The translations under genes and the position numbers were made by a program. Positions 1 to 58,598 of a DNA stretch of 58,598 bases are shown here, in pieces. Numbering within the stretch: position 1 is the stretch's first letter; each line of letters starts with the position of its first letter. The notes beneath the pieces were generated by a model. That model made no database searches and was not told where the DNA came from. It saw nothing but the letters and a program-made list of their open reading frames with translations. This DNA is from an uncultured Candidatus Saccharibacteria bacterium (GTDB taxonomy: Bacteria > Patescibacteriota > Saccharimonadia > Saccharimonadales > 2-12-FULL-41-12): assembly GCA_964615775.1 (NCBI GenBank), contig CAZTQB010000001.1, positions 1 to 58,598 on the forward strand, read 5' to 3'.

Positions 1-133
1 CATCGGCATTTGTGCCAACAGGAAATACTAGGGGTGAGGCTGTATTTATAAGCTCTTTTGATTCAAGAGCGCTACGCAAAGAGCTCTGTTCTTTCAATAG
101 GTCTATCGGTGGCAGTATGGAGGAGTTATTCAT
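1..133 (-). CDS. Partial FtsK/SpoIIIE-domain protein (N-terminus only; runs off window)
   Basis: Not in the ORF track. My translation: MNNSSILPPIDLLKEQSSLRSALESKELINTASPLVFPVGTNAD. This resembles the FtsK LPP.DLL and LR..LES.E....SPL...G motifs that precede the P-loop. TGC-TATACT lies 7 nt upstream of the ATG. Confidence 0.55.
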   Translation of the reverse strand, partial: MNNSSILPPIDLLKEQSSLRSALESKELINTASPLVFPVGTNAD

Positions 134-178
134 ATTGTTTAGTATAGCAAGTATCGCTTAATGATTTTCGGTATACAG

Positions 179-233
179 CCATCCTAGTTTTACTAGGATG
201 GGACTTCGACTTTTCTTCCAGAAAAATCGAAGT
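179..233 (-). terminator. Two tandem hairpins downstream of the cargo operon
   Basis: CCATCCTAGT/ACTAGGATGG (179-201) and ACTTCGA..TCGAAGT (203-233) lie just past the stop at 236; U-tracts are weak. Confidence 0.45.
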
Positions 234-235
234 GA

Positions 236-550
236 TTAAAAACCTAGCCAGTAGCTTTCGGTATCGTCAGGGATGTTTTTATACTCTATGAACTTCTCGC
301 AGTCTTCCTGCTTTGCGCTGCGCTCAAAGATAAAGTAATCACTCTTAATATCTCCTGTTTTACCGCGTTGAACTCGTGCCTCACAAATCAAGTTCTTCTC
401 ATCTGTTTCGGCTTCTTTGCTCAGCTCACTCGCTACCTTGTCTTTATAGTATTGAGAGGTGTAATAATAGCCTCCGTAAGCACCACCAGCCAGTGCAGCA
501 ATAATAAAGGCGACGAGTACATATTTATTGATAGATACGGTATTTTTCAT
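236..550 (-). CDS. Hypothetical protein with N-terminal membrane anchor
   Basis: 104 aa with a hydrophobic N-terminal segment; last gene of a tightly packed minus-strand operon. Confidence 0.75.
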   Translation of the reverse strand: MKNTVSINKYVLVAFIIAALAGGAYGGYYYTSQYYKDKVASELSKEAETDEKNLICEARVQRGKTGDIKSDYFIFERSAKQEDCEKFIEYKNIPDDTESYWLGF

Positions 551-552
551 AG

Positions 553-927
553 TTAATAACTCGGAACAGGATTCTCTCTACAATCGAAATTACTTTTAAT
601 GTCCTGTTGATAGTATGCATCCAAGGATGCAGATGATTTAAGACCACTCCACGTACTGCTAGGCATGCCACAATAATGATAATAGGTACTGCCAAGCTTG
701 ATGACCAAATACTCGTTCACACTGTCATACCAAGCACCTTTTACAGTTGAGTCTGACTTGTCGAGTGGCTCAAAATTGCTAGCTGAAATATTTACTTTAT
801 CATCGCGGTATTTAACATTTACATAGCCAGAGCCAGGGGATGCAAAGATCGCATATAGTATAACAACACCTATTAGTATCGCGAGTCCGATATATACCCA
901 TGAATAGTTTTCTTTATGCTGTGTCAT
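553..927 (-). CDS. Membrane-anchored KTSC-domain protein
   Basis: N-terminal TM; C-terminal WYD...L.I....YYHYCGMP..TW..L..S.S...YY...IK..F pattern typical of KTSC; ATGA overlap with the upstream gene. Confidence 0.65.
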   Translation of the reverse strand: MTQHKENYSWVYIGLAILIGVVILYAIFASPGSGYVNVKYRDDKVNISASNFEPLDKSDSTVKGAWYDSVNEYLVIKLGSTYYHYCGMPSSTWSGLKSSASLDAYYQQDIKSNFDCRENPVPSY

Positions 928-1769
928 TTCGTTAGCGTAGCCTTTACGCGCTTAGAAACAAGGAAGTATGGGATCCAGATACAAGAAAAGATAATGGCTC
1001 GACCAATAGACCCACCTTGCTTACTCATCTCGCTATCGACATTTATGTTGTACTCGCTAAAGATTGAGCTTGCCCATGCGTAATCTACGACACCAAGAAC
1101 TATATTTGCCACCAAGAATGCGATAGCAACATGTTTGGCGAGTCGTTTATGCTGCGCAAGGAGCACAATTAACCAAATTGCTACAGCGGCTAGTGCTGCG
1201 AACTGGAAGACTTCAAACCATAGAGCAGGCATCATGGCCGCAACGAACCCGGGAGCTTGTGACCTTACAGATTCAATCTCGTTGAATGCGGATGGGTACG
1301 TAAAGATTTGAAAGATATTATAAATGATGGCAATACCTAGCCCGACAATAAAGTATGCCAGCCAGCCTTCAAGTCCGATCTTCTGATCGCGTCGTTGCTC
1401 TTTTGTCATTTTGTCGGGATTAGTGGTTTTTGTAAGGTAGGAATCTCCAGGCGACAATTGATTTTTTAGCTTTTCTGCTTTCGCATAAGTTTCGCCACGC
1501 ATATCTATCGCTTGATTGATAAAATCTAGCGCATCATCGTCATGTCCATTGAAGTAATGAACTAACGCCTGTAACTCATAAAGTTTATATCTCGCCGTAC
1601 CGATTTCGTCACTATATTGGTACTTTTCAGCTAAGGAATCGAGTCGTTTTTGAACTAGAGCCAGTAGTGCTTTATCTTTTTCGCGAGATGTTGCATCTTT
1701 GAGGTTTGCCTCGACGACTTTAATTTGTTCTATATAAGTCTGGCGAGTTTTTGAGTGTGGAAGCTGCAT
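924..1769 (-). CDS. Membrane protein: helical/TPR-like N-terminus plus DUF2569-like TM domain
   Basis: GLEGWL at the start and WIPYFLVSKRVKATL at the end of the TM domain match the DUF2569 pattern; start overlaps the upstream stop (TAATG). Confidence 0.65.
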   Translation of the reverse strand: MQLPHSKTRQTYIEQIKVVEANLKDATSREKDKALLALVQKRLDSLAEKYQYSDEIGTARYKLYELQALVHYFNGHDDDALDFINQAIDMRGETYAKAEKLKNQLSPGDSYLTKTTNPDKMTKEQRRDQKIGLEGWLAYFIVGLGIAIIYNIFQIFTYPSAFNEIESVRSQAPGFVAAMMPALWFEVFQFAALAAVAIWLIVLLAQHKRLAKHVAIAFLVANIVLGVVDYAWASSIFSEYNINVDSEMSKQGGSIGRAIIFSCIWIPYFLVSKRVKATLTK

Positions 1770-2161
1770 TATTCTAAATCTCCCCAGTCTCGCGAATCTT
1801 TATCTTTTGTAGCAGTCGCAGTACTCCCTTGAGGATTGCGACGCTTATTGAGAATGATAATACCGAAGATGAGGCATGGCACAAAAGCTAGCATGCTTCC
1901 GGCACCGAGTAGGAACAGTACGACATTCGAGATAGTCCGAAACATTGACGCATTGTCACTGCCGTTCAGTTCCTGTCCGCCTACACCTTGCGCTATGCTT
2001 GCACCATCCGAAAGACTTGGTGATGAAGTATCAGACACGGGCGCGGAGCCTGCAAGAATAAAGTTGATAATTGCATACAAAATAATTGATAATATGAGTC
2101 CGAGTGCTGGCCCGATAATCAAAAATATTGGTAGTTTCAGGCTTTGTTTTTGTTGCGTCAT
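1769..2161 (-). CDS. Two-TM hypothetical protein ending in RDWGDLE
   Basis: Start moved to 2161, where the ATG overlaps the upstream TAA (TAATG); two hydrophobic segments. Confidence 0.75.
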   Translation of the reverse strand: MTQQKQSLKLPIFLIIGPALGLILSIILYAIINFILAGSAPVSDTSSPSLSDGASIAQGVGGQELNGSDNASMFRTISNVVLFLLGAGSMLAFVPCLIFGIIILNKRRNPQGSTATATKDKDSRDWGDLE

Positions 2162-2829
2162 TACTCTAGGTCTCCCCATGTTCGTTTAGTGTCATCTGGC
2201 TGCTCGATATCTATAACTTCATCGTGTCGGGTTGCGTGTTTTTCGGCACGAGTAAGAGCATATGTAAACAGTAGTTGAATAACCAATGAGATGATGAGGA
2301 TAGTAACAAGCACAGGGAATGCTTGCCCGAGAGTCATGCCGAATATACCAATACAGATCATAAGTGCGACAACACCGAGTGCAAGGAAAAATGTTGTCAT
2401 ACCTGTCGAGGTATTGTCCTGTTCTTTAGATGCCATGTATTGCCATGGCGCAAGCACAACAGCATAGAGCCATAGGAGACTTGCCCAAAGCGGTGCGGAT
2501 GGCGAGCTTAACGCAATATCTGCGATGTAGTATGTCGAGACAGCGATAAGCCCATACGTATACGCAATACCCAGCAAGCCAAAGATGAAAAACAATACAT
2601 ATTTACGCTTTTCGGCAAAAGCAGCCGCTGGTGCGGCAAAGAGCAAGCTAGGCATAAGGAATAGACCAATAATCATCGCGCCAAACATCATATAGAGTAA
2701 GCCACCGATAAATAGTGACCACTCACCAGCGATCATTAGCCATATACCGCCAACAATTCCACCGAGTACGTTCAGTATGAGAATAGGAGCGCTTAGCGCT
2801 GTAATGAGACCGGTAAAGAATCGTTCCAT
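2161..2829 (-). CDS. Multi-pass membrane protein ending in RTWGDLE
   Basis: 222 aa, about six hydrophobic segments, in operon context. Confidence 0.8.
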   Translation of the reverse strand: MERFFTGLITALSAPILILNVLGGIVGGIWLMIAGEWSLFIGGLLYMMFGAMIIGLFLMPSLLFAAPAAAFAEKRKYVLFFIFGLLGIAYTYGLIAVSTYYIADIALSSPSAPLWASLLWLYAVVLAPWQYMASKEQDNTSTGMTTFFLALGVVALMICIGIFGMTLGQAFPVLVTILIISLVIQLLFTYALTRAEKHATRHDEVIDIEQPDDTKRTWGDLE

Positions 2830-2837
2830 ATTAACAC

Positions 2838-3377
2838 CTACGAACCCTGGCAGTATGTTGAACCGTTCTCCAGGAGAATGGTGATTGAGTAAGCACGCTC
2901 AGATGATGCACCATCGCAGTTTTTACCGACTGAATAAACGGCGATATCTGTTGTTGGGTCACCCTCACTAGTGAGAGCTGTAACCTGACCAAGACTAGAG
3001 GTTGAAAGATCGCTTGGAGCTGGAAGCTGTCCGCGATTAGTCGTTTGGAAGTTCAGTACATCAGTAGTCAAAACGGTAACGTCATTTTTACGGGCAGTAT
3101 CGCGCTGGCTCTTCTGTAATGCGGGAAGTGCAGCTTGTACCATCCAAACGATCAGTAAGCTAATAACGATGCCAATGACGCCCGTAACAATACCCGCTAC
3201 TGCCTTTTTGTGACCTTGTTTCTTGAGAGAGTTCACGCCAAGGATAATAGCAATAACACCTAAAGGAATGCCAATATACCATACGATAGAAGCAACGATT
3301 GCCAAAATGCCAAGTACTAATGCCGCCGTTGAGTGTCCTTGACCACCCGTCTGTTCTGTTTTGCTCGCTTCTGACAT
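2838..3377 (-). CDS. DUF4190-like TM hairpin fused to a type IV pilin-like domain
   Basis: N-terminal A.LVLGILAI...G..LG.IAIILG pattern, then ALPALQKSQRDTARKNDV..L......Q..NRGQLP, which resembles the alpha-1 helix of Saccharibacteria pilins. GAGG SD upstream. Confidence 0.65.
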   Translation of the reverse strand: MSEASKTEQTGGQGHSTAALVLGILAIVASIVWYIGIPLGVIAIILGVNSLKKQGHKKAVAGIVTGVIGIVISLLIVWMVQAALPALQKSQRDTARKNDVTVLTTDVLNFQTTNRGQLPAPSDLSTSSLGQVTALTSEGDPTTDIAVYSVGKNCDGASSERAYSITILLENGSTYCQGS

Positions 3378-3406
3378 GTCGTATGTTCCTCACTTTCTCT
3401 AAAATT

Positions 3407-3535
3407 AAAAAACGACAACCATTCTAGGTTGTCTAGGCCAAACAACAAGAGTCAAGCTCCAGTGTCTTTCGAATGGTTGCCGCTTTCAAAGCTTGACCAA
3501 GATCAAAAGACCTTTCGTGTTGTTTAACCTAGACA
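3407..3535 (-). ncRNA. Structured 5' leader / C4-like antisense-attenuator RNA with intrinsic terminator
   Basis: Nested stems 3430-3437/3528-3535, 3440-3446/3519-3525 and 3451-3458/3490-3497. Terminator hairpin 3414-3433 followed by a U-tract (3407-3412). Internal 3471-3481 is complementary to 3414-3424. TATAAT on the minus strand at 3542-3547. Confidence 0.6.
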
Positions 3536-3616
3536 TTCCCGATTATAGCTGTTAGTGGTCAGTTTTACTACATGCATCAGCTATTTATCAGTAAATATTT
3601 TTTTCGCGTTGCTTCC

Positions 3617-3709
3617 TTACCCGTTCTGGTTGATTGTAGGTAGAATGACGGTAATAATCTCGTCAGTTTCTTCTTGAGTTAATGGTCGTCTCTTCTTTTT
3701 TGAACTCAT
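3617..3709 (-). CDS. Possible 30-aa peptide MSSKKKRRPLTQEETDEIITVILPTINQNG
   Basis: ATG overlaps the TGA of the EVE-like gene (ATGA); below the ORF-track cutoff. Confidence 0.35.
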   Translation of the reverse strand: MSSKKKRRPLTQEETDEIITVILPTINQNG

Positions 3710-4128
3710 ACGATGAAATCCTCGATATATTCAATCAAGGCAGGATTAGTATCGAGTGAATTGGCCAGCCCTTGCGGTGCTGTAAATCCACGCTGCTTCA
3801 ACTCTTTGAGAGGGATAACCCCGTCCTCAGCTTCACCTAAAAGCTTCAAGCGAAAAATTCGTGGAAAGCTTTCGAGGTCTTTAGGGTAAACACCCCCAGC
3901 CCAGAATCGACGGTCATCAATTTTAGTGGCCATCGTAATATCGTCAGCCACCACTTCCAACTTATAAACTATTCCACCTCGCCCACGGGGAGGGATAACT
4001 TCGTATACATACACGAAATCACCAACCTCAAACTTATTGTTCGTTACCCAGTCCATTTGGCCATTAGTTTGAAGCGATGCCTCGGCATTGTAGGTTGCTG
4101 GATTTGATGCGATTACCCATGTACTCAT
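3706..4128 (-). CDS. Stand-alone EVE/PUA-like domain protein
   Basis: N-terminal TWVIASNP..Y...........W......EVGD.VYVY pattern of EVE domains. Confidence 0.6.
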   Translation of the reverse strand: MSTWVIASNPATYNAEASLQTNGQMDWVTNNKFEVGDFVYVYEVIPPRGRGGIVYKLEVVADDITMATKIDDRRFWAGGVYPKDLESFPRIFRLKLLGEAEDGVIPLKELKQRGFTAPQGLANSLDTNPALIEYIEDFIV

Positions 4129-4135
4129 AGTTTTT

Positions 4136-5065
4136 TTACCTCGCTAGTTGCAATGCACTACGGTTAATGTATTTATTGCACTCAGACACGATATACGAAG
4201 TGAGAAGACGATCAGAAGCCTCGGTGCAGTAATAAGAGAATAGCTCTGTTGGCTGGAGGGTCTGCTTCTCTGTGTATGATTTTACACGCTCTTGCATTAC
4301 AGGGTCTTTACCATAGATAGAGATAAGGTCACTTGTGAGCTTCGTTTTCGTGCCGTCATCAAGCGCCTTGAACCATATATGATGCAGGTACTCATGAGCA
4401 ACGACAACATCGAGAACATTGCCAGTCGTTCCTTGTTTTACGGTCAGTACGCCGTATGACCAGTTGCCAGCTGTGTCGATAAATGCTTGGTACTCACCGG
4501 CCTGTCCGTCAAGAACTTTGTTGTCATAACCAGCAACGAACTTTGTTTCAACCCACTTCATGTCAGATGCGCCGACCTTAGCTAAGGATGCGTTGATTGT
4601 TGCATCAGACTGTAGGTCTGGCTTGAACAGTGTATTGGTCTGTTGCACATTGATTCCTGCGTTAGCAGTAGATACTTGCGGATCAGGAATTACTACCGTG
4701 ACAATCGTGCCGACGATAATGCCAAGCCACATATAGGTACGAAGTACGTTGGCGCTGATCCTATTGAGCGGATTCTTCTTGCGGGACTTGAGCCAGATAA
4801 ACAGATAGCAAACGATAACGAGCACGCCCACATAAATCGACCACAATGCTCGTATATGATAGCCTTGCGGGCTATTCATATTTCCACCATCTACTATGGC
4901 ATTCCCAACGGTAATGGCAATAATAAACGCAACGAAGCCGATGATGAATGGCCAGCCTATGATCCAAAGGATAGCCGAAAGTACCCTGCGCTTACGGGAA
5001 TAAGTCTTTAGCTTATGTTCTGTCTTCTCGATTTTTTCAGTCTTCTCTTTTACTTCGGTCGTCAT
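4136..5065 (-). CDS. Membrane-anchored zincin-like metallopeptidase
   Basis: Three N-terminal TMs; AHEYLH (HExxH) with downstream TELFSY. Start set at 5065 (TATAAT 6 nt upstream). Confidence 0.65.
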   Translation of the reverse strand: MTTEVKEKTEKIEKTEHKLKTYSRKRRVLSAILWIIGWPFIIGFVAFIIAITVGNAIVDGGNMNSPQGYHIRALWSIYVGVLVIVCYLFIWLKSRKKNPLNRISANVLRTYMWLGIIVGTIVTVVIPDPQVSTANAGINVQQTNTLFKPDLQSDATINASLAKVGASDMKWVETKFVAGYDNKVLDGQAGEYQAFIDTAGNWSYGVLTVKQGTTGNVLDVVVAHEYLHHIWFKALDDGTKTKLTSDLISIYGKDPVMQERVKSYTEKQTLQPTELFSYYCTEASDRLLTSYIVSECNKYINRSALQLAR

Positions 5066-5100
5066 GGCTCGATTATACAATAAAAAGTATTATTAATTAA

Positions 5101-5271
5101 TCTCTTCACTTCACGTACTTGTTCATTATACGGGTCGAGCAAACGCATCAAGGTCGTATTCACCCCTGAATACGATTTTCTTTTAATTGATGTATTCAAG
5201 GGGAATCTCCACCTGTGACGCCTTTGCCATGCGACCCCGTCAGATGACTCCGTTACGTAAAGTAAAGGAGA
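5101..5271 (+). promoter_or_regulatory. Long imperfect hairpin 1, Frpo-like ssDNA promoter candidate
   Basis: Arm 5101-5173 is complementary to arm 5192-5271; ATTATA (TATAAT on the minus strand) at 5125-5130 falls opposite a mismatched segment; the hairpin directly precedes the first small gene. Confidence 0.65.
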
Positions 5272-5276
5272 ATATC

Positions 5277-5558
5277 ATGCACGTAGCAGAAGCAACACAA
5301 ACTGTAGCCACCGAGTATAACGGGTGGAGTAATAGAGAGACGTGGTTAGTGAACATGTGGCTCACTAACGACAGATGCTATTACGATGAGCTTTGTGAAA
5401 TCATCAAGAACTTCGATCTTGATGAGCAAGCAGAGGAACTTGAGCGATACGTCCGATTTATCACAGATACCGACAACAGTATCGGTATTGTGGGCGACCT
5501 GCTCAACACTTCTCTCGGTCGAATTGACTGGGTTGAAGTCGTCGCAGCGAACCAGTAG
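5277..5558 (+). CDS. Small phage/MGE-type protein with YNGWSNRETW motif (DUF7249-like)
   Basis: AAGGAG SD at 5265-5270 fixes the start at 5277; the upstream ORF extension runs through the hairpin. Confidence 0.75.
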   Translation: MHVAEATQTVATEYNGWSNRETWLVNMWLTNDRCYYDELCEIIKNFDLDEQAEELERYVRFITDTDNSIGIVGDLLNTSLGRIDWVEVVAANQ

Positions 5559-5563
5559 CGAAA

Positions 5564-5590
5564 TAGTCCCGAGCATGACTAAAACTGCTC
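5564..5590 (+). repeat. Pseudoknot repeat copy 1: TAGTC-CCGAGCAT-GACTA-AAAC-TGCTC
   Basis: S1 TAGTC/GACTA, S2 GAGCA/TGCTC; begins 5 nt after the stop. Confidence 0.85.
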
Positions 5591-5614
5591 AAACTAAGCT
5601 TTAAGGAGGCTGAT

Positions 5615-5812
5615 ATGCGTACAACTGTCATTAGTAAGGAAACAAAAGAACAAATCGAGCGCCATAGGCGGTTCTGGGTGCAAGTCGCAGAACAGCACGA
5701 CTGGTACACCGAGCCTTTCTACATCCAGGTATGGCTTGACGATAAGGGCGATGTAGCCGATAGCGTATCTCACATAGGTATGACATCGGACATCATAATC
5801 CCAAGTCTCTAG
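5615..5812 (+). CDS. Hypothetical 65-aa protein
   Basis: AAGGAGG SD upstream; array context. Confidence 0.8.
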   Translation: MRTTVISKETKEQIERHRRFWVQVAEQHDWYTEPFYIQVWLDDKGDVADSVSHIGMTSDIIIPSL

Positions 5813-5820
5813 CAGATGAC

Positions 5821-5847
5821 CGTCCTGAGCATGACGATAAACTGCTT
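5821..5847 (+). repeat. Pseudoknot repeat copy 2: CGTC-CTGAGCAT-GACG-ATAAAC-TGCTT
   Basis: S1 CGTC/GACG, S2 GAGCA/TGCTT (one G-U); begins 8 nt after the stop. Confidence 0.85.
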
Positions 5848-5886
5848 TTATTGTCATGTTGTACGGAACTGAGTGTGGTCGTGTAA

Positions 5887-6031
5887 GAGGCTTCCTCCCT
5901 CTGTCTTTTCATTATACGGGTGAACCACAAGCCCCAAGGTCGTTCGTCCCTTGGTAAACGTCAAGGGGCGCTCCACCTTGACCCTTGCGGATTCATCCCG
6001 AGCCCTTTTGACAGAGAGGCAGGAAGTCCTC
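5887..6031 (+). promoter_or_regulatory. Long imperfect hairpin 2, Frpo-like ssDNA promoter candidate
   Basis: GAGGCTTCCT..CTCTGTC pairs with GACAGAG..AGGAAGTCCTC. Shares TTCATTATACGGGT, CAAGGTCGT, TCAAGGGG and CTCCACCT with hairpin 1. ATTATA (5911-5916) falls in an internal bubble. Confidence 0.7.
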
Positions 6032-6053
6032 TCGATAAAGCAAGGAGGGTCTT

Positions 6054-6389
6054 ATGGACACCGAAACAATAGCAAACGAAACATCAGCAAAGATTGCTGC
6101 GTTGAATGACGCGGCACGCAGTAATGCTGCGAACTACATGGCGACACGAGGCATCATGTCGCTCGATGAAGTGACTATCAGTGAAATCTTCGTCGCCGTG
6201 CAGGACTTTAGCAAATTCACGGAAGACAACGATCCCTACGGCGAGCATGATTTTGGCTCGTTTACGGTAGCCGGTAACAAAGTCTTTTGGAAGATAGATT
6301 ACTACACACAGGACTTGTCTAGTGGGTGCGATCCGCTAGACCCGGGGTGTAGACGAGTTCTCACTATCATGTTAGCCGAGGAGTACTAG
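6054..6389 (+). CDS. DUF3768-domain protein
   Basis: IAALND..R, F..FTEDNDPYGEHDFG, FWKIDYY and RRVLTIMLAEEY are the DUF3768 pattern. Confidence 0.85.
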   Translation: MDTETIANETSAKIAALNDAARSNAANYMATRGIMSLDEVTISEIFVAVQDFSKFTEDNDPYGEHDFGSFTVAGNKVFWKIDYYTQDLSSGCDPLDPGCRRVLTIMLAEEY

Positions 6390-6403
6390 CTCCTCGGTTT
6401 TTT
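6374..6403 (+). terminator. Intrinsic-terminator-like hairpin with the stop codon in its loop
   Basis: CCGAGGAG-TACTAG-CTCCTCGG followed by TTTTTT. Confidence 0.6.
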
Positions 6404-6432
6404 AGTCCTGGGTAGGACTTATGAAACTGCCC
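6404..6432 (+). repeat. Pseudoknot repeat copy 3: AGTCC-TGGGTA-GGACT-TATGAAAC-TGCCC
   Basis: S1 AGTCC/GGACT, S2 GGGTA/TGCCC (compensatory relative to GAGCA/TGCTC). Confidence 0.8.
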
Positions 6433-6462
6433 GACAAAGTTTAATCCTAAAGGAGTTTAGAT

Positions 6463-6939
6463 ATGCATTACTTAGTACGATTGATAGTTGAAGCTGATAG
6501 CGCTGAAGAAGCGAATAGTCAGGCAGATTCCGTGATGATGGATCTCATCGAATGGAGAGAGTTTGACTGGTATCACACCGAAGCTGACGATAGCCGGTGG
6601 GAAGGTTGCTGGAAACCGATGCGTCTGAGCACCAAGAAAGCGCAAGCTATGGTACAGGATGCGATGCAAGGTCAACTTGCAGAGTTCAAGCAAACAATAG
6701 CGACTATCCGCATTATGCTAGACAGCTATAGTGACGAGCAGATATTTAACGAGGAGTTCCAGCAAGTGGATGGACACTACCTGTCTCGATATCAGTTCAG
6801 TCGAGCGAGCGGCTACCATGCGAATGCGTGCCAGCTTTTCGGTGAGGGTGGAGATTCCATCACGAGCCAGAAGCAGCTTGAATGGTACTTGAAAGATACC
6901 GCTAGATTATGGGTTGTCCAAGTAGACTGCCATAACTAA
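6463..6939 (+). CDS. Hypothetical 158-aa acidic protein
   Basis: AAGGAG SD; array context; no family recognised. Confidence 0.8.
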   Translation: MHYLVRLIVEADSAEEANSQADSVMMDLIEWREFDWYHTEADDSRWEGCWKPMRLSTKKAQAMVQDAMQGQLAEFKQTIATIRIMLDSYSDEQIFNEEFQQVDGHYLSRYQFSRASGYHANACQLFGEGGDSITSQKQLEWYLKDTARLWVVQVDCHN

Positions 6940-6945
6940 GCAGTA

Positions 6946-6972
6946 CGTCCTGAGCATGACGATAAACGGCTC
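6946..6972 (+). repeat. Pseudoknot repeat copy 4: CGTC-CTGAGCAT-GACG-ATAAAC-GGCTC
   Basis: Near-identical to copy 2; S2 GAGC/GCTC. Confidence 0.85.
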
Positions 6973-6998
6973 GATTTTTTTAATTTAAGGAGAATGTT

Positions 6999-7304
6999 AT
7001 GAAGATTAGTGAAAATATCCTACGAGAAGAATATAGCTACCGTGGCGGCGGTTGCGAGCTGGACTTGACTGAGTTTGGCTACGAAGATGAGCTTTTGAGT
7101 GCTTACCAGAATTATCTAGGTGGTGGCATGCTTGGCTCGATTGGCAATAGCTGTACTGTCGAGGATTGGCGGCAAGATGAGAAACTCATTAAGCTAGCAC
7201 ATGAGCTGCGAGAATACTATCAGGATCGGATGTATGAGTTCGAGTGTATCGACGAATATAACGAGATAACTGAGGGGCGACCCATCAGCTATCCAGGGCT
7301 GTAA
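6999..7304 (+). CDS. Hypothetical 101-aa highly acidic protein
   Basis: AAGGAG SD; very rich in E, D and Y. Confidence 0.8.
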   Translation: MKISENILREEYSYRGGGCELDLTEFGYEDELLSAYQNYLGGGMLGSIGNSCTVEDWRQDEKLIKLAHELREYYQDRMYEFECIDEYNEITEGRPISYPGL

Positions 7305-7312
7305 GCAGCCCT

Positions 7313-7339
7313 CATCCTGAGTAAGATGTAAAACTACTC
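7313..7339 (+). repeat. Pseudoknot repeat copy 5: CATC-CTGAGTAA-GATG-TAAAAC-TACTC
   Basis: S1 CATC/GATG and S2 GAGTA/TACTC; both stems show compensatory changes. Confidence 0.85.
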
Positions 7340-7709
7340 ATCAGGAACAGGCACACTGGCCGCACCATGCAACATAGCCCTTTGGGCTAGTTGCATCGTC
7401 CGTCCAGCTCAAGCAGCAGATAACGACACGCTCCATACTTACCCCCTCGGACTATCACATGCGTCCCGCAGTGAAGTCCTCGTGTGCAAGAATGAATCAT
7501 GTCCTGGACGTACCTCTGGTACGACATCGGTTAATAATTAAATGGTTAGTCACCATCAAGCACGACGGGCGGCACGTATTCTCCTCTGGAGAAAACGTAC
7601 ACACCCGACGCACTCGCTGGCAACAAAGGCTCGTGATAGATCAAACAAGCGTGACCATGACACGACGCAAGCTTACGCGTCATCGTCACGCTATCCTCAT
7701 ATCCGTAAA
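7340..7709. other. Hairpin-rich non-coding region, candidate oriT or replication origin
   Basis: Inverted repeats at 7367-7396 (ATGCAAC.TAGCCC/GGGCTAGTTGCAT) and 7648-7692 (AGCGTGAC/GTCACGCT), between the small-gene array and the relaxase-family gene. Confidence 0.4.
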
Positions 7710-8495
7710 CTAATCGAAAAGCGCAGTCTGTTTTTTCGGGTTAAAGGGGGAAGACCAGATATGTGCGGCTGGTTTGTCGAATGCCGTGAGTGCTGAGGCG
7801 AGTATCGGCAGTTCACCCTCATCCATGCCCATGCCCTCTAGCTTCTTGTTTGTGGTATAGAGAAAGCTGAACTTTGCGGCGCTATCTTTTAAGACAAAAC
7901 ATATATGGGGATAGTTATCACCCTCCCAGCTTTCATCTTCGCTATGCGTGATAATTTCATCGAGGCGCTTGCGGACTATATATGGTGGCTTATCATCGGC
8001 AATGACTACAATAGCCTCTTTACCGTCTGGTGTGCGTATGTAGAGGTCTGGACGGTTTTTGGGGAATTGTCGGAAACGGTTGATCTCGGTCTTTGAGAAC
8101 ACGGCCGAGTCTTTAGGCAGGTATTTGATAATAGCCGTGTAGCATTGTATGAGCTTCATGCTATGACTAACGAAATCATCAGTCATTTCATCATTCTTGT
8201 ACAGGGCATGTACAACAGACTCTTTGACATCCATGAGCTTGCGGACGGCCGTAACGCCGCTTTTATTCAGGTAATAATAGGCAGGCTTTCTATCAATACG
8301 GAACTTCGGCTCATAGACTTTTGCCACTAACTTTTTACTAACTAATTGCTCTAATACTTCATAGACACTGACCCTATGAATACCCATAACATCTGCTAAT
8401 AATCCTGCTGATACAAATCGAAACTTGAATAATAACTTTAAGACACGTTGCTGCTGACCTGTTAGTTTTTGACCTTTTACATCTCCATCCATCAC
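7710..8495 (-). CDS. Replication-relaxation family protein (Replic_Relax-like)
   Basis: N-terminal wHTH (LT..QQRVLKLLFKFRFVS..LLA), YYL...G, conserved H (FVSHS) and RPDLY. Confidence 0.75.
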   Translation of the reverse strand: MMDGDVKGQKLTGQQQRVLKLLFKFRFVSAGLLADVMGIHRVSVYEVLEQLVSKKLVAKVYEPKFRIDRKPAYYYLNKSGVTAVRKLMDVKESVVHALYKNDEMTDDFVSHSMKLIQCYTAIIKYLPKDSAVFSKTEINRFRQFPKNRPDLYIRTPDGKEAIVVIADDKPPYIVRKRLDEIITHSEDESWEGDNYPHICFVLKDSAAKFSFLYTTNKKLEGMGMDEGELPILASALTAFDKPAAHIWSSPFNPKKQTALFD

Positions 8496-8711
8496 TACTT
8501 CTCTCTCCTATACGTAGTATATATAAAGGGAGAGTAAATGTATAGCTTCTGTATCTGTTAGTAAATACCTATTTACCTGCTATGCACAGTAGGTAAATTA
8601 TACATCAAGATATTGGGTAATTAGTATTGCTTTTTATTTTAATTAGTAATACTATTTATATAGAGGTTGTACATTAATAATTCGGCTAGTTACAGGTAAA
8701 AAGGAGGGGGT

Positions 8712-8864
8712 ATGATTGACAGAGAATTACTCGAAAAAGAAGCAATGGCGGAAGTGTGTGCGTGCTGGTATTACGACCTAGCGGACACGCTTTATGAGAC
8801 ACCAGACAGCGACTTACAGGTTATCGTTAGCCATTCACATAAATGTGAGACTTGTGGCCATTAA
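8712..8864 (+). CDS. Unannotated 50-aa Cys/His-rich protein
   Basis: AAGGAGG SD at 8701-8707; translation MIDRELLEKEAMAEVCACWYYDLADTLYETPDSDLQVIVSHSHKCETCGH. Confidence 0.65.
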   Translation: MIDRELLEKEAMAEVCACWYYDLADTLYETPDSDLQVIVSHSHKCETCGH

Positions 8865-8892
8865 ATAGCATTACATGTTAAAATAAGGACAT

Positions 8893-9096
8893 ATGTCCAG
8901 AAAGATAGTCAGTATGCAAATTCGTGTCACAGACGACCTGCGCGAACGAGCAAAGGTTGTTGCAAAGAAAAATGGGCTTACGTTAAGTGAGCTTATACTT
9001 CAACTGCTGGCAAGCACTGGAGACAAGCAGCTCAAAGAGCTAGCTAAAAAAGAACTCGATGAGCGCCCAAAGCCAGGACGACCCTGGGATAAATAA
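8893..9096 (+). CDS. Ribbon-helix-helix (CopG/Arc-like) DNA-binding protein
   Basis: Beta strand SMQIRV followed by two helices (DDLRERAKVVAKK, TLSELILQLL). Confidence 0.75.
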   Translation: MSRKIVSMQIRVTDDLRERAKVVAKKNGLTLSELILQLLASTGDKQLKELAKKELDERPKPGRPWDK

Positions 9097-9169
9097 AACT
9101 ATTATCTAGCCGAATTGTTAAGACGTACCAGCCTCGGAACGTCTTTTTTAACGTATTACGGAGGGTAAT

Positions 9170-9394
9170 ATGGATCGCAACAGTACAAACAATTCGCAGG
9201 AAGTCGCCGCAGGCTTCTACTCTCCGAGTGAGGAGCAGATTGTATTGCTGCAATCTATATTGCAGAAAGAATCACATGAATCAGTTTCGCTCAAAGAAGC
9301 GCAGGAGGTGGGCATACAGCTCGTGTCACTCTACGAGTGTCTGGCAAGGGATAGGACGCCCCCTATTGGAGTAAGAGGAAATGATGAATCCTGA
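9170..9394 (+). CDS. Small protein overlapping the recombinase start; putative recombination directionality factor
   Basis: GGAGG SD; coupled to the recombinase. The RDF role is inferred from position only. Confidence 0.55.
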   Translation: MDRNSTNNSQEVAAGFYSPSEEQIVLLQSILQKESHESVSLKEAQEVGIQLVSLYECLARDRTPPIGVRGNDES

Positions 9395-10880
9395 TGAAAT
9401 AGGCGTTATTCTCGCTCGTGTCTCAACTAAGGGGCAGGAAGATGAGGGTTATTCGCTTGAGGCTCAGGTTAAAAATCTGAGGATGTATTGTACGAATACG
9501 CGAATCAATCCGATTAAAGTCTTCAAGATTGCTGAGTCCGCATCAAAGACTGAGCAGCGCAAGATATTCAAAGAAGCCATGCAGTTTGTGGAGAAAAAAC
9601 ACGTTAAGAACCTCATTGTCGAAAAGGTAGACCGCCATGTGCGCAATCTGCATGATGCGGTCGAGACGCATGACTGGCTCACTAAAGACGAGACGAGAAA
9701 AGTACACTTCGTTAAAGATGCAATTGTTCTACATAAAAACTCTCGATCTCAAGAGTGGCTTAACTGGGGTATGCGTGTCGTTCTTGCTAAGAACTACATC
9801 GATAACCTACGTGAAGAAGCCATGAAAGGATGGGCCGAAAAACTAGCGCAAGGCTGGATGCCAGCACCACCACCCCCAGGCTATATGACCGTTGTTCGCG
9901 ATGGTAAGCGTATTCACGACTTCAACCCCGAAACCTACAAGTCTATGCAGCGAATTTTTCAGCTCATGCTTGAACCTCAGTACACCATAGAAACGATCCG
10001 TCATAAAATGACAGAGTTTGGGCTGGTGACCGGTAAAGGCAGACCATTCTCCAAGAGCCATGCACATAGAATACTGACAAATCCATTCTACATAGGAACC
10101 ATTCGCTTTAATGGCAACGAATACCCAGGTAAGCAGCCACACCTGATATCCGAAGAGCTGTTTAATGCAGTACAAGCCAAAATCTCACGCAAACGACCTG
10201 CGAAGTATCGCAAGCACAACCCATTACTCAAGGGTGTAATGATCTGTGAACACTGTGGCAAGAACATTACGTGGCAGCTCCAGAAAGGCCGATTGTACGG
10301 CTCATGTCAGCGTAAGTTAGAGGCTTGCAAGAAACAGAGCTTTGTCCGCGAAGATGCCGTCCTAGAGCTTATCCAAGGCAAGCTGGACGAACTTATCTGC
10401 CCATCTCCTGAGGTTATAACGTGGCTGACGACGTTACTGCATCAAGACTTCCAACTGTCAGTCAACAACGTCGAAGAGGCCCAGAAAGCCCTTGACGAGC
10501 GAATTGAGCGTATCAAGCGGATGGATGACATGCTGTATGACGATAAGCTGGCCGGACTTATTTCTGGCGAGCGCTATCAGAGTAAGCATGATTCATTCAT
10601 TAGTGAAATTAATGATCTGCAAAAGCAGAAAGGAGGCATAAGCCAAGAATACGAAACTAAGTACATGAATGGGATATCCGAGATAGAGCTGTCACAGGAC
10701 GCTAAACGGCTATTCGCAGACGAAAATACAAGCAGTGACGACAAACGAATAATTTTAACCAAACTATTCGAGAAGATCAGCCTAAAAGACAATTCCGTAT
10801 CTGTTACGTACACCAAACTGACACAGGCAATAGCTCGAAATAGCGGTTTAAGTAAGGAGATTTTGGGATATGCAAAATAA
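9381..10880 (+). CDS. Large serine recombinase (integrase)
   Basis: Catalytic ARVST..Q...GYSLEAQ, EKVDR..R, recombinase domain, zinc ribbon (CEHCG...C..C) and coiled coil. Confidence 0.95.
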   Translation: MMNPDEIGVILARVSTKGQEDEGYSLEAQVKNLRMYCTNTRINPIKVFKIAESASKTEQRKIFKEAMQFVEKKHVKNLIVEKVDRHVRNLHDAVETHDWLTKDETRKVHFVKDAIVLHKNSRSQEWLNWGMRVVLAKNYIDNLREEAMKGWAEKLAQGWMPAPPPPGYMTVVRDGKRIHDFNPETYKSMQRIFQLMLEPQYTIETIRHKMTEFGLVTGKGRPFSKSHAHRILTNPFYIGTIRFNGNEYPGKQPHLISEELFNAVQAKISRKRPAKYRKHNPLLKGVMICEHCGKNITWQLQKGRLYGSCQRKLEACKKQSFVREDAVLELIQGKLDELICPSPEVITWLTTLLHQDFQLSVNNVEEAQKALDERIERIKRMDDMLYDDKLAGLISGERYQSKHDSFISEINDLQKQKGGISQEYETKYMNGISEIELSQDAKRLFADENTSSDDKRIILTKLFEKISLKDNSVSVTYTKLTQAIARNSGLSKEILGYAK

Positions 10881-10897
10881 CGATAACCAAACCAACC

Positions 10898-10921
10898 AAA
10901 AAGACCCCCATAACAGGGGTC
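10898..10921 (-). terminator. Intrinsic terminator downstream of tRNA-Gln
   Basis: Minus strand GACCCC-TGTTATG-GGGGTC followed by TTTTT. Confidence 0.7.
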
Positions 10922-10962
10922 AAAATGGATTCGAGCATATCTCTCCTGGCTTGTGTTCTATA

Positions 10963-11037
10963 TGGCTGGGAGTGAGGGATTCGAACCCCCGAATGCCAGG
11001 ACCAAAACCTGGTGCCTTACCACTTGGCCAACTCCCA
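10963..11037 (-). tRNA. tRNA-Gln (anticodon UUG)
   Basis: Minus strand TGGGAGT acceptor stem, anticodon arm CCAGG-TTTTGGT-CCTGG, GTTCGAATC T-loop and encoded CCA. Confidence 0.97.
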
Positions 11038-11186
11038 TTGGCAAAAATCATTTTATAATAGCAGGGGCTTTTGGTATTTTGTATTTAAATGACTTTATTG
11101 AAGTATTATACGACATCTTAATTGATGTGTAAAACTACTATAAAACTTTCTTTTACCGTAGCTAAAAAGAATGCTAGACTAGGGTT

Positions 11187-11591
11187 ATGGAATGCGTATT
11201 TTGCAAAATTGTTTCAGGCGAACTACCAGCTGCCAAAGTCTATGAAGATGAAGAAGTTTTAGCATTTATTGATATTGAGTCAATTCGTCCAGGACATACT
11301 TTGGTAATACCTAAAAAACATTTTGTGTATATGCAAGATATGAGTGATGATTTGTATGCAAAAGTTTCGCTGGTGGCTAAAAATATTGCTTTATCGCAGC
11401 AAAAGGCATATGAGTGCGAAAAGATTGGGCAGATGGTCTCTGGCTGGGATGTTGACCATGCTCATCTACATATTATACCAATGCAGGATCCTAAGGACAT
11501 AACCTCAAAAGTGTTATTAGATGGCCAAGCTCAACACCCAACACCAGAGGAACGCGAAGTAGAAAGTCAAAAAATTATCCGAAATTTATGA
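11187..11591 (+). CDS. HIT family protein
   Basis: CVFC zinc motif and HAHLHII histidine triad. Confidence 0.92.
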   Translation: MECVFCKIVSGELPAAKVYEDEEVLAFIDIESIRPGHTLVIPKKHFVYMQDMSDDLYAKVSLVAKNIALSQQKAYECEKIGQMVSGWDVDHAHLHIIPMQDPKDITSKVLLDGQAQHPTPEEREVESQKIIRNL

Positions 11592-12241
11592 AAAAAGTTA
11601 TCAATGTAGATAAGCTTGAGATGTTTCATGCTGAAGTGGCTTTGATAATTGCAATATTCTTACAAATGATTGTTTGGTGGGCTTACCACAGTTTTAGTAA
11701 TCTACAGTTTTTTATTATTTTAGGTGAAGTCGCTATGTTGAGTGTGGTAGCTTTTAGCTCTAACATTAAAACTTTCCATAGCCGAAATATTTATAAGATT
11801 GCTGCATTAGTACTACTAATGATTATGAGTGCAGCCAACTTTAGTTCTTTAGTTGTAGTGATAAAATCTTTAATCACTGGTCACTCTGATTTTACTGGCA
11901 TGCAACTTTTGGCTTCGGCTTTAGCAATATTTGCAACAAATATAATTGTTTTTGGCCTTTGGTACTGGGAGATAGACAGTCCTGGTTTGACTCAGCGTCG
12001 TTGGTCTAGTCGTGATAAGGATTTTCAGTTTTCTCAGCAAGATATGGAAAAAGATTTCCCTGATTGGCGTCCAGAATTTATCGACTATATGTACTTGTCT
12101 CTTACTAATGCTATCAACTTTGCACCGGCTGACACCAAGCCGTTGACTCATTCGGCTAAAACGCTTATGGGTACTCAAGCACTAATTTCGGTTTTCACGT
12201 TGGCAGTAGTGATTGCTCGTTCGGTTAGTATCTTGGGTTAA
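11588..12241 (+). CDS. DUF1345-like membrane protein
   Basis: DFQFSQ, W.P.F.DY.YLS.TN...F.PAD and Q..IS motifs. Confidence 0.75.
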   Translation: MKKVINVDKLEMFHAEVALIIAIFLQMIVWWAYHSFSNLQFFIILGEVAMLSVVAFSSNIKTFHSRNIYKIAALVLLMIMSAANFSSLVVVIKSLITGHSDFTGMQLLASALAIFATNIIVFGLWYWEIDSPGLTQRRWSSRDKDFQFSQQDMEKDFPDWRPEFIDYMYLSLTNAINFAPADTKPLTHSAKTLMGTQALISVFTLAVVIARSVSILG

Positions 12242-12281
12242 AATTCTAGTTTTAAAAACATAAGTATTATAAACTGTTACT

Positions 12282-13208
12282 ATGATTAATTACTTTTATA
12301 GCAATGCCCGTGCAAGGCAGATTACTACGGTCGAAGAAGCCAAAGCCGGTGTTTGGGTGCATGCTACCGAACCATCCGAAGAAGAGTTAAATTTTTTAGC
12401 TAAAAAATTTTCTTTAGAACGTGATTTATTAGATGATGCAATCGATATATATGAGGCTCCACGTGCAGAAATTGATGGCAAAGATGCATATGTTTTTACA
12501 CGATATTGTCACCCAGATGGCAAAGATATTGCTACCGAACCGCTATTGATTATCTATACTTCCGATAACATCATAACTATCATGCGTAAGGATGATTCGG
12601 TGTTAGACCGGATAATAACTGGCGGCTTGGAGGTTTTGACGACCCAACGGACAAAGATTTTTTTGCATATTTTAGAGCAAATTAATCATTCTTATAAAAT
12701 ACAATTACATCAGGTTACTAAACGGATTTTGCAAATTCGCTCGAAACTGCGGCAAAGTGAGATAACTAACTTTGAGTTTGTAAGTTTTATCGAGCTAGAA
12801 GAAGATTTGAACGAGTTTTTGGGTGCTTTGCAGCCTCAGCAAGCGGTATTGCTTAGTCTAAGAACCGGTCGCTATATGCGACTTTACGAGGAGGACAAAG
12901 ATTTGATAGAAGATTTGACGCTCAGTACAACTGAGCTAATAGAAATGACTAAATCACGTCTGCGTACTTTAGTAAATGTACGCCAAGCTTACGATACTAT
13001 CGCCACCAATAACCTAAATAGGATATTTAAACGACTAACATCTATTGGTATTTTCTTAAGTGTGCCGATGGTGGTTGGTGGATTGTGGGGTATGAACGTG
13101 GCAGTGCCTTTCAAGGACAATCCGCATGGTTTTTCTATCGTAACAACTGGAACTGTGATAGCAACTATAATAACAGTCTATTACTTTCACAAGCACAAGT
13201 GGTTATAG
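12282..13208 (+). CDS. corA: CorA family Mg/Co transporter
   Basis: GMN motif between two C-terminal TMs. Confidence 0.92.
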   Translation: MINYFYSNARARQITTVEEAKAGVWVHATEPSEEELNFLAKKFSLERDLLDDAIDIYEAPRAEIDGKDAYVFTRYCHPDGKDIATEPLLIIYTSDNIITIMRKDDSVLDRIITGGLEVLTTQRTKIFLHILEQINHSYKIQLHQVTKRILQIRSKLRQSEITNFEFVSFIELEEDLNEFLGALQPQQAVLLSLRTGRYMRLYEEDKDLIEDLTLSTTELIEMTKSRLRTLVNVRQAYDTIATNNLNRIFKRLTSIGIFLSVPMVVGGLWGMNVAVPFKDNPHGFSIVTTGTVIATIITVYYFHKHKWL

Positions 13209-13262
13209 CATAGACTTTATATCAACAATATGATATAATCTTATAAGATAATTAATAAAAAT

Positions 13263-15089
13263 ATGTCAATGAATAGTCAAGACCCTAGCAAGATTAGGAA
13301 TATAGCAGTTATTGCCCACGTTGATCATGGTAAAACTACCTTGGTTGATGGGCTACTTAAGCAATCGCATACTTTTCGCGATAACCAGGCAGAGATGACT
13401 CAGGAGCTTATCATGGATAGCGGTGATCAAGAAAAAGAACGCGGTATCACGATTACTGCAAAAGTAACAGCGGTACAACATGGCGATTATCGAATAAATA
13501 TTATTGACACACCGGGTCATGCTGATTTTTCGGGCGAAGTAGAGCGAACGCTCAATATGGCAGATGGTTGTTTGTTGATTGTTGATGCACAAGAGGGTCC
13601 AATGCCACAGACTAAATTTGTGTTAAGTAAGGCGTTAGCTGCTGAACTTAAGCCAATTGTTATTATCAACAAGATCGACAAACCCGGCTCACGCGTATCG
13701 GAGGTAGAAGATGAATTGGCTGATTTATTCTTGGAGTTAGCTGTTCACGAAGATCAGTTACATTATCCTATTTATTACGCAATTGGTCGTGATGGTAAAG
13801 CATGGGAAGCTATGCCCAGTGATTCATCAGAAAATACTGATTTGTCAGTAGTTTTCAAAGCTATAGAAGATTATGTTCCTGCCCCAGATGTTGATCAAAA
13901 TGGTACCTTTCAGATGTTGGTTACGGCACTAGCATGGGATAACTTTAGAGGTAAATATGCAATCGGTAGGATATTTCGTGGCCACATTAAGCCAGGTGAA
14001 GCTGTGTCATTATGCAGAAAAGATGGTAGCGTGGAAAAAGCTAAAATTGACGGTGTGTTCATGAGTCATGGAATTTCAAAATTTGAAGTGGAAGGCGGTG
14101 TGGCTGGTGACATTGTGCAATTGACCGGTATTTCTCAGGCAAAAATCGGTGAAACTGTTGCTTCAAATGAAAACCCAGAAAGTCTACCAACTATTGAGGT
14201 CGAATCGCCGACACTTAAAATATATCTAGGGCCAAACACTAGCCCGCTAAAAGGTCAGGAAGGCGAATTTACGACATCTAGACAAATAAAAGAAAGGCTC
14301 AAAAAAGAACTTGAAATCAATATTGGACTAACGGTCGAAGAAGATGGAATTGGATTTTTAGTGGCAGGTCGTGGTGAGCTGCACTTGAGCGTATTGATAG
14401 AAACTATGAGACGTGAGGGTTATGAGTTTGAGGTTGGTAGACCACAGGTTGTTACCAGAGAAAATGACGGAGTAACTGAAGAACCAGTTGAGGAATTGAT
14501 TGTTGAGGTGCCACCGGAGCATGTAGGTACGGTGCAAGCCGAAATGGGGTCACGTAGAGCTGAGCTAAAAGAGCAATTTTCTAGCCCAAAGGGTGTTACT
14601 AAGTTGGTTTACGAGCTGACTACTAGGTCGCTACTCGGTGCAAAAGGTATTTTGCTGACTCAAACCAAGGGTACTATTATTATGCATAGTTTAAGTGCTG
14701 GCTATAAGCCACTCGGTCCAAACCTAAATCAACTTCGCAATGGCGTACTTATCGCCTATGAAGCAGGAATAACCACACCGTATTCACTCCAAAATGCTGA
14801 AGCTAGGGGTACGATTTTTGTTGGTCCAGGTATTAAGGTTTACGGTGGACAAATAATTGGCCTGAATACTCGTAGTGAAGATATGGAGATAAATGTTTGC
14901 AAAGCTAAGCAATTAACAAATATGCGTTCGACTTCTAGTGATGGTGTGGTGCAATTGACTCCGCCAACAATCTTGAGTTTAGAGCAATGCCTAGATTTTA
15001 TCGAAAATGATGAATTACTAGAAGTAACACCAGAAAGCCTAAGACTTCGTAAACGTGAGCTAGACCCAAATAAACGTAAACGTAAGTAG
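13263..15089 (+). CDS. typA: Translational GTPase TypA/BipA
   Basis: AHVDHGKTTL, DTPGH, NKID, GRGELHL and C-terminal LEVTP..LRLRK. Confidence 0.97.
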   Translation: MSMNSQDPSKIRNIAVIAHVDHGKTTLVDGLLKQSHTFRDNQAEMTQELIMDSGDQEKERGITITAKVTAVQHGDYRINIIDTPGHADFSGEVERTLNMADGCLLIVDAQEGPMPQTKFVLSKALAAELKPIVIINKIDKPGSRVSEVEDELADLFLELAVHEDQLHYPIYYAIGRDGKAWEAMPSDSSENTDLSVVFKAIEDYVPAPDVDQNGTFQMLVTALAWDNFRGKYAIGRIFRGHIKPGEAVSLCRKDGSVEKAKIDGVFMSHGISKFEVEGGVAGDIVQLTGISQAKIGETVASNENPESLPTIEVESPTLKIYLGPNTSPLKGQEGEFTTSRQIKERLKKELEINIGLTVEEDGIGFLVAGRGELHLSVLIETMRREGYEFEVGRPQVVTRENDGVTEEPVEELIVEVPPEHVGTVQAEMGSRRAELKEQFSSPKGVTKLVYELTTRSLLGAKGILLTQTKGTIIMHSLSAGYKPLGPNLNQLRNGVLIAYEAGITTPYSLQNAEARGTIFVGPGIKVYGGQIIGLNTRSEDMEINVCKAKQLTNMRSTSSDGVVQLTPPTILSLEQCLDFIENDELLEVTPESLRLRKRELDPNKRKRK

Positions 15090-15158
15090 CCAGCATAGCA
15101 ATAGCCAGCAACAACCATAATCTCTACGTCAAAATTTGCCTCGAAGTCCTGCAGCCCT

Positions 15159-15203
15159 TGCATCAAAGTGCGTCAAGGTCGGACCTTGACGCACTTTGAT
15201 GCA
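15159..15203. repeat. Perfect 45-bp palindrome (22-bp arms, 1-nt centre)
   Basis: TGCATCAAAGTGCGTCAAGGTC-G-GACCTTGACGCACTTTGATGCA. Confidence 0.95.
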
Positions 15204-15212
15204 GGAGTGCTG

Positions 15213-15238
15213 AAAATGTGACTTGGCTCACATTTTTT
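15213..15238 (+). terminator. Hairpin terminator between convergent typA and the Fur-family gene
   Basis: AAAATGTGA/TCACATTTT plus T-run; potentially bidirectional. Confidence 0.55.
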
Positions 15239-15326
15239 AAGATGCTTGTAGTTTATAATTAAAATTGGAAGTGTGAGGCTTCCCAATATTAGCCCCGGCA
15301 TATCCGGGGTTCTAAGTTTTTAACTT

Positions 15327-15743
15327 TTAAGAAGCCTGACATTGCTCACATAAGCCATAAAATTCAATTGTGTGACCACTGATCTGAAATTTTTTGAAAC
15401 TTATTTGTTTTTGAAGCTCTTTTTCTGTTGATTGAGGCACTTCTATTTCCCAAATTTTGTGACATTTTTGACAGATGAGATGGTGATGATGACCAAAAAA
15501 ATCATCGCTTAGTTCAACTTTGTATTTCCAGTTGTGATATATTTTTTTGACAATCCCGGCCTCTTCAAGGGCATACACAGATCGATAAACGGTCGATCTG
15601 TCGGCAAATATCCGACTAACATTTACTAGATCATTCATGCTAAAAGCTTTATGACCAGAATTTTTTAGGATATTAAAGATGGCTTGCCGAGGCTTTGTGT
15701 TGCTTAGTTTGGCCTTTTTTAGCTTTTGTAAATATTGATCCAT
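15327..15743 (-). CDS. Fur/Zur family metalloregulator
   Basis: T..RQAI, STVYR, HHHLICQKC and C..C; start set at 15743 from promoter geometry. Confidence 0.92.
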   Translation of the reverse strand: MDQYLQKLKKAKLSNTKPRQAIFNILKNSGHKAFSMNDLVNVSRIFADRSTVYRSVYALEEAGIVKKIYHNWKYKVELSDDFFGHHHHLICQKCHKIWEIEVPQSTEKELQKQISFKKFQISGHTIEFYGLCEQCQAS

Positions 15744-15809
15744 GTCGTAAATTTTAATAAAATTGCGACAAAATTGCAAAAAATCAATAACTTTAATATG
15801 ATTTACTAC
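15744..15809. promoter_or_regulatory. Symmetric divergent promoter with shared -35 TTGCAA and an overlapping palindrome
   Basis: TTGCAA 15774-15779 is 17 bp from TAAAAT (minus, 15751-15756) and 17 bp from TATGAT (plus, 15797-15802); imperfect palindrome at 15763-15779. Confidence 0.7.
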
Positions 15810-16541
15810 ATGGTAGCAGTATTAGTATCGATAATAAGTGCATTAGCGGCTCAAGCTGGTGGAATAATGGCACTCAAGAATCGCAAGCGACTTAATCTAA
15901 GTTTGGGCTTAACGGCTGGTATTTTGATGGGTCTAGTTGCTTTTGACTTACTGCCAGAAATTTACGAAGGTACAGAGTCTAACGGCATAGATATAATCTG
16001 GCCAATGGTAGCATTAGTTGTGGGCTTTCTGGGTTTCCATATAATAGAAAAATATATACTTATGCACCATAATCATGAGGCAAATTACTCTGAGCATCGT
16101 CATCCACATGTTGGGATAGCTAGTGCATTGGCGTTGATTGGACATAGTTTTATAGATGGGTTGAGTATTGGACTGGCATTTCAGATAAACAGTGCAGTTG
16201 GAGCTGCAGTGGCAATTGCGGTAGTTGGCCATAGATTTGTAGATGGATTTAATGGCATCAACGTCATGCTGATGAACAAAAATAAGCTATCTAGTGCCAA
16301 GAAGGTGCTGTGGGTGGTGGCAGTAGCACCAATTTTAGGAGCTATTGTTGGTTCGACCTTTAGCTTACCGGAGACTGCTCTAACAATTTATTTAGGTTTT
16401 TTTGCTGGCTTCATGATATACATTGGAGCGTCAGACATCTTGCCAGAAGCTCATCGCAAAAATTCATCGAAAATAACAATACTCATGACTATTCTTGGTG
16501 CATTACTTATGTTTGCTATCACTAAGCTCTTTGAACACTAG
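15810..16541 (+). CDS. ZIP family metal transporter
   Basis: GHSFIDGL.IG and VVGHRFVDG signature helices; His-rich loop. Confidence 0.9.
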   Translation: MVAVLVSIISALAAQAGGIMALKNRKRLNLSLGLTAGILMGLVAFDLLPEIYEGTESNGIDIIWPMVALVVGFLGFHIIEKYILMHHNHEANYSEHRHPHVGIASALALIGHSFIDGLSIGLAFQINSAVGAAVAIAVVGHRFVDGFNGINVMLMNKNKLSSAKKVLWVVAVAPILGAIVGSTFSLPETALTIYLGFFAGFMIYIGASDILPEAHRKNSSKITILMTILGALLMFAITKLFEH

Positions 16542-16570
16542 ATATTAGCTGCTTGTGCTAAAATATGGTT

Positions 16571-17662
16571 ATGGAAACTAATTCTTTGGGAATTATTGTT
16601 ATTGGTTTGCTTTTGGCGGCTAATTTAGTGATAGTTGTTTTGCTGTTACGTCGAAGAAGTAATAAAAATGATGAGACTTCAACGCTGTTGATTAAACAAG
16701 ATATTAATTCTTTGAGCGATAATATTCAGAAGCTCAAAGACGGTTTAAGTAGCCAAATAACAGATAGGCTGGATCGTAATAATGAAATGATGCAGAAAAG
16801 TATCATGGGGCAATTTAAAGAGTCGACTAAGCTTGTTGCTGACGTGACAGAACGTTTAACCAAGCTAGACGAAACTAATAAGCGTGTGGTTAACGTAGCT
16901 GACGAGCTGAAAACCTTACAAAATGTTCTACAAAACCCCAAACAGCGTGGTGTTGTAGGTGAATATTATTTACAAAATGTGCTTGAAAATGTTTTGCCGC
17001 CTGGGCGGTTTGAGATGCAGTATAAATTTACTGATGGCGAAGTAGTAGACTCTGTAATTTTCTTGCAGGATAAAAAGATCTTGCCGATTGATAGTAAATT
17101 TAGTCTAGAAAATTACAACCGTTTGATCGAAGAAGCTGATAAAACAACTCGGGAAAACTTAGTCAAAAAATTTAGGGTTGACTTAAAAAATCGGATTGAT
17201 GAGACCGCCAAATACATAAGACCGCAAGAAAATACTATGGATTTTGCATTTATGTTTATACCAAGCGAATCGCTGTATTATGATTTGTTGGTCAATAAAG
17301 TTGGTACAACCAAAGCTAGCTCACGTGATTTAGTTGAATATGCCTTTGCTGAAAAACATGTGATTATTGTGAGTCCGACAAGTTTTATGGCATATTTACA
17401 AACAGTACTCCATGGCTTAAGAAGTCTGCAAATAGAGGAGCAAGCTAAAGAAATTCAAAAACGAGTTGGTGAGCTGGGACGGCATATTGGTAACTATGAG
17501 TCATTTATGCAGAAACTAGGTTCTAGTTTAGGTACAACTGTTAATCACTATAACAATGCCCATAAAGAACTAAAGAAAATTGACAAAGACGTGGTGCGGA
17601 TTGCTGAAACTAGTCCAGGTGTAGAGCCATTGCTACTCGACAAACCGGTTATTGATGACTAA
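16571..17662 (+). CDS. rmuC: DNA recombination protein RmuC
   Basis: N-terminal TM, coiled coil, RG..GE..L, PIDSKF and MFIPSES; start could be 16565. Confidence 0.92.
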   Translation: METNSLGIIVIGLLLAANLVIVVLLLRRRSNKNDETSTLLIKQDINSLSDNIQKLKDGLSSQITDRLDRNNEMMQKSIMGQFKESTKLVADVTERLTKLDETNKRVVNVADELKTLQNVLQNPKQRGVVGEYYLQNVLENVLPPGRFEMQYKFTDGEVVDSVIFLQDKKILPIDSKFSLENYNRLIEEADKTTRENLVKKFRVDLKNRIDETAKYIRPQENTMDFAFMFIPSESLYYDLLVNKVGTTKASSRDLVEYAFAEKHVIIVSPTSFMAYLQTVLHGLRSLQIEEQAKEIQKRVGELGRHIGNYESFMQKLGSSLGTTVNHYNNAHKELKKIDKDVVRIAETSPGVEPLLLDKPVIDD

Positions 17663-17672
17663 TATATAAGAC

Positions 17673-17948
17673 ATGCTTAGTAAAAGAAAAACAGAAGATA
17701 AACAGTTGTTACGTAATAATCGTGATCAAATTGCCAAAGCTTTGGAAATTTTATTTGCATCTGGTTATCTAAATCGCCACAAACTATACTACGAAAACTT
17801 TATGCGAGGTGTATTTTTTGGTGCGGGTGGAGTGATTGGAGCAACGGTTTTGATTGGTGTTGTGCTGTGGTTTTTGTCATTATTTGATCAAGTGCCGCTA
17901 ATTGGTCCACTAATCGAAAGTATAGTCGATCAAGTAAAGTCTCAGTAA
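17673..17948 (+). CDS. DUF5665-like small membrane protein
   Basis: NF.RG.FFG.G..IGAT...G and VPLIG pattern. Confidence 0.7.
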   Translation: MLSKRKTEDKQLLRNNRDQIAKALEILFASGYLNRHKLYYENFMRGVFFGAGGVIGATVLIGVVLWFLSLFDQVPLIGPLIESIVDQVKSQ

Positions 17949-17949
17949 A

Positions 17950-19083
17950 TTAGCGAGATAACAGGTGTGTGATTGCTCTGGTTACAAAATCAGCATAATA
18001 TTGATGATTTTCACCAAAACCATTTTGGTCATTTAAAGCATCACTACAGTCGACTACGATGTGTGGACTAGAATGCTCCGACACAATAGTCTCCATACCG
18101 TGTGACATACAATTTCGTTTGCCATATACAAATACAGTATTTCCATCTCTAGCTAATCTAGTTAGGTTTTGTTTGGCAACTGACCTTTTGCTAAGTCCTT
18201 GCAAAATTATTAGGTTATTGCCAAAAGCGGCCAGGATATTTCCTGTCCAAGTTTTGTCTGTACCGCTGAGGTCGGTGATTAATTTTGGTGAATTATCTAG
18301 CCAACTGTCAGTTTTTGGTTGAACATTATTTTTGGCGACCGGCTTGCCGTCTGGACCCAGCAATCTTGGCCTAGTATAGTTACTGATGGTTCGTACTATC
18401 CCGTCAGTCATGGGCCGTTCGGCAACCACTGTTCCAATTATTTGTTGTTTTCTTTTTTTGTCTTCTGGGTAAGGCATAATTTCGGTTACGCAAGCACCTT
18501 GCGAGTAACCAATAGGAATTATTCTCTTAAATCCTTCGTGTTCGGCAATATCGAATAAAGTATTGACCATGGGCTGGAAGTTACCGGAGCGAATTGCTTG
18601 TTTTTCTTCTTTCGTCCATTTACGAGTGTGGTCGCCAGACGGGGCAGAAACTACTATGAATGGTATGGGTTTACCATCAGGGTCAGTAATGCCGGCTTGT
18701 CTTAATGTCAAATATGCCAAGTAGTGCTTTGTTAAAGCATTCCAAGAATTTCCATTGATATCATAGGCTAATCTTGGATCTTTTCCGTACTTTAGATAAT
18801 CACCGACCTTCCGGCTATTGCCAATGGGGGTTACGCGGTTTGCAAAAGGAAGCTGCACAATGGCGGCATACTCTTTTGAACTTTCGCTATCACCAATAAC
18901 TGCATATGGCACAGGATTGTCTGGGGCTAAACCTCTGACGTAGCTCTCAAGTTCTTGATATGTCTCGATACGCTTATCAAAATCAGTACCGTCGATGCTT
19001 GTTTGTGTACCTTTGGTAGCAGCTAGGAGTTGGTCTGGTGGAACTTGATGATCTGGATCAAAGTAGTATTCGTGAACAATCAT
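17950..19083 (-). CDS. Hypothetical protein, possible alpha/beta-hydrolase fold
   Basis: GYSQG nucleophile-elbow motif; TGATATAAT 6 nt upstream of the ATG. Confidence 0.6.
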   Translation of the reverse strand: MIVHEYYFDPDHQVPPDQLLAATKGTQTSIDGTDFDKRIETYQELESYVRGLAPDNPVPYAVIGDSESSKEYAAIVQLPFANRVTPIGNSRKVGDYLKYGKDPRLAYDINGNSWNALTKHYLAYLTLRQAGITDPDGKPIPFIVVSAPSGDHTRKWTKEEKQAIRSGNFQPMVNTLFDIAEHEGFKRIIPIGYSQGACVTEIMPYPEDKKRKQQIIGTVVAERPMTDGIVRTISNYTRPRLLGPDGKPVAKNNVQPKTDSWLDNSPKLITDLSGTDKTWTGNILAAFGNNLIILQGLSKRSVAKQNLTRLARDGNTVFVYGKRNCMSHGMETIVSEHSSPHIVVDCSDALNDQNGFGENHQYYADFVTRAITHLLSR

Positions 19084-19126
19084 GAATATATTATATCATA
19101 AATATCTAATATCACAAATATGCATG

Positions 19127-19624
19127 TTAACGAAGATTAGTAAAAGAGACCGGAAAGTCAAGATCAGCTTTTCTTATTAAGTTTATTGTGGCTTGAAGCT
19201 CGTCTTTCTTGGTGCTGGTAATGCGAATTTCATCACCCTGGATTTGAGTTTTGATTTTAGGATAATTATCACGAATGAGTTTGGTTATTTTTTTTGCGTT
19301 ATCGGTAGAAATACCTTTTTTAAACATAACTTCTTTTGTAGTTTTGAGGTTGCTGACGGTAGGCTCTTTGCTGATATCAAGTATTTTTTGGCTTAGGCCG
19401 CGAGTTGCCAGCTTTTTGCGAAAGATATCAAGAATAGCTTCAATATGGTAGTCGCTATCGCCAATAATCTTTAATCCACTTTTGTCATTATTTAGCCATT
19501 CGATGTCAGCAGCTGTTCCTTTAAAATCATAACGGTTTTCGATCTCTCGCTGTGTTTGATCAAAGACATTATTCATCTCTGCTTTATCGTAATCAGATAC
19601 AATGTCAAAACTAAAACTTGCCAT
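19127..19624 (-). CDS. yajQ: YajQ family nucleotide-binding protein
   Basis: MASFSFDIVS, RYDFKG, QIQGDEIR and K.DELQ....NLR. Confidence 0.93.
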   Translation of the reverse strand: MASFSFDIVSDYDKAEMNNVFDQTQREIENRYDFKGTAADIEWLNNDKSGLKIIGDSDYHIEAILDIFRKKLATRGLSQKILDISKEPTVSNLKTTKEVMFKKGISTDNAKKITKLIRDNYPKIKTQIQGDEIRITSTKKDELQATINLIRKADLDFPVSFTNLR

Positions 19625-19673
19625 AACTCAGATTATACCACTGACAAGTGTTGATTCTGATATAATCTTAGTT

Positions 19674-20687
19674 ATGAATGAACAAATTGTAACCGAGCTA
19701 AAAAAACGTGCTGAGAGTGGTGACAATTCGGTGCTAAGAAGTGTCGAATTAAAAAGTTTGTTTGATGAACTAAAAGTGATGGAACCTCAGCAAAGGGCTG
19801 ATTACGGTAAGAAGCTTAACGACTTACGCCAAGAACTGATAAATTTGCTAGGTGATAGTCAGATTAAAGATAATCGTTTGCCGATTGACGTGACGGCACC
19901 AATGGACAAAAACACTCCGCGTGTTAACTTGCTGCCTGTTGATGGTGGATCATTGCATCCACTGACGCAGGAGATTGTTAAATTATGTGAAATTTTTCAG
20001 CGTATGGGCTATGTGGTTGAAGAATCTCGTGAGATTGATAATCAATTTAATATGTTTGAAGCTTTAAATTTTCCAAAAGGTCACCCGGCAAGAGATGATT
20101 ATGATACTTTTATGACTGAGGAAACTGATGAAAATGGCGATCGATTAATTGCACCGGCCCATACTTCTACTATGCAAAATCGTTTGCTCAAAAAATATGC
20201 TTCTAACCTAAAAAACGATGAGCCAATAGCCGTGGTTGTGCCAGATAGAGTTTTCCGCAATGAAGATTTAGATGCACGACACGAACATACCTTTTATCAG
20301 ATAGAGGGACTTTATGTGGCTGAAAATGTAAATGTCGGTAATCTGGTGGCTACTTTGCAAAAATTTTTGGAAGAATATTACAAACAAGATCTAAAAGTGA
20401 GAGTTAACCCGTTTTACTTTCCATTTACGGAGCCAAGTTTTGAGTTTGCTTTGTCTTGTCCATTCTGCCAAGACGGATGTTCGGTTTGCTCGCACGAGAA
20501 GTGGATTGAGTTGCTTGGTTGTGGCTTGATTCACCCGAATGTACTAAAACACGCTGGAATTGACACAAGTAAATATAGCGGCTTTGCTTTTGGTTGTGGT
20601 GTTGATAGATTAGTCATGATGAAGCAAAATATCGAAGATGTGCGTCATTTTGAATCTGCTAAATTAGACTTTTTAAAACAATTTTAG
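19674..20687 (+). CDS. pheS: Phenylalanyl-tRNA synthetase alpha subunit
   Basis: NFP.GHPARD, HTS, FPFTEPSFE and GFAFG.G.DR; start set at 19674. Confidence 0.96.
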   Translation: MNEQIVTELKKRAESGDNSVLRSVELKSLFDELKVMEPQQRADYGKKLNDLRQELINLLGDSQIKDNRLPIDVTAPMDKNTPRVNLLPVDGGSLHPLTQEIVKLCEIFQRMGYVVEESREIDNQFNMFEALNFPKGHPARDDYDTFMTEETDENGDRLIAPAHTSTMQNRLLKKYASNLKNDEPIAVVVPDRVFRNEDLDARHEHTFYQIEGLYVAENVNVGNLVATLQKFLEEYYKQDLKVRVNPFYFPFTEPSFEFALSCPFCQDGCSVCSHEKWIELLGCGLIHPNVLKHAGIDTSKYSGFAFGCGVDRLVMMKQNIEDVRHFESAKLDFLKQF

Positions 20688-21251
20688 ATGAAAAATGCAC
20701 TGATTATACATGGTTATTATAGTTTGCAGCAGTTTGATGAGGCTGATAATACACCAAGTAATTCACACTGGATTCCATGGTTGTCTAGGCAGCTGATGAT
20801 TAAAGATATTTTTACAAGGGCAATTGAGATGCCAAAGGCCAACCTGCCGTTATATGAAGCTTGGCAAAAAGAGTTTGAGCGTTACGACATTACAGCTGAT
20901 ACGGTTTTGGTTGGACATAGTTGTGGAGCTGGATTTTTGGTACGATGGCTGGGTGAAAATTCGCATGCAAAATGTCAAAAATTGGTTTTGGTCGCTCCGT
21001 CTTTGGGCTTAAGTTGGTCAGATCGTACGTTTTTTGACTTTGAGATAGATGGTGAGATCCAGAATAGAGTAGGGAAAATTTTAATTTTTGTAGCTGATGA
21101 CGACAAGCAATACATTCACGATGCCGTCAAAATATACAGTTTTAAATTGCCAAAATCAGAAATAATTAGTTTAAAAACAGGTGGTCATTTCACTTTTCAG
21201 GATATGGCGAAAAAAGAATTTCCCGAATTACTTGAAGAGATTTTGAGGTAG
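20688..21251 (+). CDS. RBBP9/YdeN family alpha/beta hydrolase
   Basis: IHGY, W.PWL, GHSCG and GGHF. Confidence 0.85.
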   Translation: MKNALIIHGYYSLQQFDEADNTPSNSHWIPWLSRQLMIKDIFTRAIEMPKANLPLYEAWQKEFERYDITADTVLVGHSCGAGFLVRWLGENSHAKCQKLVLVAPSLGLSWSDRTFFDFEIDGEIQNRVGKILIFVADDDKQYIHDAVKIYSFKLPKSEIISLKTGGHFTFQDMAKKEFPELLEEILR

Positions 21252-21319
21252 AATAGATAATAAGATGAAACTTTGGAAAAATATTTTATGAAATTTGCAG
21301 TAGCTGCGAGGTTAAATAG

Positions 21320-23818
21320 ATGAAAATTAGCTTGAATACAATGCGTGAATTGACCGGACTTGAATTGCCCTCGGTAGGTGAATTGACCGAGAAGCTTAAT
21401 CGTCAACTTGGCGGCGTAGAAGAAATTGTAGATTTGGGCAAAAAGTATAAAGACGCAGTCATCGTAAAAATAATTAAATGCGAAAAGCATCCAGGTGCTG
21501 ATAAATTAAGTGTTTGCCAGATTGATGTTGGGCAAGATGAGCTAGTGCAGGTCGTTTGTGGTGCCAAAAATGCTCGAGAGGGTCTATGGACAGTTTGGTT
21601 GCCACCACAATCGATTGTACCTTCAAGCTATAACAATAAAGACCAGTTTGTTTTAGAAATCAGAGAGATTAGGGGTGTGGTGAGTAACGGCATGTTGGCG
21701 GCTGGTGACGAGTTGGCAATAAATAATGATCACGTCGGAATTGTTGAAATTACAGAAAATGACCTAACACATGCCGAAACACTACAAACTGGAGCAAATT
21801 TTGCAGAGGTTTTTGGTTTAAATGATGTAATTATCGAAATCGAAAATAAAATGTTTACACATCGTCCAGATTGTTTTGGGCAAATAGGCGTAGCACGAGA
21901 AATATCAGGAATTTATGGTCAGAAATTTGAGGAAAGCGATTGGTATTGGAAATTCCCAGAATTTAAAGACTCTTCTGGTTTGAACTTAGAAGTATTCAAC
22001 GACTGTCCGGACAAAGCTCCAAGATTTATGGCGGTCACGATGAAAAATGTGAAGGTCCAGCAGAGTCCATTATGGCTCCAAATAACTCTCATGCGTTGGG
22101 GAGGTAAGACAATCAACAATGTTGTGGATTTGACTAACTATATAATGTTGCTCACCGCACAGCCAACTCACGCTTATGACTACGATAAATTACATAACGC
22201 TAAGCTGGGGGTTAGGCTGGCGAAGTCAGGCGAAAAAGCCAAATTATTAAACGATAAAACATACGAATTAGATGAAGAAGATATAGTAATAGTTGACGGC
22301 AAGGAAGTAGTTGGTTTGGCTGGAGTTATGGGCGGGGCAAATAGTGAAGTCTCGGCTGATACTAAAAATATCGTGTTAGAATGTGCCAACTTTGATATGT
22401 ATACAGTTCGCAGATCTAGTATGCGACACGGACTTTTTACCGATGCCCTGACTAGGTTTAACAAAGGTCAGTCTTCTGTGCAGAATGACAGAGTCTTAGC
22501 GGAGCTTATGAGATTATGTACGGAACTATCGGGTGCCGAGCAAGCCAGTAAAGTGTTTGATGAATATGATCAGGGTAAAAAAGAAAATGATCTCAATAAA
22601 TTTTCTAAGGGAATTTTTGTTGACCTAAAATTTATCAACGATAGATTAGGTTTAGATCTGCAAGTTGATGAGTTTTGTGAAATTTTACGCAGGGTTAACT
22701 TTGCTTGTGTAGTCAATGACAAATCTAACAAAATAGAGGTAGCAGCACCTTTCTTTAGGACCGATATTGAGATTCCAGAAGATGTTGTCGAGGAGGTTGG
22801 ACGGCTTTACGGCTTTGATAAATTACCTCAAAATTTACCTAAACGTACCTCTAGTCCTACTACACCGAATCAGATATTTAATGCCAAGCAAGAGATTAGA
22901 GAAATTTTGGCAAAAAGTGGCGGCAATGAAGTTTTGACTTACAGTTTCGTTCACCAAAAATTGATAAAAAATGCCGAACAAGACATATCTCAAGCTTTTA
23001 CGATCTCTAATGCCCTAAGTCCCGATCTTCAATATTATCGATTGACTGTTCTGGCAAGTTTACTAGATAAGGTCCATGCCAACATTAAGGCTGGTCATGA
23101 TGAGTTTATGTTGTTTGAAATAGGTAAAGGACATAATAAAAAGTATCACGCCGCTGACGATAATGGCCTGCCAAGTGAAATGAATTTTGTTGATATGGTG
23201 TATGCCAACAAAAACGAGTCTGATAGCTCACCGTTGTATAAGGCACGGCGTATTATAGACTTTTTAGCAAAAAGCATAGGTGTCGAGGTAGTAGCAAAAC
23301 CAGCGGATATCGGTATGGACTACCCTGTAACTGCTCCATTTGACTTATCTCGCTCGGCAATGGTTTATACAACGGGTGACGAATTTATCGGAATGATAGG
23401 CGAACTAAAAACTAGCGTTATAAGAAATTTCAAATTACCACAAAACGTATCGGCTGCAACTTTAGACTTGGAAAGTTTAGCCAAAGTTATGATTAACAAA
23501 AAATCAAGCTATCAACCGTTAAGCAAATATCCATCAATCTTTCAAGATATTACTCTAGAAGTTGATGAAAAGATGACGTACGAGGAGCTGCGAACAGAGC
23601 TTAAAAAAGCACTAGAATCTATAGTTTCACAAAGGGACATGTCGTATAAGCTTGACCTAATCGATATATACGCGGGCCAAAACACAATCAATAAAAAACG
23701 TTTAACTTTTAGACTAATTTTTGTAAGCAGTGAGCGAACCTTGACAGTAGAGCATGTCAATCAAATTATGCTACAGATTGCCGAAGAATTAAGCAAATTT
23801 AACATAAAAAGGGTATGA
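21320..23818 (+). CDS. pheT: Phenylalanyl-tRNA synthetase beta subunit
   Basis: HPGADKL, VVCGA.N, RPDC, R.DI...ED..EE and C-terminal FDX-ACB domain. Confidence 0.96.
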   Translation: MKISLNTMRELTGLELPSVGELTEKLNRQLGGVEEIVDLGKKYKDAVIVKIIKCEKHPGADKLSVCQIDVGQDELVQVVCGAKNAREGLWTVWLPPQSIVPSSYNNKDQFVLEIREIRGVVSNGMLAAGDELAINNDHVGIVEITENDLTHAETLQTGANFAEVFGLNDVIIEIENKMFTHRPDCFGQIGVAREISGIYGQKFEESDWYWKFPEFKDSSGLNLEVFNDCPDKAPRFMAVTMKNVKVQQSPLWLQITLMRWGGKTINNVVDLTNYIMLLTAQPTHAYDYDKLHNAKLGVRLAKSGEKAKLLNDKTYELDEEDIVIVDGKEVVGLAGVMGGANSEVSADTKNIVLECANFDMYTVRRSSMRHGLFTDALTRFNKGQSSVQNDRVLAELMRLCTELSGAEQASKVFDEYDQGKKENDLNKFSKGIFVDLKFINDRLGLDLQVDEFCEILRRVNFACVVNDKSNKIEVAAPFFRTDIEIPEDVVEEVGRLYGFDKLPQNLPKRTSSPTTPNQIFNAKQEIREILAKSGGNEVLTYSFVHQKLIKNAEQDISQAFTISNALSPDLQYYRLTVLASLLDKVHANIKAGHDEFMLFEIGKGHNKKYHAADDNGLPSEMNFVDMVYANKNESDSSPLYKARRIIDFLAKSIGVEVVAKPADIGMDYPVTAPFDLSRSAMVYTTGDEFIGMIGELKTSVIRNFKLPQNVSAATLDLESLAKVMINKKSSYQPLSKYPSIFQDITLEVDEKMTYEELRTELKKALESIVSQRDMSYKLDLIDIYAGQNTINKKRLTFRLIFVSSERTLTVEHVNQIMLQIAEELSKFNIKRV

Positions 23819-25554
23819 AAAAACTATCTAAGCTTTATTTTTCATTTTTAGGGCTAGTGTTATTTGCAATGTTTTGGTTACCGGCTTTTGCCAATGCATC
23901 GACTCAAGATTTTGTGATAGAAAATTTTGATGGTCAGTATACTTTAGATAGTTCTGTCCCAGGTGGCAAGTTGAGTGTTAAAGAAACAATTGACGTGAAT
24001 TTTTCGGACAATAATCACGGTATTTATAGGGCTTTACCTAAAAAATATAAAGGTAACGATACTAAGCTGAAGATTATTGCCGTAATACGTGATGGGGCCA
24101 ATGAAAAGTACGAGACAAGTACTCAGAATGATAATTTAGTCTTAAAAATTGGTGAAGCCTCAAGCACTATTACCGGAAAACATGAGTATAAGATTGTTTA
24201 TGAACAGATTAGGGTGGTTAATTTTGATGCCGAGAAGCCTGAATTCTATTGGGATATTAATGGCGATCAATGGCAGCAATCGTTTACACACACGACTGCT
24301 AGCGTAAGTGTAAGGGATGGTAGCTTTAAATCGGATTCTGCTCCATATTTAATATGTTATACCGGCTCTATAGGTTCAAAATTAAGCCAATGCTCTTCTG
24401 AAATACAGAATGGACGGGCAAACTTTGCTACTTTGTTACCTTTAAGTGCAAATCAAACTTTGACTGTTGGTGTGCCATTGATCGAGTTTGGCTTTAGCCC
24501 ACCGCAACTTTCAACTATCGAAAAGTTAAAGCAAAACAAACTCTTTATGATCTTTTACTATGCTTGGCCATCTCTGTTCATAGGTGTGCTGTTGTTTATT
24601 CGTTGGTTAAAATTTGGCAAAGATTATAAAGATAGCGGTGTGATTGTACCAGAATTTCAACCGCCTGGAGACTTAACTCCGGCCGAAGTTGGGATGTTGG
24701 CCGATTATAATGTAGATAGTCGGGACCTATCTGCTACTATAATTGATCTTGCTGTACGAGGCTATATTCGGATTCACGAAGACGAGAAGCACTTTTTATT
24801 TTTTAAGTGGCGTAAATATTCGCTAGAACTTCTAAAAGACAATTTTTCTGACCTAAAGCCATTTGAAAAGGAGTTTTTAGAGTTGTTATTCAGCGAAATT
24901 AAGGTTGGAAATGTATTAAAAATGAGTGACCTATCTAAAGATTATTCGCTTGCTACTAAGATTAATTCCATCAAAAAAGCAATAAAAAATTCATTAGTTG
25001 ATAAGTATCAGCTAGTTGAGACTAACAACTATCAGCCATTCATGTATGAGATTGTTGTGGTTGTTGTGATTATTGTTGGTTTGGTTGTCGCTCATGATAC
25101 AGCTTTGCTTGCCAACGCCTTCCCAATTGCTTTTTTATTTGTAATAGCGTTTAAGTTTATGCCACGTCGCTCACATGCTGGCGTGGAAACCTACGAAAAA
25201 ATCATGGGTCTTAAGATGTATATGAATTTAGTCGAGAAAGATCGCTTTAAGATGACGCAAAGCGTCGATAGGCCATATGCGGAGCCGACTAAAACTCCAG
25301 AGTTGTTTGAGAAACTATTGCCGTATGCAGTAGCATTGAAGGTAGAGAAAACTTGGGCTAAGCAGTTTGACGGAGTTCTAAATACTCAGCCAGATTGGGT
25401 TGCGACCAATGCTGTGGCGTTTTCAAGTATTAATCTTGCTTCGAGTATTGGTGGGGTTACTAGTAGTTTTGCTTCGAGTTTTTCATCTAGCTCTGGTGCT
25501 AGCGGTGGTTCAGCCGGCGGCGGTGGTGGCGGCGGTGGAGGTGGAGGCTGGTAA
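23815..25554 (+). CDS. DUF2207-domain membrane protein
   Basis: HGIYR, YWDI.G..W, LLPYAVAL and Gly-rich C-terminus ending in W. Confidence 0.9.
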   Translation: MKKLSKLYFSFLGLVLFAMFWLPAFANASTQDFVIENFDGQYTLDSSVPGGKLSVKETIDVNFSDNNHGIYRALPKKYKGNDTKLKIIAVIRDGANEKYETSTQNDNLVLKIGEASSTITGKHEYKIVYEQIRVVNFDAEKPEFYWDINGDQWQQSFTHTTASVSVRDGSFKSDSAPYLICYTGSIGSKLSQCSSEIQNGRANFATLLPLSANQTLTVGVPLIEFGFSPPQLSTIEKLKQNKLFMIFYYAWPSLFIGVLLFIRWLKFGKDYKDSGVIVPEFQPPGDLTPAEVGMLADYNVDSRDLSATIIDLAVRGYIRIHEDEKHFLFFKWRKYSLELLKDNFSDLKPFEKEFLELLFSEIKVGNVLKMSDLSKDYSLATKINSIKKAIKNSLVDKYQLVETNNYQPFMYEIVVVVVIIVGLVVAHDTALLANAFPIAFLFVIAFKFMPRRSHAGVETYEKIMGLKMYMNLVEKDRFKMTQSVDRPYAEPTKTPELFEKLLPYAVALKVEKTWAKQFDGVLNTQPDWVATNAVAFSSINLASSIGGVTSSFASSFSSSSGASGGSAGGGGGGGGGGGW

Positions 25555-25598
25555 AGCCTTCCGGATTGTCTTAAAGTGATTATGGTATAGTATTTGCC

Positions 25599-26045
25599 AT
25601 GGATGCAGCTCGAGCGATAGTTATTAATAATGGCAAGTATTTGGTTATGGAACGTAACAAATACGGTAAAAAATACCTTACGCTCGTCGGTGGGAGACTT
25701 GAAGTTGGTGAAACGCCACAGAAGGCTGTCATACGAGAAGTGTTTGAGGAAACAGGCCTAGTTGTTATAAGTCCGCGGTTAGTTTTTGTTGAGGCACCAT
25801 TAGAGAATTACGGTAAACAGTACATTTATTTATGTGAATATACTAGTGGTGAGCCTTTATTACCAGAGAATTCAGAAGAATTTGCGGCAGCTAAGTCGGG
25901 CGAGGATACTTATTTGCCCAGGTGGGCTGAGCTTACTGAGCTTAGGCAGAATTTTATACCATTTATGAGCGAGAAACTGCGAACCGAATTGCTTAATTGC
26001 TACCCTGATAACTTCCCATCTGAACCTATAACTTGGCAATCCTAA
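25599..26045 (+). CDS. NUDIX hydrolase
   Basis: Nudix box GG.LE.GET...A..RE..EETG. Confidence 0.9.
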   Translation: MDAARAIVINNGKYLVMERNKYGKKYLTLVGGRLEVGETPQKAVIREVFEETGLVVISPRLVFVEAPLENYGKQYIYLCEYTSGEPLLPENSEEFAAAKSGEDTYLPRWAELTELRQNFIPFMSEKLRTELLNCYPDNFPSEPITWQS

Positions 26046-26165
26046 ATAACGTCGTAGATATTTTATTTGTTGCAGCTATTACATTATTTTTAGCTCGACA
26101 GTCAGCCGTATTTGAAGTAGAATATGTTTATCTATATCTAACTAAAAGGGAGTTATTTATTAAAC

Positions 26166-26729
26166 GTGAAAGAAAATAGCCAACGTATTTTTATTTTAGT
26201 AATTGTAGCTTTGTTCTTGGTATCGACATTTGCTTTTACCGGCTTTGTTTTGTATGACCACTTCAAAAACAAGGACAAAACCGCTGACAGCACAAGTGAT
26301 ATTCAAAAGCAGCTACAAGACCAAGTAAATAAGCAAACCAATAATCAAAAGGAGGGAAAATTGCAAGGAACACAACTAGCAGATTTTACACCAATACCAA
26401 AAGTAGATTCGTTACAGAAGATTGACACTGTTGTCGGTACGGGCGATGAAGTGAAGCCGGGTGATACAGTTACGGCTCATTATACTGGAGCAATTGCTTC
26501 CACTGGCAAGATTTTTCAAAGTTCACATGACAGTGGCAATCCAGTTCCATTTGGACTAGACCAGGTTATTAAGGGTTGGACAGAAGGTGTGCCTGGAATG
26601 AAAGTTGGCGGCAAACGACGTCTTATTATACCTGCCGCACAAGCTTATGGACCTCAATCGCCATCACCTGACATTCCGGCAAATTCTGATTTAGTTTTTG
26701 ATATTGAACTTGTTAAAATCGGTCAATAA
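26166..26729 (+). CDS. FKBP-type peptidyl-prolyl isomerase with TM anchor
   Basis: HYTG, VI.GW.EG..GM.VGGKR.L.IP...AYG and LVFDIEL. Confidence 0.93.
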   Translation: MKENSQRIFILVIVALFLVSTFAFTGFVLYDHFKNKDKTADSTSDIQKQLQDQVNKQTNNQKEGKLQGTQLADFTPIPKVDSLQKIDTVVGTGDEVKPGDTVTAHYTGAIASTGKIFQSSHDSGNPVPFGLDQVIKGWTEGVPGMKVGGKRRLIIPAAQAYGPQSPSPDIPANSDLVFDIELVKIGQ

Positions 26730-26835
26730 TTGATAAAAACACAACATATAGCGTATTGAAATAAGCACAAGCACTATATATAATAAATAACAGTAAACAA
26801 GCTTACTAAATAAAAGATAATAAAAAGGAAAGATT

Positions 26836-27084
26836 ATGGCAAAAGATATAACAATTTTTACAACTAACACCTGTGCGTACTGTGGTATGGTCAAAAAGTG
26901 GCTTTCGGCTAAAGGTCATAATTATGAGGAAGTTAACCTCGATGATGATCCAGCTCGTCAACAAGAAGCTTTCGAGCTAAGTGGCACTCTAACTGTGCCT
27001 GTGACAGTAGTAACTAAAGAAGATGATTCACGCGAAGTTGTAGTTGGATATAACTTGGCCAAGCTGGCTCCTGCAGTTTCTTAA
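26836..27084 (+). CDS. Glutaredoxin-like (NrdH-type) protein
   Basis: CAYC and TVP motifs. Confidence 0.88.
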   Translation: MAKDITIFTTNTCAYCGMVKKWLSAKGHNYEEVNLDDDPARQQEAFELSGTLTVPVTVVTKEDDSREVVVGYNLAKLAPAVS

Positions 27085-27120
27085 TCCTTAATAAAAGCAT
27101 CTATTAAAGAGAGGTAAATT

Positions 27121-28341
27121 TTGAGTGAAGTGATTTTATATGGTGCAGATTGGTGTCCAGGCTGTCGAGCCTTAAAGGAGAAGCTTGATATACGTGGGAT
27201 AAGTTATGAGTATAAAAATGTTGACGACCCAGAAACTGGCAAAGAACACGAAACTTTAGTCAGCATAGATGTTCCGGCAGGCAAAAAAGGCATACCAACA
27301 TTAAAAATTGGCGACAAAGTACAAGTTTATCCAGATGAGCAGTGGCTTATCCAAAATCTTGAAGGTTATGCTAATAACACTGATGTGGCAGCAAAAAATA
27401 CTTTAGATGGGTCTAATGAAGTATTGGATGTGTTGATGATTGGGGCTGGTCCTGCTAGTTTAACGGCAGCGATTTATACTACCCGCGAAGATTTAAATAC
27501 CGTGCTTTATGAAAAAGGTGTTGTTGGCGGTTTGGCGTCAATTACAGATTGGGTAGACAACTATCCTGGCTTTCCTGACGGTATTTCGGGCATGGAATTA
27601 GGCGAGAATCTGCGTAAGCAAGCCGAGCGATTTGGGGCAAAGATTGAACTCGGTGAAGTACTGGCTATTTCTAAAGAAGATAAGATGATTAAAGTCTCTA
27701 CAACCGACGGTGACAGATATGCAAAAACTGTTTTGATTGCTACAGGTAGTGACTATAAACGACTTGGAGTTACTGGCGAAGATGAATATTATGCTCGCGG
27801 GGTACATTTTTGTGCAACCTGTGATGGAGCATTTTATCGAGATAAAAGGTTGGTAGTGGTTGGCGGTGGTAATTCGGCAGTACAAGAGGCAATATTTTTG
27901 ACCAAATTTGCTAACCATATAGACCTATTGGTGCGTAGCGATAAAATGCGAGCTAGCGAAGTGTTGCAAGAAGATCTCAAAAAATACTCAGACGTAATCA
28001 CGGTACATTATAGCTCGTCTACCGATGAAATCGTCGGTGATGGCAAAAAAGTAACAGGTGTAAAAAGCACAACAAATGGTGAACAGAGAACAATTGAAAC
28101 TGACGGAGTTTTTGTGTTTATTGGTTTGCTGCCAAATACTAAATTCTTGGGTACTTCAGGTGTTGAGCTAGATGAGATTGGATTAATTAAAACCAACTTA
28201 AATCTTGAAACTTCAGTATCCGGCGTCTTTGCCGCTGGTGATGTTCGCAGTGGAGCAACTATGCAAATTGCCTCTGCTGTCGGTGAAGGTTCAACCGCAG
28301 CACTTAGGATCCGAGAGTATCTCGACGAACACTTTAAATAA
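27121..28341 (+). CDS. trxB: Thioredoxin reductase with fused N-terminal glutaredoxin domain
   Basis: N-terminal WCPGC...GIPT; GAGPA, CATCDG, GGGNSA and GVFAAGD; TTG start. Confidence 0.9.
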   Translation: MSEVILYGADWCPGCRALKEKLDIRGISYEYKNVDDPETGKEHETLVSIDVPAGKKGIPTLKIGDKVQVYPDEQWLIQNLEGYANNTDVAAKNTLDGSNEVLDVLMIGAGPASLTAAIYTTREDLNTVLYEKGVVGGLASITDWVDNYPGFPDGISGMELGENLRKQAERFGAKIELGEVLAISKEDKMIKVSTTDGDRYAKTVLIATGSDYKRLGVTGEDEYYARGVHFCATCDGAFYRDKRLVVVGGGNSAVQEAIFLTKFANHIDLLVRSDKMRASEVLQEDLKKYSDVITVHYSSSTDEIVGDGKKVTGVKSTTNGEQRTIETDGVFVFIGLLPNTKFLGTSGVELDEIGLIKTNLNLETSVSGVFAAGDVRSGATMQIASAVGEGSTAALRIREYLDEHFK

Positions 28342-28438
28342 ATTTTTAATTTGTATTTAGTACCTAAATAGATATGAAGGTATTTAATTTTGCAACATTA
28401 TATTGCAGAAAATATCTCTCTATCAATAATTAACAAAT

Positions 28439-29119
28439 TTATTTAAAACTTTTTAATCTTTTTGGCGAATCGCCACATAAGTAGTCTACTTTATATTTTT
28501 TAGCAAAAACATGGTATGTTTCTTGTCTATTTATAGAATATATATAAATTTGCATACCTAGTTTTCTAGATAGATAAATGGTGATAGGAAAAAACCTAAT
28601 ATACTGCCGAAAGCCGATAACAGAAGCTCCGGCAAATTTTGCAAGCAAAAAGCCATATCCCCAGTTTTTACGACTTGGTAGAAACAAAATTGGGTATTTG
28701 CCACCGGATTTTTTATACTGATTTAAGTTAGAAAGATTAAACGATAACACCGACAACACATTGGCTTGGTAGCTTTCAGTAATTTTGTCGAGTTTTTCAA
28801 TAACACCGCCTGACTTTATCTCTAAAAAACAAGGGAAACCTTTAATAAAATCAAGCATTTCCTCCAGAGTAATTATTGGGTTTGGGTGCCTTTCGGTGGC
28901 TTCTCTTAAGTCCTTAAGCGTTGATTGATTAATTATTAATTTAGAGTCATAAATTCGTTGCAGTGTTTCGTCGTGGTGAAGTACGATAAAGCCGTCTTTG
29001 GTCAACCTAAGGTCAACCTCAATCGCATCAAGTTTATTTTCTATTGCACACTTGATTGCTGAAATGGTATTTTCGGTAGCGTGTTCTTCGCAGCAGCCAC
29101 GATGTCCAACTAAAATCAT
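28439..29119 (-). CDS. Glycerophosphodiester phosphodiesterase family
   Basis: GHRG, ENT, IE.DLR.TKDG..V..HD and EIK. Confidence 0.9.
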   Translation of the reverse strand: MILVGHRGCCEEHATENTISAIKCAIENKLDAIEVDLRLTKDGFIVLHHDETLQRIYDSKLIINQSTLKDLREATERHPNPIITLEEMLDFIKGFPCFLEIKSGGVIEKLDKITESYQANVLSVLSFNLSNLNQYKKSGGKYPILFLPSRKNWGYGFLLAKFAGASVIGFRQYIRFFPITIYLSRKLGMQIYIYSINRQETYHVFAKKYKVDYLCGDSPKRLKSFK

Positions 29120-29123
29120 AGAC

Positions 29124-29774
29124 CTATATTTTACTATATCCACTAAAGAAATCAGTAAAAATATGATTGCTTTTTACTCCATAGCTTATAAAGTCTCTTG
29201 TTAGCTGTTCGGCCATATTTTCTGGTCCAGCTATGTAAATGTAGTGAAGAGTAGTCGGTGCTAAAATATTAAAAATTTCTTTCGACGAAATACGTGAAGG
29301 TTTTTTGATAAACTTATTTCCAAGTTTGTTAAGCGTCGGAGAGGGCATAAAAGCATCTTTTTTAGCAAAATATAAAAGTGTTATGTCTCGGTTTTCATTT
29401 AGCTCTGACTGGTTTTTTAAAATACTCAGGAAAGGAGTAATACCAATACCGCCAGCGATAAAAGACAGAGGTATGTTACTTTTTTTTGGCAAAACAAAAT
29501 CACCCATAGGCATAGAGACATCAACGTTATCATTCTTTTTTAGAGCAAGCAACGCTTGCTTAAAAGCTGTACTTTTGGGCTGAATAACCGTAGTAATAGA
29601 TAAGTATTTTTCGTTTGGTGAGCTAGAGATTGTAAACCATCGCTTGTTGTAGTTTTTTAGAGTCGGTAGAGTTAGTTCAATAAACTGTCCTGCAATAAAA
29701 TTAAATGGTTTTTCAAAATAAAAAGTAAAAATATTACTAGAATTTTTTTCTGACTTTATAAATTTTGACCTCAT
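29124..29774 (-). CDS. FAD/NAD(P)-binding oxidoreductase (FNR-like)
   Basis: R.FTISS, IAGGIGITPF and Y.AGP. Confidence 0.88.
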   Translation of the reverse strand: MRSKFIKSEKNSSNIFTFYFEKPFNFIAGQFIELTLPTLKNYNKRWFTISSSPNEKYLSITTVIQPKSTAFKQALLALKKNDNVDVSMPMGDFVLPKKSNIPLSFIAGGIGITPFLSILKNQSELNENRDITLLYFAKKDAFMPSPTLNKLGNKFIKKPSRISSKEIFNILAPTTLHYIYIAGPENMAEQLTRDFISYGVKSNHIFTDFFSGYSKI

Positions 29775-29959
29775 GCTAATTCTTTAAATTAATTATAACA
29801 AAAATCATTTAAGTAAGTTTTCTACTCTTGATAAAAATTTTTCAATAAATTGAATTTATGCAAAAAAGAAAAATATAAAATGTATTAAGCCAGTGACTAT
29901 TAGTTGATTGTTGATAATTTTTGACTGTATAATGTTAAAGAATAAATAAGGAGAATTTA

Positions 29960-30487
29960 GTGGCAGATTTTAATAAAATTTTAAATGCAGGTGATGTAGA
30001 TAACGGTGTAATTAATGTAGTTGTCGAAATTCCTAAATGGTCAACTTTAAAAATTGAATGGAACCGTGACTTGGCTTGTTTTCAGCTGGACCGCGTAGAG
30101 CCAAGTATTTTCCCTAAGCCAGTAAATTATGGCTTTATCCCTCAGACATTAGACGAAGACGGTGATGAATTAGATGCATTAATTATGACCAATGAGCCAA
30201 TTCCAACTGGTGTTTATTTGCAGGCAAGAGTTTTGGGCGTTATGCGGTTTGAAGATGACGGTGAAGTTGACGATAAGATAATTGTGGTGCCAGCCGATGA
30301 TCGTAATTTTGATACCCCGAAAACGCTTGATGATGTACATCAGCAGTGGAAACAGAAAATTGAACATCACTTTAATCACTATAAAGACCTTAAAAAGCCA
30401 GGTTCTACAAAAGTACTAGCTTGGGAAGATGGCGAAAAAGCCAAGGTAATTATTAGGGAGTGTGAACGGCGTTGGGCTGAAAAATAA
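29960..30487 (+). CDS. ppa: Inorganic pyrophosphatase
   Basis: NYGFIPQT..EDGDELD and D.GE.D.K; GTG start with AAGGAG. Confidence 0.95.
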   Translation: MADFNKILNAGDVDNGVINVVVEIPKWSTLKIEWNRDLACFQLDRVEPSIFPKPVNYGFIPQTLDEDGDELDALIMTNEPIPTGVYLQARVLGVMRFEDDGEVDDKIIVVPADDRNFDTPKTLDDVHQQWKQKIEHHFNHYKDLKKPGSTKVLAWEDGEKAKVIIRECERRWAEK

Positions 30488-30567
30488 TAAGTAGGATTTC
30501 ACTTGAAAAAACCATAACTCCTGCTGTATGCTAAAATAAACATAAGTATAATTTCATAGGAGTAAAA

Positions 30568-31578
30568 ATGAGAACAAGGGTGGCAATAAACGGATTCGGT
30601 CGGATTGGACGAATTGCCTTTAGGATTGCGTCGAGCAGAAAAGATATAGAGGTGGTGGGTATCAATGACCTTACCGATACTCGAACTTTGTCGCACTTGC
30701 TTAAATATGACAGTAATTATGGTGCTTTTGACGCCGAAGTTGGCTTTGATGAAAAAAATATTATTGTAAGTGGCCAAAAGATTCCGATTTTTGCCGAGAA
30801 AGACCCTAGCTTATTGCCTTGGAAAGACCTAGATGTTGATGTTGTGATAGAGTCGACTGGTAGGTTTACCGATTTTGAAGGTTCGTCTCAACATCTAAAA
30901 GCCGGAGCTAAGAAAGTAGTTATCAGTGGACCAAGCAAAAGTCCAGAAGTAAAGACTATCGTAATTGGAGCTAACGAAGACGAGCTAAAGAATGCTGGCG
31001 ATGTCATTAGTAATGCTAGCTGTACGACTAACTCGGTAGCCGCTGTAATGGATATAATGGACCGGACTTTTGGGGTTGAGAAAGCTATGCTGACTACTGT
31101 TCATAGCTACACGGCAACTCAGGTTTTGCAAGATGGCCCAAGTAAAGATTTGCGTGAGGCACGTGGAGCTGCTCAAAATATTGTACCAACTACAACAGGT
31201 GCGGCAATTGCTGTAGCTTTGACCGTTCCAAGTGTAAAGGGTAAATTTGATGGTTTAAGTATACGCGTACCGACTCCTGTTGTGTCACTAAGCGACTTAA
31301 CTTATGTATTGAAAAGTGATGTAACCAAAGAAGTAGTCAACGAGACTTTGCAAAAAGCCTGCAAAGATCCATATTATCAGGGTATATTGGAGTATTCGGA
31401 ATTGCCACTTGTAAGTAAAGACTATATTGGTAATAGCCACTCAGGCATAATTGACTCGCTACTAACTAACGTGGTTGGTGGGAATATGGTAAAAGTAGTT
31501 GTGTGGTATGACAATGAGTGGGGATATTCCAACCGTTTGGTTGAGCTTGTGGCTGATGTCGGCAAGCTAACTAAGTAG
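30568..31578 (+). CDS. gap: Glyceraldehyde-3-phosphate dehydrogenase
   Basis: NGFGRIGR, SNASCTTN and WYDNEWGYS. Confidence 0.97.
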   Translation: MRTRVAINGFGRIGRIAFRIASSRKDIEVVGINDLTDTRTLSHLLKYDSNYGAFDAEVGFDEKNIIVSGQKIPIFAEKDPSLLPWKDLDVDVVIESTGRFTDFEGSSQHLKAGAKKVVISGPSKSPEVKTIVIGANEDELKNAGDVISNASCTTNSVAAVMDIMDRTFGVEKAMLTTVHSYTATQVLQDGPSKDLREARGAAQNIVPTTTGAAIAVALTVPSVKGKFDGLSIRVPTPVVSLSDLTYVLKSDVTKEVVNETLQKACKDPYYQGILEYSELPLVSKDYIGNSHSGIIDSLLTNVVGGNMVKVVVWYDNEWGYSNRLVELVADVGKLTK

Positions 31579-31597
31579 AGACTAAAAGGTAAAAGCA

Positions 31598-32041
31598 ATG
31601 AAGATTTATATTGGTGCAGATCACAACGGATTTGGTTTAAAAAAACGACTTTTTGATTACCTGAAACGAGCTGGGTATAGCGTAGAGGATGTTGGTGATG
31701 ATTGTTTTGATCCTGATGACGATTTTCCGGTTTATTCGGCTAGAGTTGCTACATCTGTTCTAGGCTCTGAAGATCCTGAGCCACGTGGAATATTGCTTTG
31801 TGGCAGTGGCCAAGGTGTCTGTATGGCTGTGAATCGCTTCAAAGGGATTCGTGGGAGCTTGTGTTGGGATCAAAACTCTGCACGTGAGGCTCGTAATGAC
31901 GACGACGCTAATGTGCTTTGTTTGCCAGCTAAATATATAAAGAGTGACCAAGCAGACATAATAATTGAAACTTGGCTTAATACTAAATTTGCTGCTGCAC
32001 CAAGATTTATTCGTCGCATAAAAGAAATGGATAATCTTTGA
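31598..32041 (+). CDS. rpiB: Ribose-5-phosphate isomerase B
   Basis: GADHNG, CGSGQG and AR.DDDANVL. Confidence 0.93.
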   Translation: MKIYIGADHNGFGLKKRLFDYLKRAGYSVEDVGDDCFDPDDDFPVYSARVATSVLGSEDPEPRGILLCGSGQGVCMAVNRFKGIRGSLCWDQNSAREARNDDDANVLCLPAKYIKSDQADIIIETWLNTKFAAAPRFIRRIKEMDNL

Positions 32042-32671
32042 ATGGCTGAAATAGTGCCAGCTATTTTAGCAAACAACGTAGCAGAATATGCACGGCAAAT
32101 GGAAGCAGTTGCTAAGTTTGCAAGTCGTATTCAGATAGATTTGATGGATGGTGTGTTTGCCAAAAGTATTTCGGTTGGAGTAGATGATGTATGGTGGCCG
32201 CATAGCATTAGGGCAGATATTCATCTGATGTATCAAGACCCGTTTGATTATTTAGAACAATTGATTCGCTTGCAGCCAAGTTTGGTGATTATTCATGTTG
32301 AAACCATGATTCATCATATGCACTTTGCTGCTTGCCTACACAAAGAAGGCATAAAAGCTGGTCTGGCGGTTTTGCCCCAAACGCCGATTGCTAATGTTGA
32401 GCAGATTTTGCATAGTTTTGACCATTTATTGATTTTTAGCGGTAACTTAGGTCACTTTGGTGGCCAGGCTGATTTAAGTTTGCTTGATAAAGCTCGTGAA
32501 GCAAGGCTGCATTATCCAGGTTTGGAGATAAGCTGGGATGGTGGCGTTAATTTTGATAATGCTAAACAGATTGCCGATGGTGGAATAGATGTTCTGGCTG
32601 CTGGTGGAGCTATCCAAAAGTCAGAAAATCCTGCTCAAGCCTATTTAGAACTCCAATCACAGATGGTATAA
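32042..32671 (+). CDS. rpe: Ribulose-phosphate 3-epimerase
   Basis: IQIDLMDG.F, HLM and DGGV. Confidence 0.9.
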   Translation: MAEIVPAILANNVAEYARQMEAVAKFASRIQIDLMDGVFAKSISVGVDDVWWPHSIRADIHLMYQDPFDYLEQLIRLQPSLVIIHVETMIHHMHFAACLHKEGIKAGLAVLPQTPIANVEQILHSFDHLLIFSGNLGHFGGQADLSLLDKAREARLHYPGLEISWDGGVNFDNAKQIADGGIDVLAAGGAIQKSENPAQAYLELQSQMV

Positions 32672-32683
32672 TTCATAAGCATA

Positions 32684-33538
32684 ATGAGTCAACATACGAT
32701 TGAACAACTTGAACTGAAAGCTAATGAAATCCGCAAAGATATTATTCGTATGCTGGAAGAAGCTGGCAGTGGGCATAGTGCTGGGCCGCTAGGGTTGGCC
32801 GACATTTTTACGGCATTGTATTTTGATGTTGCCAATATTGATCCCAAAAATCCGGATAAAACCGACAGAGACATGATTCTGCTAAGTAATGGTCACTGTG
32901 TACCAGTACAGTATGCGACCATGGCTAACAGGGGTTATTTTGACAAAAAAGAGCTTCTAACTTTGCGTAAATGGGGCAGTAGACTGCAAGGTCACCCTGA
33001 GCGAACTCGTTTGCCAGGGCTGGAAACGACATCTGGACCACTTGGTTCTGGACTGAGTCAAGCTTGCGGAATGGCTTTGGCGATGCGAATGAATAATCAG
33101 CCACATAGAATGATTTATACAGTTATGGGCGACGGAGAGCTAAACGAAGGTAATATCTGGGAAGCTGTTATGCTAGCCGGCAAATATCGTTTAGGAAATA
33201 TTGTTGGTATAGTCGACAGAAACGATATCCAAATTGATGGCCCAACCGAAGAGGTAATGCCGTTAGAAAATTTGCGAGCCAAGTGGGAGGCATTTAACTG
33301 GCACGTTTTAGAGGTCGACGGCAACAATATCGCAAATTTTATCGATGCCTGTGCCTTGGCTCGAGCTATCGTAAATAAGCCTGTTGTGATTATTGCCCAG
33401 ACTATACCAGGTAAAGGTGTTGACTATATGGAATTTGACTATAAGTGGCATGGTAAACCACCAAACCGTGAAGAGGCTAAAATTGCTCTACGCGAACTTC
33501 GTACTTTAGGCGGTAAGATTAGGAGCGAGCATGAATAG
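32684..33538 (+). CDS. Transketolase N-terminal subunit
   Basis: SGH..G.L, LS.GH, GDGELNEG and HGK. Confidence 0.95.
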   Translation: MSQHTIEQLELKANEIRKDIIRMLEEAGSGHSAGPLGLADIFTALYFDVANIDPKNPDKTDRDMILLSNGHCVPVQYATMANRGYFDKKELLTLRKWGSRLQGHPERTRLPGLETTSGPLGSGLSQACGMALAMRMNNQPHRMIYTVMGDGELNEGNIWEAVMLAGKYRLGNIVGIVDRNDIQIDGPTEEVMPLENLRAKWEAFNWHVLEVDGNNIANFIDACALARAIVNKPVVIIAQTIPGKGVDYMEFDYKWHGKPPNREEAKIALRELRTLGGKIRSEHE

Positions 33539-34499
33539 TCATTTAGTAAACAATGTTTTGAGTCAAGATATCAAAAAGGAACCGATTCGAAAGGGCTTCG
33601 GCGTAGGGTTGGTTAAGGCTGGTGAGATAGACAATAATGTAGTGGCGGCTTGTGCCGATCTGACCGAGAGTATCCAGATGCATTTATTTAGGGATAAATT
33701 TCCGGAACGGTTCGTTGAAATTGGTGTGGCTGAGCAAAATTTGGTGACAGTTGGCTCTGGTATGGCGGCTATGGGCAAGATTCCATTTGTAGCTAGCTAT
33801 GCGGCTTTTTGCCCAGGGCGTTGCTGGGAGCAAATAAGAACTACGATCGCCTTAAATGACCAAGCGGTTATCATCGTTGGTGGGCATGCTGGGCTACTAA
33901 CTGGTCCAGATGGGGCAACTCACCAGATGCTTGAAGATATTGCAATCATGAGGGCTATGCCTAATATGGTAGTTGTGGTACCAGCTGACAGTGTTGAGGC
34001 CGAGAAAGCTACGATGGCACTTGCAAAGCTTGGAAAGCCAGCTTATCTAAGAATGGCTCGTGATGCGACACCTGTATTTACTACCGAAGAAACGCCGTTT
34101 GAGATTGGTAAAGCTTATGTGGTTAGAGAGGGCAGTGATGTATCTATAATCGCTACTGGTACAATGACTTATGAATCACTTGCTGCCGCCGAAAAATTAG
34201 CCAAAGATGGTATAAATGCCGAAGTCATACACGTGCCGACAGTTAAGCCATTAGATGAAGAAACGATTTTAAAAAGCGTCAAAAAAACTGGGCTAGTTTT
34301 AAGTGTTGAGGAGGCTCAGATGAAGGGCGGCTTGGGTGGTGCTATAGCTGAGCTTTTGAGTGAAAAAATGCCAACTAAATTAGTAAGAATGGGTGTAGAT
34401 GATAAGTACGGTCAATCTGGTGAGCCGCACGAACTACTAGAACATTATGGTCTTACTGCTAAGCATATAACTTTTAAAGTTCACCAGCTAATAACATAA
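33531..34499 (+). CDS. Transketolase C-terminal subunit
   Basis: GVAEQN, DGATHQ and P.YLR. Confidence 0.95.
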   Translation: MNSHLVNNVLSQDIKKEPIRKGFGVGLVKAGEIDNNVVAACADLTESIQMHLFRDKFPERFVEIGVAEQNLVTVGSGMAAMGKIPFVASYAAFCPGRCWEQIRTTIALNDQAVIIVGGHAGLLTGPDGATHQMLEDIAIMRAMPNMVVVVPADSVEAEKATMALAKLGKPAYLRMARDATPVFTTEETPFEIGKAYVVREGSDVSIIATGTMTYESLAAAEKLAKDGINAEVIHVPTVKPLDEETILKSVKKTGLVLSVEEAQMKGGLGGAIAELLSEKMPTKLVRMGVDDKYGQSGEPHELLEHYGLTAKHITFKVHQLIT

Positions 34500-34578
34500 A
34501 TAATCGATAAAAACATTTTTTGTAATAAGCAATATATAATATTATTAAGTTAAGATTTAACGAAAGGGTGAGGTTAAA

Positions 34579-35490
34579 ATGTCATTAACATTAAGGCAAA
34601 TTAGACAAAATACAGATGAAGCACGTGCTTTGATGGCAAAGGCTAGAGCTGAGAATTTTGCGGTTGGTGCATTTAATTTGGATAACCAAGATATTTTGAA
34701 GGCTGTAGTACGAGCGGCGATTGCCAAAAATTCACCTGTACTAGTAGAAGTCAGCAAAGGCGAAGTCGATGCCCTAGGTTTAGACAATATAAGAGATATG
34801 GTCGATAATTACAAACAAGAGTTTGGTTTGCAAATTTTTGTTAATCTGGACCATAGTCCGTCGGTAGCAGACGCCATCGAAGGTATTGAGGCTGGCTTTG
34901 AATTTATACACATTGATATTTCTCAGGCTCGCAAAGATGCTTCCCAAGAAGAGATAATTGCCGATACGAAGCAAGTAGTGGAATACGCAAAACTAACAGG
35001 AGCATTAGTAGAAAGCGAGCCGCATTATTTTGGCGGTAGCTCCAACTTGCATACTGAAGCAATAAACTACGATGAAATAAAAAAGACATTTTCAACTCCA
35101 GATGGAGCTAGAGAATTTGTAGAGGCAACAGGTATCGATACCTTTGCTGCAGCGATTGGTAACCTACATGGTAAATATCCAGTTCCTAAAGTGCTAGATT
35201 TGGACTTATTAACTCAAATTCGCCAAGCAATTGATTGTAACATTAGTCTTCATGGTGGGTCTGGTACGCCTGAACACTACTTTCAGCAAGCTGCCAAGAT
35301 CGGCGTTAGCAAGGTAAATATTAATTCTGACATGCGAGTTGCTTACCGAGAAACTTTAGAAAAGGTCTTAAGTCAAAATCCCGATGAGTTTGCGGTAGTC
35401 AAGCTAATGGACGAAGTAATCTCGGCCGTGCAAGCTGTAGTCGAGGAAAAAATTGATAGTTTTGGCTCATCTGGTAAAACCAGCAGCTAA
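34579..35490 (+). CDS. fba: Class II fructose-bisphosphate aldolase
   Basis: NLDH, AIGNLHG, SLHGGSG and KVNIN. Confidence 0.92.
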   Translation: MSLTLRQIRQNTDEARALMAKARAENFAVGAFNLDNQDILKAVVRAAIAKNSPVLVEVSKGEVDALGLDNIRDMVDNYKQEFGLQIFVNLDHSPSVADAIEGIEAGFEFIHIDISQARKDASQEEIIADTKQVVEYAKLTGALVESEPHYFGGSSNLHTEAINYDEIKKTFSTPDGAREFVEATGIDTFAAAIGNLHGKYPVPKVLDLDLLTQIRQAIDCNISLHGGSGTPEHYFQQAAKIGVSKVNINSDMRVAYRETLEKVLSQNPDEFAVVKLMDEVISAVQAVVEEKIDSFGSSGKTSS

Positions 35491-36020
35491 AAAGTTAGTG
35501 GGTTAAGTTTATCAAGGTCTAGATCGTACATCTTATAGACTTCTTTCGTGGGCAAGCTAGTTGTTCTTTGCTTGTCCAAGCCTAACTTTTTAAGCATTGT
35601 TTTAACCAGTTCTTCATTATCTCCTTCAATCTCTAGATACGGTGGGATTTGTGGCCAGCTGTCAATTGAGATTTCTAGACCATCAAGCTCAAATAGTAAA
35701 CGATTGTTTTCTTGATAAGATACTTGCTTAAGCCCACTCTGCAGAAGAATTTGTCTAGTGGTATTTAGGTCATTAACAGTAGTTTCGTATTCTTCGGTAC
35801 CATCAATACTGTCAGATTTGTTAATTTTTAAGGTAAGGGTAGTTTTTTGCCCGTCTGTTCTTAATCTGATCCATTTATTCTTGGTTGGTGGGTTTACATC
35901 AAAGATATAACGCTTAAATTTTTGTTCACCAATCTTTTGGCCACCTAAACGTAAGATGTCTTGCTCGACAGAGGTTGTGTCGATGTCTAAAACTTTTATC
36001 TCATACTCAACATTGTTCAT
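35487..36020 (-). CDS. CYTH-domain protein (triphosphate tunnel metalloenzyme)
   Basis: EYEIK (ExExK), IRLR and EIEG. Confidence 0.88.
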   Translation of the reverse strand: MNNVEYEIKVLDIDTTSVEQDILRLGGQKIGEQKFKRYIFDVNPPTKNKWIRLRTDGQKTTLTLKINKSDSIDGTEEYETTVNDLNTTRQILLQSGLKQVSYQENNRLLFELDGLEISIDSWPQIPPYLEIEGDNEELVKTMLKKLGLDKQRTTSLPTKEVYKMYDLDLDKLNPLTF

Positions 36021-36026
36021 AACTAT

Positions 36027-37532
36027 CTAGTATACTCTACTTTTGACACTAGTATAACCAAAATTATTTCTCATCCACATTAATCTTGCTGGCGGTATCT
36101 GAGTTGTGCTTACATCGCAATTGTCAATGTCTTGAATTTTTATATTTAATGTATGAGATATGCTCTTAGGATCTTTATTTATTGTAGAAAAAAAGTCTTC
36201 GAGGATAATGTGGAACCTAAACAAAGTATCGCGGTGTTTATTTGAGCTGTCGTTTAGTTCATGATGTGCCTCAATAAATAATGACAAAAAATCTGGGTCA
36301 AATGGGTCAAGCTCTCTATAGATACGGTTACATTTGTCTCTCTGTTTAATTTTTCCATGTTTTCTTCGTTGCTCATCTAACTCAACTATATAATTACTAA
36401 ATACAAAACCCAGGCTTTGCCATTCTCTTGATAGTGGAGGAGTTTGCATTAATTTTCGGTACGCTCTTAGATGTCTAGGTTCTGTTAAAAGACCATCCTT
36501 AAAGTATTGATCCATTTTATTTCTTAAATCATCGGCTGAAACCAATGGTTGAAAGCCTTTCTCTACGGTTTGTAGATACCTAACTCCATAAGCTATACTT
36601 GCCATCGCTTCGCCTTCTCTTGAGAACATATCATTGAGATGAGGATTGCCAATAGAATTAAACAAGTCCCTATAATCATTCAAAAAGCCTTTTTGCTGTA
36701 ATAAATAATACATCCATGCATGATCAATTGTGTCATGAATGGCAAGTGCGATTTTTGAGCCTTCAAAACCAACAATTCTCAAGACTTTTTGGTTTTTAAT
36801 TATTTCAGTTATAGGTATTGCTCCTGTGCTAGCCTCTTTCGCAGCTTGACATAGTATGTCTACTGACTTAGGATCTAGTGAAAGTTCAATGCCCCTACTA
36901 AGAACATTCTCCAAACTTCTGTCAGTCTCCATTCCAGAAAATTGATTTCTATCTACTCGAGCAAATGTTCCAGGTACCTCAGGGTCTCCGATAAATCGTT
37001 GCATAACATTTTCATCTCTTTCATATTTAGTATCATCCAAGTGTTGATGAAGACCAGAATGAAGTTCTCTGAACTCTGACTCATTGATTAATAAAGCAAG
37101 TTCTTGCTGAGTTGTGTGTGGAACAATTTTTTTCAGTTCCCTAAACCCTGTTTCTGGATCTTGCTCTAAAAATATTGGCAGCACTCTGTGTAAGAACTGG
37201 TTGCCAATATGTTGAATGGAATGCATTGGGTTGGTTAGGGACGCCAAGGCACGATCTTTTGCCGAAGCATGAGTCTTTTGATACCAATCAACTATATATT
37301 CAGTAGCATAGTACCTCTCTTCTAGTGTAAGAACACTCTCAGGGGTATCTACTTGCCGTTCATAAGTAACTGCCCTCCTATTTGGATTATATGAAGAAGA
37401 TCCTTGAATACATAACACCATTCCACCTAGGTATTCAGGAACGCTCGAATTAGTTAAACCTCCTTCTGTTTCAGGTATTTCTTGGTGAAGAATCTCTCCT
37501 CGATTACTTTCGGGTTTAGTACTACTACTCAT
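36027..37532 (-). CDS. Hypothetical 501-aa soluble protein with HDxxDH motif
   Basis: Long open frame in operon; AIHDTIDHAW and downstream REGEA; no family recognised. Confidence 0.8.
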   Translation of the reverse strand: MSSSTKPESNRGEILHQEIPETEGGLTNSSVPEYLGGMVLCIQGSSSYNPNRRAVTYERQVDTPESVLTLEERYYATEYIVDWYQKTHASAKDRALASLTNPMHSIQHIGNQFLHRVLPIFLEQDPETGFRELKKIVPHTTQQELALLINESEFRELHSGLHQHLDDTKYERDENVMQRFIGDPEVPGTFARVDRNQFSGMETDRSLENVLSRGIELSLDPKSVDILCQAAKEASTGAIPITEIIKNQKVLRIVGFEGSKIALAIHDTIDHAWMYYLLQQKGFLNDYRDLFNSIGNPHLNDMFSREGEAMASIAYGVRYLQTVEKGFQPLVSADDLRNKMDQYFKDGLLTEPRHLRAYRKLMQTPPLSREWQSLGFVFSNYIVELDEQRRKHGKIKQRDKCNRIYRELDPFDPDFLSLFIEAHHELNDSSNKHRDTLFRFHIILEDFFSTINKDPKSISHTLNIKIQDIDNCDVSTTQIPPARLMWMRNNFGYTSVKSRVY

Positions 37533-37537
37533 AATTA

Positions 37538-38095
37538 TTAATAGTCTATTCTTTTTACATATCCATATATTTTTAATTTCAGTTCATCTAATGTGCCAGA
37601 GTTCTCAATAATTACATCTGCGGCATTTTTTATTTTGCTTACATTAGCTTCATTCGGTTCATGTCCAGAATTTTCACGCTCTATAGCAGAATTTAATTCA
37701 GATAGGCTAATCTCATCACGGTCCGAATCCTGTCGGTTTTTTATTCTCTTAAAAGATAAGTCATTGGGGAGTATATAAATAATTTTTCCACCCAAGGACT
37801 TTATGTGTTTAGCTTCTTCGATGCAGTATATTCCAGAAATAACCACTTTTTTGTAGTCTGATACTTTTTTTAGAGCCGTTTCTACTAGGAAGTTGTTTCC
37901 AAAATTGGACCTTAAGTTGTTTGCAGTATCCAATTGTAATTTCCGGCTAGCCTTTAGTCCACATGCAGATATAAATAATCTAAGAGTGTCGCTCACAGAA
38001 ATGTGCTTATAACCAAACTCTTTAACTATTAAATCGGATACTGTATCTTTACCTGAGCCAGCTTGGCCAGCAACTCCAATTATCATTTTTCTCAT
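37538..38095 (-). CDS. P-loop kinase, dNMP/dephospho-CoA kinase-like
   Basis: GQAGSGKDT Walker A; C-terminal AD..I.N.GTL.EL. Confidence 0.8.
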   Translation of the reverse strand: MRKMIIGVAGQAGSGKDTVSDLIVKEFGYKHISVSDTLRLFISACGLKASRKLQLDTANNLRSNFGNNFLVETALKKVSDYKKVVISGIYCIEEAKHIKSLGGKIIYILPNDLSFKRIKNRQDSDRDEISLSELNSAIERENSGHEPNEANVSKIKNAADVIIENSGTLDELKLKIYGYVKRIDY

Positions 38096-38610
38096 AATCC
38101 TGGTCTAAGCGTCTGATCAATGCTTAATACGGTAATATCTCTAAAAGGCATTTTTAATGATGGAACAGTCACTGTCTCGCCGACTGTACTTCCAATTAGT
38201 AACTCTCCCATTGGGGAACTTACAGGTACTGGAGATGGTTTTTGTTTTCTATCATAAATTGGACCGAATCCTACTAAGTATATTTCTCTCTCATCTTTGC
38301 CTTGTAATATTATAGCTGTGCTACCAAGAGTTACACGAAGTTCTGATTCAAGTGGGTAATCTACTATTTCTCTAGTTAGCGTTTGTTTAAGTGAATGTCC
38401 TTCGCTCAATAACCGTCTATGTATATCATCTAGTGAATTAAATGCTCCGTCATGCCAATCGTCGCCAGATTGACCTCTAACTTGAACTCGTTCAGCCAGT
38501 TCACTGGCTTTCTTACCTTCATTGAGATCGATATGTAGTTTTATCAAATCAACCTCATGAGGTAGTAAGACTTCTCGGCTTACTTGCCTTAGGTATTCTT
38601 TATTTGTCAA
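38092..38610 (-). CDS. GreA/GreB-family factor with atypical tip
   Basis: Coiled coil with GDDWHD tip; V.LGS and SPMG..L.G..VG in the C-terminal domain; TTG start. Confidence 0.8.
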   Translation of the reverse strand: MTNKEYLRQVSREVLLPHEVDLIKLHIDLNEGKKASELAERVQVRGQSGDDWHDGAFNSLDDIHRRLLSEGHSLKQTLTREIVDYPLESELRVTLGSTAIILQGKDEREIYLVGFGPIYDRKQKPSPVPVSSPMGELLIGSTVGETVTVPSLKMPFRDITVLSIDQTLRPGL

Positions 38611-38786
38611 AATATGCTCTTACTTTCTATCTATTATGGATTTTAAGTTTTCAATATTGTGTAAGAGTAAAGTATTCTCAAAAAAATGTCAATAAGATTA
38701 TAAAACATATAAAACTCATACTTGCCTAGACATGTAAACTTGTGGCATTATATAAGCATAAGAAAAATATAAATGGTGGAGGAAAA

Positions 38787-39785
38787 ATGAGCCAAATTGA
38801 TGTTATGTGTGTCGGGGACCTAGTGACTGATGCATTTATTAAGTTGTTTGACGATCAGGCGGAGGTGCAGGATACCGACCGAGGGCCGTTACTGGCAATT
38901 CCATTTGCCACTAAATTACCTTTTGAGTATGCAGAGGTAATAAATGCTGTTGGTAATTCACCAAATGCTGCCGTTAATTTTGCCAGTTTGGGCTTGAATA
39001 CGGCGTTAGTCTCGAATGTTGGCAGCGATACGGCTGGCCGAGATATTATTGCAACTCTTGAAAAGAAAAAAGTAAATACTGAGTTTGTACGAATAAACAG
39101 GGGTAAAGTTAGTAACTATCACTACGTACTTTGGTATAAAGATGAGAGAACGATTTTAATTAAACACGAAGATTATCGGTATGTCTGGCCACGATTTACT
39201 AAACGAGATATTCCCAAGTGGATGTATTTTAGCTCAATAAGCGAAAAAGCACTTGATATGCACGATGAAATCGCAGATTGGTTGGACGATAACCCAGAGA
39301 TTAAGCTGGCCTTTCAGCCTGGAACATTTCAGATGAAGGCTGGAGCAAAACGACTGAAAAGAATATATAAACGCTGCGATATTGTTGCTTGCAACCGCGA
39401 GGAAGCGGTCTTCATTACTGGTGGCAACTACGACGATATGCATGATTTATTTAATAAATTTCACGATATGGGCTGCAAAATTGTAGTGATAAGTGATGGT
39501 CCAAAAGGTAGCTATGCTTCTGACGGCGAAAATCGCTACAAAATGCCACTCTATCCCGACCCCAAACCGCCATTAGAGCGAACTGGTGCCGGTGACGCAT
39601 TTACTTCAACTTTTATCGCCGCCATGATAAAGGGCAATACTATAGACGGAGCATTACAGTGGGCTCCGATAAGCTCAATGAATGTGGTGCAGCACGTTGG
39701 TGCTCAAGCCGGACTTCTTAGCGAGAGAGAATTGGCTAGCTTACTAAGAAAAGCTCCAGATTGGTATAAACCAGAACGAATATAG
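38787..39785 (+). CDS. PfkB family carbohydrate kinase
   Basis: VGN..NAA, N.EEA and RTGAGDAF; GGAGG SD before 38787. Confidence 0.93.
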   Translation: MSQIDVMCVGDLVTDAFIKLFDDQAEVQDTDRGPLLAIPFATKLPFEYAEVINAVGNSPNAAVNFASLGLNTALVSNVGSDTAGRDIIATLEKKKVNTEFVRINRGKVSNYHYVLWYKDERTILIKHEDYRYVWPRFTKRDIPKWMYFSSISEKALDMHDEIADWLDDNPEIKLAFQPGTFQMKAGAKRLKRIYKRCDIVACNREEAVFITGGNYDDMHDLFNKFHDMGCKIVVISDGPKGSYASDGENRYKMPLYPDPKPPLERTGAGDAFTSTFIAAMIKGNTIDGALQWAPISSMNVVQHVGAQAGLLSERELASLLRKAPDWYKPERI

Positions 39786-39887
39786 AGTCTTAGATGCAAG
39801 GTACTAGCATGAATTATAAGGAATTTGGGCTAGATGGCGTAAAAGGTGCATTTGGTGTGAATATAATGCATTTTAGAGGATTAAAAT

Positions 39888-41096
39888 ATGTCTAAAGTGA
39901 TAGCTGATATCTTAAATGTTGATCGAATAAAGTTTAGAGATTTACTTGATGCTTTAGAAGCTAAGTCTGGGCGGAACTCGTACGACAATGCAATATATTC
40001 GCAAATGAGAAGTAGTGCGTTGTTGGCTACGAAGGAGCTAGGTTTAGATGTTAGTGATACGGCGGTTGGTGAGCTATATTTCGTGCTGCAAGAACGAGCC
40101 AAGCAGGATAATGCATTATTAGAAAGATATTTAGGTATTTCGCCTGATGATACACCCGAGAAGACTATCAAAAAGATTGTTGCTTGGCTTAATAAAAATT
40201 CGCATCAAGCCAAAAATTGGACCGTAAAGTCTAGTTTATTTAAAGTATTGTTAAAAAAACAACCGCCAAAAGTAGTAATGAAATCTTTAGGGCTAAGGTC
40301 GGTAGACTCAATGCTAAAGAGAAATGACCCGAGTATGTTGGTCGCTTTAGCTAGTTTACTAGAGAAACCGGAGTGGAATCAGAAGTTTAACCTAAATTAT
40401 AAAAAACTAGGTGCAGTAGATTTTGACTATAAAAAGACCAATTTAGTTGTGGTCGACAAAAAATTTGCTAGTAAATTAGTTAAGGCAGGCTATGATAAAT
40501 CGCGAGTTGTTTTACCACATTATATTAGTGGAGGTGTCTTTATATTTCCGCCTGTCAGTCGCTTTCCTCTAGATAGTCTGGCGTTTTTTATGCTACTAAG
40601 TGAAACGTTTTTGGACGTTTCACGGCATAGTACATTTTATAAATTTATTAGCGTAAGAAGTGATTTTGCGAAAATTATTTACGATACGATTGAAAGCGGT
40701 ATTAATATTACTTCAAACAAAATCTCAAAAATTGGTTGGAATAGCTTGCATCGACATTTAGTCGGCAATAGTGATTTTGATGCACTAAGTAGCCTACCTC
40801 ATATTGATAATGATGATTTTGTATCGGTCAGCCCTCTAGAGGTTTTAGTCAAGATTAATAGCCGATTTGAGTTCTGGAATAGTTTGGAATATGTGTTTTA
40901 TGGACAAGATGGTAAATCGTCAATTTCGATGAATTTGGCCGATACCATAATCAATTCTACTAATCGCAGACCATACTTTCAATCTAGTCGTGGTTATGGG
41001 CGTGCTAAGTTGTGGGAAGAACTCTGGGCAAGGTATCTTCGTTCTGACAGTGTCGCTGAAGAGGTAATCAGTAACTATCTTGCTGAAGAAAATTAA
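39888..41096 (+). CDS. Hypothetical 402-aa protein
   Basis: Long ORF, no family recognised. Confidence 0.75.
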   Translation: MSKVIADILNVDRIKFRDLLDALEAKSGRNSYDNAIYSQMRSSALLATKELGLDVSDTAVGELYFVLQERAKQDNALLERYLGISPDDTPEKTIKKIVAWLNKNSHQAKNWTVKSSLFKVLLKKQPPKVVMKSLGLRSVDSMLKRNDPSMLVALASLLEKPEWNQKFNLNYKKLGAVDFDYKKTNLVVVDKKFASKLVKAGYDKSRVVLPHYISGGVFIFPPVSRFPLDSLAFFMLLSETFLDVSRHSTFYKFISVRSDFAKIIYDTIESGINITSNKISKIGWNSLHRHLVGNSDFDALSSLPHIDNDDFVSVSPLEVLVKINSRFEFWNSLEYVFYGQDGKSSISMNLADTIINSTNRRPYFQSSRGYGRAKLWEELWARYLRSDSVAEEVISNYLAEEN

Positions 41097-41273
41097 AACA
41101 TAATTTTTCATTATGCTAAGCTATTGTTGTGTTAATGGTGGTTGTTTTATTTTTTATGTTGCTATAGCAACCATGCATGTTCTTAGGCTAAAAAAATTCT
41201 AGAAAACGTATTGATCTAAAGCTAGGTAAACTTGTTGCTAATAAATTAACTAAGTACTATATAATTTAAGTTA

Positions 41274-43235
41274 ATGAGCAAGTTTAGATTAAAGGCAGAA
41301 TATAAGCCTACCGGTGATCAGCCGGCAGCAATTGAGGCGTTATCGGCAGGGGTAAAAAGTGGCAAAAAGGAACAAACTTTATTGGGTGTGACAGGCTCTG
41401 GCAAGACCTTTACGATGGCTAATATTATTCAAAATACCGGCAAGACTACACTTGTGCTGTGTCATAATAAGACTTTGGCAGCTCAGTTATATTCCGAGTT
41501 TCAACAATTTTTTCCCGATAACGCAGTGCATTATTTTGTAAGTTATTTTGATTACTATCAGCCAGAAGCTTATATCGCTCGGAGTGATACGTATATAGAA
41601 AAAGATTCCCAAATCAATGAAGAGATTGATAGATTAAGACATGCTGCAACTGCTTCGCTGCTTAGTCGCAAGGACGTAATAATTGTAGCCAGTGTTAGTT
41701 GTATTTACGGTATTGGTTCAGTGGAAGATTATGATAATATGGCTGTTCGCTTGAAAGTTGGCGAAAAACGAAAACGTGACAAGTTTATTAGACACTTAAC
41801 AGACATTCAGTATCATCGTAATGATCTTGACTTTGCCCGTGGCACTTTTAGGGTGCGAGGTGATGTAGTGGATGTTTTGCCTGCTGGCGAGGAACTAGGT
41901 TATCGGGTTGACTTTTTTGGTGATGAAATTGAACGAATTATTCAGATTGATCCATTAACGGGAGAAATTCTTAAAAAACTTGATAGTCTATCTATCTACC
42001 CAAGTAGTCACTACGTGACACCGCAAGACAAACTTAAAGTTGCACTTGGCAAGATCCGCGATGAACTAGATAATAGGCTGAAGTTTTTTAAGAAAAATAA
42101 TTTGCTTTTAGAGGCTCAAAGGATAGAACAACGGACTAATTTTGATCTTGAGATGTTAGAAGAAACTGGTTTTGTGAAGGGTATAGAGAACTATAGTCGT
42201 TATTTAACTAACCGTGAGCCAGGCGAACAGCCAGCTACTTTATTAGATTATTTCCCAGATGACTATCTACTACTGATTGATGAGTCGCATATGACGATTC
42301 CACAGGTTAGAGGTATGTATAACGGTGATCGATCTCGTAAAGAGGTGTTAGTTGAACATGGTTTTCGCTTGCCGTCGGCACTCGACAATCGCCCGTTAAA
42401 TTTTCAGGAGTTTGAGCGACATGTAAATCAGATAATTTATGTTTCGGCTACACCTGCAGATTATGAGCTGAGCCGTGGTGGTGAGCCAGTGCAGCAGATT
42501 ATCAGACCGACTGGCTTACTTGATCCACCGATTGAAATACGCCCAGTTGACGGTCAAGTTGATGATCTTATCAAAGAGATTCGTGGCACTACCGCCAAAA
42601 ACCAACGAGTGTTAGTTACAACTCTTACAAAACGTATGAGTGAAGACCTAACTGAGTATTTGCAGGATTTAAATATAAAGGTTGCCTACTTGCATAGTGA
42701 AGTTGACACTCTAGAGAGGACTGATATTTTGCGTGATCTAAGGCTTGGAGTTTATGATGTGTTGGTCGGTATAAATTTACTACGAGAAGGTTTGGATTTG
42801 CCGGAAGTTAGCTTGGTCGCAATTCTTGATGCCGACAAAGAAGGCTTTTTACGTAGTGAGCAGGCACTAATTCAAACTGTTGGTCGAGCAGCTCGACATG
42901 AAAAAGGCAGAGTAATAATGTACGCCAATAACGTGACGGGTAGTATGCAACGAACAATTGATGAGACCAATCGCCGTCGTGAAATCCAAGAAGCATATAA
43001 CAAGCATCATAATATTACTCCAAAAGGTGTGTCGAAAGTAATCTCAAAGGGTATTCGGCCAGACATGCCCGAGTCAGCCAAACCGAAACTGGATCTTAAA
43101 AAAGTACCAAAAGACGAATACAAACATCTTGTTCGTGATCTGACTCGCCAGATGGAACTAGCCTCAGCTAACCTCGAGTTTGAAAAAGCAGCCGAACTCA
43201 GAGACATAATAGCTGAAATTAAATCTAAAATGTAA
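41274..43235 (+). CDS. uvrB: Excinuclease ABC subunit B
   Basis: [25 protein letters not shown] and C-terminal UVR domain. Confidence 0.98.
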
Positions 43236-43296
43236 CAATTTTTTAATTAGTTTATTTTGCTTATGTTATAATTTTAGTAAATCTGGAGGGAGATTT

Positions 43297-44421
43297 ATGA
43301 AATCTAAAAATAGTTTTATATATAAGCTTAAAAATACAAGTTTTGGACAAAGTAATTTTTATATATTTGAATACGCTTTGATGCTGGGTTCATTGAGCCT
43401 GTTGCTTGGTGTTATTTTAAACATGATAAAGAGTTTTTGTGGTTTAGAAATCAATATTTGGTCATTTTATAACCACAATTTTGATACTGAAGCTACCTTG
43501 TTAGGGCTTTTCGCGGTCAGCTTACCAATTTTTGTAATATTTTTACAACGTACCGCTGAAGCTGAACATAATAACCCATTTTTACTGAAGAACTTTTTTA
43601 GAAAAGCTTTACTTGGTGCATTTTTGGGTGTTTTAACGATTGTATCCATTTTCAATGCTGTTGCATTGCTTAATTCGCTACTTAATTTCTTTAGTATTGA
43701 TATATTATCCGGCAATGGAAATGACTATAAAGAGTCGATTTATTACTTATTGTCGGCTATCTTACTAACTTTTACAGCTTGGGCATTTACTGATAGTTAT
43801 TCAACCAAGAAGACTAGACGATCATTGGTTATGCATAACTACCTTCATGTTTTACTGATCGCTTCACTAGTTACAGCTTTGGCCTTCATTATCTTTCCAT
43901 TTAGTCAGAGTAGGTTAACCAAAATTGATATGTATGTGAGTGAAGATTTGACAAATATTAGTAGTAAAATAAACGATTATTACATCAAGAACCAAAAAAT
44001 GCCAGAAGGTCTAAATTCTGTAGATTTAACCACTGGCCAAAATTTACGAGCCAATAACTACAAATACAGCTATGAACTTAAATCAGGTACCGCTTATAGG
44101 TTATGTGCAGATTTCTTGGCAAAATCTGATAGAAATTTCCGCGATCACTTTGTGCCAATGTCAGAAGCTGGTGATACGGTCTTTCGGGGTAGTTCTCCTA
44201 GTATCGTAAATATCGGCCAAAATGACAACCCGTATATTCATGAAAAAGGTAAGCAATGCTTCGACATGATGGTAAGTAGTTTGGCTGAGCCGCAATCAAT
44301 TCCTGCCAGTGGTGAGAGTGAAGGTTCGACAGAGGGAGGCATGGTTAGTGAAGGCCAAGTAAACGGTAACACAAATGAATCTGCTAATACCTCAGACTCT
44401 TCTGATACAACAGTATACTAG
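43297..44421 (+). CDS. DUF5671-like membrane protein
   Basis: Multiple TMs, then DL..I...I..YY.....P..L and Y.LCA.F periplasmic domain. Confidence 0.6.
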   Translation: MKSKNSFIYKLKNTSFGQSNFYIFEYALMLGSLSLLLGVILNMIKSFCGLEINIWSFYNHNFDTEATLLGLFAVSLPIFVIFLQRTAEAEHNNPFLLKNFFRKALLGAFLGVLTIVSIFNAVALLNSLLNFFSIDILSGNGNDYKESIYYLLSAILLTFTAWAFTDSYSTKKTRRSLVMHNYLHVLLIASLVTALAFIIFPFSQSRLTKIDMYVSEDLTNISSKINDYYIKNQKMPEGLNSVDLTTGQNLRANNYKYSYELKSGTAYRLCADFLAKSDRNFRDHFVPMSEAGDTVFRGSSPSIVNIGQNDNPYIHEKGKQCFDMMVSSLAEPQSIPASGESEGSTEGGMVSEGQVNGNTNESANTSDSSDTTVY

Positions 44422-44472
44422 TGCAGACCAATGGTTTTTTGACTAAACTAATCGTGTTATAATTTTGATAAT

Positions 44473-44763
44473 ATGTCGGTAGTATCTAAACAAGACGTCT
44501 TAAAATTGGCAAAATTATCTCAATTTGATCTAGATGATGTTCAGCTTGCAAAATTTCAGAATGAACTTGAAGAAATTGTCGAATACGTAAAAAAGCTAGA
44601 TGAAGTTGATGTAGGAGGTTTGGAGCCAAGCTATCAAGTTACTGGACTACATTCGATTATGGGAGATGACGAAATTTGTATTAATATTTCGCCTGAACAT
44701 CTGCTAAAAAATGCTCCAGAGGTAAAAGATAATCAGATTGTTGTAAAGCGAGTTTTAAACTAA
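44473..44763 (+). CDS. gatC: Asp/Glu-tRNA amidotransferase subunit C
   Basis: V.KLAKL.Q..L and L.NAP; precedes gatA. Confidence 0.92.
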   Translation: MSVVSKQDVLKLAKLSQFDLDDVQLAKFQNELEEIVEYVKKLDEVDVGGLEPSYQVTGLHSIMGDDEICINISPEHLLKNAPEVKDNQIVVKRVLN

Positions 44764-46223
44764 TGTCAGTTGACGATTTTTATTCGGTCAAATCTGGTTG
44801 GGCAACGGTTTTTGATATCGCTGAAGCAGTAAAATCTGGTAAGGTTTCGGCTGGTGATTTGGCTGAAAAAGCACTTGAGTTAATCGACCAACACAAAGAG
44901 TATAAGTCGATTATCGCAACAACAGAGCAAAGGGCTAGAGATCGAGCTAAGGCCATAGACGAAAAAGTAAAAAAAGGCGAGATTGTGGGCAGGTTAGCTG
45001 GTGTGCCATTTGTAGCAAAAGATAATTTTTTGGTATTTGGTGCAGACAGCACTGCTGCTAGCAATATATTAAAAGGCTTCGATTCACCTTATCAAGCAAC
45101 AGCGATTGAGAAACTAGAGGCTGAAGGAGCAATTTGTGTCGCAAAGGCTAACCTAGATGCGTTTGCTCATGGTTCTAGTACTGAAAATAGTGACTTTTTC
45201 ACAACATTAAACCCTAATGATAAAACTCGTGTTCCCGGTGGTAGCTCAGGTGGATCGGCTGCTGCTGTTGCACTCAATCTAGTACCGTTTTCGTTAGGCA
45301 CTGATACCGGTGGCTCGATTCGTTTGCCAGCTAGTTATTGTGGTGTGATTGGCTATAAGCCAACTTATGGTCTGGTTTCGAGAAGTGGTGTAGTCGCTAT
45401 GGCCAGTAGCTTGGATGTGGTCGGGCCAATCACTAAAACAGTTGCTGATGCTTCGCTAGTGCTAGATGTAATGAGCGGTAAAGATGGCCTAGACTCTACG
45501 ATGATTGATCGGGACTCAGAAGCTTATAGTGAGCTGAAAAATGTTGATTTTTCTAAACTAAGAATTGGTGTTATTAGCGAGTTTATGGACCAAAATTTGG
45601 ATCCAAAAATTAAACAAGTTATAGATTCTGCAGTGAGTTTTTGTCAGGAGCAAGGTGCAAAAATTGAGCAAGTCAGCTTACCCAGTGTTAACTATGGTCT
45701 AGCTGTTTATTATATTGTTTGTCCGGCAGAAATTAGCAGTAACTTGAGTCGATATGATGGACAACGATATGGGTTTTATGATCAAGCGGCTAAAACTTTA
45801 GAAGAGTCGTATGGCGGTAGTCGTTCGAAAGGTTTTGGCGACGAGGCTAAACGACGAATTATGATAGGGACCTATGTGCTGAGTAGCGGTTATTATGATG
45901 CGTATTATCAAAAAGCTCAGCTAGTCCGTACAAAAATAATTAATGAATTTAATAAAGCGTTCGATAAGTATGACTTTTTGATTGGTCCGACGGCACCAAA
46001 TGTGGCATTTAAAATTGGTGAAAATGTTGGCGATCCATTACAAATGTACCTGACAGATATAATGACCGTGTCGGCTAATCTAGTCGGCGTACCGTCAATT
46101 AGTTTACCGGCTGGCGAAGTAAGTAATCTGCCGGTTGGAGTGCAGATAATGGCTCCTCAAACGTCAGATAAAAAATTGTTAGATTTTGCTAATGAACTTT
46201 ATGTACGGAGAGGTAAACGATGA
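44763..46223 (+). CDS. gatA: Asp/Glu-tRNA amidotransferase subunit A
   Basis: KDNF, GGSSGGS, GTDTGGSIR and RRIM.G.Y.LS.GYYDAYY. Confidence 0.97.
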   Translation: MSVDDFYSVKSGWATVFDIAEAVKSGKVSAGDLAEKALELIDQHKEYKSIIATTEQRARDRAKAIDEKVKKGEIVGRLAGVPFVAKDNFLVFGADSTAASNILKGFDSPYQATAIEKLEAEGAICVAKANLDAFAHGSSTENSDFFTTLNPNDKTRVPGGSSGGSAAAVALNLVPFSLGTDTGGSIRLPASYCGVIGYKPTYGLVSRSGVVAMASSLDVVGPITKTVADASLVLDVMSGKDGLDSTMIDRDSEAYSELKNVDFSKLRIGVISEFMDQNLDPKIKQVIDSAVSFCQEQGAKIEQVSLPSVNYGLAVYYIVCPAEISSNLSRYDGQRYGFYDQAAKTLEESYGGSRSKGFGDEAKRRIMIGTYVLSSGYYDAYYQKAQLVRTKIINEFNKAFDKYDFLIGPTAPNVAFKIGENVGDPLQMYLTDIMTVSANLVGVPSISLPAGEVSNLPVGVQIMAPQTSDKKLLDFANELYVRRGKR

Positions 46224-46642
46224 GTCTAAGTCCTGAGAGGATTGCTTTTTATATATTTGTATTATTTTTGGTTTTAATAGCCGTGGTAGTGATACGTAAA
46301 GTTATGCCAAAGAAAGTTAAGCATGATAAGTATGTTGATAAATGGAAAAACCTACAGTCAAAATTAATAGACAAAAATAAATGGGGTGAAGCTGTTGTTG
46401 AAGCCGATGATTTATTGGTCGAGGCTCTTAAAAATAAAAAAATTAAAGGTTCTTCGGCTGGCGAGCGAATGGTATCTGCTCAAAAGATTTTTAGCAATAA
46501 TGACGGTGTTTGGTTTGGCCATAAATTACGACGGAGAATAGACCTTCATCCTGATGTAAAGCTCAAAAAAGAAGATGTTAAAAAAGCTTTAGTAGGGATT
46601 GCACAAGGACTAAAAGACTTAGGAGTGCTGAAGAAAAAATGA
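46220..46642 (+). CDS. Hypothetical membrane-anchored protein inside the gat operon
   Basis: N-terminal TM; overlaps both the gatA stop and the gatB start. Confidence 0.75.
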   Translation: MSLSPERIAFYIFVLFLVLIAVVVIRKVMPKKVKHDKYVDKWKNLQSKLIDKNKWGEAVVEADDLLVEALKNKKIKGSSAGERMVSAQKIFSNNDGVWFGHKLRRRIDLHPDVKLKKEDVKKALVGIAQGLKDLGVLKKK

Positions 46643-48075
46643 GTGACTATAAACCAACAATTGGTATTGAGTGCCATGTTCAGCTTAAGACAAAGACAAA
46701 GCTTTTTGCTAGAGTTGGTAATGACGCTCGTGAAGCTCCCTCCAATAGTCTGATTAGCCACATTTGTCTAGGAATGCCCGGGGCTTTACCATACTTAAAT
46801 ATGCGAGCGATAGAATTGGCTATCCTGGCCGCCGCAGCACTTAAAACTCGAGCATCGAATTTTAGTGCGTTTGATAGAAAACACTACTTTTATCCAGATC
46901 TGCCAAAAGGTTATCAGATTTCACAGTTATATAAACCGATAATTTTAGGTGGTGAAGTAAAAATAAATGTTGATGGTAAACAAAAGGTGATTGCTATAAC
47001 CAGAGCTCACTTAGAAGAAGATGCTGGCAAAAGCACTCACCCAGACGGCAAAAATTATAGTTTGGTTGATCTAAACCGAGCTGGTACACCGCTACTAGAA
47101 ATTGTCAGTGAGCCACAAATTAACTCTGCTAGTGAAGCAAAAGCATATGCTAGAGAGTTGTATTTGCTAATGAAATATGCCGGTGTATCGGAAGCAGATT
47201 TGTACTATGGCAATATGAGGTTTGATGTTAATGTGAGTGTTAGTAAAGATAAAAATTTGGGCAAACGGACCGAGACAAAAAACCTTAATTCTTTTAGGTC
47301 GGTTGAAAAAGCTGTCGATTATGAAGTAAAACGCCAGGTTGCTTTACTTGAAAAAGGTCAACAGATTGTGCAGGAAACACGTGGTTGGGACGATGCTAAG
47401 CAAAAAACATTTTCGCAAAGATCAAAGGAAGATGCCCACGATTATCGCTACATGCCGGACCCAGATATTCCACCAGTTGTGCTAGAAGATTCATATATTG
47501 ACGAAATTCTAAAAACTGCCGCTAAACCAGTCGACGAAATTAGGACCAGTCTAGAGACAGTCAACATTAATGACGAATTGATCGAGACTATTTTAGATAA
47601 TTACGAGATTTGCCATATGGCTACTAAGCTAATTAATATGTCTGATGACAAAAGATGCTCTCAGGTTGCGGTGCAATGGCTGGGACAATTAGCTCCAAAA
47701 ATAGCTAGCGACAACAACGTAAGTCCTAGTGAACTTAAGCTAGATAGTGTTCAAATTATTAAATTATCTAAAATGTTTGTTAGTGGCAAAATTAGCTCTA
47801 CGCAAAGTAAAATAATCTTAGAAAAAATTTTGTTAGAAGGTGTCGATCCAGAAGAATACGCACAGAGTAACGATATGTTGCAGGTCTCGGATAGTAATGA
47901 ATTAATCGAAATTGTTAAGAAGGTTCTAGCTGATAATAACAAGGCTGCCGATGATATAAAAAATGGCGAAATGAAAGCAATTGGATTTTTGGTTGGACAG
48001 GTTATGAAAGAGTCAAAAGGCAAAGCCAATCCTGGTTTAGCACAGAAACTAATAAAAGAACAATTGGGGGTATAA
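46639..48075 (+). CDS. gatB: Asp/Glu-tRNA amidotransferase subunit B
   Basis: IGIECHVQL, RK.YFYPDLPKGYQISQ and NRAGTPLLEIV. Confidence 0.97.
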   Translation: MSDYKPTIGIECHVQLKTKTKLFARVGNDAREAPSNSLISHICLGMPGALPYLNMRAIELAILAAAALKTRASNFSAFDRKHYFYPDLPKGYQISQLYKPIILGGEVKINVDGKQKVIAITRAHLEEDAGKSTHPDGKNYSLVDLNRAGTPLLEIVSEPQINSASEAKAYARELYLLMKYAGVSEADLYYGNMRFDVNVSVSKDKNLGKRTETKNLNSFRSVEKAVDYEVKRQVALLEKGQQIVQETRGWDDAKQKTFSQRSKEDAHDYRYMPDPDIPPVVLEDSYIDEILKTAAKPVDEIRTSLETVNINDELIETILDNYEICHMATKLINMSDDKRCSQVAVQWLGQLAPKIASDNNVSPSELKLDSVQIIKLSKMFVSGKISSTQSKIILEKILLEGVDPEEYAQSNDMLQVSDSNELIEIVKKVLADNNKAADDIKNGEMKAIGFLVGQVMKESKGKANPGLAQKLIKEQLGV

Positions 48076-48077
48076 AA

Positions 48078-48965
48078 ATGCAAACGAAAAAAGTTCGAAA
48101 AGCAGTAATTGCGGCAGCTGGGTTTGGAACAAGATTTTTGCCACAAACCAAAGCAATGCCCAAAGAAATGTTACCTCTAGTTGATAAGCCAATTATTCAA
48201 CAGATTGTTGAGGAGCTAGCTGCTTCGGGGATTGAAGATATAATAATCGTAACTGGTTATCATAAGCGATCGATTGAGGATCATTTTGACCACATAAGTG
48301 CCGAGTTAAGACAAAATCTGCGTGCTAGCGGTAAAGATGAATTGCTTGAAAAAACCAAAAAAATATCTAATTTAGCCAATTTTATTTACATTCGCCAAAA
48401 GGGCTTACTTGGCAATGCTACACCATTACTTAATAGCGAGCATCTAATAGGTGACGAACCTTTTATCTACACGTTTGCTGATGATTTTTTTGTAGCCGAT
48501 CCACCAAGGTTTAAGCAAATGATTGATTTGCACATGCAAACCAGCAGTAACGTAATTAGTTGCGTGGAGCTAAAGCATGACGAAGACTTTGCTCGTTACG
48601 GCGTAGTTGGTGGCGAAGAGACTAGCGAGCGAGTAATTAAGATGAATGATATTGTTGAAAAGCCAGGCAAAGAAAACGCACCATCAAATATGGGTAGCGT
48701 TAGCTCGTATTTATTTAACCCAGATATTTTTGAATATCTAAAAACTGCCGAGTCTAAAGTTGAACCAGGTAGTGAATTTATGATTCAGCCAGCTATGAAG
48801 CAGATGATCGATGATAATCACGAATATTTAGCTCTAAAAATTGATGGTGTTTGGTATGATACTGGTGATAAGCTTGAGTATATTAAAACACTACTTGCAA
48901 TGGCTATGAAACGAGATGATATCAAAGATGAACTCAATGACTATATGAAGGCTATGATACAATAA
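48078..48965 (+). CDS. galU: UTP-glucose-1-phosphate uridylyltransferase
   Basis: AAGFGTRFLP.TKAMPKEMLPLVDKP. Confidence 0.93.
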   Translation: MQTKKVRKAVIAAAGFGTRFLPQTKAMPKEMLPLVDKPIIQQIVEELAASGIEDIIIVTGYHKRSIEDHFDHISAELRQNLRASGKDELLEKTKKISNLANFIYIRQKGLLGNATPLLNSEHLIGDEPFIYTFADDFFVADPPRFKQMIDLHMQTSSNVISCVELKHDEDFARYGVVGGEETSERVIKMNDIVEKPGKENAPSNMGSVSSYLFNPDIFEYLKTAESKVEPGSEFMIQPAMKQMIDDNHEYLALKIDGVWYDTGDKLEYIKTLLAMAMKRDDIKDELNDYMKAMIQ

Positions 48966-48969
48966 TATT

Positions 48970-49233
48970 ATGAATAATATTTGGTTTGAGGTTCTGGTTA
49001 TAACACTCTCGGCTATTTTAGCTATTTTTTTAATTATCGGAATTTTTATCTTATTAAAAATATATCAAGTTATAAAGATTGTGAAGCGTATTACTGAAAA
49101 AGCCGACAATGTAGCTGATAAAGCTGAGCATGTTGCTATGTTTTTCGAAAAAACCGCTACGCCAGTTGCATTAGTCAAGCTAGTTTCTAATATTACAAAT
49201 ACATTTTCAAAGAAGAAAGGCAAGAGGAGTTAA
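48970..49233 (+). CDS. Small membrane protein
   Basis: N-terminal TM plus amphipathic helix; upstream of a YtxH gene. Confidence 0.7.
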   Translation: MNNIWFEVLVITLSAILAIFLIIGIFILLKIYQVIKIVKRITEKADNVADKAEHVAMFFEKTATPVALVKLVSNITNTFSKKKGKRS

Positions 49234-49238
49234 CAGCA

Positions 49239-49634
49239 ATGAATAAAAGAGGTTCAATTTTTACTGGTGTAGTTTTGGCGGTTGGTGGTTATTTGGCAGG
49301 GCTTCTAACAGCTCCCAAAAGTGGCAAGGAAACACGTCGTGATTTAGCAAAAAAAGCAAATTCTGCCAAAATTGAAACTGAGAAAAAACTAAAAGTCGTC
49401 TACTCCGAGATTCAGTCACTAATTAGCGATGCTGAAGCAAAAGGGCAAAAATTAAAAGATCGAGCTAAAGAAGAACTTGACGACTCTGTAAAAAAGGCTA
49501 AAATAGCCCGTGACAAAGCCAAAGAAGTTCTAAGTGCTGTCAGGCAAGGTGATACTGAGGACGAAAATCTACTGGCGGCTCTTGATGACCTTAAGTTAGC
49601 TAAGCAAAATTTAGTAAAATATCTAAAGAAGTAA
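49239..49634 (+). CDS. YtxH-domain protein
   Basis: GLL.APKSGKETR. Confidence 0.9.
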   Translation: MNKRGSIFTGVVLAVGGYLAGLLTAPKSGKETRRDLAKKANSAKIETEKKLKVVYSEIQSLISDAEAKGQKLKDRAKEELDDSVKKAKIARDKAKEVLSAVRQGDTEDENLLAALDDLKLAKQNLVKYLKK

Positions 49635-49731
49635 AGAGTAAGCGTTTACTAAAAACTAGTAGTTTTTCCAATAACTATAGTATGACTTAGGCCAACCCTA
49701 ACGCTCTAAAAAGTGCTATAATTATTAGTAA

Positions 49732-52700
49732 ATGGAGAACCAAAAAAATAAAAAAAAGGTTACTAAAGCCGCATTAAAGCAGGCGGATTATGTGCATCTG
49801 CACAATCACACGCAGTATAGTTTGCTTGATGGATTGACCAAAATTCCGGCCTTGATAGATAGGGTTAAGGAGTTCGGCATGGAGGCAATTGCCATGACTG
49901 ACCATGGTACATTATCTGGTGCAATTGAATTTTATAAAACTGCAAAAGACGGCGACATTAAACCGATTATTGGTATGGAAGGTTATGTTGCTAAGCGAAA
50001 ACATACCGACAAAGAAGCCTCCAAAGATAAGCAGATATATCACCTTATATTATTAGCAATGAACAACACTGGCTATCAGAATTTGATGCGGCTTAGTACG
50101 ATTGCAAACTTAGATGGTTTTTATTATAAACCACGAATCGATCATGAGCTTTTAGAGAAATATAATGAAGGACTGGTTATACTGTCTGGCTGCATGAACG
50201 GCGAAGTAGCTGATTTTTTAAATCAAAATCAGTACAGCGAGGCTAAAAAAGTTGCTCAATGGTACAAATCGGTATTTGGCGATCGATATTATATTGAAAT
50301 TCAAGATCATGGACACCCCAAGCATCCAAGTGTCTGGAGTCAACAAACCAAAGTCAATGACCTTGCTTTTAAGTTAGCTGAAGAATTAGATATAAAAACT
50401 GTTATAACCGGAGATGCTCACTACCTAAATCACGAAGATCAAGAAGCTCACGAGATTTTACTGTGTGTTCAGACAGGGTCGTTTTTGTCAGACGAAAAAC
50501 GTATGAGTTTGAAGGATTTTGAGCTACATGTCGCTGATCCGAAAGAGGTGATAGAGCGTTGGGGTAAACAACACCCAGAGTCAATATTAAACACCAAAGA
50601 AATTGCTGATCGTTGTAATGTCGACATCAAATTAGGTGAAATTTTAATACCAAAATTTCCAGTACCAAAGGGCCACACTGAAGAGAGCTATTTAAATGAA
50701 CAAGTTTATAGAGGCCTTGCGTGGCGTTATGGTGGGGTCGAAAAACAGGAGTCAGAAAAATTATCAATTGCGGCAGCAAAAAAGTTGATTCCTAAAGAAT
50801 TTTTAACTCGAGCCGAGTATGAATTGTCGGTAATTGGTAGCATGGGCTTTAACGGGTACTTCTTGATTGTGTCTGATTTTATCAACTGGGGTAAATCTAA
50901 GGGGATTGTTTTTGGTCCGGGCAGGGGTAGTGCAGCTGGTTCAATTGTAGCTTATGCTATTCGTATTACCGAGCTTGATCCAATGGAATATGACTTACTT
51001 TTTGAGCGATTTTTAAACCCAGATCGTATTAGTATGCCAGATGTTGATATTGATATTCAAGACACTCGACGTGATGAGGTGATCCAGTATTGTGTTGAAA
51101 AATACGGTAGTGAACGGGTGGCTAATATTGTGACGTTTGGTCGCATGGCAGCTCGCAATGCAGTGCGTGATGTAGCTCGGGTTTTGCAGGTTCCGTATGC
51201 CGAAAGTGACCGTATGGCCAAGATGATTCCACCGCCGGTTCAAGGTAGGCATATTCCGCTTGAAAAATCATTAAAAAATAATCTGGATTTAAAATCCGAA
51301 TACGAAAGTTCGACTCAGTCTAAGCAGGTTTTTGATCTAGCAATACGCATAGAAGGTACGATTCGCTCTCATGGTGTACATGCCGCTGGAGTGGTGATTG
51401 CACCTGATGAAATCGTTAAATTTACACCGTTAGAAATGGCTCAAAAAGGCGTAATCTCGACTCAGTATTCAATGGGGCCAATTGAAGACCTAGGACTTCT
51501 AAAAATGGATTTCTTGGGTTTGTCGAACCTGACGATTGTCAAAAATACACTTAGAATTGTAAGAAAAGTTCATGGATTAGATGTCGATGTTAGTAATTTG
51601 CCGCTAGACGATAAAAAAACCTATGAGTTGTTGCAAAAAGGTGACACCACAGGCGTATTTCAGTTTGAGTCGGCCGGTATGAAACGCTATTTAAAAGACC
51701 TAAAGCCAACTGTTTTTGGCGATATTGTGGCAATGGGTGCATTGTATCGACCAGGTCCTCTGAGTGCTGGCCTAACAGACAGTTTTATTCGCAGAAAAAA
51801 TGGTCAAGAAAAAGTTAGTTATGATCATCCAAAGATGAAGGAAGCACTGAAAGACACGTATGGTGTTTTGGTTTATCAAGAACAGTTCATGCAGATTTCG
51901 CGCGAAGTTTGTGGATTTAGTGGTGGTGAGGCCGATACGTTGCGTAAAGCAATTGGTAAGAAAAAACGCGATATCATGCTAAAAATGGAAAAACGATTTG
52001 TTGAGGGTGCAGTCGAGAACGGCATTGATCGTCAGTTAATCGAACAATTTTGGAGCAAATTAATGGGATTTGCTGACTATTGTTTTAATAAATCGCATTC
52101 AGCCTGTTATGGTATGATCTCTTACTGGACAGCCTATCTAAAAGCTCACTATCCAGCAGCTTTTATGGCAGCACTAATGACTAGCGACTTCGATGACATC
52201 GATCGTCTAGCGATTGAAATATCGGAGTGTCGCCATATGGGGATTACGGTCTTGTCTCCCGATGTAAATGAGTCATTTTTAGAGTTTGCAGTTATAAATA
52301 ACGATAAAAGTAACGCACCACCAAAAATTCGTTTTGGCATGAATGCAGTAAAAAACGTTGGTCGGGGAGCAGTCGAAGAGATTCTTAGAGCAAGAGAAAT
52401 TAATGGCAAGTTTGCATCACTAGAGGATTTTTTAACAAAAGTTAATGTTAGGATAGTCAACAAAAAAGCTTTGGAAAGTTTGATTAAGTCTGGTGCTATG
52501 GATAATCTAGGCAACCGCAGTGTTCTGCTGCATAATATTGAGGCTCTTTTGGCACATGCTTCTCGTCTGCAAAAAGATTTAAATAGTGGCCAAACTGACT
52601 TATTTGGTGGTAGTCAAGCCGGTGAACTATTGGCACCTCGACTTAATTTAGAGGAATCTTTGCCGCAGTTTACACTCCGCGAGCAGTTGATTTGGGAACG

Positions 52701-53415
52701 AGAGCTTTTGGGTTTGTATTTAAGTAGTCACCCACTCAGTGAATATGAAGATTTTTTGAAAGAGAAATGTCTTAGCATTAAGTTGATTGAGCCAAATATG
52801 GATGGGAGGTCGGTCAAACTTGGTGGCTCAGTGGTTGATTTTAGGGAAATTACGACTAAAAATGGCAAAAAAATGGCGTTTGTGAAGATAGAAGATATGG
52901 CTTCCGAGGTTGAGCTAATTTTATTTCCAAATACCTATCAACAAACTGTTGGTATCTGGAATCGTGACACGGTAGTGTTGGTAAACGGTAAAATTTCATC
53001 TAAAGACCGCGATGGAAATTTGGGAAGTGAAGTAAAAATCTTAGTTGATGATGCTCGTGAGCTAACTACCGAGCAAGTCAAAAATTTTGTTGCTTCGGGT
53101 AAAAGTGTACGCAAGCCAAAGGCTACTGTAAAAGTATCAAAAAAAATAACCGAACCTAGTGATGACGAAAATGCTTCAAAAGAACCAAAAGACCAAAAAC
53201 TTTTTATCAGAGTAAAAAACACCGAGAATACTGAAAATTTACAAAAATTAAAGAGATTAATTGATGCAAGTCCAGGCAGGACAGTTGTAGTTTTGGTAGT
53301 TGGCGAAGATAACGCTAAGCAACTAGTAAGGGTGCCTTCGACTACTGGGTATAATGACGAGCTTCATAATAAACTTTCAGAAATTTTCTCGCCAGAGAAC
53401 ATAAAGCTTCATTAA
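49732..53415 (+). CDS. dnaE: DNA polymerase III alpha subunit
   Basis: PHP HLHNHTQYS, GRGSAAGS, PDVDID, KMDFLGL and OB fold. Confidence 0.98.
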   Translation: MENQKNKKKVTKAALKQADYVHLHNHTQYSLLDGLTKIPALIDRVKEFGMEAIAMTDHGTLSGAIEFYKTAKDGDIKPIIGMEGYVAKRKHTDKEASKDKQIYHLILLAMNNTGYQNLMRLSTIANLDGFYYKPRIDHELLEKYNEGLVILSGCMNGEVADFLNQNQYSEAKKVAQWYKSVFGDRYYIEIQDHGHPKHPSVWSQQTKVNDLAFKLAEELDIKTVITGDAHYLNHEDQEAHEILLCVQTGSFLSDEKRMSLKDFELHVADPKEVIERWGKQHPESILNTKEIADRCNVDIKLGEILIPKFPVPKGHTEESYLNEQVYRGLAWRYGGVEKQESEKLSIAAAKKLIPKEFLTRAEYELSVIGSMGFNGYFLIVSDFINWGKSKGIVFGPGRGSAAGSIVAYAIRITELDPMEYDLLFERFLNPDRISMPDVDIDIQDTRRDEVIQYCVEKYGSERVANIVTFGRMAARNAVRDVARVLQVPYAESDRMAKMIPPPVQGRHIPLEKSLKNNLDLKSEYESSTQSKQVFDLAIRIEGTIRSHGVHAAGVVIAPDEIVKFTPLEMAQKGVISTQYSMGPIEDLGLLKMDFLGLSNLTIVKNTLRIVRKVHGLDVDVSNLPLDDKKTYELLQKGDTTGVFQFESAGMKRYLKDLKPTVFGDIVAMGALYRPGPLSAGLTDSFIRRKNGQEKVSYDHPKMKEALKDTYGVLVYQEQFMQISREVCGFSGGEADTLRKAIGKKKRDIMLKMEKRFVEGAVENGIDRQLIEQFWSKLMGFADYCFNKSHSACYGMISYWTAYLKAHYPAAFMAALMTSDFDDIDRLAIEISECRHMGITVLSPDVNESFLEFAVINNDKSNAPPKIRFGMNAVKNVGRGAVEEILRAREINGKFASLEDFLTKVNVRIVNKKALESLIKSGAMDNLGNRSVLLHNIEALLAHASRLQKDLNSGQTDLFGGSQAGELLAPRLNLEESLPQFTLREQLIWERELLGLYLSSHPLSEYEDFLKEKCLSIKLIEPNMDGRSVKLGGSVVDFREITTKNGKKMAFVKIEDMASEVELILFPNTYQQTVGIWNRDTVVLVNGKISSKDRDGNLGSEVKILVDDARELTTEQVKNFVASGKSVRKPKATVKVSKKITEPSDDENASKEPKDQKLFIRVKNTENTENLQKLKRLIDASPGRTVVVLVVGEDNAKQLVRVPSTTGYNDELHNKLSEIFSPENIKLH

Positions 53416-54326
53416 TGAATAAAGCCTGCTGACTGACTAACAATCACCACTAAGGCCACAAAAGCCACTAGGGTTGCATCTAAAAGAGGGTGTTTCATTA
53501 TAAACTGCTCGCTACTGGATAGTGATTTTTTGATACCGCGGGCATGTTTGAGACCAAGATACATTACACACAAACCTGCAAAAAAGCCAAGAGCTATAGT
53601 AATCCAGGGCATCTTGCCGCCAGTTATCAGCTGAGCATAGCTGATGTTTGCGTTTGCCGAAAGTGAGCTTGAGCTTTTAGCAAATTCGCTAGCAACATTA
53701 AGCTGACTTTTGTTGTCTTGCGAGGCCAAAACTTCGGGTGATGGTAGGCCATACATAGCAACTACTATCGTTTCGTTGCCTTTACCTTGGAAATTCTCAG
53801 CATTGGCAACACCAAACCCTACCTCACTTAAGTTGTTGTCCAGAAGATTTGCTCGATGAGAGGCACTATTTAACCAACCAGAAACGACCGAGTTACTTGA
53901 ATTAAAACCGTAAGCCAAATTTTCGGCTGCTTTTAGGTAAGAGTAGTGAGTATTGTCAATAAATGTCCACGGTTCATTACCATCTGGAGTATTGTGCGAC
54001 CAATAATTACGCTTAACCATATCATCGGCCTTTGCTTGTGCAGCCTTATCAAGTTCTTTGTTGTGAGTAAGGTTAGAAAGATTATGCTCACTACGTGTTT
54101 TATTGGTTGCTTCTAAAAGCCCATTATCGGATATCTGGCTAGAGTAGCCTAAAACTTCGCTATTTTGGGACTGGTGACTAATATTACCAAAAGTTGATAA
54201 AAACAACCCTAATCCGACCATAACTATTAATGGCAAATAAGGTGCATAAGCCTTCAAAAACGCCTTGGAATGGCGTTCTTTATGATGGGCTTTATGGTAT
54301 TTTGGTTGTTTTTGTTTGAGTGGCAT
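53412..54326 (-). CDS. CAP (SCP) domain protein with TM segments
   Basis: L..AAQAKA.DM....YWSH, ENLA and WLNS..HRAN. Confidence 0.9.
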   Translation of the reverse strand: MPLKQKQPKYHKAHHKERHSKAFLKAYAPYLPLIVMVGLGLFLSTFGNISHQSQNSEVLGYSSQISDNGLLEATNKTRSEHNLSNLTHNKELDKAAQAKADDMVKRNYWSHNTPDGNEPWTFIDNTHYSYLKAAENLAYGFNSSNSVVSGWLNSASHRANLLDNNLSEVGFGVANAENFQGKGNETIVVAMYGLPSPEVLASQDNKSQLNVASEFAKSSSSLSANANISYAQLITGGKMPWITIALGFFAGLCVMYLGLKHARGIKKSLSSSEQFIMKHPLLDATLVAFVALVVIVSQSAGFIH

Positions 54327-54430
54327 AAGTATTTTCTTGCTACTATATTTATATCACAAAAGATTCTATCACGAAAGTTTTAAAGTCTAAGCTGTAACGG
54401 CTACATTAACTCTAGACTATAGGCTAAAAT

Positions 54431-54928
54431 TTACAATAAAGAGACGTGATAGAGTATTATGCCAGCGGCAACAGAGACGTTAAATGACTCTTTTTGGCCG
54501 AGCATCGGGATCTCGACTATTTCATCACATATTTTTAATAATTGGTCTGAAGTACCATGGACTTCTTCGCCTAAAAGTATGGCAACTTTTTCTGGAGCGT
54601 CAAAGTTTGGTAATTTTGTAGATTGTGTATGCTGCTCAAGAGCGATTAGCTTATAGCCATCTGCTTTTAATACATTTATCAATTCTTCTAAGTCTTTCAC
54701 AGGCTTAATCTCGACCAACTTTTCGGCTCCTAAAGCTGATTTGTGGATCTGCTTGTCAAGTTTTTCGGCAATATGCGGTAAGCGTATGTCTCCTTTGACT
54801 TTTGGGTATGGTGTGTAGCCACTGACAAAAAAAGTTTTTACACCAAAACCTTCGCAGGTTCGTATTATAGAGCCAACATTATGGGTGCTACGTATATTGT
54901 GTGCGATTATTACTACATTTTTCGTCAT
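54431..54928 (-). CDS. TrmH/SpoU family RNA methyltransferase
   Basis: N.RS..NVGSI.RT, LGEE..G and IPM.G.KESFNVSVAAG. Confidence 0.92.
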   Translation of the reverse strand: MTKNVVIIAHNIRSTHNVGSIIRTCEGFGVKTFFVSGYTPYPKVKGDIRLPHIAEKLDKQIHKSALGAEKLVEIKPVKDLEELINVLKADGYKLIALEQHTQSTKLPNFDAPEKVAILLGEEVHGTSDQLLKICDEIVEIPMLGQKESFNVSVAAGIILYHVSLL

Positions 54929-54973
54929 AAATAATAGTATACAACTCAGTACCTCTTATGTTTAAATATATAT

Positions 54974-56569
54974 ATGCAAGATGCTCGTAAAATGGAAGAG
55001 CAGTCCACACGTCGACGTTCACAAATTTTGGGTTTGAATTATTTTGATGCTTCTAGTCCAGACAAAAATTTGTATCAGGATATTTTAAGTAATGACGAAC
55101 TTAGAAATCTCCGGGTGGTACCGCTTTTTGCTGATCCACATAATATACAATTTGGTGTAACAAACACAACATCTCAGCAAACAATGAAAGCTTTGAGGCA
55201 GCGTTTTCAAGATCAGCGATTAGAGTTTTCGATGATTTCAGACACTAGTTTTGGTGAATATATGCGTCTGTATAATCCACCAAAGCAAATTGTCTATGAA
55301 GATGTAAAATTTGGCAACGACAGCGACAAAGATTTATACCAGAGAGTTACAGCTACGCTTGATAGTGTGTTGTCTGATGATGTTTTGGCTTACTTGGTAA
55401 AGCAATGTTACCAACTGAAAGGTTCGGATATTCATATTGAATGCCAAGAAAATGAGGTACGAATTAGGATTCGTGTTGATGGTGTTTTACATCCGATTGC
55501 AGGTATTTCGCACGAAAAATATCGCCAAGTTCTGTCATCAATTGCCATTGCTGCCAATGTAAGCACTGGTGACCCAGAGGCTCAGACTGGACACATTAAC
55601 GAAAAATATCGTTTAGCTACCGGTGAAGAAGTAGATATAAACTTACGTGTTGAGACTGTGCCAACGGTTTATGGCATAGATGTGGTTATGCGTTTGTTTA
55701 ATTTCAAGCTAGAATTTTTAAGGCTCGATAACTTAGGTCTAAATCAAGAAGAAAGAGCAGCAGTCGATGATGTAATTAAACATCCATCGGGTTTAGTTTT
55801 AGTAGTAGGGCCAACTGGTTCAGGTAAAACTACTACTCTATACTCCATTATTAACACGCTTAACACTGATGAACGCAAGATAATTACTCTTGAAGATCCG
55901 GTTGAATATTTTTTGCCTGGTGTTGTGCAGATTCCAGTCCATGGTGATCAAAATAAACTTGGTTTTGCCGAGAAACTGCGAGCAGTGCTACGCCTTGACC
56001 CAGATGTGTTGATGGTTGGAGAGATTCGTGATCAAGATACCGCTAAAACTGCCTTGCAGGCAGCTCTAACCGGACATTTAGTGTTGTCTACTTTTCATGC
56101 TAGCTCGTCAGCAGCCGCAGTGACTCGTATGCAAGATGCGATTGGCGTAAATCCGCTTTTTGCTTCGGCTTTACATCTAATTATGGCTCAGCGTTTGGTT
56201 CGTAAACTTGATGATTCTACTAAAATCGCTTATCAGCCAGATGATGCTCTTAAAAGTCAAATTCAGCAAATTATTGACACTTTGCCACCGCATTTTGAGC
56301 GGCCAAATATTGATAATTTGACTCTTTATAAGCCTGGTAGTTCTGAGGAAAATCCATTTGGATATAAGGGTCAAACTGCTTTACGTGAACAGTTTAGAAC
56401 ATCACCAGGTGTGCAGGAGCTATTGCGTCTGCCACCAGGTCAGTTGACTACCGATATGCTAGAAAAGCAGGCAATTCAGGATGGTATGACAACTATGCTG
56501 CACGATGGGGTTCTCAAGGTAGTTTCAGGCGAGACTACACTAGACGAAGTATTTAGGGTTGTCGGTTAA
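54974..56569 (+). CDS. GspE/PulE/PilB-family secretion ATPase
   Basis: SDIH, GPTGSGKTTT, EDPVE, LRLDPD..MVGEIRD and TGHLV. Confidence 0.93.
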   Translation: MQDARKMEEQSTRRRSQILGLNYFDASSPDKNLYQDILSNDELRNLRVVPLFADPHNIQFGVTNTTSQQTMKALRQRFQDQRLEFSMISDTSFGEYMRLYNPPKQIVYEDVKFGNDSDKDLYQRVTATLDSVLSDDVLAYLVKQCYQLKGSDIHIECQENEVRIRIRVDGVLHPIAGISHEKYRQVLSSIAIAANVSTGDPEAQTGHINEKYRLATGEEVDINLRVETVPTVYGIDVVMRLFNFKLEFLRLDNLGLNQEERAAVDDVIKHPSGLVLVVGPTGSGKTTTLYSIINTLNTDERKIITLEDPVEYFLPGVVQIPVHGDQNKLGFAEKLRAVLRLDPDVLMVGEIRDQDTAKTALQAALTGHLVLSTFHASSSAAAVTRMQDAIGVNPLFASALHLIMAQRLVRKLDDSTKIAYQPDDALKSQIQQIIDTLPPHFERPNIDNLTLYKPGSSEENPFGYKGQTALREQFRTSPGVQELLRLPPGQLTTDMLEKQAIQDGMTTMLHDGVLKVVSGETTLDEVFRVVG

Positions 56570-56608
56570 AGTGTAGACAAAAATCTACAAATATGTTATT
56601 ATACTAAT

Positions 56609-57160
56609 ATGGAAACATATGGTGAAGACTCCTATTTTAATCCAGAAAAAGAATCTAATATACAGGACTCGCCAGAAGCTTGGCGATATGACTTACGGAC
56701 TGGAGAATTTTTACCGTATAGTTTATCTGAAAAGCAACAAAGGCAAATTCTTGAGGAGCCATGGCTGTGTCCTGATTCAGACTGCAGTAATAATAAACAA
56801 ACAGTATTTGATACTGAGACACAAAAATCAATGTTTGGGTTTGATGTATCTGATAGAGAGAACGAACCTAAAATTGTAGATAGATTTTTCACTTACCCAT
56901 ATAGGTGGGACGAAAGAGAAGGGGATAGCTGGGATGTAGGATTGAGATGCCCGTGTTGCGAACTATTTATTGCATGTGTACTGAGTCAAAAAACCGTAGA
57001 AGTGTACGACGATATGCTAAATGAACAGGCTGAATGTTTTCTGGAGAGGATAAAAAGTTTTGCGAGACTACGATTTGGGCAAGATGCAGATAGAATTGCC
57101 GAAGCCATAAAGCATGGTGGTATAGAGCCAATGGACTTTAGGTCTTCAGACATTGATTAA
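56609..57160 (+). CDS. Hypothetical acidic protein with Cys clusters
   Basis: CP...C and CPCC motifs; no family recognised. Confidence 0.65.
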   Translation: METYGEDSYFNPEKESNIQDSPEAWRYDLRTGEFLPYSLSEKQQRQILEEPWLCPDSDCSNNKQTVFDTETQKSMFGFDVSDRENEPKIVDRFFTYPYRWDEREGDSWDVGLRCPCCELFIACVLSQKTVEVYDDMLNEQAECFLERIKSFARLRFGQDADRIAEAIKHGGIEPMDFRSSDID

Positions 57161-58290
57161 ATGATGACTTTGGCAATTTCTGGTACTAGTTTGTCATTTA
57201 AAACTGATGGGATTATTTCATTTTCTGATGGGTTTTTGACTAAGCTGGCAATTACTTCGGCCGCCTTGACTTTGTGGTCGTCGGTAATTTTTGCTACTCG
57301 GTTGTCTAATGCTCCGCGAAAAATACCAGGAAAAGCTACGGCATTGTTAACTTGGTTAGGGTAGTCACTGCGGCCAGTTGCCAAAATTGCCACACCAGCC
57401 TCACGAGCTAGCTCTGGACGTATTTCTGGGTTGGGATTGGCTAGAGCAAAAACAATTGGGTTTTTATTCATCGACTTAACCATTTTTTTGGTTAGTAGAT
57501 CGGCTTTAGATACTCCAACAAATATATCTGAATCTGTTAAAGCATCTTCTAGCGTACCATCAATTTCCTCGAAGTTAGAATACTTTAGTAGCTGCTTTTT
57601 CTCATTATTTAAATCTTTCCGATTTTTACTAACTATACCTTTGCTGTCGACAACTAACATCTGTGGCTGAGCATATCTGTGCAGCAATTTAATGATAGCT
57701 GTGCCAGCAGCTCCAGCACCGCTGATAACGATTTTACAGTCTTTTAGCTGGCGGTTGGTTACTTTCATAGCATTAATCAAGCCTGCTAGAACCACCGCCG
57801 CGGTGCCGTGCTGATCGTCATGAAAAACTGGAATATTTAAATCAGTTTTTAACCTTTCTTCGACTTCAAAACAGATTGGTGCAGCGATATCCTCGAGGTT
57901 AATAGCTCCGTAAGTCGGAGCGATAGCCTTGACTGCTGCCACAATCTCGTCGGCGGTATGTACATCTAGTACAACTGGCACTGAGTCAATACCTGCAAAG
58001 TGCTTAAACAGCATAGATTTGCCCTCCATAACTGGGAGAGCCGCTAACGGACCAATGTTGCCGAGACCTAAAACTGCTGAGCCATCTGACACAACGGCAA
58101 CCGTATTGTTAGTCCAGGTATATTCACGCGTTTGTTCAGGGTGTTTAGCTAAATGTTTGCTGACGGCCCCAACGCCCGGGCTATAGTAAGTACTTAAATC
58201 ATCTTTGGTATCCAGTTTAGCCTTAAGTTTGGTAGAGATTTTGCCTTTTAATTGCTTGTGTTTTTTTAATGCTTGCTCGTTATAATCCAT
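57157..58290 (-). CDS. NAD(P)-dependent malic enzyme
   Basis: DGSAVLGLG.IG, MEGK..LFK, INLEDI, HDDQHGT and GAGAAG. Confidence 0.95.
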   Translation of the reverse strand: MDYNEQALKKHKQLKGKISTKLKAKLDTKDDLSTYYSPGVGAVSKHLAKHPEQTREYTWTNNTVAVVSDGSAVLGLGNIGPLAALPVMEGKSMLFKHFAGIDSVPVVLDVHTADEIVAAVKAIAPTYGAINLEDIAAPICFEVEERLKTDLNIPVFHDDQHGTAAVVLAGLINAMKVTNRQLKDCKIVISGAGAAGTAIIKLLHRYAQPQMLVVDSKGIVSKNRKDLNNEKKQLLKYSNFEEIDGTLEDALTDSDIFVGVSKADLLTKKMVKSMNKNPIVFALANPNPEIRPELAREAGVAILATGRSDYPNQVNNAVAFPGIFRGALDNRVAKITDDHKVKAAEVIASLVKNPSENEIIPSVLNDKLVPEIAKVII

Positions 58291-58323
58291 TTGTATATTT
58301 TATCATGCTGTATACTTAGGTTC

Positions 58324-58598
58324 ATGGGAGTACGTATAGCTGGAAGCGGAATTGGTTTGCCGGAGACTAGTGTGCTAAACCAAGAGTTAGTAGGTAAGTA
58401 TGGTTACCCGATTAGTTCAGAGGATATTAGTGAAAAAATTGGTATTGATGAGCGAAGAATTGCTGAACTAGACGAGAGACTGGTGCCTATTGCTAGTATC
58501 GCAGCTAGAGCGGCGATAAAAAATGCTGGATTTAATGACCCAAGCGAATCAAAAATTGACCAGATTATTTTTGCTACTTGTACACCAGATGATGTGAT
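58324..58598 (+). CDS. Partial FabH/KAS III-like condensing enzyme (runs off window)
   Basis: My translation: MGVRIAGSGIGLPETSVLNQELVGKYGYPISSEDISEKIGIDERRIAELDERLVPIASIAARAAIKNAGFNDPSESKIDQIIFATCTPDDV. Confidence 0.75.
   Translation, partial: MGVRIAGSGIGLPETSVLNQELVGKYGYPISSEDISEKIGIDERRIAELDERLVPIASIAARAAIKNAGFNDPSESKIDQIIFATCTPDDV

Follow-up and report, generated by a model that had tools for sequence, protein, structure and literature searches.

Genomic context of the leader and its operon

The window, by which we mean the whole stretch of 58,598 nt analyzed here, is the beginning of contig 1 of a 764 kb genome, and close homologs of its proteins are annotated as Candidatus Saccharibacteria. 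Bases 1 to ~10,900 form an integrated element, which has a G+C content of 0.42-0.48 (compared with ~0.38 in the remaining window) and encodes both a Replic_Relax protein and a large serine recombinase (499 aa, 9381-10880); the latter ends 83 nt from the tRNA-Gln(UUG) gene, which lies on the other strand (10963-11037). The G+C content drops from ~0.45 to ~0.38 past the recombinase and tRNA-Gln genes, marking the likely right end of the element; the contig starts within the element, so that its left end is missing.

The element carries an operon on the minus strand, with the following genes:

2838..3377, minus strand: first gene, encoding a 179-aa membrane protein (DUF4190 at the N-terminus, a pilin-like domain at the C-terminus)
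236..2829, minus strand: five further membrane-protein genes of the same operon, including DUF2569 and KTSC-domain proteins

An initial annotation of this DNA had described a six-gene operon here, and indeed the six ORFs (3377-2838, 2829-2161, 2179-1769, 1769-924, 927-553 and 550-236) are tightly packed or overlapping, and all of them encode membrane proteins. The Pfam DUF4190 match of the 179-aa protein scores 28.1 bits, under the curated cutoff of 35, and PF07963 is present in distant hits of the same protein. The SD sequence and ATG of its gene (start at 3377) are found 28 nt past the U tract of the leader RNA described below.

In related elements the genes just upstream of the leader, for proteins of 314 and 140 aa, are conserved, as is a 30-aa ORF. 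The 30-aa ORF, MSSKKKRRPLTQEETDEIITVILPTINQNG (3617-3707, minus strand), starts at the stop of the 140-aa gene with an ATGA overlap. Homology between the elements stops at ~3629, within the last codons of the 30-aa ORF, and the cargo beyond this point differs from one relative to the next. We therefore read ~3629 as a cargo-exchange junction, and the leader together with its operon as cargo of the element in the window. No homologs of the RNA were therefore obtained through relatives of the 140-aa gene, which retain the backbone up to the point where homology ends (~3629).

A folded leader RNA that overlaps its own terminator

The features of the leader, all on the minus strand, are listed in the order of transcription:

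3542..3547, minus strand: -10 box TATAAT, read directly in the sequence
3536-3534, minus strand: predicted transcription start at the first base of P1, from the position of the -10 box
3528..3534, minus strand: P1 5' strand GUCUAGG; P1 is 99.8% paired in the family, 4 of its 7 pairs covary and GUC/GAC is invariant
3518..3525, minus strand: P2 5' strand AAACAACA; eight P2 pairs in the window, all eight covarying
3499..3514, minus strand: P3, a variable hairpin AAGGUC-UUUU-GAUCUU; a hairpin in most homologs
3490..3498, minus strand: P4 5' strand GGUCAAGCU; P4 is 98.4% paired and all eight counted pairs covary
3471..3481, minus strand: putative antiterminator (pseudoknot) strand GGCAACCAUUC in the ~31-nt P4 loop, from covariation and duplex energies
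3450..3458, minus strand: P4 3' strand AGCUUGACU, from covariation
3440..3447, minus strand: P2 3' strand UGUUGUUU, from covariation
3431..3437, minus strand: P1 3' strand CCUAGAC, its GAC common to the terminator 5' arm
3427..3433, minus strand: terminator 5' arm GACAACC, from a terminator scan; helix 98.4% paired
3414..3424, minus strand: 3' half of the terminator loop (GAAU) and terminator 3' arm (GGUUGUC), from covariation
3407..3412, minus strand: U6 tract of the intrinsic terminator, from the sequence and the terminator scan; kept in the family consensus

The initial annotation had proposed that transcription starts at a nested stem whose 3' arm overlaps a terminator, and the sequence features on which both parts of this proposal rest are confirmed. 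The TATAAT box (3547-3542) lies 7 nt before P1, and the start is predicted at 3536-3534. P1, formed by GUCUAGG (3534-3528) and CCUAGAC (3437-3431), closes a 104-nt nested fold comprising P1, P2, P3 and P4 (3534-3431). A -35 hexamer was not found with the -10 box in the window copy or its relatives, which is why a promoter scan omits this start site. The terminator, GACAACC-UAGAAU-GGUUGUC (3433-3414), is followed by a G and then by U6, and is present in the output of the terminator scan. Within the P4 loop, GGCAACCAUUC (3481-3471) is complementary to GAAUGGUUGUC (3424-3414) over 11 bp including one G-U pair, making the segment 3414-3424 a shared partner of the terminator 5' arm and the P4-loop strand. 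The minimum free energy of the 141-nt stretch is -48.2 kcal/mol (z = -4.67, with none of 200 shuffles equaling it), and comparison of the fold energy of the P1-closed core with shuffled sequences gave z = -6.05.

Some of the earlier claims about the RNA need correction. A second CCUAGA partner for the 5' UCUAGG is present in the window, as had been noted, but the family does not keep it: the alternative P1 is 67% paired compared with 68% in shuffles, and shows no covariation. The predicted processed RNA of ~105 nt corresponds to the P1-closed core only (104-105 nt), and a transcript ending at the terminator would be ~128 nt long. A leader peptide was considered and rejected, as the AUG at 3536 is not conserved and is absent in most homologs.

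A family of leaders in Saccharibacteria and other CPR

Among the homologs of the 179-aa protein that we collected, two loci (L015 and L016) carry a related leader directly upstream of the gene, with compensatory changes. In a sample of 400 genomes of the same order, a covariance model built from three sequences (R1) matches at least 65, in at least 54 of 255 genera, and the R1 matches that were scored amount to 1-3 copies per matching genome; since no more than the top candidates of each genome were scored, this prevalence is a lower bound. A second model, R2, built from 73 hits, additionally matches at least seven sampled genomes outside the class, in other CPR, and the pseudoknot pairing is kept in all four of these matches that were inspected.

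The genome that contains the window has a second copy of the leader at contig 1:162377-162511, minus strand (locus L002 1501-1635), which scores 80 bits with R1 and 117 bits with R2. It lies upstream of a gene for a DUF805-type membrane protein with a TTG start and has a different 4-nt ‘address’, CUCU:AGAG (the locus-specific part of the loop-to-terminator pairing). A DNA similarity search within the taxonomic family (29 genomes) recovered only the two copies of this genome. The RNA had at first been tied to the surface-protein cargo of a single element; it occurs instead in many genomes of the Saccharimonadales and in further classes of CPR, with a chromosomal copy in the same genome.

Searches of Rfam did not retrieve the motif: in the window region 3300-3720 at E <= 10, the two hits given by cmscan (RefA5 and JPX_2) are chance matches, and 18 further loci of the family gave no hit at E <= 1. 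At the gathering threshold, the whole window matches Rfam at a tRNA only. T-boxes, known riboswitches and ribozymes were rejected as matches by these scans. Viral collections gave no match in protein-based scans, in megablast and blastn searches against phage records, or in conserved-pattern scans of IMG/VR, and literature searches found no description of the leader RNA. The leader is one copy of an uncatalogued family of folded RNAs of ~130 bases that is widespread among ultrasmall Saccharibacteria and other CPR.

Comparative support for the helices and the pseudoknot

We aligned 72 distinct homolog sequences using a model that did not include the pseudoknot. Because these sequences share ancestry, the shuffle statistics given below overstate their independence. 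Outside a two-pair extension of P2, the helices P1, P2 and P4 are paired at 98-100%, and almost every pair shows double changes; the six pairs of P2 that form one helix are 97.6% paired and the extension 88.9%, with covariation at all eight. The terminator helix is 98.4% paired and also covaries (pair 191-213, for example, is AU in 24 sequences, GC in 23 and CG in 6).

The pairing of the loop strand at 3471-3481 with the terminator, proposed initially from the window alone, is 96% paired among the homologs and covaries. In this pseudoknot (96.4%), 120 double-change cells were counted compared with 38 in shuffles, none of 500 shuffles equaled the pairing, and its score of 0.40 compares with at most 0.07 for controls in which one strand was slid. 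The scaffold and pseudoknot together are 97.5% paired, with double changes at 26 of 34 pairs, and score 0.634 compared with 0.175 for shuffles and no more than 0.085 for slid controls; the terminator form is 97.8% paired over the same 72 sequences. The mutually exclusive structures that had been postulated between promoter and operon can therefore be named, namely the pseudoknot and the terminator, both of which covary. The four terminator-loop positions are 90% paired with the P4 loop and show double changes at all four pairs, which argues for a real loop-to-loop pairing, as nothing else explains covariation at these positions.

Duplex energies agree with this picture. Cognate loop-terminator duplexes have a mean of -18.1 +/- 1.4 kcal/mol compared with -10.5 kcal/mol for non-cognate ones, and the cognate partner is the better one in 72 of 72 sequences. 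The terminator hairpin averages -8.8 kcal/mol in the homologs, making the pseudoknot ~9 kcal/mol more stable as computed without pseudoknot topology penalties or co-transcriptional kinetics, a limit that applies to all of the energies given here. A near-invariant G-U pair in the pseudoknot (68 of 71 sequences), the model scores of the two strands (133-160 bits on the forward strand and 21-31 bits on the reverse) and the pseudoknot itself rule out a DNA-level repeat or att site.

The only conserved unpaired bases are aAa and cgaaa, which flank the pseudoknot strand, and an AG in the terminator loop; the sequence of the junction is unconserved across the family, and the U tract is kept in all copies. 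A hammerhead-like reading of the GUC and CGAAA motifs was dropped, as there is no conserved CUGANGA box.

The promoter and the downstream gene are constant in position. A TAnnnT box ending 6-7 nt ahead of the P1 GUC is present in 59 of 73 loci (a conserved -35 element was not found across these homolog loci), and an ORF on the same strand begins 0-75 nt past the U tract in all 73, preceded by an SD sequence in 72, leaving too little room for another promoter. At the level of aligned sequences, the comparative evidence shows all of the helices, both alternatives for the terminator 3' arm, a fixed position of the promoter and a downstream gene on the same strand.

Competition between P1, the terminator and a putative decoy

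The 3' strand of P1 and the 5' arm of the terminator have an invariant GAC (3433-3431) in common, and the same GAC is needed by both the 5' GUC of P1 (3534-3532) and the GUC at the 3' end of the terminator (3416-3414), which are likewise invariant. In the best nested fold from +1, P1 is kept in full and the terminator is reduced to a 4-bp stub in 69 of 72 homologs.

Upstream of the loop strand, 69 of 73 homologs have a P3 region that folds as a hairpin with 4 bp or more, and the ~10 nt before P4 and the beginning of P4 often resemble the loop and 3' arm of the terminator. Pairing of this decoy, made up of the 3' side of P3 and the start of P4, could hide the loop strand; we rate it as no more than probable because its register is not fixed. 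A decoy helix in fixed register has weak support, at 61% paired overall and, in the address part, 58% compared with 50% in shuffles. The flexible energy test supports the decoy better, with cognate decoy-loop duplexes at -13.1 kcal/mol compared with -8.5 kcal/mol for non-cognate ones (better in 63 of 72), and in predicted nascent transcripts 81% of loop-strand bases are paired compared with 58% after shuffling of the decoy. In the window, the best nested fold pairs 3499-3516 with 3463-3476 (GGUCUUUUGA with UCGAAAGAC, and UGGU with ACCA), a form of the decoy pairing particular to the window in which half of the antiterminator strand is masked.

The estimated difference between the ON state (scaffold plus pseudoknot) and the OFF state (best nested fold) is -4.8 +/- 3.3 kcal/mol with no pseudoknot penalty, so the two states would be near balance.

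Genes that accompany the leader

The genes downstream of the leader encode membrane or secreted proteins, in the window and at all 73 loci, yet belong to more than 35 unrelated families. DUF4352 proteins are found at 16 loci, DUF805 proteins at 7 and DUF4190/pilin-like proteins at 5, and CAP, SHOCT and GIY-YIG proteins also occur; at four loci the downstream gene encodes a 360-aa protein with only a below-threshold NucS_C match. A recurrent upstream gene family able to encode a dedicated regulator was not found at the family loci. Upstream genes are often markers of mobile DNA, including the terminase large subunit (7 loci), N6/N4 methylases (4) and integrases (2), and many family loci are on prophages or integrative elements. 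Eight genomes have multiple copies of the leader, and the 4-nt address differs between copies in five of them and is the same in three.

In seven genomes (L097, L105, L107, L118, L123, L130 and L139) a phage terminase large-subunit gene precedes the leader in the same orientation, with a gap of 32-62 nt in six and of ~400 nt in L118. The next gene is then a DUF4352 gene or the gene for the 360-aa protein with the below-threshold NucS_C match, a moron-like placement inside prophages.

Proposed mechanism

We consider it likely that the leader acts in cis as a transcription attenuator, with an intrinsic terminator of its own, representing an uncatalogued family of Saccharibacteria and other CPR. 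Since it has no Rfam match and its loop does not target the ribosome-binding site, we regard it as a cis-acting terminator/antiterminator and not as a relative of the C4 RNAs, as had been suggested initially.

Based on the comparative analysis, the following sequence of events can be proposed. Transcription would start at the first base of P1, and the RNA would fold as a three-way junction of P1-P2, P3 and P4, in which the outer GUC:GAC pairs of P1 take up the GAC needed by the base of the terminator. The GGCAACC of the P4 loop and the adjoining address could then pair with the terminator loop and 3' arm to give a pseudoknot of 11-13 bp, removing the 3' arm from the terminator, with the four terminator-loop bases, which are made first, possibly serving as a toehold. 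The upstream decoy may hide the loop strand and so favor termination. Scaffold plus pseudoknot would lead to read-through into the downstream gene, and a hidden loop strand together with an invaded P1 would lead to a ~128-nt RNA ending at the U tract. Most likely, then, the leader decides whether transcription stops at its own terminator, and we infer that the choice between termination and read-through is regulated. The pseudoknot is more stable than the terminator hairpin, which P1 blocks as well, so constitutive read-through, with the terminator rarely used, is also conceivable.

As for what sets the switch, we prefer a trigger shared by all hosts to a dedicated metabolite aptamer, with the speed of RNA polymerase or NTP level, Mg2+, temperature and a general RNA-binding factor as candidates. 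This preference follows from the small number of conserved unpaired bases, which argues against a metabolite aptamer, from the long and stable pseudoknot, and from the portability of the leader across genes and hosts: it precedes unrelated genes, is carried by mobile elements in many hosts and has no recurrent neighboring gene.

Alternative explanations

A more specific version of such a switch is that the leader is a sensor particular to CPR, a portable promoter-plus-switch cassette that has spread with phages and integrative elements and reads one signal common to epibionts. We hold this to be possible yet doubtful, with a host-contact or starvation-linked metabolite, a second messenger or the elongation rate of the polymerase as candidate signals. 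It seems unlikely that the leader is a conventional small-molecule riboswitch, in which a metabolite or second messenger would bind the junction or the pseudoknot, stabilize the latter and switch the genes on. The architecture is that of an ON riboswitch, with the P1 3' strand common to the terminator and the pseudoknot 3' strand in competition with it, the A-rich flanks of the loop strand (aAa...cgaaa) could line the pseudoknot groove, and the diverse, mostly envelope-related genes resemble those controlled by second-messenger riboswitches. However, very few unpaired positions are conserved and the junction sequence is not, a pseudoknot of 11-13 bp at -18 kcal/mol hardly needs a ligand, the locus-specific address would make part of the pocket variable, and the more than 35 downstream families have no metabolic or transport theme. 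Hairpins that stabilize a transcript at its 5' end are established for the ompA and ermC leaders, and the position of P1 at +1 in nearly all copies recalls them. The leader could accordingly be an unregulated 5' module, in which P1 and the pseudoknotted fold stabilize the mRNA and silence a vestigial or insulating terminator without sensing anything; the thermodynamics, which favor P1 and the pseudoknot, and its use as a portable cassette ahead of unrelated accessory genes would fit. A covarying terminator hairpin with a U tract in all copies is hard to explain if the terminator never acts, though, and the cognate-specific decoy implies that a second state is under selection, so that we judge this reading quite improbable.

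We find it very unlikely that the leader is a stand-alone sRNA of ~128 nt, whose terminator would form its 3' end and which would refold to the pseudoknot and act in trans. It does come with a promoter and a terminator, it could plausibly refold once released since the pseudoknot exceeds the terminator hairpin in stability, and the address is shared among copies in three of the eight multi-copy genomes. In the other five the addresses differ, and a same-strand gene within 0-75 nt of every one of the 73 copies, with an SD sequence in 72, is unexpected for independent sRNA genes. No other target was found either, and complementarity of the loop to the ribosome-binding site is no better than in shuffles (-11.9 kcal/mol against the SD/start region compared with -10.5 +/- 2.5 kcal/mol in shuffles, 123 of 500 of which are as good). 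The same result bears on the C4-type antisense regulator, in which the loops of a processed RNA pair with downstream targets and shut off the operon, and to which we give almost no credence. The window copy does sit on an integrative element, and a leader-derived loop of element-specific sequence pairs with a downstream site in the same transcript. However, cmscan matched none of the Rfam families C4, c4-2 and c4-a1b1 at 3300-3720 of the window (E <= 10) or at 18 further family loci (E <= 1); there is one loop strand where C4 has two, its target is the terminator and not a ribosome-binding site, pairing would activate and not repress, and the cargo encodes membrane or secreted proteins, with no antirepressor gene downstream. 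The C4 label fails on every testable point of membership, leaving only the loose analogy of a leader loop that pairs with a downstream site in the same transcript.

Comparison with known systems

The attenuator that we propose resembles most of all the platforms of the fluoride (crcB) and ZTP ON riboswitches in its layout: these are also promoter-proximal, the 3' strand of P1 overlaps the terminator 5' arm, the pseudoknot uses up the terminator 3' arm, and the gene follows directly. The leader, in contrast, lacks conserved ligand-pocket bases, a known ligand and an Rfam match, and its pseudoknot is 11-13 bp long, includes the terminator loop and contains a variable, locus-specific 4-nt address. 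With attenuators of the trp/pyr, PyrR and LicT/RAT types it has in common three mutually exclusive pairings (sequestrator, antiterminator and terminator) and, as proposed here, an outcome decided during transcription, but it has no conserved leader peptide or known protein-binding motif, and its antiterminator would be a long-range loop-to-tail pseudoknot, not an adjacent hairpin.

The C4 RNAs of phages P1 and P7 are likewise element-specific; the leader is not homologous to them by Rfam and, unlike them, is widely chromosomal in CPR. HK022 put and the Bacillus EAR element are promoter-proximal structured RNAs of phages or accessory operons that enable the polymerase to pass terminators. Those RNAs act on the polymerase and on distant terminators, whereas the covariation in the leader points to direct RNA-RNA masking of its own terminator.

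Implications for gene regulation in Saccharibacteria

Gene regulation in Saccharibacteria and other CPR is almost unknown, and surface proteins are central to their life on the host cell. The leader is a compact, self-contained control unit of ~150 bp, consisting of a -10 box, a fold and a terminator, which evolution has repeatedly put before unrelated membrane, secreted and phage-borne accessory genes in many genera. Its layout is unusual, in that a distant hairpin loop is complementary to both the loop and the 3' arm of the terminator, with a locus-specific address and a decoy to match. If the leader responds to a signal, its copies would define a regulon of accessory envelope genes, and it could supply a native, transferable expression switch in organisms for which inducible systems are still missing; riboswitches have been named as promising candidates for inducible expression in these organisms (2024 review, PMC11665869). 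Should it be a CPR-specific sensor as outlined above, it would activate any surface or accessory gene placed after it and would be the first native riboswitch-like regulon described for Patescibacteria, with the programmable 4-nt address keeping copies from cross-talking.

A second type of leader upstream of the same gene family

The 179-aa DUF4190/pilin-like gene family appears to be served by two unrelated leaders, since homologs in other Saccharibacteria are preceded by another structured RNA. LOOT RNA (RF03000) occupies the same place as the leader, directly upstream of these homologs, but is unrelated to it in sequence and fold, and there is no LOOT match in the window. At L013 (2317-2434), the structured RNA that precedes the homolog of the 179-aa gene is a different one, matching LOOT RNA with 76 bits, and an RNA like that of L013, judged by sequence similarity only, is found at the same position in L012, L014 and L017.

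Follow-up and report, generated by a model that had tools for sequence, protein, structure and literature searches.

Experiments on F and IncI1 plasmids have demonstrated promoters that work in single-stranded DNA (ssDNA; PMC9849209, PMC12672017, PMC11541004). In Frpo/ssi class 1, which occurs in F, ColIb-P9 and pESBL and which the hairpins described below resemble in its general plan, a long stem-loop in the transferred template strand rebuilds the -35 and -10 boxes directly upstream of co-oriented small early genes; it is inactive as a duplex, and it can also prime DNA synthesis (PMC9849209, PMC11541004, PMC10085688). Similar in kind are pESBL class 2 (ardA/klcA) and class 3 (M.EcoGIX), hairpins with rebuilt boxes upstream of leading-region operons, whose start sites were confirmed by 5' RACE (PMC12672017). 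The pESBL classes are mutually non-homologous, so that several unrelated sequence classes belong to this kind of promoter. In the literature that we found, experimental ssDNA promoters are confined to enterobacterial F and IncI plasmids, searches beyond these plasmids have so far been made by BLAST to their sequences, and there is no description of such promoters in CPR.

Partly similar structures are found in other systems. In Ff phages (M13/f1), hairpins of the packaged ssDNA mimic a promoter, and host sigma-70 RNA polymerase makes RNA complementary to the viral strand. Single-strand origins (sso; ssoA, ssoU, ICEBs1) are orientation-specific ssDNA hairpins that host RNA polymerase uses for lagging-strand priming, and they matter after conjugative transfer; they are not known to drive genes, a point in which the hairpins below would differ. 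6S RNA is bound by the holoenzyme as an open-promoter mimic, with an apical stem, a central bubble, a closing stem and the non-template side on the 3' arm.

The locus analysed here lies in a window of 58,598 nucleotides from an uncultured Candidatus Saccharibacteria bacterium (contig CAZTQB010000001.1). Sequence comparison within the window identified 5101-5271 and 5886-6032 as homologous imperfect palindromes (Table 1). The original prediction had described two homologous hairpins with shared blocks, and every block that it quoted was found in place: TTCATTATACGGGT at 5122 and 5908, with no further exact copy within the window, CAAGGTCGT at 5149 and 5935, and CTCCACCT at 5207 and 5971. It had also proposed folding of the minus strand as ssDNA as a check, and both copies passed. 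Minus-strand ssDNA of hairpin 1 (5095-5275) folds at -35.3 kcal/mol against -17.5 +/- 3.0 for shuffles (z -6.0), and that of hairpin 2 (5880-6040) at -37.5 kcal/mol (z -5.6); in neither case was any of 200 shuffles as good, and the plus strands fold more weakly (-27.4 and -34.1 kcal/mol, respectively). Each hairpin is directly followed, as had been stated, by an SD-led ATG, at 5277 and 6054. A candidate third hairpin, upstream of 8712, was rejected, since shuffles of 8490-8715 fold equally well (z -0.6).

Table 1. Features of the two hairpins, their downstream genes and the surrounding island (window coordinates)
Feature	Position	Strand	Basis or remark
Hairpin 1 (type 1), ~170-nt imperfect palindrome	5101..5271	folding strand (-)	ssDNA fold, CM matches
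TATAAT, putative -10 of hairpin 1, non-template sense	5125..5130	(-)	sequence, family column profile
TTGATG, putative -35 of hairpin 1, upper stem, paired, 15 nt from -10	5146..5151	(-)
Conserved head, 5' arm of hairpin 1 (GTCACAGGTGGAG), pairs with -35	5207..5219	(-)	sequence, alignment
Predicted transcription start, hairpin 1	5253 (+/- 2 nt)	(+)	MFE fold; 5' UTR ~24 nt
DUF7249 gene, 93 aa, SD AAGGAG 5265-5270	5277..5558	(+)	Pfam PF23907, E 4e-11
65-aa gene, second in hairpin-1 unit	5615..5812	(+)	no family match; homologues in 13 related loci
Hairpin 2 (type 2), ~147-nt imperfect palindrome	5886..6032	folding strand (-)	ssDNA fold, CM matches, covariation
TATAAT, putative -10 of hairpin 2	5911..5916	(-)	wholly within 11 x 9 nt internal loop
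TTGGGG, -35 position of hairpin 2	5932..5937	(-)	15 nt upstream of TATAAT
Conserved head, 5' arm of hairpin 2 (GTCAAGGTGGAG)	5971..5982	(-)	plus-strand complement includes TTGACC
Predicted transcription start, hairpin 2	6011 (+/- 2 nt)	(+)	MFE fold; 5' UTR ~43 nt
DUF3768 gene, 111 aa, SD AAGGAGG 6042-6048	6054..6389	(+)	Pfam PF12599, E 2e-28
Intrinsic-terminator-like stem then T-run, end of DUF3768 unit	6374..6399	(+)
Structured non-coding gap, candidate oriT or rolling-circle origin	7305..7709	(-)	role proposed from fold
Replic_Relax-like gene (relaxase or Rep candidate)	7710..8495	(-)	Pfam PF13814, E 3e-6
Large serine recombinase, island right end	9381..10880	(+)	adjoins tRNA 10966-11037(-)

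The geometry that had been predicted, with TATAAT as the non-template strand and RNA running into the plus-strand genes, is supported by the folds as well as by the comparative data given below: synthesis would proceed towards the hairpin base with the 5' arm as template, and the RNA would be plus-sense for the downstream genes. The claim that TATAAT lies in a mismatch bubble holds for copy 2, in which the entire hexamer is in the internal loop, and in part for copy 1, in which three of its six bases are unpaired. A second claim concerned TTGACC (5978-5983) and the sequence AGCCCT 17 nt later (6001-6006). Both stand at these positions, but TTGACC is the plus-strand complement of the pairing partner of the -35, and the -35 of the folded minus strand is TTGGGG in hairpin 2 and TTGATG in hairpin 1; in most relatives it is TTGATG or TTGACG. 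The plus strand has no usable -10 (copy 2 reads TTGACC-17-AGCCCT), so that no transcription into the genes is expected from the duplex, and a promoter scan called no canonical plus-strand promoter before 5277 or 6054. When the start is taken as the template base opposite the seventh nucleotide after the -10 in the MFE fold, the starts first predicted at 5250 and 6012 are mapped to about 5253 and 6011. As in known ssDNA promoters, the stem-loop is thus in the template strand, -35 and -10 are rebuilt at promoter spacing, and the duplex has no gene-ward promoter. Some features count against reading the hairpins as promoters: the spacer is 15-16 nt and the optimum is 17 nt, the -35 of hairpin 2 (TTGGGG) is weak, and the TATAAT of hairpin 1 is half unpaired.

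The two hairpins belong to a larger family. MAFFT misplaced the lower stems when type 1 was aligned with type 2, so that type 2 (A3) and the shared core (A6) served as the basis of the models. CM R1 gave 56 minus-strand matches (52 distinct) at about 45 Patescibacteria loci, each co-oriented with its downstream gene, and CM R2 together with the core pattern extended the family to at least 120 metagenome stretches and 11 viral contigs of IMG/VR, where the exact two-block pattern of the window copies had 0 matches. Hairpin 1 is matched by R1 at E 1e-6 and by R2 at E 2e-11, and hairpin 2 at 171 and 61 bits, respectively. Four pattern matches (L199, L211, L214, L216) were discarded as false positives, as they lie inside a 358-aa ORF. 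Across the family 93.3% of cells are paired, compared with 35-51% in slid controls, and 28 of the 40 pairs are altered on both sides. Every helix covaries, the lower stem around the -10 and the start site among them (12 of 16 pairs with changes on both sides). This pattern of substitution indicates that the hairpin structure is under selection. The separation of the half-sites varies from 7 to about 60 nt.

It was also found which of the two strands folds. On the minus strand, G.T wobbles number 83 and A.C mismatches 8. In 49 of 52 copies (p 7e-10), and in 94 of 102 copies from metagenomes, this strand is also the more stable of the two. The wobble asymmetry and these alignment-free energies together mark the folding strand as the template of the downstream genes. 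By the same asymmetry, a structure in the leader of the plus-strand mRNA was ruled out. The conserved bases of the family resemble promoter hexamers. An unpaired block, TAnnnT, is kept as T (50/50), A (48/50), T or C, A (44/50), A or C, and T (49/50), and at least three bases of the -10 are unpaired in 37 of 47 MFE folds. TTGA, conserved in the stem (51, 51, 49 and 46 of 51), lies upstream of it, by 15 nt in 30 copies and by 16 nt in 19. At the -10 position some high-GC members read TAGCGT, which, as regards sso, may be coincidence.

The genes that recur some tens of nucleotides downstream of the hairpins encode DUF3768, DUF7249 or ArdC-N-like proteins, and type 1 homologues in other genomes lie upstream of DUF7249 genes. 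An SD-led start codon is 17-47 nt away in 51 of 52 CPR copies. In the low-GC set, which was selected by pattern and not by gene, 23 of 38 loci have an SD-led gene in the predicted direction, compared with 8 of 42 for the ordinary direction, and six further loci have an ArdC-N-like gene without SD in the predicted direction (about 29 of 38 in all). Among high-GC members no consistent gene is present in this direction (12/53), a set in which length-based ORF calls are too noisy for orientation. DUF3768 is also encoded on 459 PLSDB plasmids, 239 of them typed as conjugative, and R1 and R2 found no family member at alphaproteobacterial DUF3768 loci and plasmids. A 98-aa ArdC-N-like protein had no tblastn match in PLSDB, and sequence searches of the PDB with DUF3768, DUF7249 and the Replic_Relax-like protein gave nothing useful.

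Both hairpins are within a mobile island of the Saccharibacteria (CPR) chromosome. Besides the serine recombinase, the island has a gene for an FtsK/SpoIIIE motor and the Replic_Relax-like gene, whose match to PF13814 lies just above the cut-off (27.8 against 25.3 bits). This gene is kept nearby in 42 related loci and is convergent in 39 of them. Between these two genes and the genes that the hairpins would drive is the gap 7305-7709, the minus ssDNA of which folds at -89.7 kcal/mol against -54.1 for shuffles (z -8.7). Unlike in ColIb-P9, the Replic_Relax-like gene converges on the putative leading genes. The recombinase, the Replic_Relax-like gene and the motor gene suit a mobile element that passes through ssDNA, and the minus strand, on which most island genes lie, would be its single-stranded form. 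FtsK-like motors can also move double-stranded DNA (Streptomyces TraB type), so that a step of ssDNA entry is not assured. MOBC relaxases are the commonest in Patescibacteria, often beside t4cp genes, and T4SS genes are widespread there (PMC12102498). No match to Zot or G2P was found in the island of the window. In inovirus-like relatives, which have both (G2P Rep, Zot), rep and zot have the folding strand as their sense strand, the hairpin is just upstream of rep, and the sole antisense gene is in the predicted direction. The gene-sense strand bearing the hairpin is presumably the packaged strand there.

Taken together, the hairpins are probably a new, non-homologous class of Frpo-like ssDNA promoters, active only while the minus strand is single-stranded, and possibly priming sites too. 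Most likely, host RNA polymerase would transcribe small "early" genes through them directly from incoming ssDNA. The minus strand could become single-stranded when the element enters by conjugation, when a filamentous virion delivers it or when it replicates as a rolling circle. When the palindrome folds, the upper stem would restore a duplex -35 (TTGAY paired with GTCAA), the covarying spacer helix of 15-16 nt would fix its distance to the -10, and TATAAT would be presented unpaired in the internal loop, in non-template sense, as a pre-melted -10. The host sigma-A/sigma-70 holoenzyme could then bind without melting DNA, start about 7 nt downstream, copy the 5' arm and exit through the hairpin base. 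Hairpin 1 would yield a plus-sense mRNA for DUF7249 and the 65-aa gene, and hairpin 2 a plus-sense DUF3768 mRNA that ends at the terminator; the same RNA may also prime the complementary strand. Synthesis of that strand would abolish the hairpin and, because the plus strand keeps TTGACC but has AGCCCT at the -10 position, the genes would switch off in the duplex. The fold with its conservation and covariation, the identity of the folding strand, the promoter-like pattern of conserved bases and the association with genes are computational findings; for RNA polymerase binding, start sites, ssDNA-only expression and the route to single-strandedness, this scheme is what we infer.

The hairpins could instead be only sites at which RNA polymerase primes DNA synthesis (ssi, single-strand origin or minus-strand origin), with incidental neighbouring genes read from other promoters. 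There is precedent for it: Frpo itself came to light as an ssi signal, and in Ff phages host RNA polymerase reads a promoter-like hairpin that serves as the minus-strand origin. The place just upstream of rep in inovirus-like relatives is where a minus-strand origin is expected, the high-GC members are without a consistent downstream gene, and in at least one of them (L089) a DUF932 gene on the folding strand reads into the hairpin. Incidental neighbours would, however, hardly explain two copies per element, each close to a recurrent SD-led gene, or genes that have no other plus-strand promoter, with DUF3768 directly followed by a terminator. Priming is moreover compatible with transcription, so that the two are not mutually exclusive, and priming alone is rather unlikely, if the least implausible substitute for a promoter. 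It is quite improbable that TTGAnn-15/16-TAnnnT is an ordinary leftward promoter of duplex DNA, and the palindrome its operator or by-product. The -10 of hairpin 1 does sit 60 nt upstream of a minus-strand gene (4136-5065), and in several relatives a gene follows 60-100 nt downstream on that side, such as rep in inovirus-like loci. But a leftward gene is missing at hairpin 2 and most type-2 copies, the spacer falls short of the optimum, and a scan at 16-18 nt found no such promoter. The covarying lower stem joins the stretch downstream of the -10 to the one upstream of the -35, a pairing for which a duplex promoter has no use, and the excess of G.T over A.C points to selection on single-strand pairing. 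A palindromic operator is ruled out by the variable distance of the half-sites, which is incompatible with a dimeric one.

Since the folding strand is antisense to the genes and the topology of 6S RNA matches the hairpins, they might also act as a structured minus-sense RNA, either an antisense regulator of the downstream gene start or a 6S-like mimic of the open promoter. This reading, which we regard as highly improbable, presupposes a promoter within the 5' part of every downstream coding region; none was seen, and the gene families differ. Base-specific TTGA and TAnnnT at promoter spacing are what recognition of DNA by sigma predicts, and 6S RNA is, unlike the hairpins, an RNA without base-specific -35 and -10 hexamers. 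At Rfam 15 gathering thresholds a tRNA was the sole match, and E-value searches of 5000-6150 and 20 related loci gave only noise, 6S also being absent. A site recognised by a protein, namely a nick site for relaxase or Rep (oriT, dso) or a folded recombination site of attC type, would suit the location in a mobile element near a relaxase-like gene, and at one locus (L155) two copies flank a toxin-antitoxin pair like a gene cassette. Such a site has very little chance of being the answer: there are two copies per element, each bound to a gene start, the conserved bases appear to fit promoter hexamers and not known nick or attC cores, and the family spans different Rep/relaxase types (Replic_Relax, G2P Rep and a tyrosine integrase neighbourhood). 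The gap 7305-7709 is also a better candidate for the origin.

If the hairpins are ssDNA promoters, they would be of a class of their own. Membership of Frpo/ssi class 1 is defined by similarity to five reference Frpo/ssi sequences (Samuel et al., 2024), and neither R2 nor blastn found homology to F ssiD/ssiE and ColIb Frpo1-3 (blastn gave only chance matches of 8-14 nt, and at word size 7 matches of 8-10 nt with E >= 0.4), which places the hairpins, judged by sequence, outside that class. R2 with filters off also had no match across ColIb-P9's leading region, which carries ardA and antirestriction genes, so that the Patescibacteria family would be a further class. Compared with class 1, the hairpins are half as long (~150-170 against ~330 nt), are distinguished by their conserved head (GTCAAGGTGGAG...ACNACCTTGA), lack an A/T-rich UP-like apex, occur in Patescibacteria and other non-enterobacterial lineages, and precede genes for DUF3768, DUF7249 or ArdC-N-like proteins instead of ssb, psiB and ardA. 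The Ff minus-strand origin is matched by inovirus-like relatives in the hairpin on the gene-sense strand just upstream of rep, whereas the M13 RNA reads no gene and an SD-led or ArdC-N-like gene follows here. In the M13 intergenic region (hairpins [B] and [C]), R2 found no match and blastn gave E >= 0.1.

The hairpin family is previously uncatalogued, is unrelated to known classes, can be searched by CM and has comparative support from covariation, strand asymmetry and -10-like conservation. As ssDNA promoters, its members would much widen the distribution of this kind, to Patescibacteria, in which DNA transfer by T4SS is still debated, and to inovirus-like elements. DUF3768 and DUF7249 would be candidates for the first-expressed genes, with roles in early establishment or anti-defence. 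More tentatively, the family may be a cross-phylum, sequence-conserved module by which mobilisable islands and filamentous-phage-like elements sense single- or double-stranded DNA, firing antisense early genes in ssDNA while priming the complementary strand; we see this as possible but doubtful. In ssDNA, polymerase would be recruited by the conserved head and the open TAnnnT, and the early genes (DUF3768, DUF7249, ArdC-N-like) might encode anti-defence or ssDNA-handling proteins; in the duplex, the same hexamers would point the opposite way, to rep or structural genes. Through such a module, ssDNA entry and zygotic expression would for the first time become directly accessible in Patescibacteria; it would also be the first instance of a gene being transcribed directly from an inovirus-like genome on its arrival. 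A look-alike that is not homologous to the family, a hairpin with TTGACG, 15 nt and TAGAGT, is located beside ssb on a Phaeobacter MOBP plasmid.

The two hairpins of the window stand directly before short plus-strand genes, each hairpin end being followed by an SD and an ATG, at 5277 and 6054. The sequence blocks that the original prediction had quoted for both copies were all found in place, and the 14-mer TTCATTATACGGGT has two exact occurrences in 58.6 kb, at 5122 and 5908. Its proposal that the minus strand folds as single-stranded DNA (ssDNA) also held, with both copies far below their shuffles (see the table). The predicted fold of copy 2 leaves the 11 nt of TATAATGAAAA unpaired, opposite 9 bases that are likewise unpaired and not complementary to them; in that of copy 1, TATAAT is half open, with three of its six bases unpaired. 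In the duplex, the plus strand reads TTGACC-17-AGCCCT, as had been noticed, and a consensus scan found no plus-strand promoter ahead of 5277 or 6054. Judging from its sequence, the terminator-like stem at the end of the DUF3768 gene would make this gene a one-gene transcription unit. At the base of hairpin 2, the plus strand holds a small stem, AGAGG...CCTCT, followed by GTCTTTTC (5886-5910), which could be a candidate terminator for transcripts from the 5277-5812 unit.

Positions of the features discussed (window coordinates unless a locus is named; energies are for folding as ssDNA)
Feature	Position	Strand	Remarks
Hairpin 1 (type 1), folded with flanks	5095-5275	-	minus -35.3 kcal/mol, z -6.0, 0/200 shuffles as good; plus -27.4
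DUF7249 gene	5277-5558	+
65-aa gene	5615-5812	+
Hairpin 2 (type 2), folded with flanks	5880-6040	-	minus -37.5 kcal/mol, z -5.6, 0/200 shuffles as good; plus -34.1
DUF3768 gene	6054-6389	+
Intrinsic-terminator-like element	6374-6399	+	11-bp GC-rich stem, then TTTTTT; overlaps DUF3768 stop codon
Non-coding gap, 405 nt	7305-7709		between convergent 6999-7304 (+) and the Replic_Relax-like gene
Replic_Relax-like protein	7710-8495	-
Large serine recombinase	9381-10880		adjoins tRNA; right island boundary
tRNA	10966-11037		anticodon loop UUG
RHH protein	within island (1 to ~10.9 kb)
pP75_f hairpin	L206 19570-19750	-	between ssb and small gene; -48.9 kcal/mol, z -5.5

Similar hairpins recur in Patescibacteria. 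Among 80 loci encoding DUF3768 relatives, the exact core ATTATACGGG was found in 10. A covariance model built from eight type-2 copies (R1) matched the minus strand 56 times (52 distinct copies) in some 45 patescibacterial loci, Berkelbacteria among them, and had no match in proteobacterial DUF3768 loci. All matches are co-oriented with the downstream gene; every type-2 copy is followed by a DUF3768 gene, and type 1 stands ahead of a DUF7249 gene. Start codons lie about -7 to 77 nt past the match end; values below zero result from flanking sequence included in the type-1 match. In the 31 distinct best matches, 93.3% of cells were complementary against 35-51% when partners were slid by 1-3 columns, and 28 of 40 pairs had changed on both sides; none of 500 shuffles reached the observed covariation measures. 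Such changes on both sides are seen in 12 of the 16 pairs that make up the lower stem around the -10 and the predicted start.

The paired columns hold 83 G.T pairs against 8 A.C oppositions, the latter being the would-be wobble pairs of the opposite strand. Folding energies, which need no alignment, favour the minus over the plus strand in 49 of the 52 copies (Wilcoxon p 7e-10) and in 94 of 102 metagenome copies (p 1e-17). From this asymmetry and these energies, the selected structure belongs to the template strand of the downstream genes, and an mRNA leader is thereby ruled out.

The conserved blocks resemble a promoter. In distinct copies, the unpaired -10 block reads T (50/50), A (48/50), T or C, A (44/50), A or C, and T (49/50), with TATAAT in 22, TATACT in 10, TACAAT in 7 and other variants in the rest, a profile in keeping with the TAnnnT rule for sigma-70-type -10 elements. 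The -35 block is paired and reads T (51/51), T (51/51), G (49/51) and A (46/51). The spacer is 15 nt in 30 copies and 16 nt in 19; its sequence varies freely, yet it covaries with the opposite arm. Above the -35, conservation extends into the hairpin head, where it takes in a G.N and an A.A opposition. Since TATAAT lies on the 3' arm, this arm is the non-template strand. RNA polymerase would move towards the hairpin base, copying the 5' arm and then the single strand beyond, and the RNA made from the folded minus strand would be plus-sense. When the seventh base after the -10 is placed on the opposite arm of the fold, starts are predicted at ~5253 and ~6011, with 5' UTRs of ~24 and ~43 nt.

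Promoters that work as ssDNA are established in F (Frpo1 and Frpo2) and IncI1 plasmids, and pESBL carries three mutually non-homologous classes of them, with starts confirmed by 5' RACE (PMC9849209, PMC12672017, PMC11541004). No sequence similarity links the window hairpins to Frpo1-3, ssiD, ssiE or the M13 intergenic region; the absence of any likeness to Frpo1-3, ssiD and ssiE places them outside the homologous Frpo family. With filters off, R2, a model of the core shared by a wider family, had no match in M13 and none across 28 kb of leading region from ColIb-P9. Its only weak match (15 bits) is a different, non-homologous hairpin on the Phaeobacter gallaeciensis MOBP plasmid pP75_f. This hairpin has the layout of the family, with TTGACG in the stem, 15 nt and TAGAGT, and its lower stem covers the SD of the next gene; it is likely to be an ssDNA promoter of an alphaproteobacterial plasmid. 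With moderate confidence, we regard the window hairpins as Frpo-like ssDNA promoters of a further class.

The family extends beyond Patescibacteria. The hairpin head reads GTCAAGGTGGAG, a loop of 7 to ~60 nt, then AC(G/T)ACCTTGA. A pattern of head plus TAnnnT, for which a rough estimate predicts only a few chance matches, was found in at least 120 stretches of JGI/ENA metagenomes (contig G+C 0.29-0.72) and in 11 IMG/VR contigs. Pattern-found copies scored 40-69 bits with R2, several loci had second same-strand copies, and Rfam 15 gave no match at gathering or relaxed thresholds. Four pattern matches on unrelated low-GC contigs (L199, L211, L214 and L216) were rejected as false, lying inside a 358-aa ORF without hairpin context and with low R2 scores. 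A lower stem that joins the sequence following the -10 to the 5' flank was found again in 85 of 102 metagenome copies. Where the hexamer is free to vary, at three positions, it is rich in A even if the contig is G+C-rich (TACAAT 28, TATAAT 14, TAAAAT 12). Among low-GC loci (G+C < 0.5), a set not chosen by gene, an SD-led gene lies in the predicted direction in 23 of 38, and in the ordinary duplex direction in 8 of 42. Six more have an SD-less gene of 97-111 aa in the predicted direction; the one such protein scanned (98 aa) has a match to PF08401, the N-terminal domain of ArdC, an anti-restriction protein. Recurrent downstream families are DUF3768, DUF7249, ArdC-N-like and a small CxxC protein related to that of window 8712-8864. 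In PLSDB, 459 plasmids carry DUF3768, and 239 of these are typed as conjugative; one Phaeobacter plasmid has it in an island together with parB-like, ssb and umuC-like genes. Two G+C-rich soil contigs show other settings: in L155, copies at 194-282 and 2240-2322 flank an MNT/HEPN toxin-antitoxin pair, and in L089 a DUF932 gene reads towards the hairpin.

A low-GC subgroup of small genomes (L098, L105, L106, L185, L191 and IMG/VR L212, L213, L217-L219) shares a gene layout and the hairpin. By Pfam scans, L098 and L106 both encode a G2P-type rolling-circle Rep, and L098 also has a serine recombinase and an assembly ATPase of the Zot type; the other members were grouped as inovirus-like by ORF layout and hairpin sequence only. 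Every large gene of these loci is on the folding strand. In M13, the deposited strand, which is the viral strand, carries all the genes; by analogy with Ff phages, the folding strand is presumably the packaged one. The hairpin, on the gene-sense strand, stands immediately before rep, the place in which one would look for a minus-strand origin read by host RNA polymerase. The sole antisense gene, ArdC-N-like (97-111 aa), is the one into which the predicted synthesis would run, and this arrangement suggests that the primer transcript also serves as mRNA.

Such hairpins might only prime the complementary strand, without gene transcription. This reading best suits some high-GC members, in which no gene follows regularly in the predicted direction (12 of 53) and transcription of a DUF932 gene can be directed into the hairpin. 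In the window and the low-GC members, the hairpins are closely and repeatedly tied to gene starts, which speaks for transcription in addition, and priming alone is unlikely. The TATAAT could also be an ordinary leftward duplex promoter, as hairpin 1 is 60 nt upstream of the minus-strand gene 4136-5065, and a second use in the duplex state is therefore possible there. As a full explanation this is very improbable, since it accounts for neither the lower-stem covariation nor the strand asymmetry, and type-2 copies occur without leftward genes.

A minus-sense structured RNA would need a promoter inside every downstream gene, and we consider it highly unlikely. There is equally little to be said for a nick or recombination site, which fits poorly with two gene-linked copies per element and with elements that carry different Rep or relaxase types. 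The ssDNA promoter remains our preferred reading.

The window is a Saccharibacteria chromosome: from ~11 kb rightwards it is housekeeping throughout, including PheT, UvrB, DnaE, GatA/B and BipA, and the DUF3768 protein has 100% identical copies in two Saccharibacteria MAGs. The hairpins are in an island from 1 to ~10.9 kb with a G+C of 0.42-0.48 against 0.37-0.40. Its minus strand encodes small membrane proteins in a row (DUF4190, DUF2569) and a KTSC protein, and the island extends left past the window edge, into a 282-aa FtsK/SpoIIIE motor-only gene (window, L081 and L082). In 42 related loci among L001-L080, a Replic_Relax-like gene is likewise found next to the hairpin and DUF3768, a conserved arrangement; it is convergent in 39 and in some relatives only ~54 nt from the DUF3768 stop (L008). 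The Replic_Relax profile is presumably what detects MOBC relaxases. In a survey of Patescibacteria, MOBC was the commonest relaxase class, often beside a coupling-protein gene, and T4SS genes were widespread (PMC12102498). The island may be a mobilisable island or a filamentous-phage-like element. The non-coding gap is a candidate origin, either oriT or a rolling-circle origin: as ssDNA it is predicted to form five strong hairpins, at -89.7 kcal/mol where shuffles give -54.1 (z -8.7). The ~54 nt between DUF3768 and the convergent Replic_Relax-like gene in some relatives, however, leave no such gap there. The minus strand may become single-stranded on conjugative entry, by way of a filamentous virion or through rolling-circle replication. 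Ahead of the CxxC gene at 8712-8864 (+), the region 8490-8715 folds no better than chance; a homologue of its 50-aa product is encoded directly downstream of a family hairpin in the related locus L133.

Follow-up and report, generated by a model that had tools for sequence, protein, structure and literature searches.

Gene organization and integration site

The window, the whole stretch of 58,598 nucleotides analysed here from an uncultured Candidatus Saccharibacteria bacterium, has a host part with a G+C content of 0.31-0.46 (mostly 0.35-0.42), and positions 1-11000 stand apart at 0.44-0.49. The features of this distinct part are listed in Table 1. From right to left, positions 5101-10962 run from the 3' end of tRNA-Gln through the serine recombinase gene, small ORFs, the ribbon-helix-helix (RHH) gene, the Replic_Relax (RR) gene and a hairpin cluster to five small genes, all oriented toward that cluster. 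An earlier note made from the sequence alone had listed the tRNA, integrase, RHH protein, RR protein, hairpin-rich gap and five small genes, and each was found where it had been placed. The 50-aa Cys-rich ORF, to which the Pfam search assigned no family, is absent from that list.

Table 1. Features of the element and its integration site, right to left.
Feature	Position	Strand	Evidence and remarks
tRNA-Gln(UUG)	10963-11037	-	ARAGORN; Rfam 63.7 bits; intact, CCA encoded; integration target
Element right end, attR arm	10881-10962		Minus-strand hairpin and T-run
Large serine recombinase (integrase), 499 aa	9381-10880	+	Resolvase 6e-18, Recombinase 1e-16, Zn_ribbon_recom
74-aa ORF, candidate recombination directionality factor	9170-9394	+	Position only; overlaps integrase start
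Ribbon-helix-helix protein	8893-9096	+	RHH_10 5.1e-6; weak NikA-like 0.004; Arc-like PHROG
Cys-rich small protein, 50 aa	8712-8864	+	ORF kept in 17 related loci
Ultra-conserved divergent intergenic region	8496-8711		Candidate oriT and operators
Replic_Relax (MOBC-type) protein, putative relaxase	7710-8495	-	PF13814, 27.8 bits vs cut-off 25.3
Conserved hairpin cluster, 405 nt	7305-7709	- (relaxase-sense strand)	Candidate sso, possibly part of oriT
101-aa ORF, no family	6999-7304	+	Cad transporter in its place in some copies
DUF7995 protein, 158 aa	6463-6939	+	Pfam tag of identical product
DUF3768 protein, 111 aa	6054-6389	+	Pfam 1.6e-28
Frpo-like single-strand promoter motif, copy 2	5886-6056	-	Before DUF3768 gene; fold z = -5.2
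65-aa ORF	5615-5812	+	Called as gene in L034-L037
DUF7249 protein, 93 aa from ATG at 5277	5277-5558	+	Pfam 7.8e-11; PHROG 871, function unknown
Frpo-like single-strand promoter motif, copy 1	5103-5279	-	Before DUF7249 gene; HMM E = 1.3e-25
140-aa protein (weak EVE match) and 314-aa HExxH membrane protein	3706-5080	-	Conserved element genes
Module junction	3629		Copies differ to left, share sequence to right
Variable cargo, six small membrane proteins	236-3377	-	104 aa, KTSC, DUF2569, 136 aa, 222 aa, DUF4190 (Pfam)
FtsK_SpoIIIE-domain gene (282 aa), first 44 codons	1-133	-	Matches N-terminus of L033 FtsK_SpoIIIE protein

The element directly adjoins the CCA end of tRNA-Gln, the junction at 10962/10963 being set by locus L123 and by loose contig ends. 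A terminator-like site at 10921-10903 would terminate the tRNA gene, and a search for an inverted-repeat partner to the right arm found none. The recombinase carries the ARVST catalytic motif and is XisF/CcrB-like. The 74-aa ORF that overlaps its start is kept in 12 related loci and had no family match in domain and homology searches, and the RHH protein is a candidate relaxosome accessory factor or repressor. The five small genes belong to DUF or unknown families; the 65-aa ORF had no matches in family and homology searches, and DUF3768 was found in 21 related loci and on 459 plasmids, 239 of which are predicted to be conjugative.

The FtsK-like gene that had been placed further left is present as its start, read from 133 to 1, with the rest lying beyond the left edge. 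The gene at 4136-5080 was considered as FtsK and rejected, as its 314-aa product is a membrane protein with an HExxH motif. The cargo accompanies the element in L033-L038 (~98% nucleotide identity) and is missing from the L009 copy, in which homology begins at 3629. Left of 3629, three metagenomes as well as L039, L042 and L043 have one and the same foreign sequence, and the genes at 3706-5080 are common to these three loci and L009.

Copies of the element in other hosts

Copies with 97.9-99.8% nucleotide identity were obtained from the window, L001, L002, L007, L009 and L034/35, with unrelated flanks past the tRNA, and these copies occupy tRNA-Gln(CUG) and two distinct tRNA-Gln(UUG) sequences. 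The 26 relatives in Saccharibacteria MAGs adjoin tRNA-Gln, -Trp, -Leu or -Glu, with the tRNA ~2.5 kb from the RR gene in most of them. Because near-identical copies have unrelated host flanks and the 26 relatives lie beside various tRNAs, the element is a mobile integrative element located at a tRNA 3' end, in agreement with the earlier note, and the recurrence of its gene order in the 26 related loci is evidence that this order is not accidental. The contigs of six metagenomes (contigs, not reads) contained no circular joint or attP junction.

In relatives, the left flank continues with the FtsK-like gene and then the T4CP, CHAP, VirB4, PrgI, VirB6 and pilin genes. These form a monoderm-type type IV secretion system (T4SS) operon (pilin, VirB6, PrgI, a 219-aa protein, VirB4, CHAP, VirD4-type T4CP), 2-8 kb past the small-gene array in relatives sharing the element. 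The earlier note had proposed looking in the left flank for transfer genes and attL, with phage structural genes as the opposing outcome. A VirD4-type T4CP, VirB4, CHAP hydrolase, PrgI, VirB6 and VirB2 pilin were recovered from relatives and phage structural genes were not; the recovered flanks and contigs showed no left end (attL).

The Replic_Relax protein and the region upstream of its gene

The Pfam match of the RR protein is marginal (Table 1), and 35 of its 51 homologues match the same family, which CONJscan names as the MOBC relaxase family (PMC5357655); its earlier description as relaxase-type is borne out to that extent. The protein has an N-terminal MarR-like winged helix and a C-terminal alpha/beta domain. 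The AlphaFold model (pLDDT 94.9) gave MarR-like matches in Foldseek when searched whole; the C-terminal domain alone gave nothing significant (best E = 0.11), several PD-(D/E)XK nucleases being among its weak matches. The PF13814 family has been placed in the PD-(D/E)XK fold (PMC3424549). The conserved residues are E137, P149, D150, K176 and H184. No plasmid homologue was found by tblastn with this protein.

Within the non-coding DNA of the element family, conservation is highest in the intergenic region 8496-8711, upstream of the relaxase gene, where mean nucleotide identity across 20 loci was 71% versus 66% in the RR coding sequence, with blocks at least 90% conserved. It contains the inverted repeats CTCTCC..TATATATAC-TACGTATAG..GGAGAG and TTTACCT..AGGTAAA, as well as two ATACTAATTA repeats. 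From these sequence features, 8496-8711 is preferred to the gap as the candidate oriT. Nicking at 7340-7710 with the relaxase gene transferred last, as the earlier note had proposed, is not favoured given this conservation upstream of the relaxase gene. The gap lies at the position of ICEBs1 sso1, so if the order is that of ICEBs1, the relaxase gene would be the first to enter.

Strand-specific structures

The gap is hairpin-rich, with a folding energy of -89.5 kcal/mol (z = -7.2) for its minus strand versus -66.3 kcal/mol (z = -4.0) for the plus strand. The conserved structure has 112 pairs, 47 with compensatory changes, and 0 of 500 shuffles were equally good in the covariation control. Alignment cells were paired at 93.8%, versus 31-43% when the alignment was slid. 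The cluster recurs directly 3' of RR genes whose products are just 23-26% identical. ICEBs1 sso1 has been placed 'immediately downstream of nicK' (PMC4595007), and by analogy the cluster is a candidate single-strand origin (sso).

The second structure, a motif of ~170 nt, carries TTGnnn-N15-TAnnnT on the distal arm of a hairpin, and its -10 falls within an internal loop. In copy 1 this reads TTGATG-N15-TATAAT on the minus strand, which is the strand that folds (-35.3 vs -27.4 kcal/mol). Positions T1, A2 and T6 of the -10 were invariant in 20/20 sequences and the -35 TTG was present in 18/20. The -10 was unpaired in 15/20 and the -35 paired in 19/20. The spacer of 15-16 nt is below the sigma-70 optimum of 17. 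Covariation was seen as 17 pairs with two-sided changes (score 0.215 vs 0.110), and the motif folded better on the minus strand in 18 of the 20 sequences. All HMM matches were on the RR strand and solely within the small-gene array, and inspection of the sequence gave no plausible ordinary plus-strand promoter ahead of the DUF3768 gene. The layout resembles, by analogy, that of an Frpo-type ssDNA promoter. Such promoters had been suggested for the five small genes; the structured motif is present, though twice only, heading two gene groups.

Both covarying structure families thus fold on the window's minus strand, with G-T exceeding A-C (104 vs 14 in the 112 gap pairs, 50 vs 11 in the motif), and this agrees with the minus strand having been proposed as the transferred and template strand.

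Proposed mechanism and alternative explanations

An ICE is the likeliest identity of the element, and we consider it probable that positions 1-10962 are the right-hand part of a Saccharibacteria ICE that continues past the left edge and transfers as ssDNA. The serine recombinase would excise the element, perhaps aided by the 74-aa ORF, after which binding of the RR protein and the RHH protein to 8496-8711, or to the gap, would lead to a nick in the minus strand. Either the nicked strand would be unwound and sent 5' to 3' via the T4SS, or rolling-circle replication would displace it. Synthesis of the complementary strand would be primed at the hairpin cluster 3' of the relaxase gene, acting as a single-strand origin. 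The two hairpins before DUF7249 and DUF3768 would rebuild a promoter only when single-stranded, with the -35 in the stem and the -10 in the distal-arm internal loop facing non-promoter sequence, so the incoming strand would serve as template for the five small genes while still single-stranded. These genes have putative establishment or anti-defence functions, and insertion at a tRNA 3' end by the recombinase would come last. This region would then be the end of an element in a tiny episymbiotic bacterium that serves integration and DNA processing and is 'first-to-enter'. An exchange of ssDNA among Saccharibacteria through their puzzling T4SS is suggested by the strand-specific DNA hairpins of the region.

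In about half of the relatives with long flanks (7/15) no T4CP occurs within 10 kb, and the RR module and integrase are absent within 7-10 kb of most VirB4/T4CP loci examined, so the T4SS may be resident and the element only mobilizable. It would then be an IME, a unit of 5-15 kb (integrase, MOBC relaxase, oriT, leading genes) borrowing a resident chromosomal T4SS that is not part of it. VirB4, which ~80% of Patescibacteria genomes contain, is considered chromosomal (PMC12102498), L008 and L005 share just 5888-10968 with the window, and the streptococcal IME_Class_8 has the same serine integrase and MobC module (PMC5357655). We regard an IME as unlikely, however, since the block that is co-mobile between host contexts extends from the tRNA past the window start and comes at least within ~200 nt of the T4CP gene. 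The T4CP is 99.6% identical in L033, which shares the window's element, and in L009, whose tRNA-side host flank is unrelated to the window's, despite differing cargo between. No tRNA lies close to those VirB4 loci that lack the module, which indicates that the T4SS is not natively beside tRNA-Gln, and the relative orientation of RR and T4CP was constant in 7/8 cases. Of 40 loci centred on VirB4 and 15 kb or longer, a sample biased toward close relatives, 12 contained RR-family genes.

The conserved structures might act as RNA, the gap being a 3' UTR or ncRNA made by read-through of the RR gene and the motifs antisense RNAs or regulatory elements. The strand that folds in the gap is indeed in sense orientation to the RR gene that lies immediately upstream, RNA tolerates G-U pairs well, and the minus-strand TTGnnn-N15-TAnnnT could be an ordinary leftward promoter. 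This is improbable: no Rfam family matched, the folding strand of the motif is antisense to the following gene and ends at that gene's ribosome-binding site, and the whole layout fits the ssDNA elements Frpo (PMC11541004) and sso1 after nicK (PMC4595007). A -10 in an internal loop facing non-complement is needed by a single-strand-only promoter, and its use in RNA is not obvious. It is very unlikely that ssDNA is replicated or packaged in a rolling-circle plasmid-like or filamentous-phage-like manner without conjugation, with the RR protein as initiator and export by the membrane proteins and FtsK-like ATPase. The viral contig collection held no relative, no phage structural families were found in the window (Pfam, PHROG), the membrane-protein block is variable cargo missing from other copies, and the element is linked to an operon with T4CP, VirB4 and pilin genes. 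The Pfam family name 'replication-relaxation', the many small membrane proteins and FtsK-like ATPase of the window copy, and the strand-specific origins and promoters, typical of rolling-circle replicons too (PMC4595007), would suit it, but it overlaps with the ICE model, whose life cycle includes rolling-circle replication after excision. We give slightly less credence still to a non-transferring island in which the small genes are ordinary cargo and the RR protein is a mere transcription factor (a winged helix with an inactive nuclease-like domain). Its structural matches are solely MarR-type regulators, Foldseek gave no confirmation of a C-terminal nuclease fold, and Steczkiewicz et al. predicted the family to be a transcriptional regulator (PMC3424549). 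Against this, E137, D150, K176 and H184 are kept across the 51 homologues down to 23% identity, the neighbouring cis structures are conserved and strand-specific even at 23-26% RR identity, and the element has spread recently among hosts.

Comparison with known systems

The linked operon resembles the Patescibacteria T4SS of the MPF_FATA type described by Quinonero-Coronel et al. 2025, with a VirB2-like pilin, VirB6, PrgI, VirB4, CHAP and T4CP (PMC12102498). That study counted 58 MOBC relaxases in Patescibacteria, with 39 relaxase genes near t4cp; an integrase, tRNA target, oriT and leading region were not reported there. The streptococcal IME_Class_8 likewise combines a serine integrase, a MobC/PF13814 relaxase and VirD4 in a compact module at one end (PMC5357655), but these Firmicutes elements have no T4SS of their own. 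In the present element the integration target is a tRNA 3' end, the leading array carries putative ssDNA promoters, a T4SS operon is linked, and the RR protein resembles no plasmid MOBC protein at the BLAST level.

ICEBs1 of Bacillus subtilis (oriT - nicK relaxase - sso1; monoderm T4SS) is likewise integrated at a tRNA gene and has a strand-specific stem-loop region directly 3' of the relaxase gene, which in ICEBs1 is active only when single-stranded (PMC4595007); the gap is likened to sso1 by position, not by sequence similarity to sso1 or ssoT. Also alike are the MPF_FA/FATA-type T4SS, the VirB4-like ATPase, the CHAP-containing wall hydrolase and a relaxase that probably drives rolling-circle replication too. 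ICEBs1 differs in its MOBT (Rep_trans) relaxase, tyrosine integrase and FtsK-like coupling protein, versus a MOBC-type Replic_Relax protein, large serine recombinase and VirD4-type T4CP here, and Frpo-like promoters are not described in the ICEBs1 literature surveyed.

Frpo/ssi of the F-plasmid leading region is ~330 nt versus ~170 nt here, is unrelated in sequence and belongs to another phylum and relaxase class; the element has its -10 in a conserved internal loop and a 15-16 nt spacer. The genes behind the promoter are DUF7249, DUF3768 and DUF7995 here and ssb, psiB and ardA for Frpo; MOBC elements were left out of the published leading-region survey, in which they lacked anti-defence enrichment (PMC11541004). 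In Frpo a hairpin of the transferred strand rebuilds the -35 and -10, and the downstream genes, oriented toward the origin of transfer, have the T-strand as template (PMC11541004); the same would apply here. Frpo/ssi sites may also prime complementary-strand synthesis.

Integration at a tRNA-Gln gene

The features of the element, for which the earlier note had given the correct order with all five small genes pointing at the non-coding gap, are listed in the table below. The DNA is almost certainly a mobile integrative element seated at tRNA-Gln. Because the tRNA gene lies on the minus strand, its 3' CCA end faces left, and 82 nt separate this end from the large serine recombinase gene. The right junction is exact at 10962/10963: contig L123, which has the same host flank, departs from the window directly left of the encoded CCA and carries different sequence left of an identical tRNA, and the loose ends of other contigs depart at the same position. 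The G+C content was 0.44-0.49 across 1001-11000 (0.40 in the first kilobase) and 0.31-0.46, mostly 0.35-0.42, from 11001 on.

Coordinates of the annotated features of the element and of its tRNA target.
Feature	Position	Strand	Length	Family or remark
DUF7249 gene	5277-5558	+		DUF7249
65-aa ORF	5615-5812	+	65 aa	
DUF3768 gene	6054-6389	+		DUF3768
DUF7995 gene	6463-6939	+		DUF7995
101-aa ORF	6999-7304	+	101 aa	
Non-coding gap	7305-7709	-	405 nt	Hairpin cluster
Replic_Relax protein (RR)	7710-8495	-	261 aa	Replic_Relax
Divergent intergenic region	8496-8711		216 nt	AT-rich
Cys-rich ORF	8712-8864	+	50 aa	Between the conserved intergenic region and the RHH gene
Ribbon-helix-helix (RHH) protein	8893-9096	+		RHH_10; NikA-like match weak
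74-aa ORF	9170-9394	+	74 aa	Overlaps recombinase start; no family match
Large serine recombinase	9381-10880	+	499 aa	Resolvase + Recombinase + Zn_ribbon_recom; ARVST motif
tRNA-Gln(UUG)	10963-11037	-		Only tRNA of the window

The element was found next to several different sets of host genes. Past the tRNA these are HIT, CorA and BipA in the window, an fn3 protein and UvrD in L001, an ABC transporter and Maf in L002, and a fatty-acid desaturase in L034/35. The whole of window 1-11030 is common to L034/35 at 98.3% identity, next to a tRNA-Gln(UUG) of differing sequence, and the target in L001, L002 and L009 is tRNA-Gln(CUG). Left ends at 5888 and 3629 had been considered and were ruled out, because L034/35 carry all of this DNA in another host context. 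An identical RR protein was present on contigs of several metagenomes, their DNA being 97.4-99.7% identical to window 5891-11042; landfill and wastewater samples are among the sources of the element. When a single genome per species was scanned, 26 related loci were recovered, nearly all from Saccharibacteria/Saccharimonadales or Patescibacteria MAGs, and in most related loci RR and a tRNA gene (Gln, Trp, Leu or Glu) are ~2.5 kb apart and flank a serine recombinase.

The recombinase matched Resolvase (E = 6e-18), Recombinase (1e-16) and Zn_ribbon_recom (9.5e-5) in Pfam, and the R-V-S-T catalytic motif was read from its sequence as ARVST at residues 12-16. Related elements (L010-L032) were observed at the 3' ends of tRNA-Trp, tRNA-Leu (GAG), tRNA-Glu and tRNA-Gln, each with an adjoining serine recombinase. 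Those integrases that could be aligned by BLAST were 42-81% identical to that of the window, and the ones beside tRNA-Glu and one tRNA-Leu gave no reportable BLAST match to it. To our knowledge, serine integrases do not usually target the 3' ends of tRNA genes. Between the recombinase and RR, the 50-aa ORF, which the earlier note had not listed, has a CxC...CxxC spacing and is kept in 17 loci; it gave no family match.

No tRNA-fragment direct repeat marking attL was found within the window, which is the expectation for a serine recombinase. An inverted-repeat partner of the right arm, searched for at candidate left ends, gave chance-level matches only. Empty-site flanks (as in L123 and the loose ends) were sought across all recovered loci, and a circular joint or attP among the contigs of six metagenomes (assembler contigs, which drop rare forms); neither search returned a case. 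All contigs with the host HIT gene end inside the tRNA. Contigs from many samples (L119-L126, L001, L003, L006) break inside tRNA-Gln and at ~5955, within the promoter motif described below, a sign that both the att site and the repeated motif are branch points of the assembly graph. Such branching limits what short-read assemblies tell about the ends of the element.

Some further features of the locus were observed. Downstream of tRNA-Gln and inside the element, a G+C-rich hairpin followed by a T-run lies at 10903-10921 (minus strand), so the adjoining tRNA gene seems to take its terminator from the element. Two loci are apparent decayed copies: in L016 (9327-10783) tRNA-Gln adjoins the RR gene directly, with neither integrase nor RHH module and with the coupling-protein and VirB4 genes still downstream, and L030 has a truncated RR and lacks both tRNA and integrase. 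In the host part (11001-58598) the GC skew is positive almost throughout, the cumulative skew rising from 0.2 to 6.4, a pattern that fits one replichore arm of a small genome; the main ORFs listed for 11.2-15.1 kb are on the plus strand.

Small genes and cargo

Among the five small genes, no known anti-defence, SSB or SOS-inhibition families were found; they comprise DUF7249, DUF3768, DUF7995 and two orphans. A DUF3768 gene is carried by 459 plasmids; 52% of these are predicted conjugative, and large ParB-like genes are an example of its neighbours. A literature search under its name returned no paper. DUF7249 matches a PHROG of unassigned function. Pfam and PHROG searches of the element found no phage structural families.

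The cargo was modular and varied among copies. A Cad cadmium transporter takes the place of the 101-aa gene in four loci (L003, L004, L008, L033), and L008 and L018 share a block of MarR, a 517-aa membrane protein, a 98-111-aa HTH-like protein and a 394-783-aa multi-pass membrane protein. Other copies carry an AAA_13 ATPase (L009, 15783-18056), an RVT_1 reverse transcriptase (L033, 13029-14174) or, left of the secretion operon, a defence-like trio of Z1, HATPase_c_3 and DUF4420 (L039, 1645-6696).

Secretion genes beyond the left edge

The earlier note had placed an FtsK-like gene further left and had proposed a search of the left flank for VirB4, coupling-protein genes and attL. The FtsK-like gene exists, with its first 44 codons in the window (133 to 1, minus strand); the gene at 4136-5080, also considered for this role, was ruled out as a membrane HExxH protein. 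Leftward contigs (L033-L038) were recovered with the window protein at 924-1769 as handle. Left of the membrane-protein cargo of the window, the order is a 282-aa FtsK_SpoIIIE protein, a 140-aa protein, RVT_1, a 238-aa protein, an 872-aa VirD4-type coupling protein (T4CP; TrwB_AAD_bind, TraG-D_C), CHAP and VirB4 (AAA_10, P-loop_TraG). In L039 a 219-aa protein, PrgI, a VirB6/TrbL protein and a VirB2-type pilin lie upstream of VirB4; together, L033, L039 and L043 place T4CP, CHAP, VirB4, PrgI, VirB6 and pilin beyond the left edge of the window. The operon is of the same type as the MPF_FATA-like operon of Patescibacteria (PMC12102498). The relatives thus supplied T4CP and VirB4, and attL or another left end was found in none of the recovered loci.

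Whether this operon belongs to the element or to its surroundings was judged from the arrangement of the copies. The secretion genes co-vary with the element. The T4CP is 99.6% identical between L033 and L009 despite differing cargo in between; L033 has the element of the window, and the host flank of L009 on the tRNA side is unrelated to that of the window. The block common to different host contexts extends to within ~200 nt of the T4CP gene, the relative orientation of RR and T4CP is constant in seven of eight cases, and L081 is a compact 15-kb version running from the T4SS operon to tRNA-Gln. Where a VirB4 locus lacks the module, no tRNA lies within 10 kb. An operon lying outside the element is argued for by other observations: about half of the relatives with long flanks have no T4CP within 10 kb, in most VirB4 loci the module is absent within reach, and the search for attL found none. 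With the RR profile, family members were found in 12 of 40 VirB4-centred loci of at least 15 kb, a sample biased toward close relatives, and the published MOBscan count suggests a far lower frequency (PMC12102498). A break in homology at the operon promoter (L039, position 6809), with the defence-like trio on its far side, may be the end of the element or another cargo junction. On balance, we consider it fairly likely that the T4SS is part of the element.

The Replic_Relax protein

RR matched the PF13814 profile marginally (27.8 bits against a cut-off of 25.3, E = 3e-6). The profile was matched by 35 of 51 aligned homologues, at best with E = 1.8e-10, and 543 homologues were found at E ≤ 1e-3 in the representative library. 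PF13814 is the family that CONJscan reports as MOBC, and it accompanies a serine integrase and VirD4 in the streptococcal IME_Class_8 (PMC5357655). It has been placed in the PD-(D/E)XK fold, usually with a fused HTH (PMC3424549).

The AlphaFold model of RR (pLDDT 94.9) predicts a clear MarR-like winged helix in the N-terminal half, which dominates the matches in a whole-model Foldseek search. When the C-terminal alpha/beta domain was modelled alone (pLDDT 95), Foldseek returned no significant PDB neighbour (best E 0.11), the weak matches including EndoMS/NucS and EcoO109I. Residues E137, P149-D150, K176 and H184 are conserved down to 23% identity. A tblastn search of 72,556 plasmids gave no match at E ≤ 1e-3, and a scan of viral contigs found no relatives. 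Because of the marginal profile match, the conserved residues, the weak structural neighbours and the lack of a plasmid match, RR was filed as a peripheral member of the Replic_Relax/MOBC superfamily, with a putative nuclease activity.

A second, very divergent Replic_Relax branch (23-26% identity) was observed 7-9 kb upstream of VirB4 and on the VirB4 strand. Its genes are followed by the hairpin cluster described below in L089, L094, L105, L110 and L117 (positions ~700-2100), and by a DUF7249 gene with the promoter motif in L050/L051 (2353-3666).

The hairpin cluster and the intergenic region

The gap folds more stably on the minus strand (-89.5 kcal/mol, z = -7.2) than on the plus strand (-66.3 kcal/mol, z = -4.0), an asymmetry repeated in those relatives that possess a gap. 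The alignment of nine gap copies has 112 consensus pairs, 47 of which stay paired through changes on both sides. Its cells were paired in 93.8% of cases versus 31-43% with the partners slid, and none of 500 shuffles reached the observed values. G-T wobbles outnumbered A-C (104 versus 14), so the structure belongs to the minus strand of the window, which is the sense strand of RR. The gap HMM also matched directly downstream of RR genes of only 23-26% identity in other T4SS loci.

The gap has the same position relative to the relaxase gene as sso1 of ICEBs1, which lies immediately downstream of it (PMC4595007). Conserved sso signatures, such as RS_B/CS-6 of ssoA or ssoT/ssoU homology, were sought in the gap and none was found. 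The TAGCGT that this search returned is present in the copy of the window, and relatives do not conserve it. At the base of hairpin 2, a TTGAYG...AATAAT pair was considered as a conserved RNA-polymerase promoter and found unsupported, since only some copies contain it.

A ~26-nt repeat, CGTCCTGAGCATGACGATAAAC(T/G)GCT, with a small hairpin GAGCA..TGCTC, was observed at 5566-5584, 5821-5846, 6946-6971 and 7313-7338, each time directly behind the stop codon of a small gene; four of the five genes have a copy. The last one corresponds to helix 11 of the gap alignment, and relatives conserve it. The repeat may serve as a terminator, for processing or for the binding of a protein.

The ~215 nt upstream of the RR start were more conserved than the RR coding sequence (71% versus 66% mean pairwise identity, 20 loci). 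Blocks at least 90% conserved are TATATATAC-TACGTATAG within the inverted repeat CTCTCC..GGAGAG, the inverted repeat TTTACCT..AGGTAAA, and two ATACTAATTA repeats 22 nt apart. The earlier note had put the nick within the gap, with the small-gene array transferred first and the relaxase gene last. The gap is a possible nick region; given the higher conservation of 8496-8711, a nick in the gap is not favoured. The layout that we favour by analogy with ICEBs1 is oriT upstream, then the relaxase gene, the sso and the leading genes. With oriT upstream of RR, a nick near 8500 would start leftward transfer of the minus strand. The first gene to enter would be that of the relaxase, as the sense strand, and it would also be the first to become duplex through priming at the gap.

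A putative promoter motif in the folded minus strand

A ~170-nt motif stands directly upstream of the DUF7249 (5103-5279) and DUF3768 (5886-6056) genes, and 20 distinct copies were aligned from 16 loci and the window. RNAalifold recovered part of the structure from this mixed alignment; the consensus was taken instead from folds of the individual sequences. The minus strand of the motif folds into a long hairpin (z = -5.2), with two-sided changes at 17 pairs (covariation score 0.215 versus 0.110 in shuffles). The minus strand was the better fold in 18 of the 20 copies, and G-T wobbles again exceeded A-C (50 versus 11). HMM matches to the motif were all on the RR strand, one or two per element, and confined to the small-gene array. 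At a permissive threshold Rfam matched the tRNA alone, with nothing for the motif or the gap.

The distal arm, toward the gene, contains TTGnnn (18/20), a spacer of 15-16 nt, which is below the optimum, and TAnnnT (20/20). In the -10 element T1, A2 and T6 are invariant and positions 3-5 vary (TATAAT, TATACT, TACAAT, TACCAT). Minimum-energy folds pair the TTGA in 19 of 20 cases and leave the -10 mostly unpaired in 15 of 20, in an internal loop facing a AAAAGGGCT-type sequence. The basal stem extends into the ribosome-binding site and ATG. In double-stranded DNA the plus strand has AGCCCT at the required -10 position, so the promoter would be reconstituted only in the folded minus strand. The motif thus combines a conserved hairpin on the template strand of the downstream gene with -35 and -10 elements inside that hairpin and oriented to the gene, and the logic of a promoter rebuilt in a folded strand is that of Frpo in the F leading region (PMC11541004).

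Single-strand promoters had been proposed for all five small genes. Two have the motif directly upstream and the other three lack it; the two motif-headed genes probably head two groups, 5277-5812 and 6054-7304. The gap and the motifs are very probably conserved strand-specific structures, and we think it likely that they act as single-stranded DNA, as sso and promoters.

Discussion

The model as a whole, an integrative conjugative element with ssDNA signals, is in our judgment somewhat better supported than not, and judging from sequence and analogy the element would function like an ICE of monoderm bacteria. CPR/Patescibacteria account for a large part of bacterial diversity, and their genomes are tiny. 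The T4SS of Saccharibacteria, and perhaps of many Patescibacteria, has been viewed as mostly co-opted for host interaction, because relaxases seem absent. The VirB4 component is encoded by ~80% of Patescibacteria genomes, the role of the T4SS is debated because relaxases are rarely detected, and MOBC relaxases have been recorded in the group, some near t4cp (PMC12102498). MOBC was left out of the published leading-region analysis (PMC11541004). Our literature search found no description of this element type, its att site or its ssDNA signals.

A more tentative reading, which we hold at somewhat less than even, is that the T4SS of Saccharibacteria, and perhaps of many Patescibacteria, are at least here working conjugation machines of tRNA-targeting ICEs, with highly divergent MOBC/Replic_Relax relaxases missed by standard scans, and with an undescribed ssDNA promoter family whose -10 is pre-melted in an internal loop, and an sso, both serving establishment in the recipient. 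If true, it would give these ultra-small episymbionts a dedicated route of horizontal gene exchange. What makes the element highly interesting is its direct bearing on the question whether the CPR T4SS conjugates. The combination of integrase, divergent MOBC-type protein, conserved cis sites, strand-specific ssDNA signals and linked T4SS makes that question testable, with predictions for the strand that is transferred, the place of the nick and the genes expressed first. The motif offers a compact, covariation-supported model of a promoter that would exist only in single-stranded DNA. The Frpo/leading-region principle, documented so far mainly in proteobacterial plasmids, would be extended to a monoderm-type T4SS, the MOBC class and a new phylum. 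The serine integrases, targeting the 3' ends of four tRNA species, are possible site-specific genetic tools where few exist.

Compared with known systems, the proposed DNA processing is like that of ICEBs1, with the relaxase gene followed by the sso, and the leading region with single-strand promoters is like that of the F plasmid. The element is set apart from both by a very divergent MOBC-type relaxase, by a serine recombinase that targets tRNA 3' ends, and by a promoter motif that constitutes a new sequence family.

Follow-up and report, generated by a model that had tools for sequence, protein, structure and literature searches.

A compact H-type pseudoknot behind the genes of a Saccharimonadales mobile-element array, and its recurrence after stop codons across bacterial phyla

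Genes and features of the array

The array described here comprises two short operons of an integrated mobile element of the Saccharimonadales, in which a small structured motif punctuates the genes. Positions refer to the window, that is, the whole stretch of DNA that was analysed (58,598 nucleotides). The following features were annotated.

5101..5271, minus strand: long imperfect hairpin upstream of gene 1 (ssDNA fold −35.3 kcal/mol, z −6.6)
5277..5558, plus strand: gene 1, DUF7249 protein of 93 amino acids from the ATG at 5277 (Pfam PF23907, E 3.9e-11)
5615..5812, plus strand: gene 2, 65 amino acids, no family match
5879..6035, minus strand: second, homologous hairpin upstream of gene 3 (ssDNA fold −38.3 kcal/mol, z −4.3; alignment)
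6054..6389, plus strand: gene 3, DUF3768 protein of 111 amino acids (Pfam PF12599, E 1.6e-28)
6374..6403, plus strand: intrinsic-terminator-like hairpin and T run, overlapping the gene 3 stop just before motif copy 3 (terminator scan)
6463..6939, plus strand: gene 4, 158 amino acids, no family match
6999..7304, plus strand: gene 5, 101 amino acids, no family match
7710..8495, minus strand: Replic_Relax (relaxase-like) gene converging on the array (Pfam PF13814)
9381..10880, plus strand: large serine recombinase, adjoining a tRNA gene
10966-11037, minus strand: tRNA gene, the only Rfam match at gathering thresholds in the window

The serine recombinase and the tRNA gene mark the edge of the integrated element, with housekeeping genes lying beyond the latter; the Replic_Relax gene adjoins the array in related elements as well. 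Both hairpins carry a TATAAT sequence on the minus strand (5130->5125 in the first and 5916->5911 in the second), which in the gene 1 hairpin is preceded 15-16 nt upstream by TTGATG. This hairpin is a candidate single-strand (Frpo-like) promoter, which would drive the plus-strand genes only upon intramolecular folding of the minus strand. The array sits in a probable leading region entering cells as ssDNA, and the two operons are probably expressed from their hairpin (single-strand) promoters upon entry into a new cell. A paper on leading regions (PMC11541004) mentions neither the motif nor the domains of the array.

Five copies of a pseudoknot, one after each gene

According to the original prediction, the stop codon of every array gene is followed by a copy of the same motif. 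All five copies were found where they had been predicted, with spacers of 6-14 nt between the stop codon and the first base of stem 1. They are given below with the segments in the order S1a / loop / S1b / linker+AAAC / S2b and with the score of covariance model R1.

5565-5590, plus strand: copy 1, 6 nt past the gene 1 stop (5556-5558); stem 1 AGTC/GACT, stem 2 GAGCA/TGCTC; AGTC / CCGAGCAT / GACT / A-AAAC / TGCTC; 38.8 bits
5821-5847, plus strand: copy 2, 8 nt past the gene 2 stop (5810-5812); stem 1 CGTC/GACG, stem 2 GAGCA/TGCTT (one G.U); CGTC / CTGAGCAT / GACG / AT-AAAC / TGCTT; 39.8 bits
6404-6432, plus strand: copy 3, 14 nt past the gene 3 stop (6387-6389); stem 1 AGTCC/GGACT, stem 2 GGGTA/TGCCC (one U.G); AGTCC / TGGGTA / GGACT / TATG-AAAC / TGCCC; 24.2 bits
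6946-6972, plus strand: copy 4, 6 nt past the gene 4 stop (6937-6939); stem 1 CGTC/GACG, stem 2 GAGCA/GGCTC (one A.G mismatch); CGTC / CTGAGCAT / GACG / AT-AAAC / GGCTC; 39.7 bits
7313-7339, plus strand: copy 5, 8 nt past the stop of gene 5, the last gene (7302-7304); stem 1 CATC/GATG, stem 2 GAGTA/TACTC; CATC / CTGAGTAA / GATG / TA-AAAC / TACTC; 42.5 bits

The stems are those listed originally, except that the mismatch reduces stem 2 of copy 4 to 4 bp and that stem 2 of copy 2 contains a wobble; the linker of copy 3 (TATG) is longer. When the covariance model was run over the whole window, the five copies scored 24-42 bits (E 4e-5 to 2e-10) and no sixth copy was present in the 58.6 kb. The next-best match reached 15 bits and was devoid of structure; hence, the motif is restricted to the array and stands far above chance. 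A weak match at 53481-53513 was rejected for want of stems. The copies lie 257-583 nt apart with genes in between; copy 2 is followed by the second putative hairpin promoter rather than by a gene, and no credible same-strand gene lies downstream of copy 5. An intrinsic terminator was rejected as an identity for the motif: the terminator scan called none of the five copies, and its lone terminator-like site (6374-6399) precedes copy 3. Among the matches from the wider search described below, the 3' flank is 36-45% T and TTTT directly follows 7 of the 251 copies listed.

The motif belongs to a very widespread family

A single degenerate pattern, scanned over IMG/VR contigs and genomes, matched at least 120 of the former and at least 119 of the latter. 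Hosts among the matches listed include Saccharibacteria, Omnitrophota, Planctomycetota, Desulfobacterota, Bacillota, Actinomycetota and others, and the motif occurs in chromosomes as well as in phages and mobile elements, at several copies per locus. Three cultured phages with unrelated hosts (a mycobacteriophage, a cyanophage and a Paracoccus phage) and an Acinetobacter plasmid carry the motif, while none of 5,426 E. coli genomes matched. The carriers include Mycobacterium phage Labelle, cyanophage S-RIM4 and Desulfofundulus thermosubterraneus DSM 16057. A BLAST comparison of the array as a whole with plasmids and phages returned only a coding match for DUF3768, in Rhizobium plasmids. The motif is neither system-specific nor specific to the candidate phyla radiation, and the earlier view that the five copies are more than simple duplicates is in keeping with one family spread far beyond the window. 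In phages and mobile elements, the neighbours of the motif have no functional theme in common (they include genes for DUF932, SSB, DNA polymerase and ribonucleotide reductase, and many of no assigned function); upstream genes of ~335 codons were rejected as major capsid protein genes and belong to the DUF932 family. A copy on an RNA-virus-like contig (L027, with RdRP_3) has two mismatches and is probably a chance match. Occasional tandem duplicates of the motif were seen.

Rfam 15, searched at gathering thresholds over the whole window, matched the tRNA alone. Even at E<=10, the region 5000-7800 gave just mir-302_2 and group-II-D1D4-4, chance matches lying off the motif, which upholds the original statement that it fits no known RNA family. 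A literature search by sequence, micro-peptide, DUF932/DUF3768, new ribozymes and exonuclease-resistant pseudoknots found no description of it. By eye, boxA/Nus sites, CsrA sites, the bacterial SECIS and the hammerhead core were rejected, as they do not suit the conserved bases of the motif.

Two known families resemble the motif in being small, repeated pseudoknots of mobile DNA. STAXI (RF01728) is found in mobile elements, close to genes for SSB, antirestriction proteins, topoisomerase and integrase; no function has been assigned to it, and whether it acts as RNA or as ssDNA has been raised as a question there, too (Weinberg et al., 2010; PMC2864571). However, STAXI copies are tandem (2-3), were reported from Enterobacteriales and often contain UUCG loops (PMC2864571), whereas the present motif comes after single genes with a set minimum spacing to the stop codon, occurs in many phyla and is without a match in E. 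coli; its copies in the window are non-tandem and the STAXI model did not match them at E<=10. The type III antitoxin RNAs (ToxI) are repeated pseudoknots of 34-45 nt with an A-rich cleavage site, found in phages and plasmids. They form tandem repeats directly before a ToxN-family toxin gene, whereas unrelated genes split the copies in the window, which has no tandem array and no ToxN/AbiQ gene; the neighbours are DUF7249, DUF3768 and genes of no assigned family.

The motif folds on the sense strand

The motif is an H-type pseudoknot selected for its structure. Its segments run in the order S1a-S2a-S1b-S2b, with covariation backing both stems. Stem 1 has 3-4 bp (N-R-U-C with G-A-Y-N), loop 1 is C-Y, the junction is a single nucleotide, stem 2 has 5 bp (G-R-G-Y-A with U-R-C-Y-C) and loop 3 reads N-N-A-A-A-C; at least 13 bases are near-invariant. 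In alignments of the viral and genome matches listed, both sides vary in four of the nine pairs. Paired cells amount to 97.6% in the 131 viral-contig instances among the matches listed, compared with 88.5% after shuffling and 21-47% when the partners were slid; the corresponding values for the 102 genome instances among them are 94.6%, 88.1% and 30-45%. Not one of 500 shuffles equalled the observed covariation score, either in the viral or in the genome set, so that the compensatory stem changes originally ascribed to structural selection hold in larger and independent collections.

Positions outside the search pattern conform to the prediction; T at −1, for example, is present in 133/133 viral and 117/120 genome matches listed. 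Pair 5-18 is GC in 69, AU in 60 and GU in 2 of the matches listed, with zero mismatches, and pair 11-31 is AU in 110, GC in 19 and GU in 2. Matches not conforming to the pattern bring U-A and C-G to pair 5-18, and all 30 of them keep AAAC. The single stems are weak (−1.7 to −6 kcal/mol; +0.5 for stem 1 of the commonest viral variant), with a fourth stem 1 pair forming in 64 of the 102 genome copies among the matches listed. We infer triplex contacts: C8 of loop 1 would contact the invariant G12-C30 pair, and the AAA of loop 3 would occupy the minor groove formed by the invariant U-A and C-G pairs.

G.U or U.G cells number ~84 and A.C or C.A cells ~23 among the matches listed (~4:1). This excess indicates that the structure acts on the sense strand, most simply as RNA, and none of the 246 loci listed has copies on both strands. 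These data bear on an earlier idea, namely that an ssDNA recombination site turns each gene with its motif into a mobile cassette; a nicking site of this kind was considered as well. Gene order differs between homologous arrays, a check proposed originally: the window has g1-g2-g3-g4-g5, while related candidate-phyla-radiation arrays have g1-g3-g2 (L138) or g3-g1 (L184), each gene keeping its own motif. Such reordering, and the position of the array in a probable leading region entering cells as ssDNA, would suit a DNA-level element, but homologous recombination between 25-nt repeats explains the shuffling equally well. Moreover, the wobbles lie on the sense strand, whereas the antisense strand is the one expected to be transferred, and the complementary strand would bear A.C mismatches in ~20% of the copies listed. 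No recombinase co-occurs with the motif, which is also found in dsDNA phages and at fixed chromosomal loci and keeps to stop codons at a ribosome-sized spacing (see below). We therefore regard a DNA-level element as highly improbable. Integron attC sites are no closer: the R/L box symmetry (RYYYAAC...GTTRRRY) is lacking, and the phages and chromosomal loci that carry the motif are without integron integrases.

Anchoring to the stop codon of the upstream gene

A same-strand gene lies upstream of 148 of the 163 copies evaluated among the matches listed. In the 66 intergenic regions of at least 150 nt among them, the motif lies within 20 nt of the upstream stop in 40, but within 40 nt of the next start in just 6. 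The motif also occurs past last genes and past the gene preceding a promoter; in operons, the next start codon follows 19-30 nt beyond its end. The original claim that it marks gene 3' ends and not 5' leaders agrees with this anchoring. The spacer between the stop codon and stem 1 was determined for 148 copies located after ORFs of at least 60 codons among the matches listed: it is 5 nt in 29, 6 nt in 20, 7 nt in 15 and 8 nt in 14 copies and then decays, while only 3 of the 148 have a spacer below 5 nt. The offsets fall into the three frames as 65/47/36, with no reading-frame preference. The anchoring to the upstream stop instead of the next start, the 5-nt floor of the spacer and an adjacency to tRNA genes (below) are new here. 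The floor, the tRNA adjacency and a tiny-ORF setting (below) each constrain the mechanism and had not been anticipated originally.

With the stop codon in the A site and a 5-nt spacer, pairing starts at +12 counted from the P site; the boundary of the ribosomal helicase reportedly lies near +11. The 5-nt floor is thus the edge of the terminating ribosome's mRNA channel, just beyond the helicase boundary. Taken by itself, the floor indicates no more than that the fold has to coexist with the terminating ribosome, and several functions fit.

One of them, which we consider rather unlikely, is a ribosome-directed element: the pseudoknot would dock at, or resist, the mRNA entry site of a ribosome decoding the stop codon, and so tune termination or recycling, insulate the next cistron against post-termination sliding, or hold a subunit for re-initiation. 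The abrupt start of the spacers at 5 nt and their peak at 5-8 nt speak for it, since frameshift and read-through pseudoknots use a spacing of 5-8 nt from the A-site codon. The −1 frameshift pseudoknots of luteovirids (BWYV) comprise 26-28 nt, with a 2-nt loop 1 starting from C, a one-base junction and an A-rich loop 3. The motif would resemble these triplex pseudoknots, and the read-through pseudoknot of MuLV, in size, topology and position 5-8 nt past the A-site codon, a layout that would be in line with a ribosomal target by analogy. A near-universal sequence would likewise suit contact with a universally conserved ribosomal surface, and the distance of 19-30 nt to the next start in operons also counts in favour. 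However, the luteovirid and MuLV elements are recoding signals of eukaryotic RNA viruses, whereas the motif has neither a slippery site nor a frame preference nor an extension ORF. A frameshift or read-through stimulator was rejected, as all three frames are used, a conserved heptamer is absent and one frame of the motif carries UGA/UGA/UAA; without frame bias, slippery sequence or an extended ORF through the motif, recoding is unlikely. Copies that come after a last gene, or ahead of a promoter or a tRNA gene, lack any downstream cistron on which they could act, and those in long intergenic regions sit near the stop and far from the start, which counts against re-initiation, not against termination.

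Adjacency to tRNA genes and possible processing

A same-strand tRNA gene begins 4-14 nt after 28 of 293 copies among the matches listed (~10%), involving five tRNA identities, while a tRNA gene 31-300 nt away was seen for just three. Conceivably, the motif is itself an RNA processing site, either a very small self-cleaving ribozyme or a site for a universal endoribonuclease, at which the transcript would be cut into single-gene mRNAs; RNase P, reading stem 2 and the 3' tail as a mimic of an acceptor stem, is a candidate. The element is small and pseudoknotted, its unpaired bases C8 and AAAC are strongly conserved, and its distribution, which takes in many phyla, chromosomes as well as phages and mobile elements, and several copies at a locus, is like that of the twister, hammerhead and pistol ribozymes in bacteria. 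One copy per gene would also parallel the RNase III sites of the T7 early operon and the tRNA punctuation of mitochondrial transcripts. The distal end of stem 2 is the invariant G10-C32 pair, preceded by U or C at position 9 and followed by A at +1 in 58% of the copies listed; ACC follows 25 and ACCA 13 of the 251 copies listed.

Against processing, the ACCA tail is a minority feature that none of the five window copies has, and the coaxial helix comprises 8-9 bp as compared with 12 bp in the acceptor/T arm of a tRNA. With 26-29 nt, the motif is far below any known natural self-cleaving class. It consists of two short helices only, unlike the known classes tested (hammerhead, twister, pistol, hatchet, HDV-like), whose Rfam models did not match; by inspection no known core fits, the CUGANGA...GAAA core included. 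Furthermore, a role in cleavage alone does not predict the strict 5-nt floor, and a genuine substrate is already available to RNase P at copies followed by a tRNA. On balance we judge a processing site unlikely.

The tRNA junctions recall MALAT1/MEN-beta and mascRNA, in which a compact, A-rich triplex-type structure directly precedes an RNase P substrate, and the cut makes a 3' end that the structure shields; the 28 motif-tRNA junctions listed would be the analogue. MALAT1 and MEN-beta are eukaryotic nuclear lncRNAs of a different fold, with a U.A-U triplex and a 3' A tract. Only ~10% of the motif copies listed precede a tRNA.

A possible cap or boundary of the mRNA 3' end

As our preferred, albeit tentative, reading, we propose that the compact pseudoknot, folded against the terminating ribosome, caps or defines the 3' end of the mRNA. 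It would be a cis-acting mRNA element placed as near to the stop codon as is possible outside the mRNA channel of the terminating ribosome; in this position it would remain folded during translation of the upstream gene. Acting as a boundary for the upstream cistron, it would halt 3'-to-5' decay before the stop codon is lost, following endonuclease or RNase P cuts farther downstream, and would do so without terminating transcription of the operon. Once RNase P had cut at an adjacent tRNA, the upstream mRNA would end in the pseudoknot. The spread across phyla, including three cultured phages, fits a mechanism that uses universal machinery only.

REP/BIME elements and kindred 3' stem-loops shield the upstream cistron from 3' exonucleases, and REPs within ~15 nt of a stop codon are said to interact with the terminating ribosome. 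Like these and other enterobacterial 3' stabilisers, the motif is a short repeat found after genes, both within operons and at their ends, and it follows cistrons on the sense strand as members of this class do; its protective function is putative. However, REPs are long, GC-rich palindromic hairpins restricted to particular lineages, whereas the motif is a 27-nt, weak-stemmed pseudoknot, near-identical across phyla and with a 5-nt exclusion zone. A role involving RNase J (a 5' exonuclease) was dropped because a copy resides on an Acinetobacter plasmid; RNase J is not known to occur in this lineage.

Several observations argue against a cap. It is not evident how a fold with such weak single stems could stop RNase R or PNPase without added stability from tertiary contacts or a partner, and the near-invariance of bases across phyla seems to exceed what a passive roadblock needs. 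Copy 3 comes after a terminator-like hairpin, so that only transcripts reading through the latter would contain it, and at one locus (L204) an intrinsic terminator 8 nt after the motif makes a cap redundant. An active device of a type not yet described in bacteria, be it the smallest natural self-cleaving ribozyme or a universal module docking at the mRNA entry site of the terminating ribosome, would likewise accord with the 5-nt floor, with the near-invariance of unpaired bases and with the spread across phyla. We rate this as improbable; if true, phages, conjugative elements and some chromosomal micro-ORFs would set the fate of each cistron without host-specific factors.

If confirmed, the motif would represent a new and very widespread RNA family with hundreds of instances in at least 12 phyla, and with an unusually sharp positional rule linked to the geometry of the terminating ribosome. 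It would allow the 3' boundary or the stability of each cistron in a polycistronic mRNA to be set independently of the host, which is relevant to the expression of the first genes of broad-host-range mobile elements in a new cell, and would offer a compact 27-nt part for the design of synthetic operons. It would also open up a testable link between translation termination and the 3'-end structure of bacterial mRNAs.

Copies at tiny conserved ORFs

In chromosomes, 71-72 of the 120 copies listed follow a tiny conserved ORF and precede genes for Rrf2, Fur, MarR, hemerythrin, Msr, AhpC or CopA. The stop codon falls within the pseudoknot at most of 71 such loci listed, so that the ribosome must unfold the structure there, a further point against a cap. 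The leader-like position of these copies, after a tiny ORF and before stress and regulator genes, is what a specific binding site might show, i.e., a small-ligand aptamer or a target recognised by a conserved RNA-binding protein, either of which would switch the fate of adjacent cistrons. The at least 13 near-invariant bases are consistent with this, as are the stems, whose marginal stability on their own is typical of folds needing a partner. Size and topology would match those of the smallest riboswitch aptamers by analogy with preQ1-I (RF00522), the smallest known aptamer, likewise an H-type pseudoknot with an A-rich 3' loop in the groove of stem 1. However, preQ1-I has other conserved bases and lies in 5' leaders of queuosine genes, whereas the motif has a 1-nt loop 2, is anchored to upstream stops and was matched neither by the preQ1-I nor by any other Rfam riboswitch model. 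A position after genes, last genes included, is atypical for riboswitches; the motif adjoins genes of unrelated function in phages and mobile elements, and no protein co-occurs with it across its contexts. A specific binding site is accordingly quite unlikely in our estimation.

The micro-peptide has no NCBIfam or Pfam family. A conserved coding sequence before genome copies was rejected as the C-terminus of a class II ribonucleotide reductase; it is this micro-ORF, conserved at 16-25 amino acids and unannotated in databases, to which attention is drawn here on account of its place beside redox and metal stress regulators.

Five pseudoknots behind the genes of a same-strand array

In the region 4800-7800 of the window, five genes lie on the same strand, and each of them is followed by a copy of an H-type pseudoknot of ~27 nt.

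5277-5558 (+), array gene 1, DUF7249 protein
5565-5590 (+), pseudoknot copy 1
5615-5812 (+), array gene 2
5821-5847 (+), pseudoknot copy 2
6054-6389 (+), array gene 3, DUF3768 protein
6404-6432 (+), pseudoknot copy 3
6463-6939 (+), array gene 4
6946-6972 (+), pseudoknot copy 4
6999-7304 (+), array gene 5
7313-7339 (+), pseudoknot copy 5

The layout behind each array gene is S1a / C-Y-G-R-G-Y-A-W / S1b / N1-4-AAAC / U-R-C-Y-C, and the distances from stop codon to stem 1 are 6, 8, 14, 6, and 8 nt for copies 1 to 5. The original prediction of five copies, each behind a stop codon, is confirmed apart from two details of the pairing: stem 2 of copy 4 contains an A.G mismatch, and copy 2 contains a wobble. 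A structural descriptor finds copies 1, 2, 3, and 5. A covariance model recovers all five at 24-42 bits in the 58.6-kb window, in which no further match exceeds 15 bits; the match at 15 bits lacks the stems. A hairpin resembling an intrinsic terminator and followed by T6 (6374-6403) overlaps the DUF3768 stop codon and abuts copy 3.

The motif belongs to a large family

The exact 19-mer of copies 2 and 4 is present in seven IMG/VR contigs, and with the degenerate pattern CCYGRGYAWGAYNNNAAACTRCYC there were at least 120 matching stretches in IMG/VR and at least 119 in species-representative genomes. Judged by these sequence matches, the motif is a large family and not a local repeat. Named hosts among the genome matches listed include Saccharibacteria and other bacteria of the candidate phyla radiation, Omnitrophota, Planctomycetota, Desulfobacterota, Aminicenantes, Bacillota, Actinomycetota, Chloroflexota, and others. 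Three cultured phages also have strong copies according to the covariance model (Mycobacterium phage Labelle, 49 bits; cyanophage S-RIM4, 47.8; Paracoccus phage ParKuw1, 34.6), in each case downstream of an annotated CDS on the same strand. A blastn search with a 33-mer yielded no match in 5,426 complete genomes of E. coli. A 4.6-kb contig encoding an RdRP_3-type RNA polymerase (IMGVR_UViG_3300030593_000001) carries a motif-like sequence with two mismatches right behind the polymerase ORF (3349-3381); the last 1.2 kb of this contig contain no ORF of at least 70 aa, and the motif-like sequence is probably a chance match.

Both stems covary, and the sense strand is selected

Among the matches listed, T precedes the search pattern in all 133 viral and in 117/120 genome matches, and the second base before the pattern pairs perfectly with the Y of GAY (G-C 68, A-T 63, and G-T 2 in the viral matches; 103, 14, and 1, respectively, in the genome matches). 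Since these positions outside the pattern are conserved or paired, the pattern matches are true homologues. Compensatory change in both stems, as originally proposed from the five copies, is borne out by the larger alignments of the matches listed: 97.6% of the cells are paired in the viral alignment (131 sequences) versus 88.5% in shuffles and 21-47% with slid partners, and 94.6% in the genome alignment (102 sequences) versus 88.1% and 30-45%. In neither alignment did any of 500 shuffles reach the covariation score. Matches found outside the search pattern also have U-A and C-G at pair 5-18 and A, U, or C at the junction base, while AAAC is retained in 30/30.

At the four variable pairs, G.U/U.G cells are about four times commoner than A.C/C.A cells. 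Among the matches listed, none of 246 loci has copies on both strands, and a same-strand gene lies upstream of 148/163 copies. The wobble excess, the restriction to one strand per locus, and the location on the coding strand of the flanking genes together indicate that the structure is selected on the sense strand; most simply, the selected form is mRNA. G is very scarce in the eight bases past stem 2 (4-15% at +2 to +8 in all sets), and position +1 is A in 58% of the copies.

The pseudoknot is anchored to stop codons

We examined 66 intergenic regions of at least 150 nt with same-strand genes on both sides (among the matches listed), using crude ORF calls of our own that miss ORFs below 60 aa. 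The motif is closer to the stop codon in 52 of them and closer to the start codon in 14; its distance to the upstream stop is at most 20 nt in 40/66, and that to the downstream start at most 40 nt in 6/66. It is hence tied to gene 3' ends and not to 5' leaders, as had been expected from the window.

For 148 copies behind an ORF of at least 60 codons (among the matches listed), we counted the bases between stop codon and stem 1. The spacer is most often 5 nt (n = 29), followed by 6 (20), 7 (15), and 8 nt (14) and then a decaying tail, and only 3/148 spacers are shorter than 5 nt. All three reading-frame registers are in use (65/47/36), and the stop codons are TAA (95), TAG (35), and TGA (18). 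With the stop codon in the A site and counting from the first P-site base, a 5-nt spacer makes +12 the first paired position, and the boundary of the ribosomal helicase and entry tunnel reportedly lies near +11 (Yusupova 2001; Takyar 2005). Because +12 is just outside this boundary, the fold appears to be as close to the stop codon as possible while still escaping the helicase of the terminating ribosome. Alternatively, the 5' flank may be part of the motif itself. Tandem copies of the motif, 1-45 nt apart, occur now and then.

Neighboring tRNA genes and micro-ORFs

Among the matches listed, the protein encoded upstream in viral contigs is DUF932/phrog_1221 in 23-24/97; the others are small unknown proteins, SSB, DNA polymerases, and ribonucleotide reductase. 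In the DUF932 group, a tRNA-Asp gene starts 4-14 nt past the motif. Overall, a same-strand tRNA gene is found at this distance behind 28/293 copies listed (Asp 20, Ser 3, Arg 2, Met 1, Asn 1, and one unassigned), whereas only 3/293 have one at 31-300 nt. DUF932 gene, pseudoknot, and tRNA-Asp(GUC) lie within ~15 nt of each other in the IMG/VR loci L010, L050, L076, L080, L089, L091, L115, L126, and others, and a conserved promoter-like stretch follows this cluster. ACC(A) stands behind stem 2 in a subset of copies, mostly with a tRNA gene next. The usual order is reversed in L070 and L095, where tRNA-Lys(CUU) ends 9 nt upstream of the pseudoknot.

Directly before 71-72 of the 120 genome copies listed is a micro-ORF that has 16-25 codons, a strong Shine-Dalgarno sequence, and the peptide consensus M-K-R-F-M-I/L-P/R-R-V-A-H-C-x-E/G-G-C. 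That it is coding follows from variation sitting at the third codon position. The peptide has no Pfam or NCBIfam model, and no description of it was found in the literature. One example is the following:

L204 (Desulfofundulus thermosubterraneus), 2180-2233, unannotated micro-ORF

The pseudoknot follows the micro-ORF every time, at this locus and at ~70 further genome loci (within L129-L244). D. thermosubterraneus DSM 16057 has a locus with the order csoR, micro-ORF, motif, copA. The shortest micro-ORFs stop 4 nt before stem 1, and the others read into the motif and end at one of its in-frame UGA/UGA/UAA triplets. Nearby genes encode Rrf2 regulators (12/66), hemerythrin, Usp, MarR, Fur, Msr, AhpC, prismane, and CopA; the micro-ORF often lies upstream of the Rrf2, Fur, MarR, hemerythrin, Msr, or CopA genes.

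A possible cap for the 3' end of the upstream cistron

By kind, we take the motif to be a cis-acting 3' mRNA element. We infer that its invariant bases fit a compact triplex pseudoknot, for which BWYV-type pseudoknots are the model: C8 of loop 1, proposed to be protonated in this triple, would contact stem 2 in its deep groove at the invariant G12-C30 pair, and A24-A26 of loop 3 would sit in the minor groove at U6-A17 and C7-G16, which are likewise invariant. Computed alone, each stem is weak (-1.7 to -6 kcal/mol), so that the fold needs both stems and, in addition, tertiary contacts or a partner. The motif could also be an aptamer or protein site, a reading we regard as distinctly improbable.

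The reading that fits most facts, which we favor tentatively and at less than an even chance, is that the pseudoknot caps the upstream cistron at its 3' end or marks its boundary there. Such a cap would cover the anchoring to stop codons, including those of last genes and of the gene preceding a promoter, the need for the fold to survive the terminating ribosome, the tandem duplicates, and independence from host-specific factors. Placed just before RNase P substrates, the motif would become the terminal structure of the upstream mRNA; the MALAT1 triple helix with its mascRNA parallels this placement. Against a cap stand the weakness of the stems, the very strong conservation of the sequence, the terminators before copy 3 and past the motif in L204, and the micro-ORFs with a stop inside the motif. 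An element directed at the ribosome for termination or insulation is a rather unlikely alternative, and it is quite unlikely that the motif is a cleavage site or ribozyme.

No description of the motif was found in Rfam 15 or in searchable papers, in keeping with the initial failure to match it to a known RNA family, but the supplementary tables of large motif screens may list it. A membership comparison found none of the defining features of catalogued families. STAXI is nearest by context, but its Rfam model does not match the motif and its arrangement differs; REP/BIME stabilizers are nearest by proposed function, luteovirid frameshift pseudoknots by geometry, and the MALAT1 helix with its tRNA-like arrangement by logic. 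That the motif is something categorically new strikes us as improbable.

The mobile element of the window and its relatives

The array converges on a relaxase-like gene (Replic_Relax). A large serine recombinase comes next, then a tRNA gene, with housekeeping genes past the tRNA.

7710-8495 (-), relaxase-like gene
9381-10880 (+), serine recombinase/integrase
10966-11037 (-), tRNA gene

A Candidatus Saccharimonadales MAG (L128) matches the window at 98-100% identity in array genes 4 and 5, in the relaxase, and in the integrase, which places the window in this lineage. Related elements of the candidate phyla radiation (L138, L232, L148, L184, L159, L161, L174) share the succession of small genes, opposite-strand relaxase-like gene, and serine integrase and vary in the content and order of the small genes.

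Order of array genes (g1-g5) and pseudoknots (PK) in related elements
L138: g1-PK-g3-PK-g2-PK
L232: g1-PK-g3-g5-PK
L148: g3-PK-g4-PK-X-PK
L184: g3-g1-PK
L159: g1-PK

The suspicion that homologous arrays differ in gene order was correct, as units of gene plus motif are reordered among the related elements, and recombination between motif repeats can explain the shuffling. A dedicated recombination site at the DNA level, suggested earlier in the form of an ssDNA site, is nevertheless highly improbable, given the strand polarity with wobbles on the sense strand, the ribosome-sized spacer to the stop codon, and the copies in dsDNA phages and at fixed chromosomal loci.

Two homologous imperfect hairpins of ~160 nt lie upstream of gene 1 and gene 3. 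Folded as ssDNA, they reach -35.3 kcal/mol (z -6.6) and -38.3 kcal/mol (z -4.3), respectively, and each contains a TATAAT box with a TTGATG or TTGGGG box (TTGNNG) 15-16 nt from it on the minus strand.

5101-5271, hairpin upstream of gene 1; TATAAT at 5130->5125 (-), opposite to the genes
5879-6035, hairpin upstream of gene 3; TATAAT at 5916->5911 (-), opposite to the genes

In duplex DNA, TATAAT would face away from the array genes; in a self-folded minus strand, it would be correctly set as the non-template strand for rightward transcription. The Frpo single-strand promoters of plasmid leading regions follow the same logic (PMC11541004), and the hairpins look like Frpo-type promoters of a conjugative leading region in a Saccharimonadales element. 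Between the last pseudoknot and the relaxase-like gene, the non-coding stretch contains a further strong hairpin, GCAACATAGCCC-TTT-GGGCTAGTTGC (7368-7394), which may be a terminator or the inverted repeat of an oriT.
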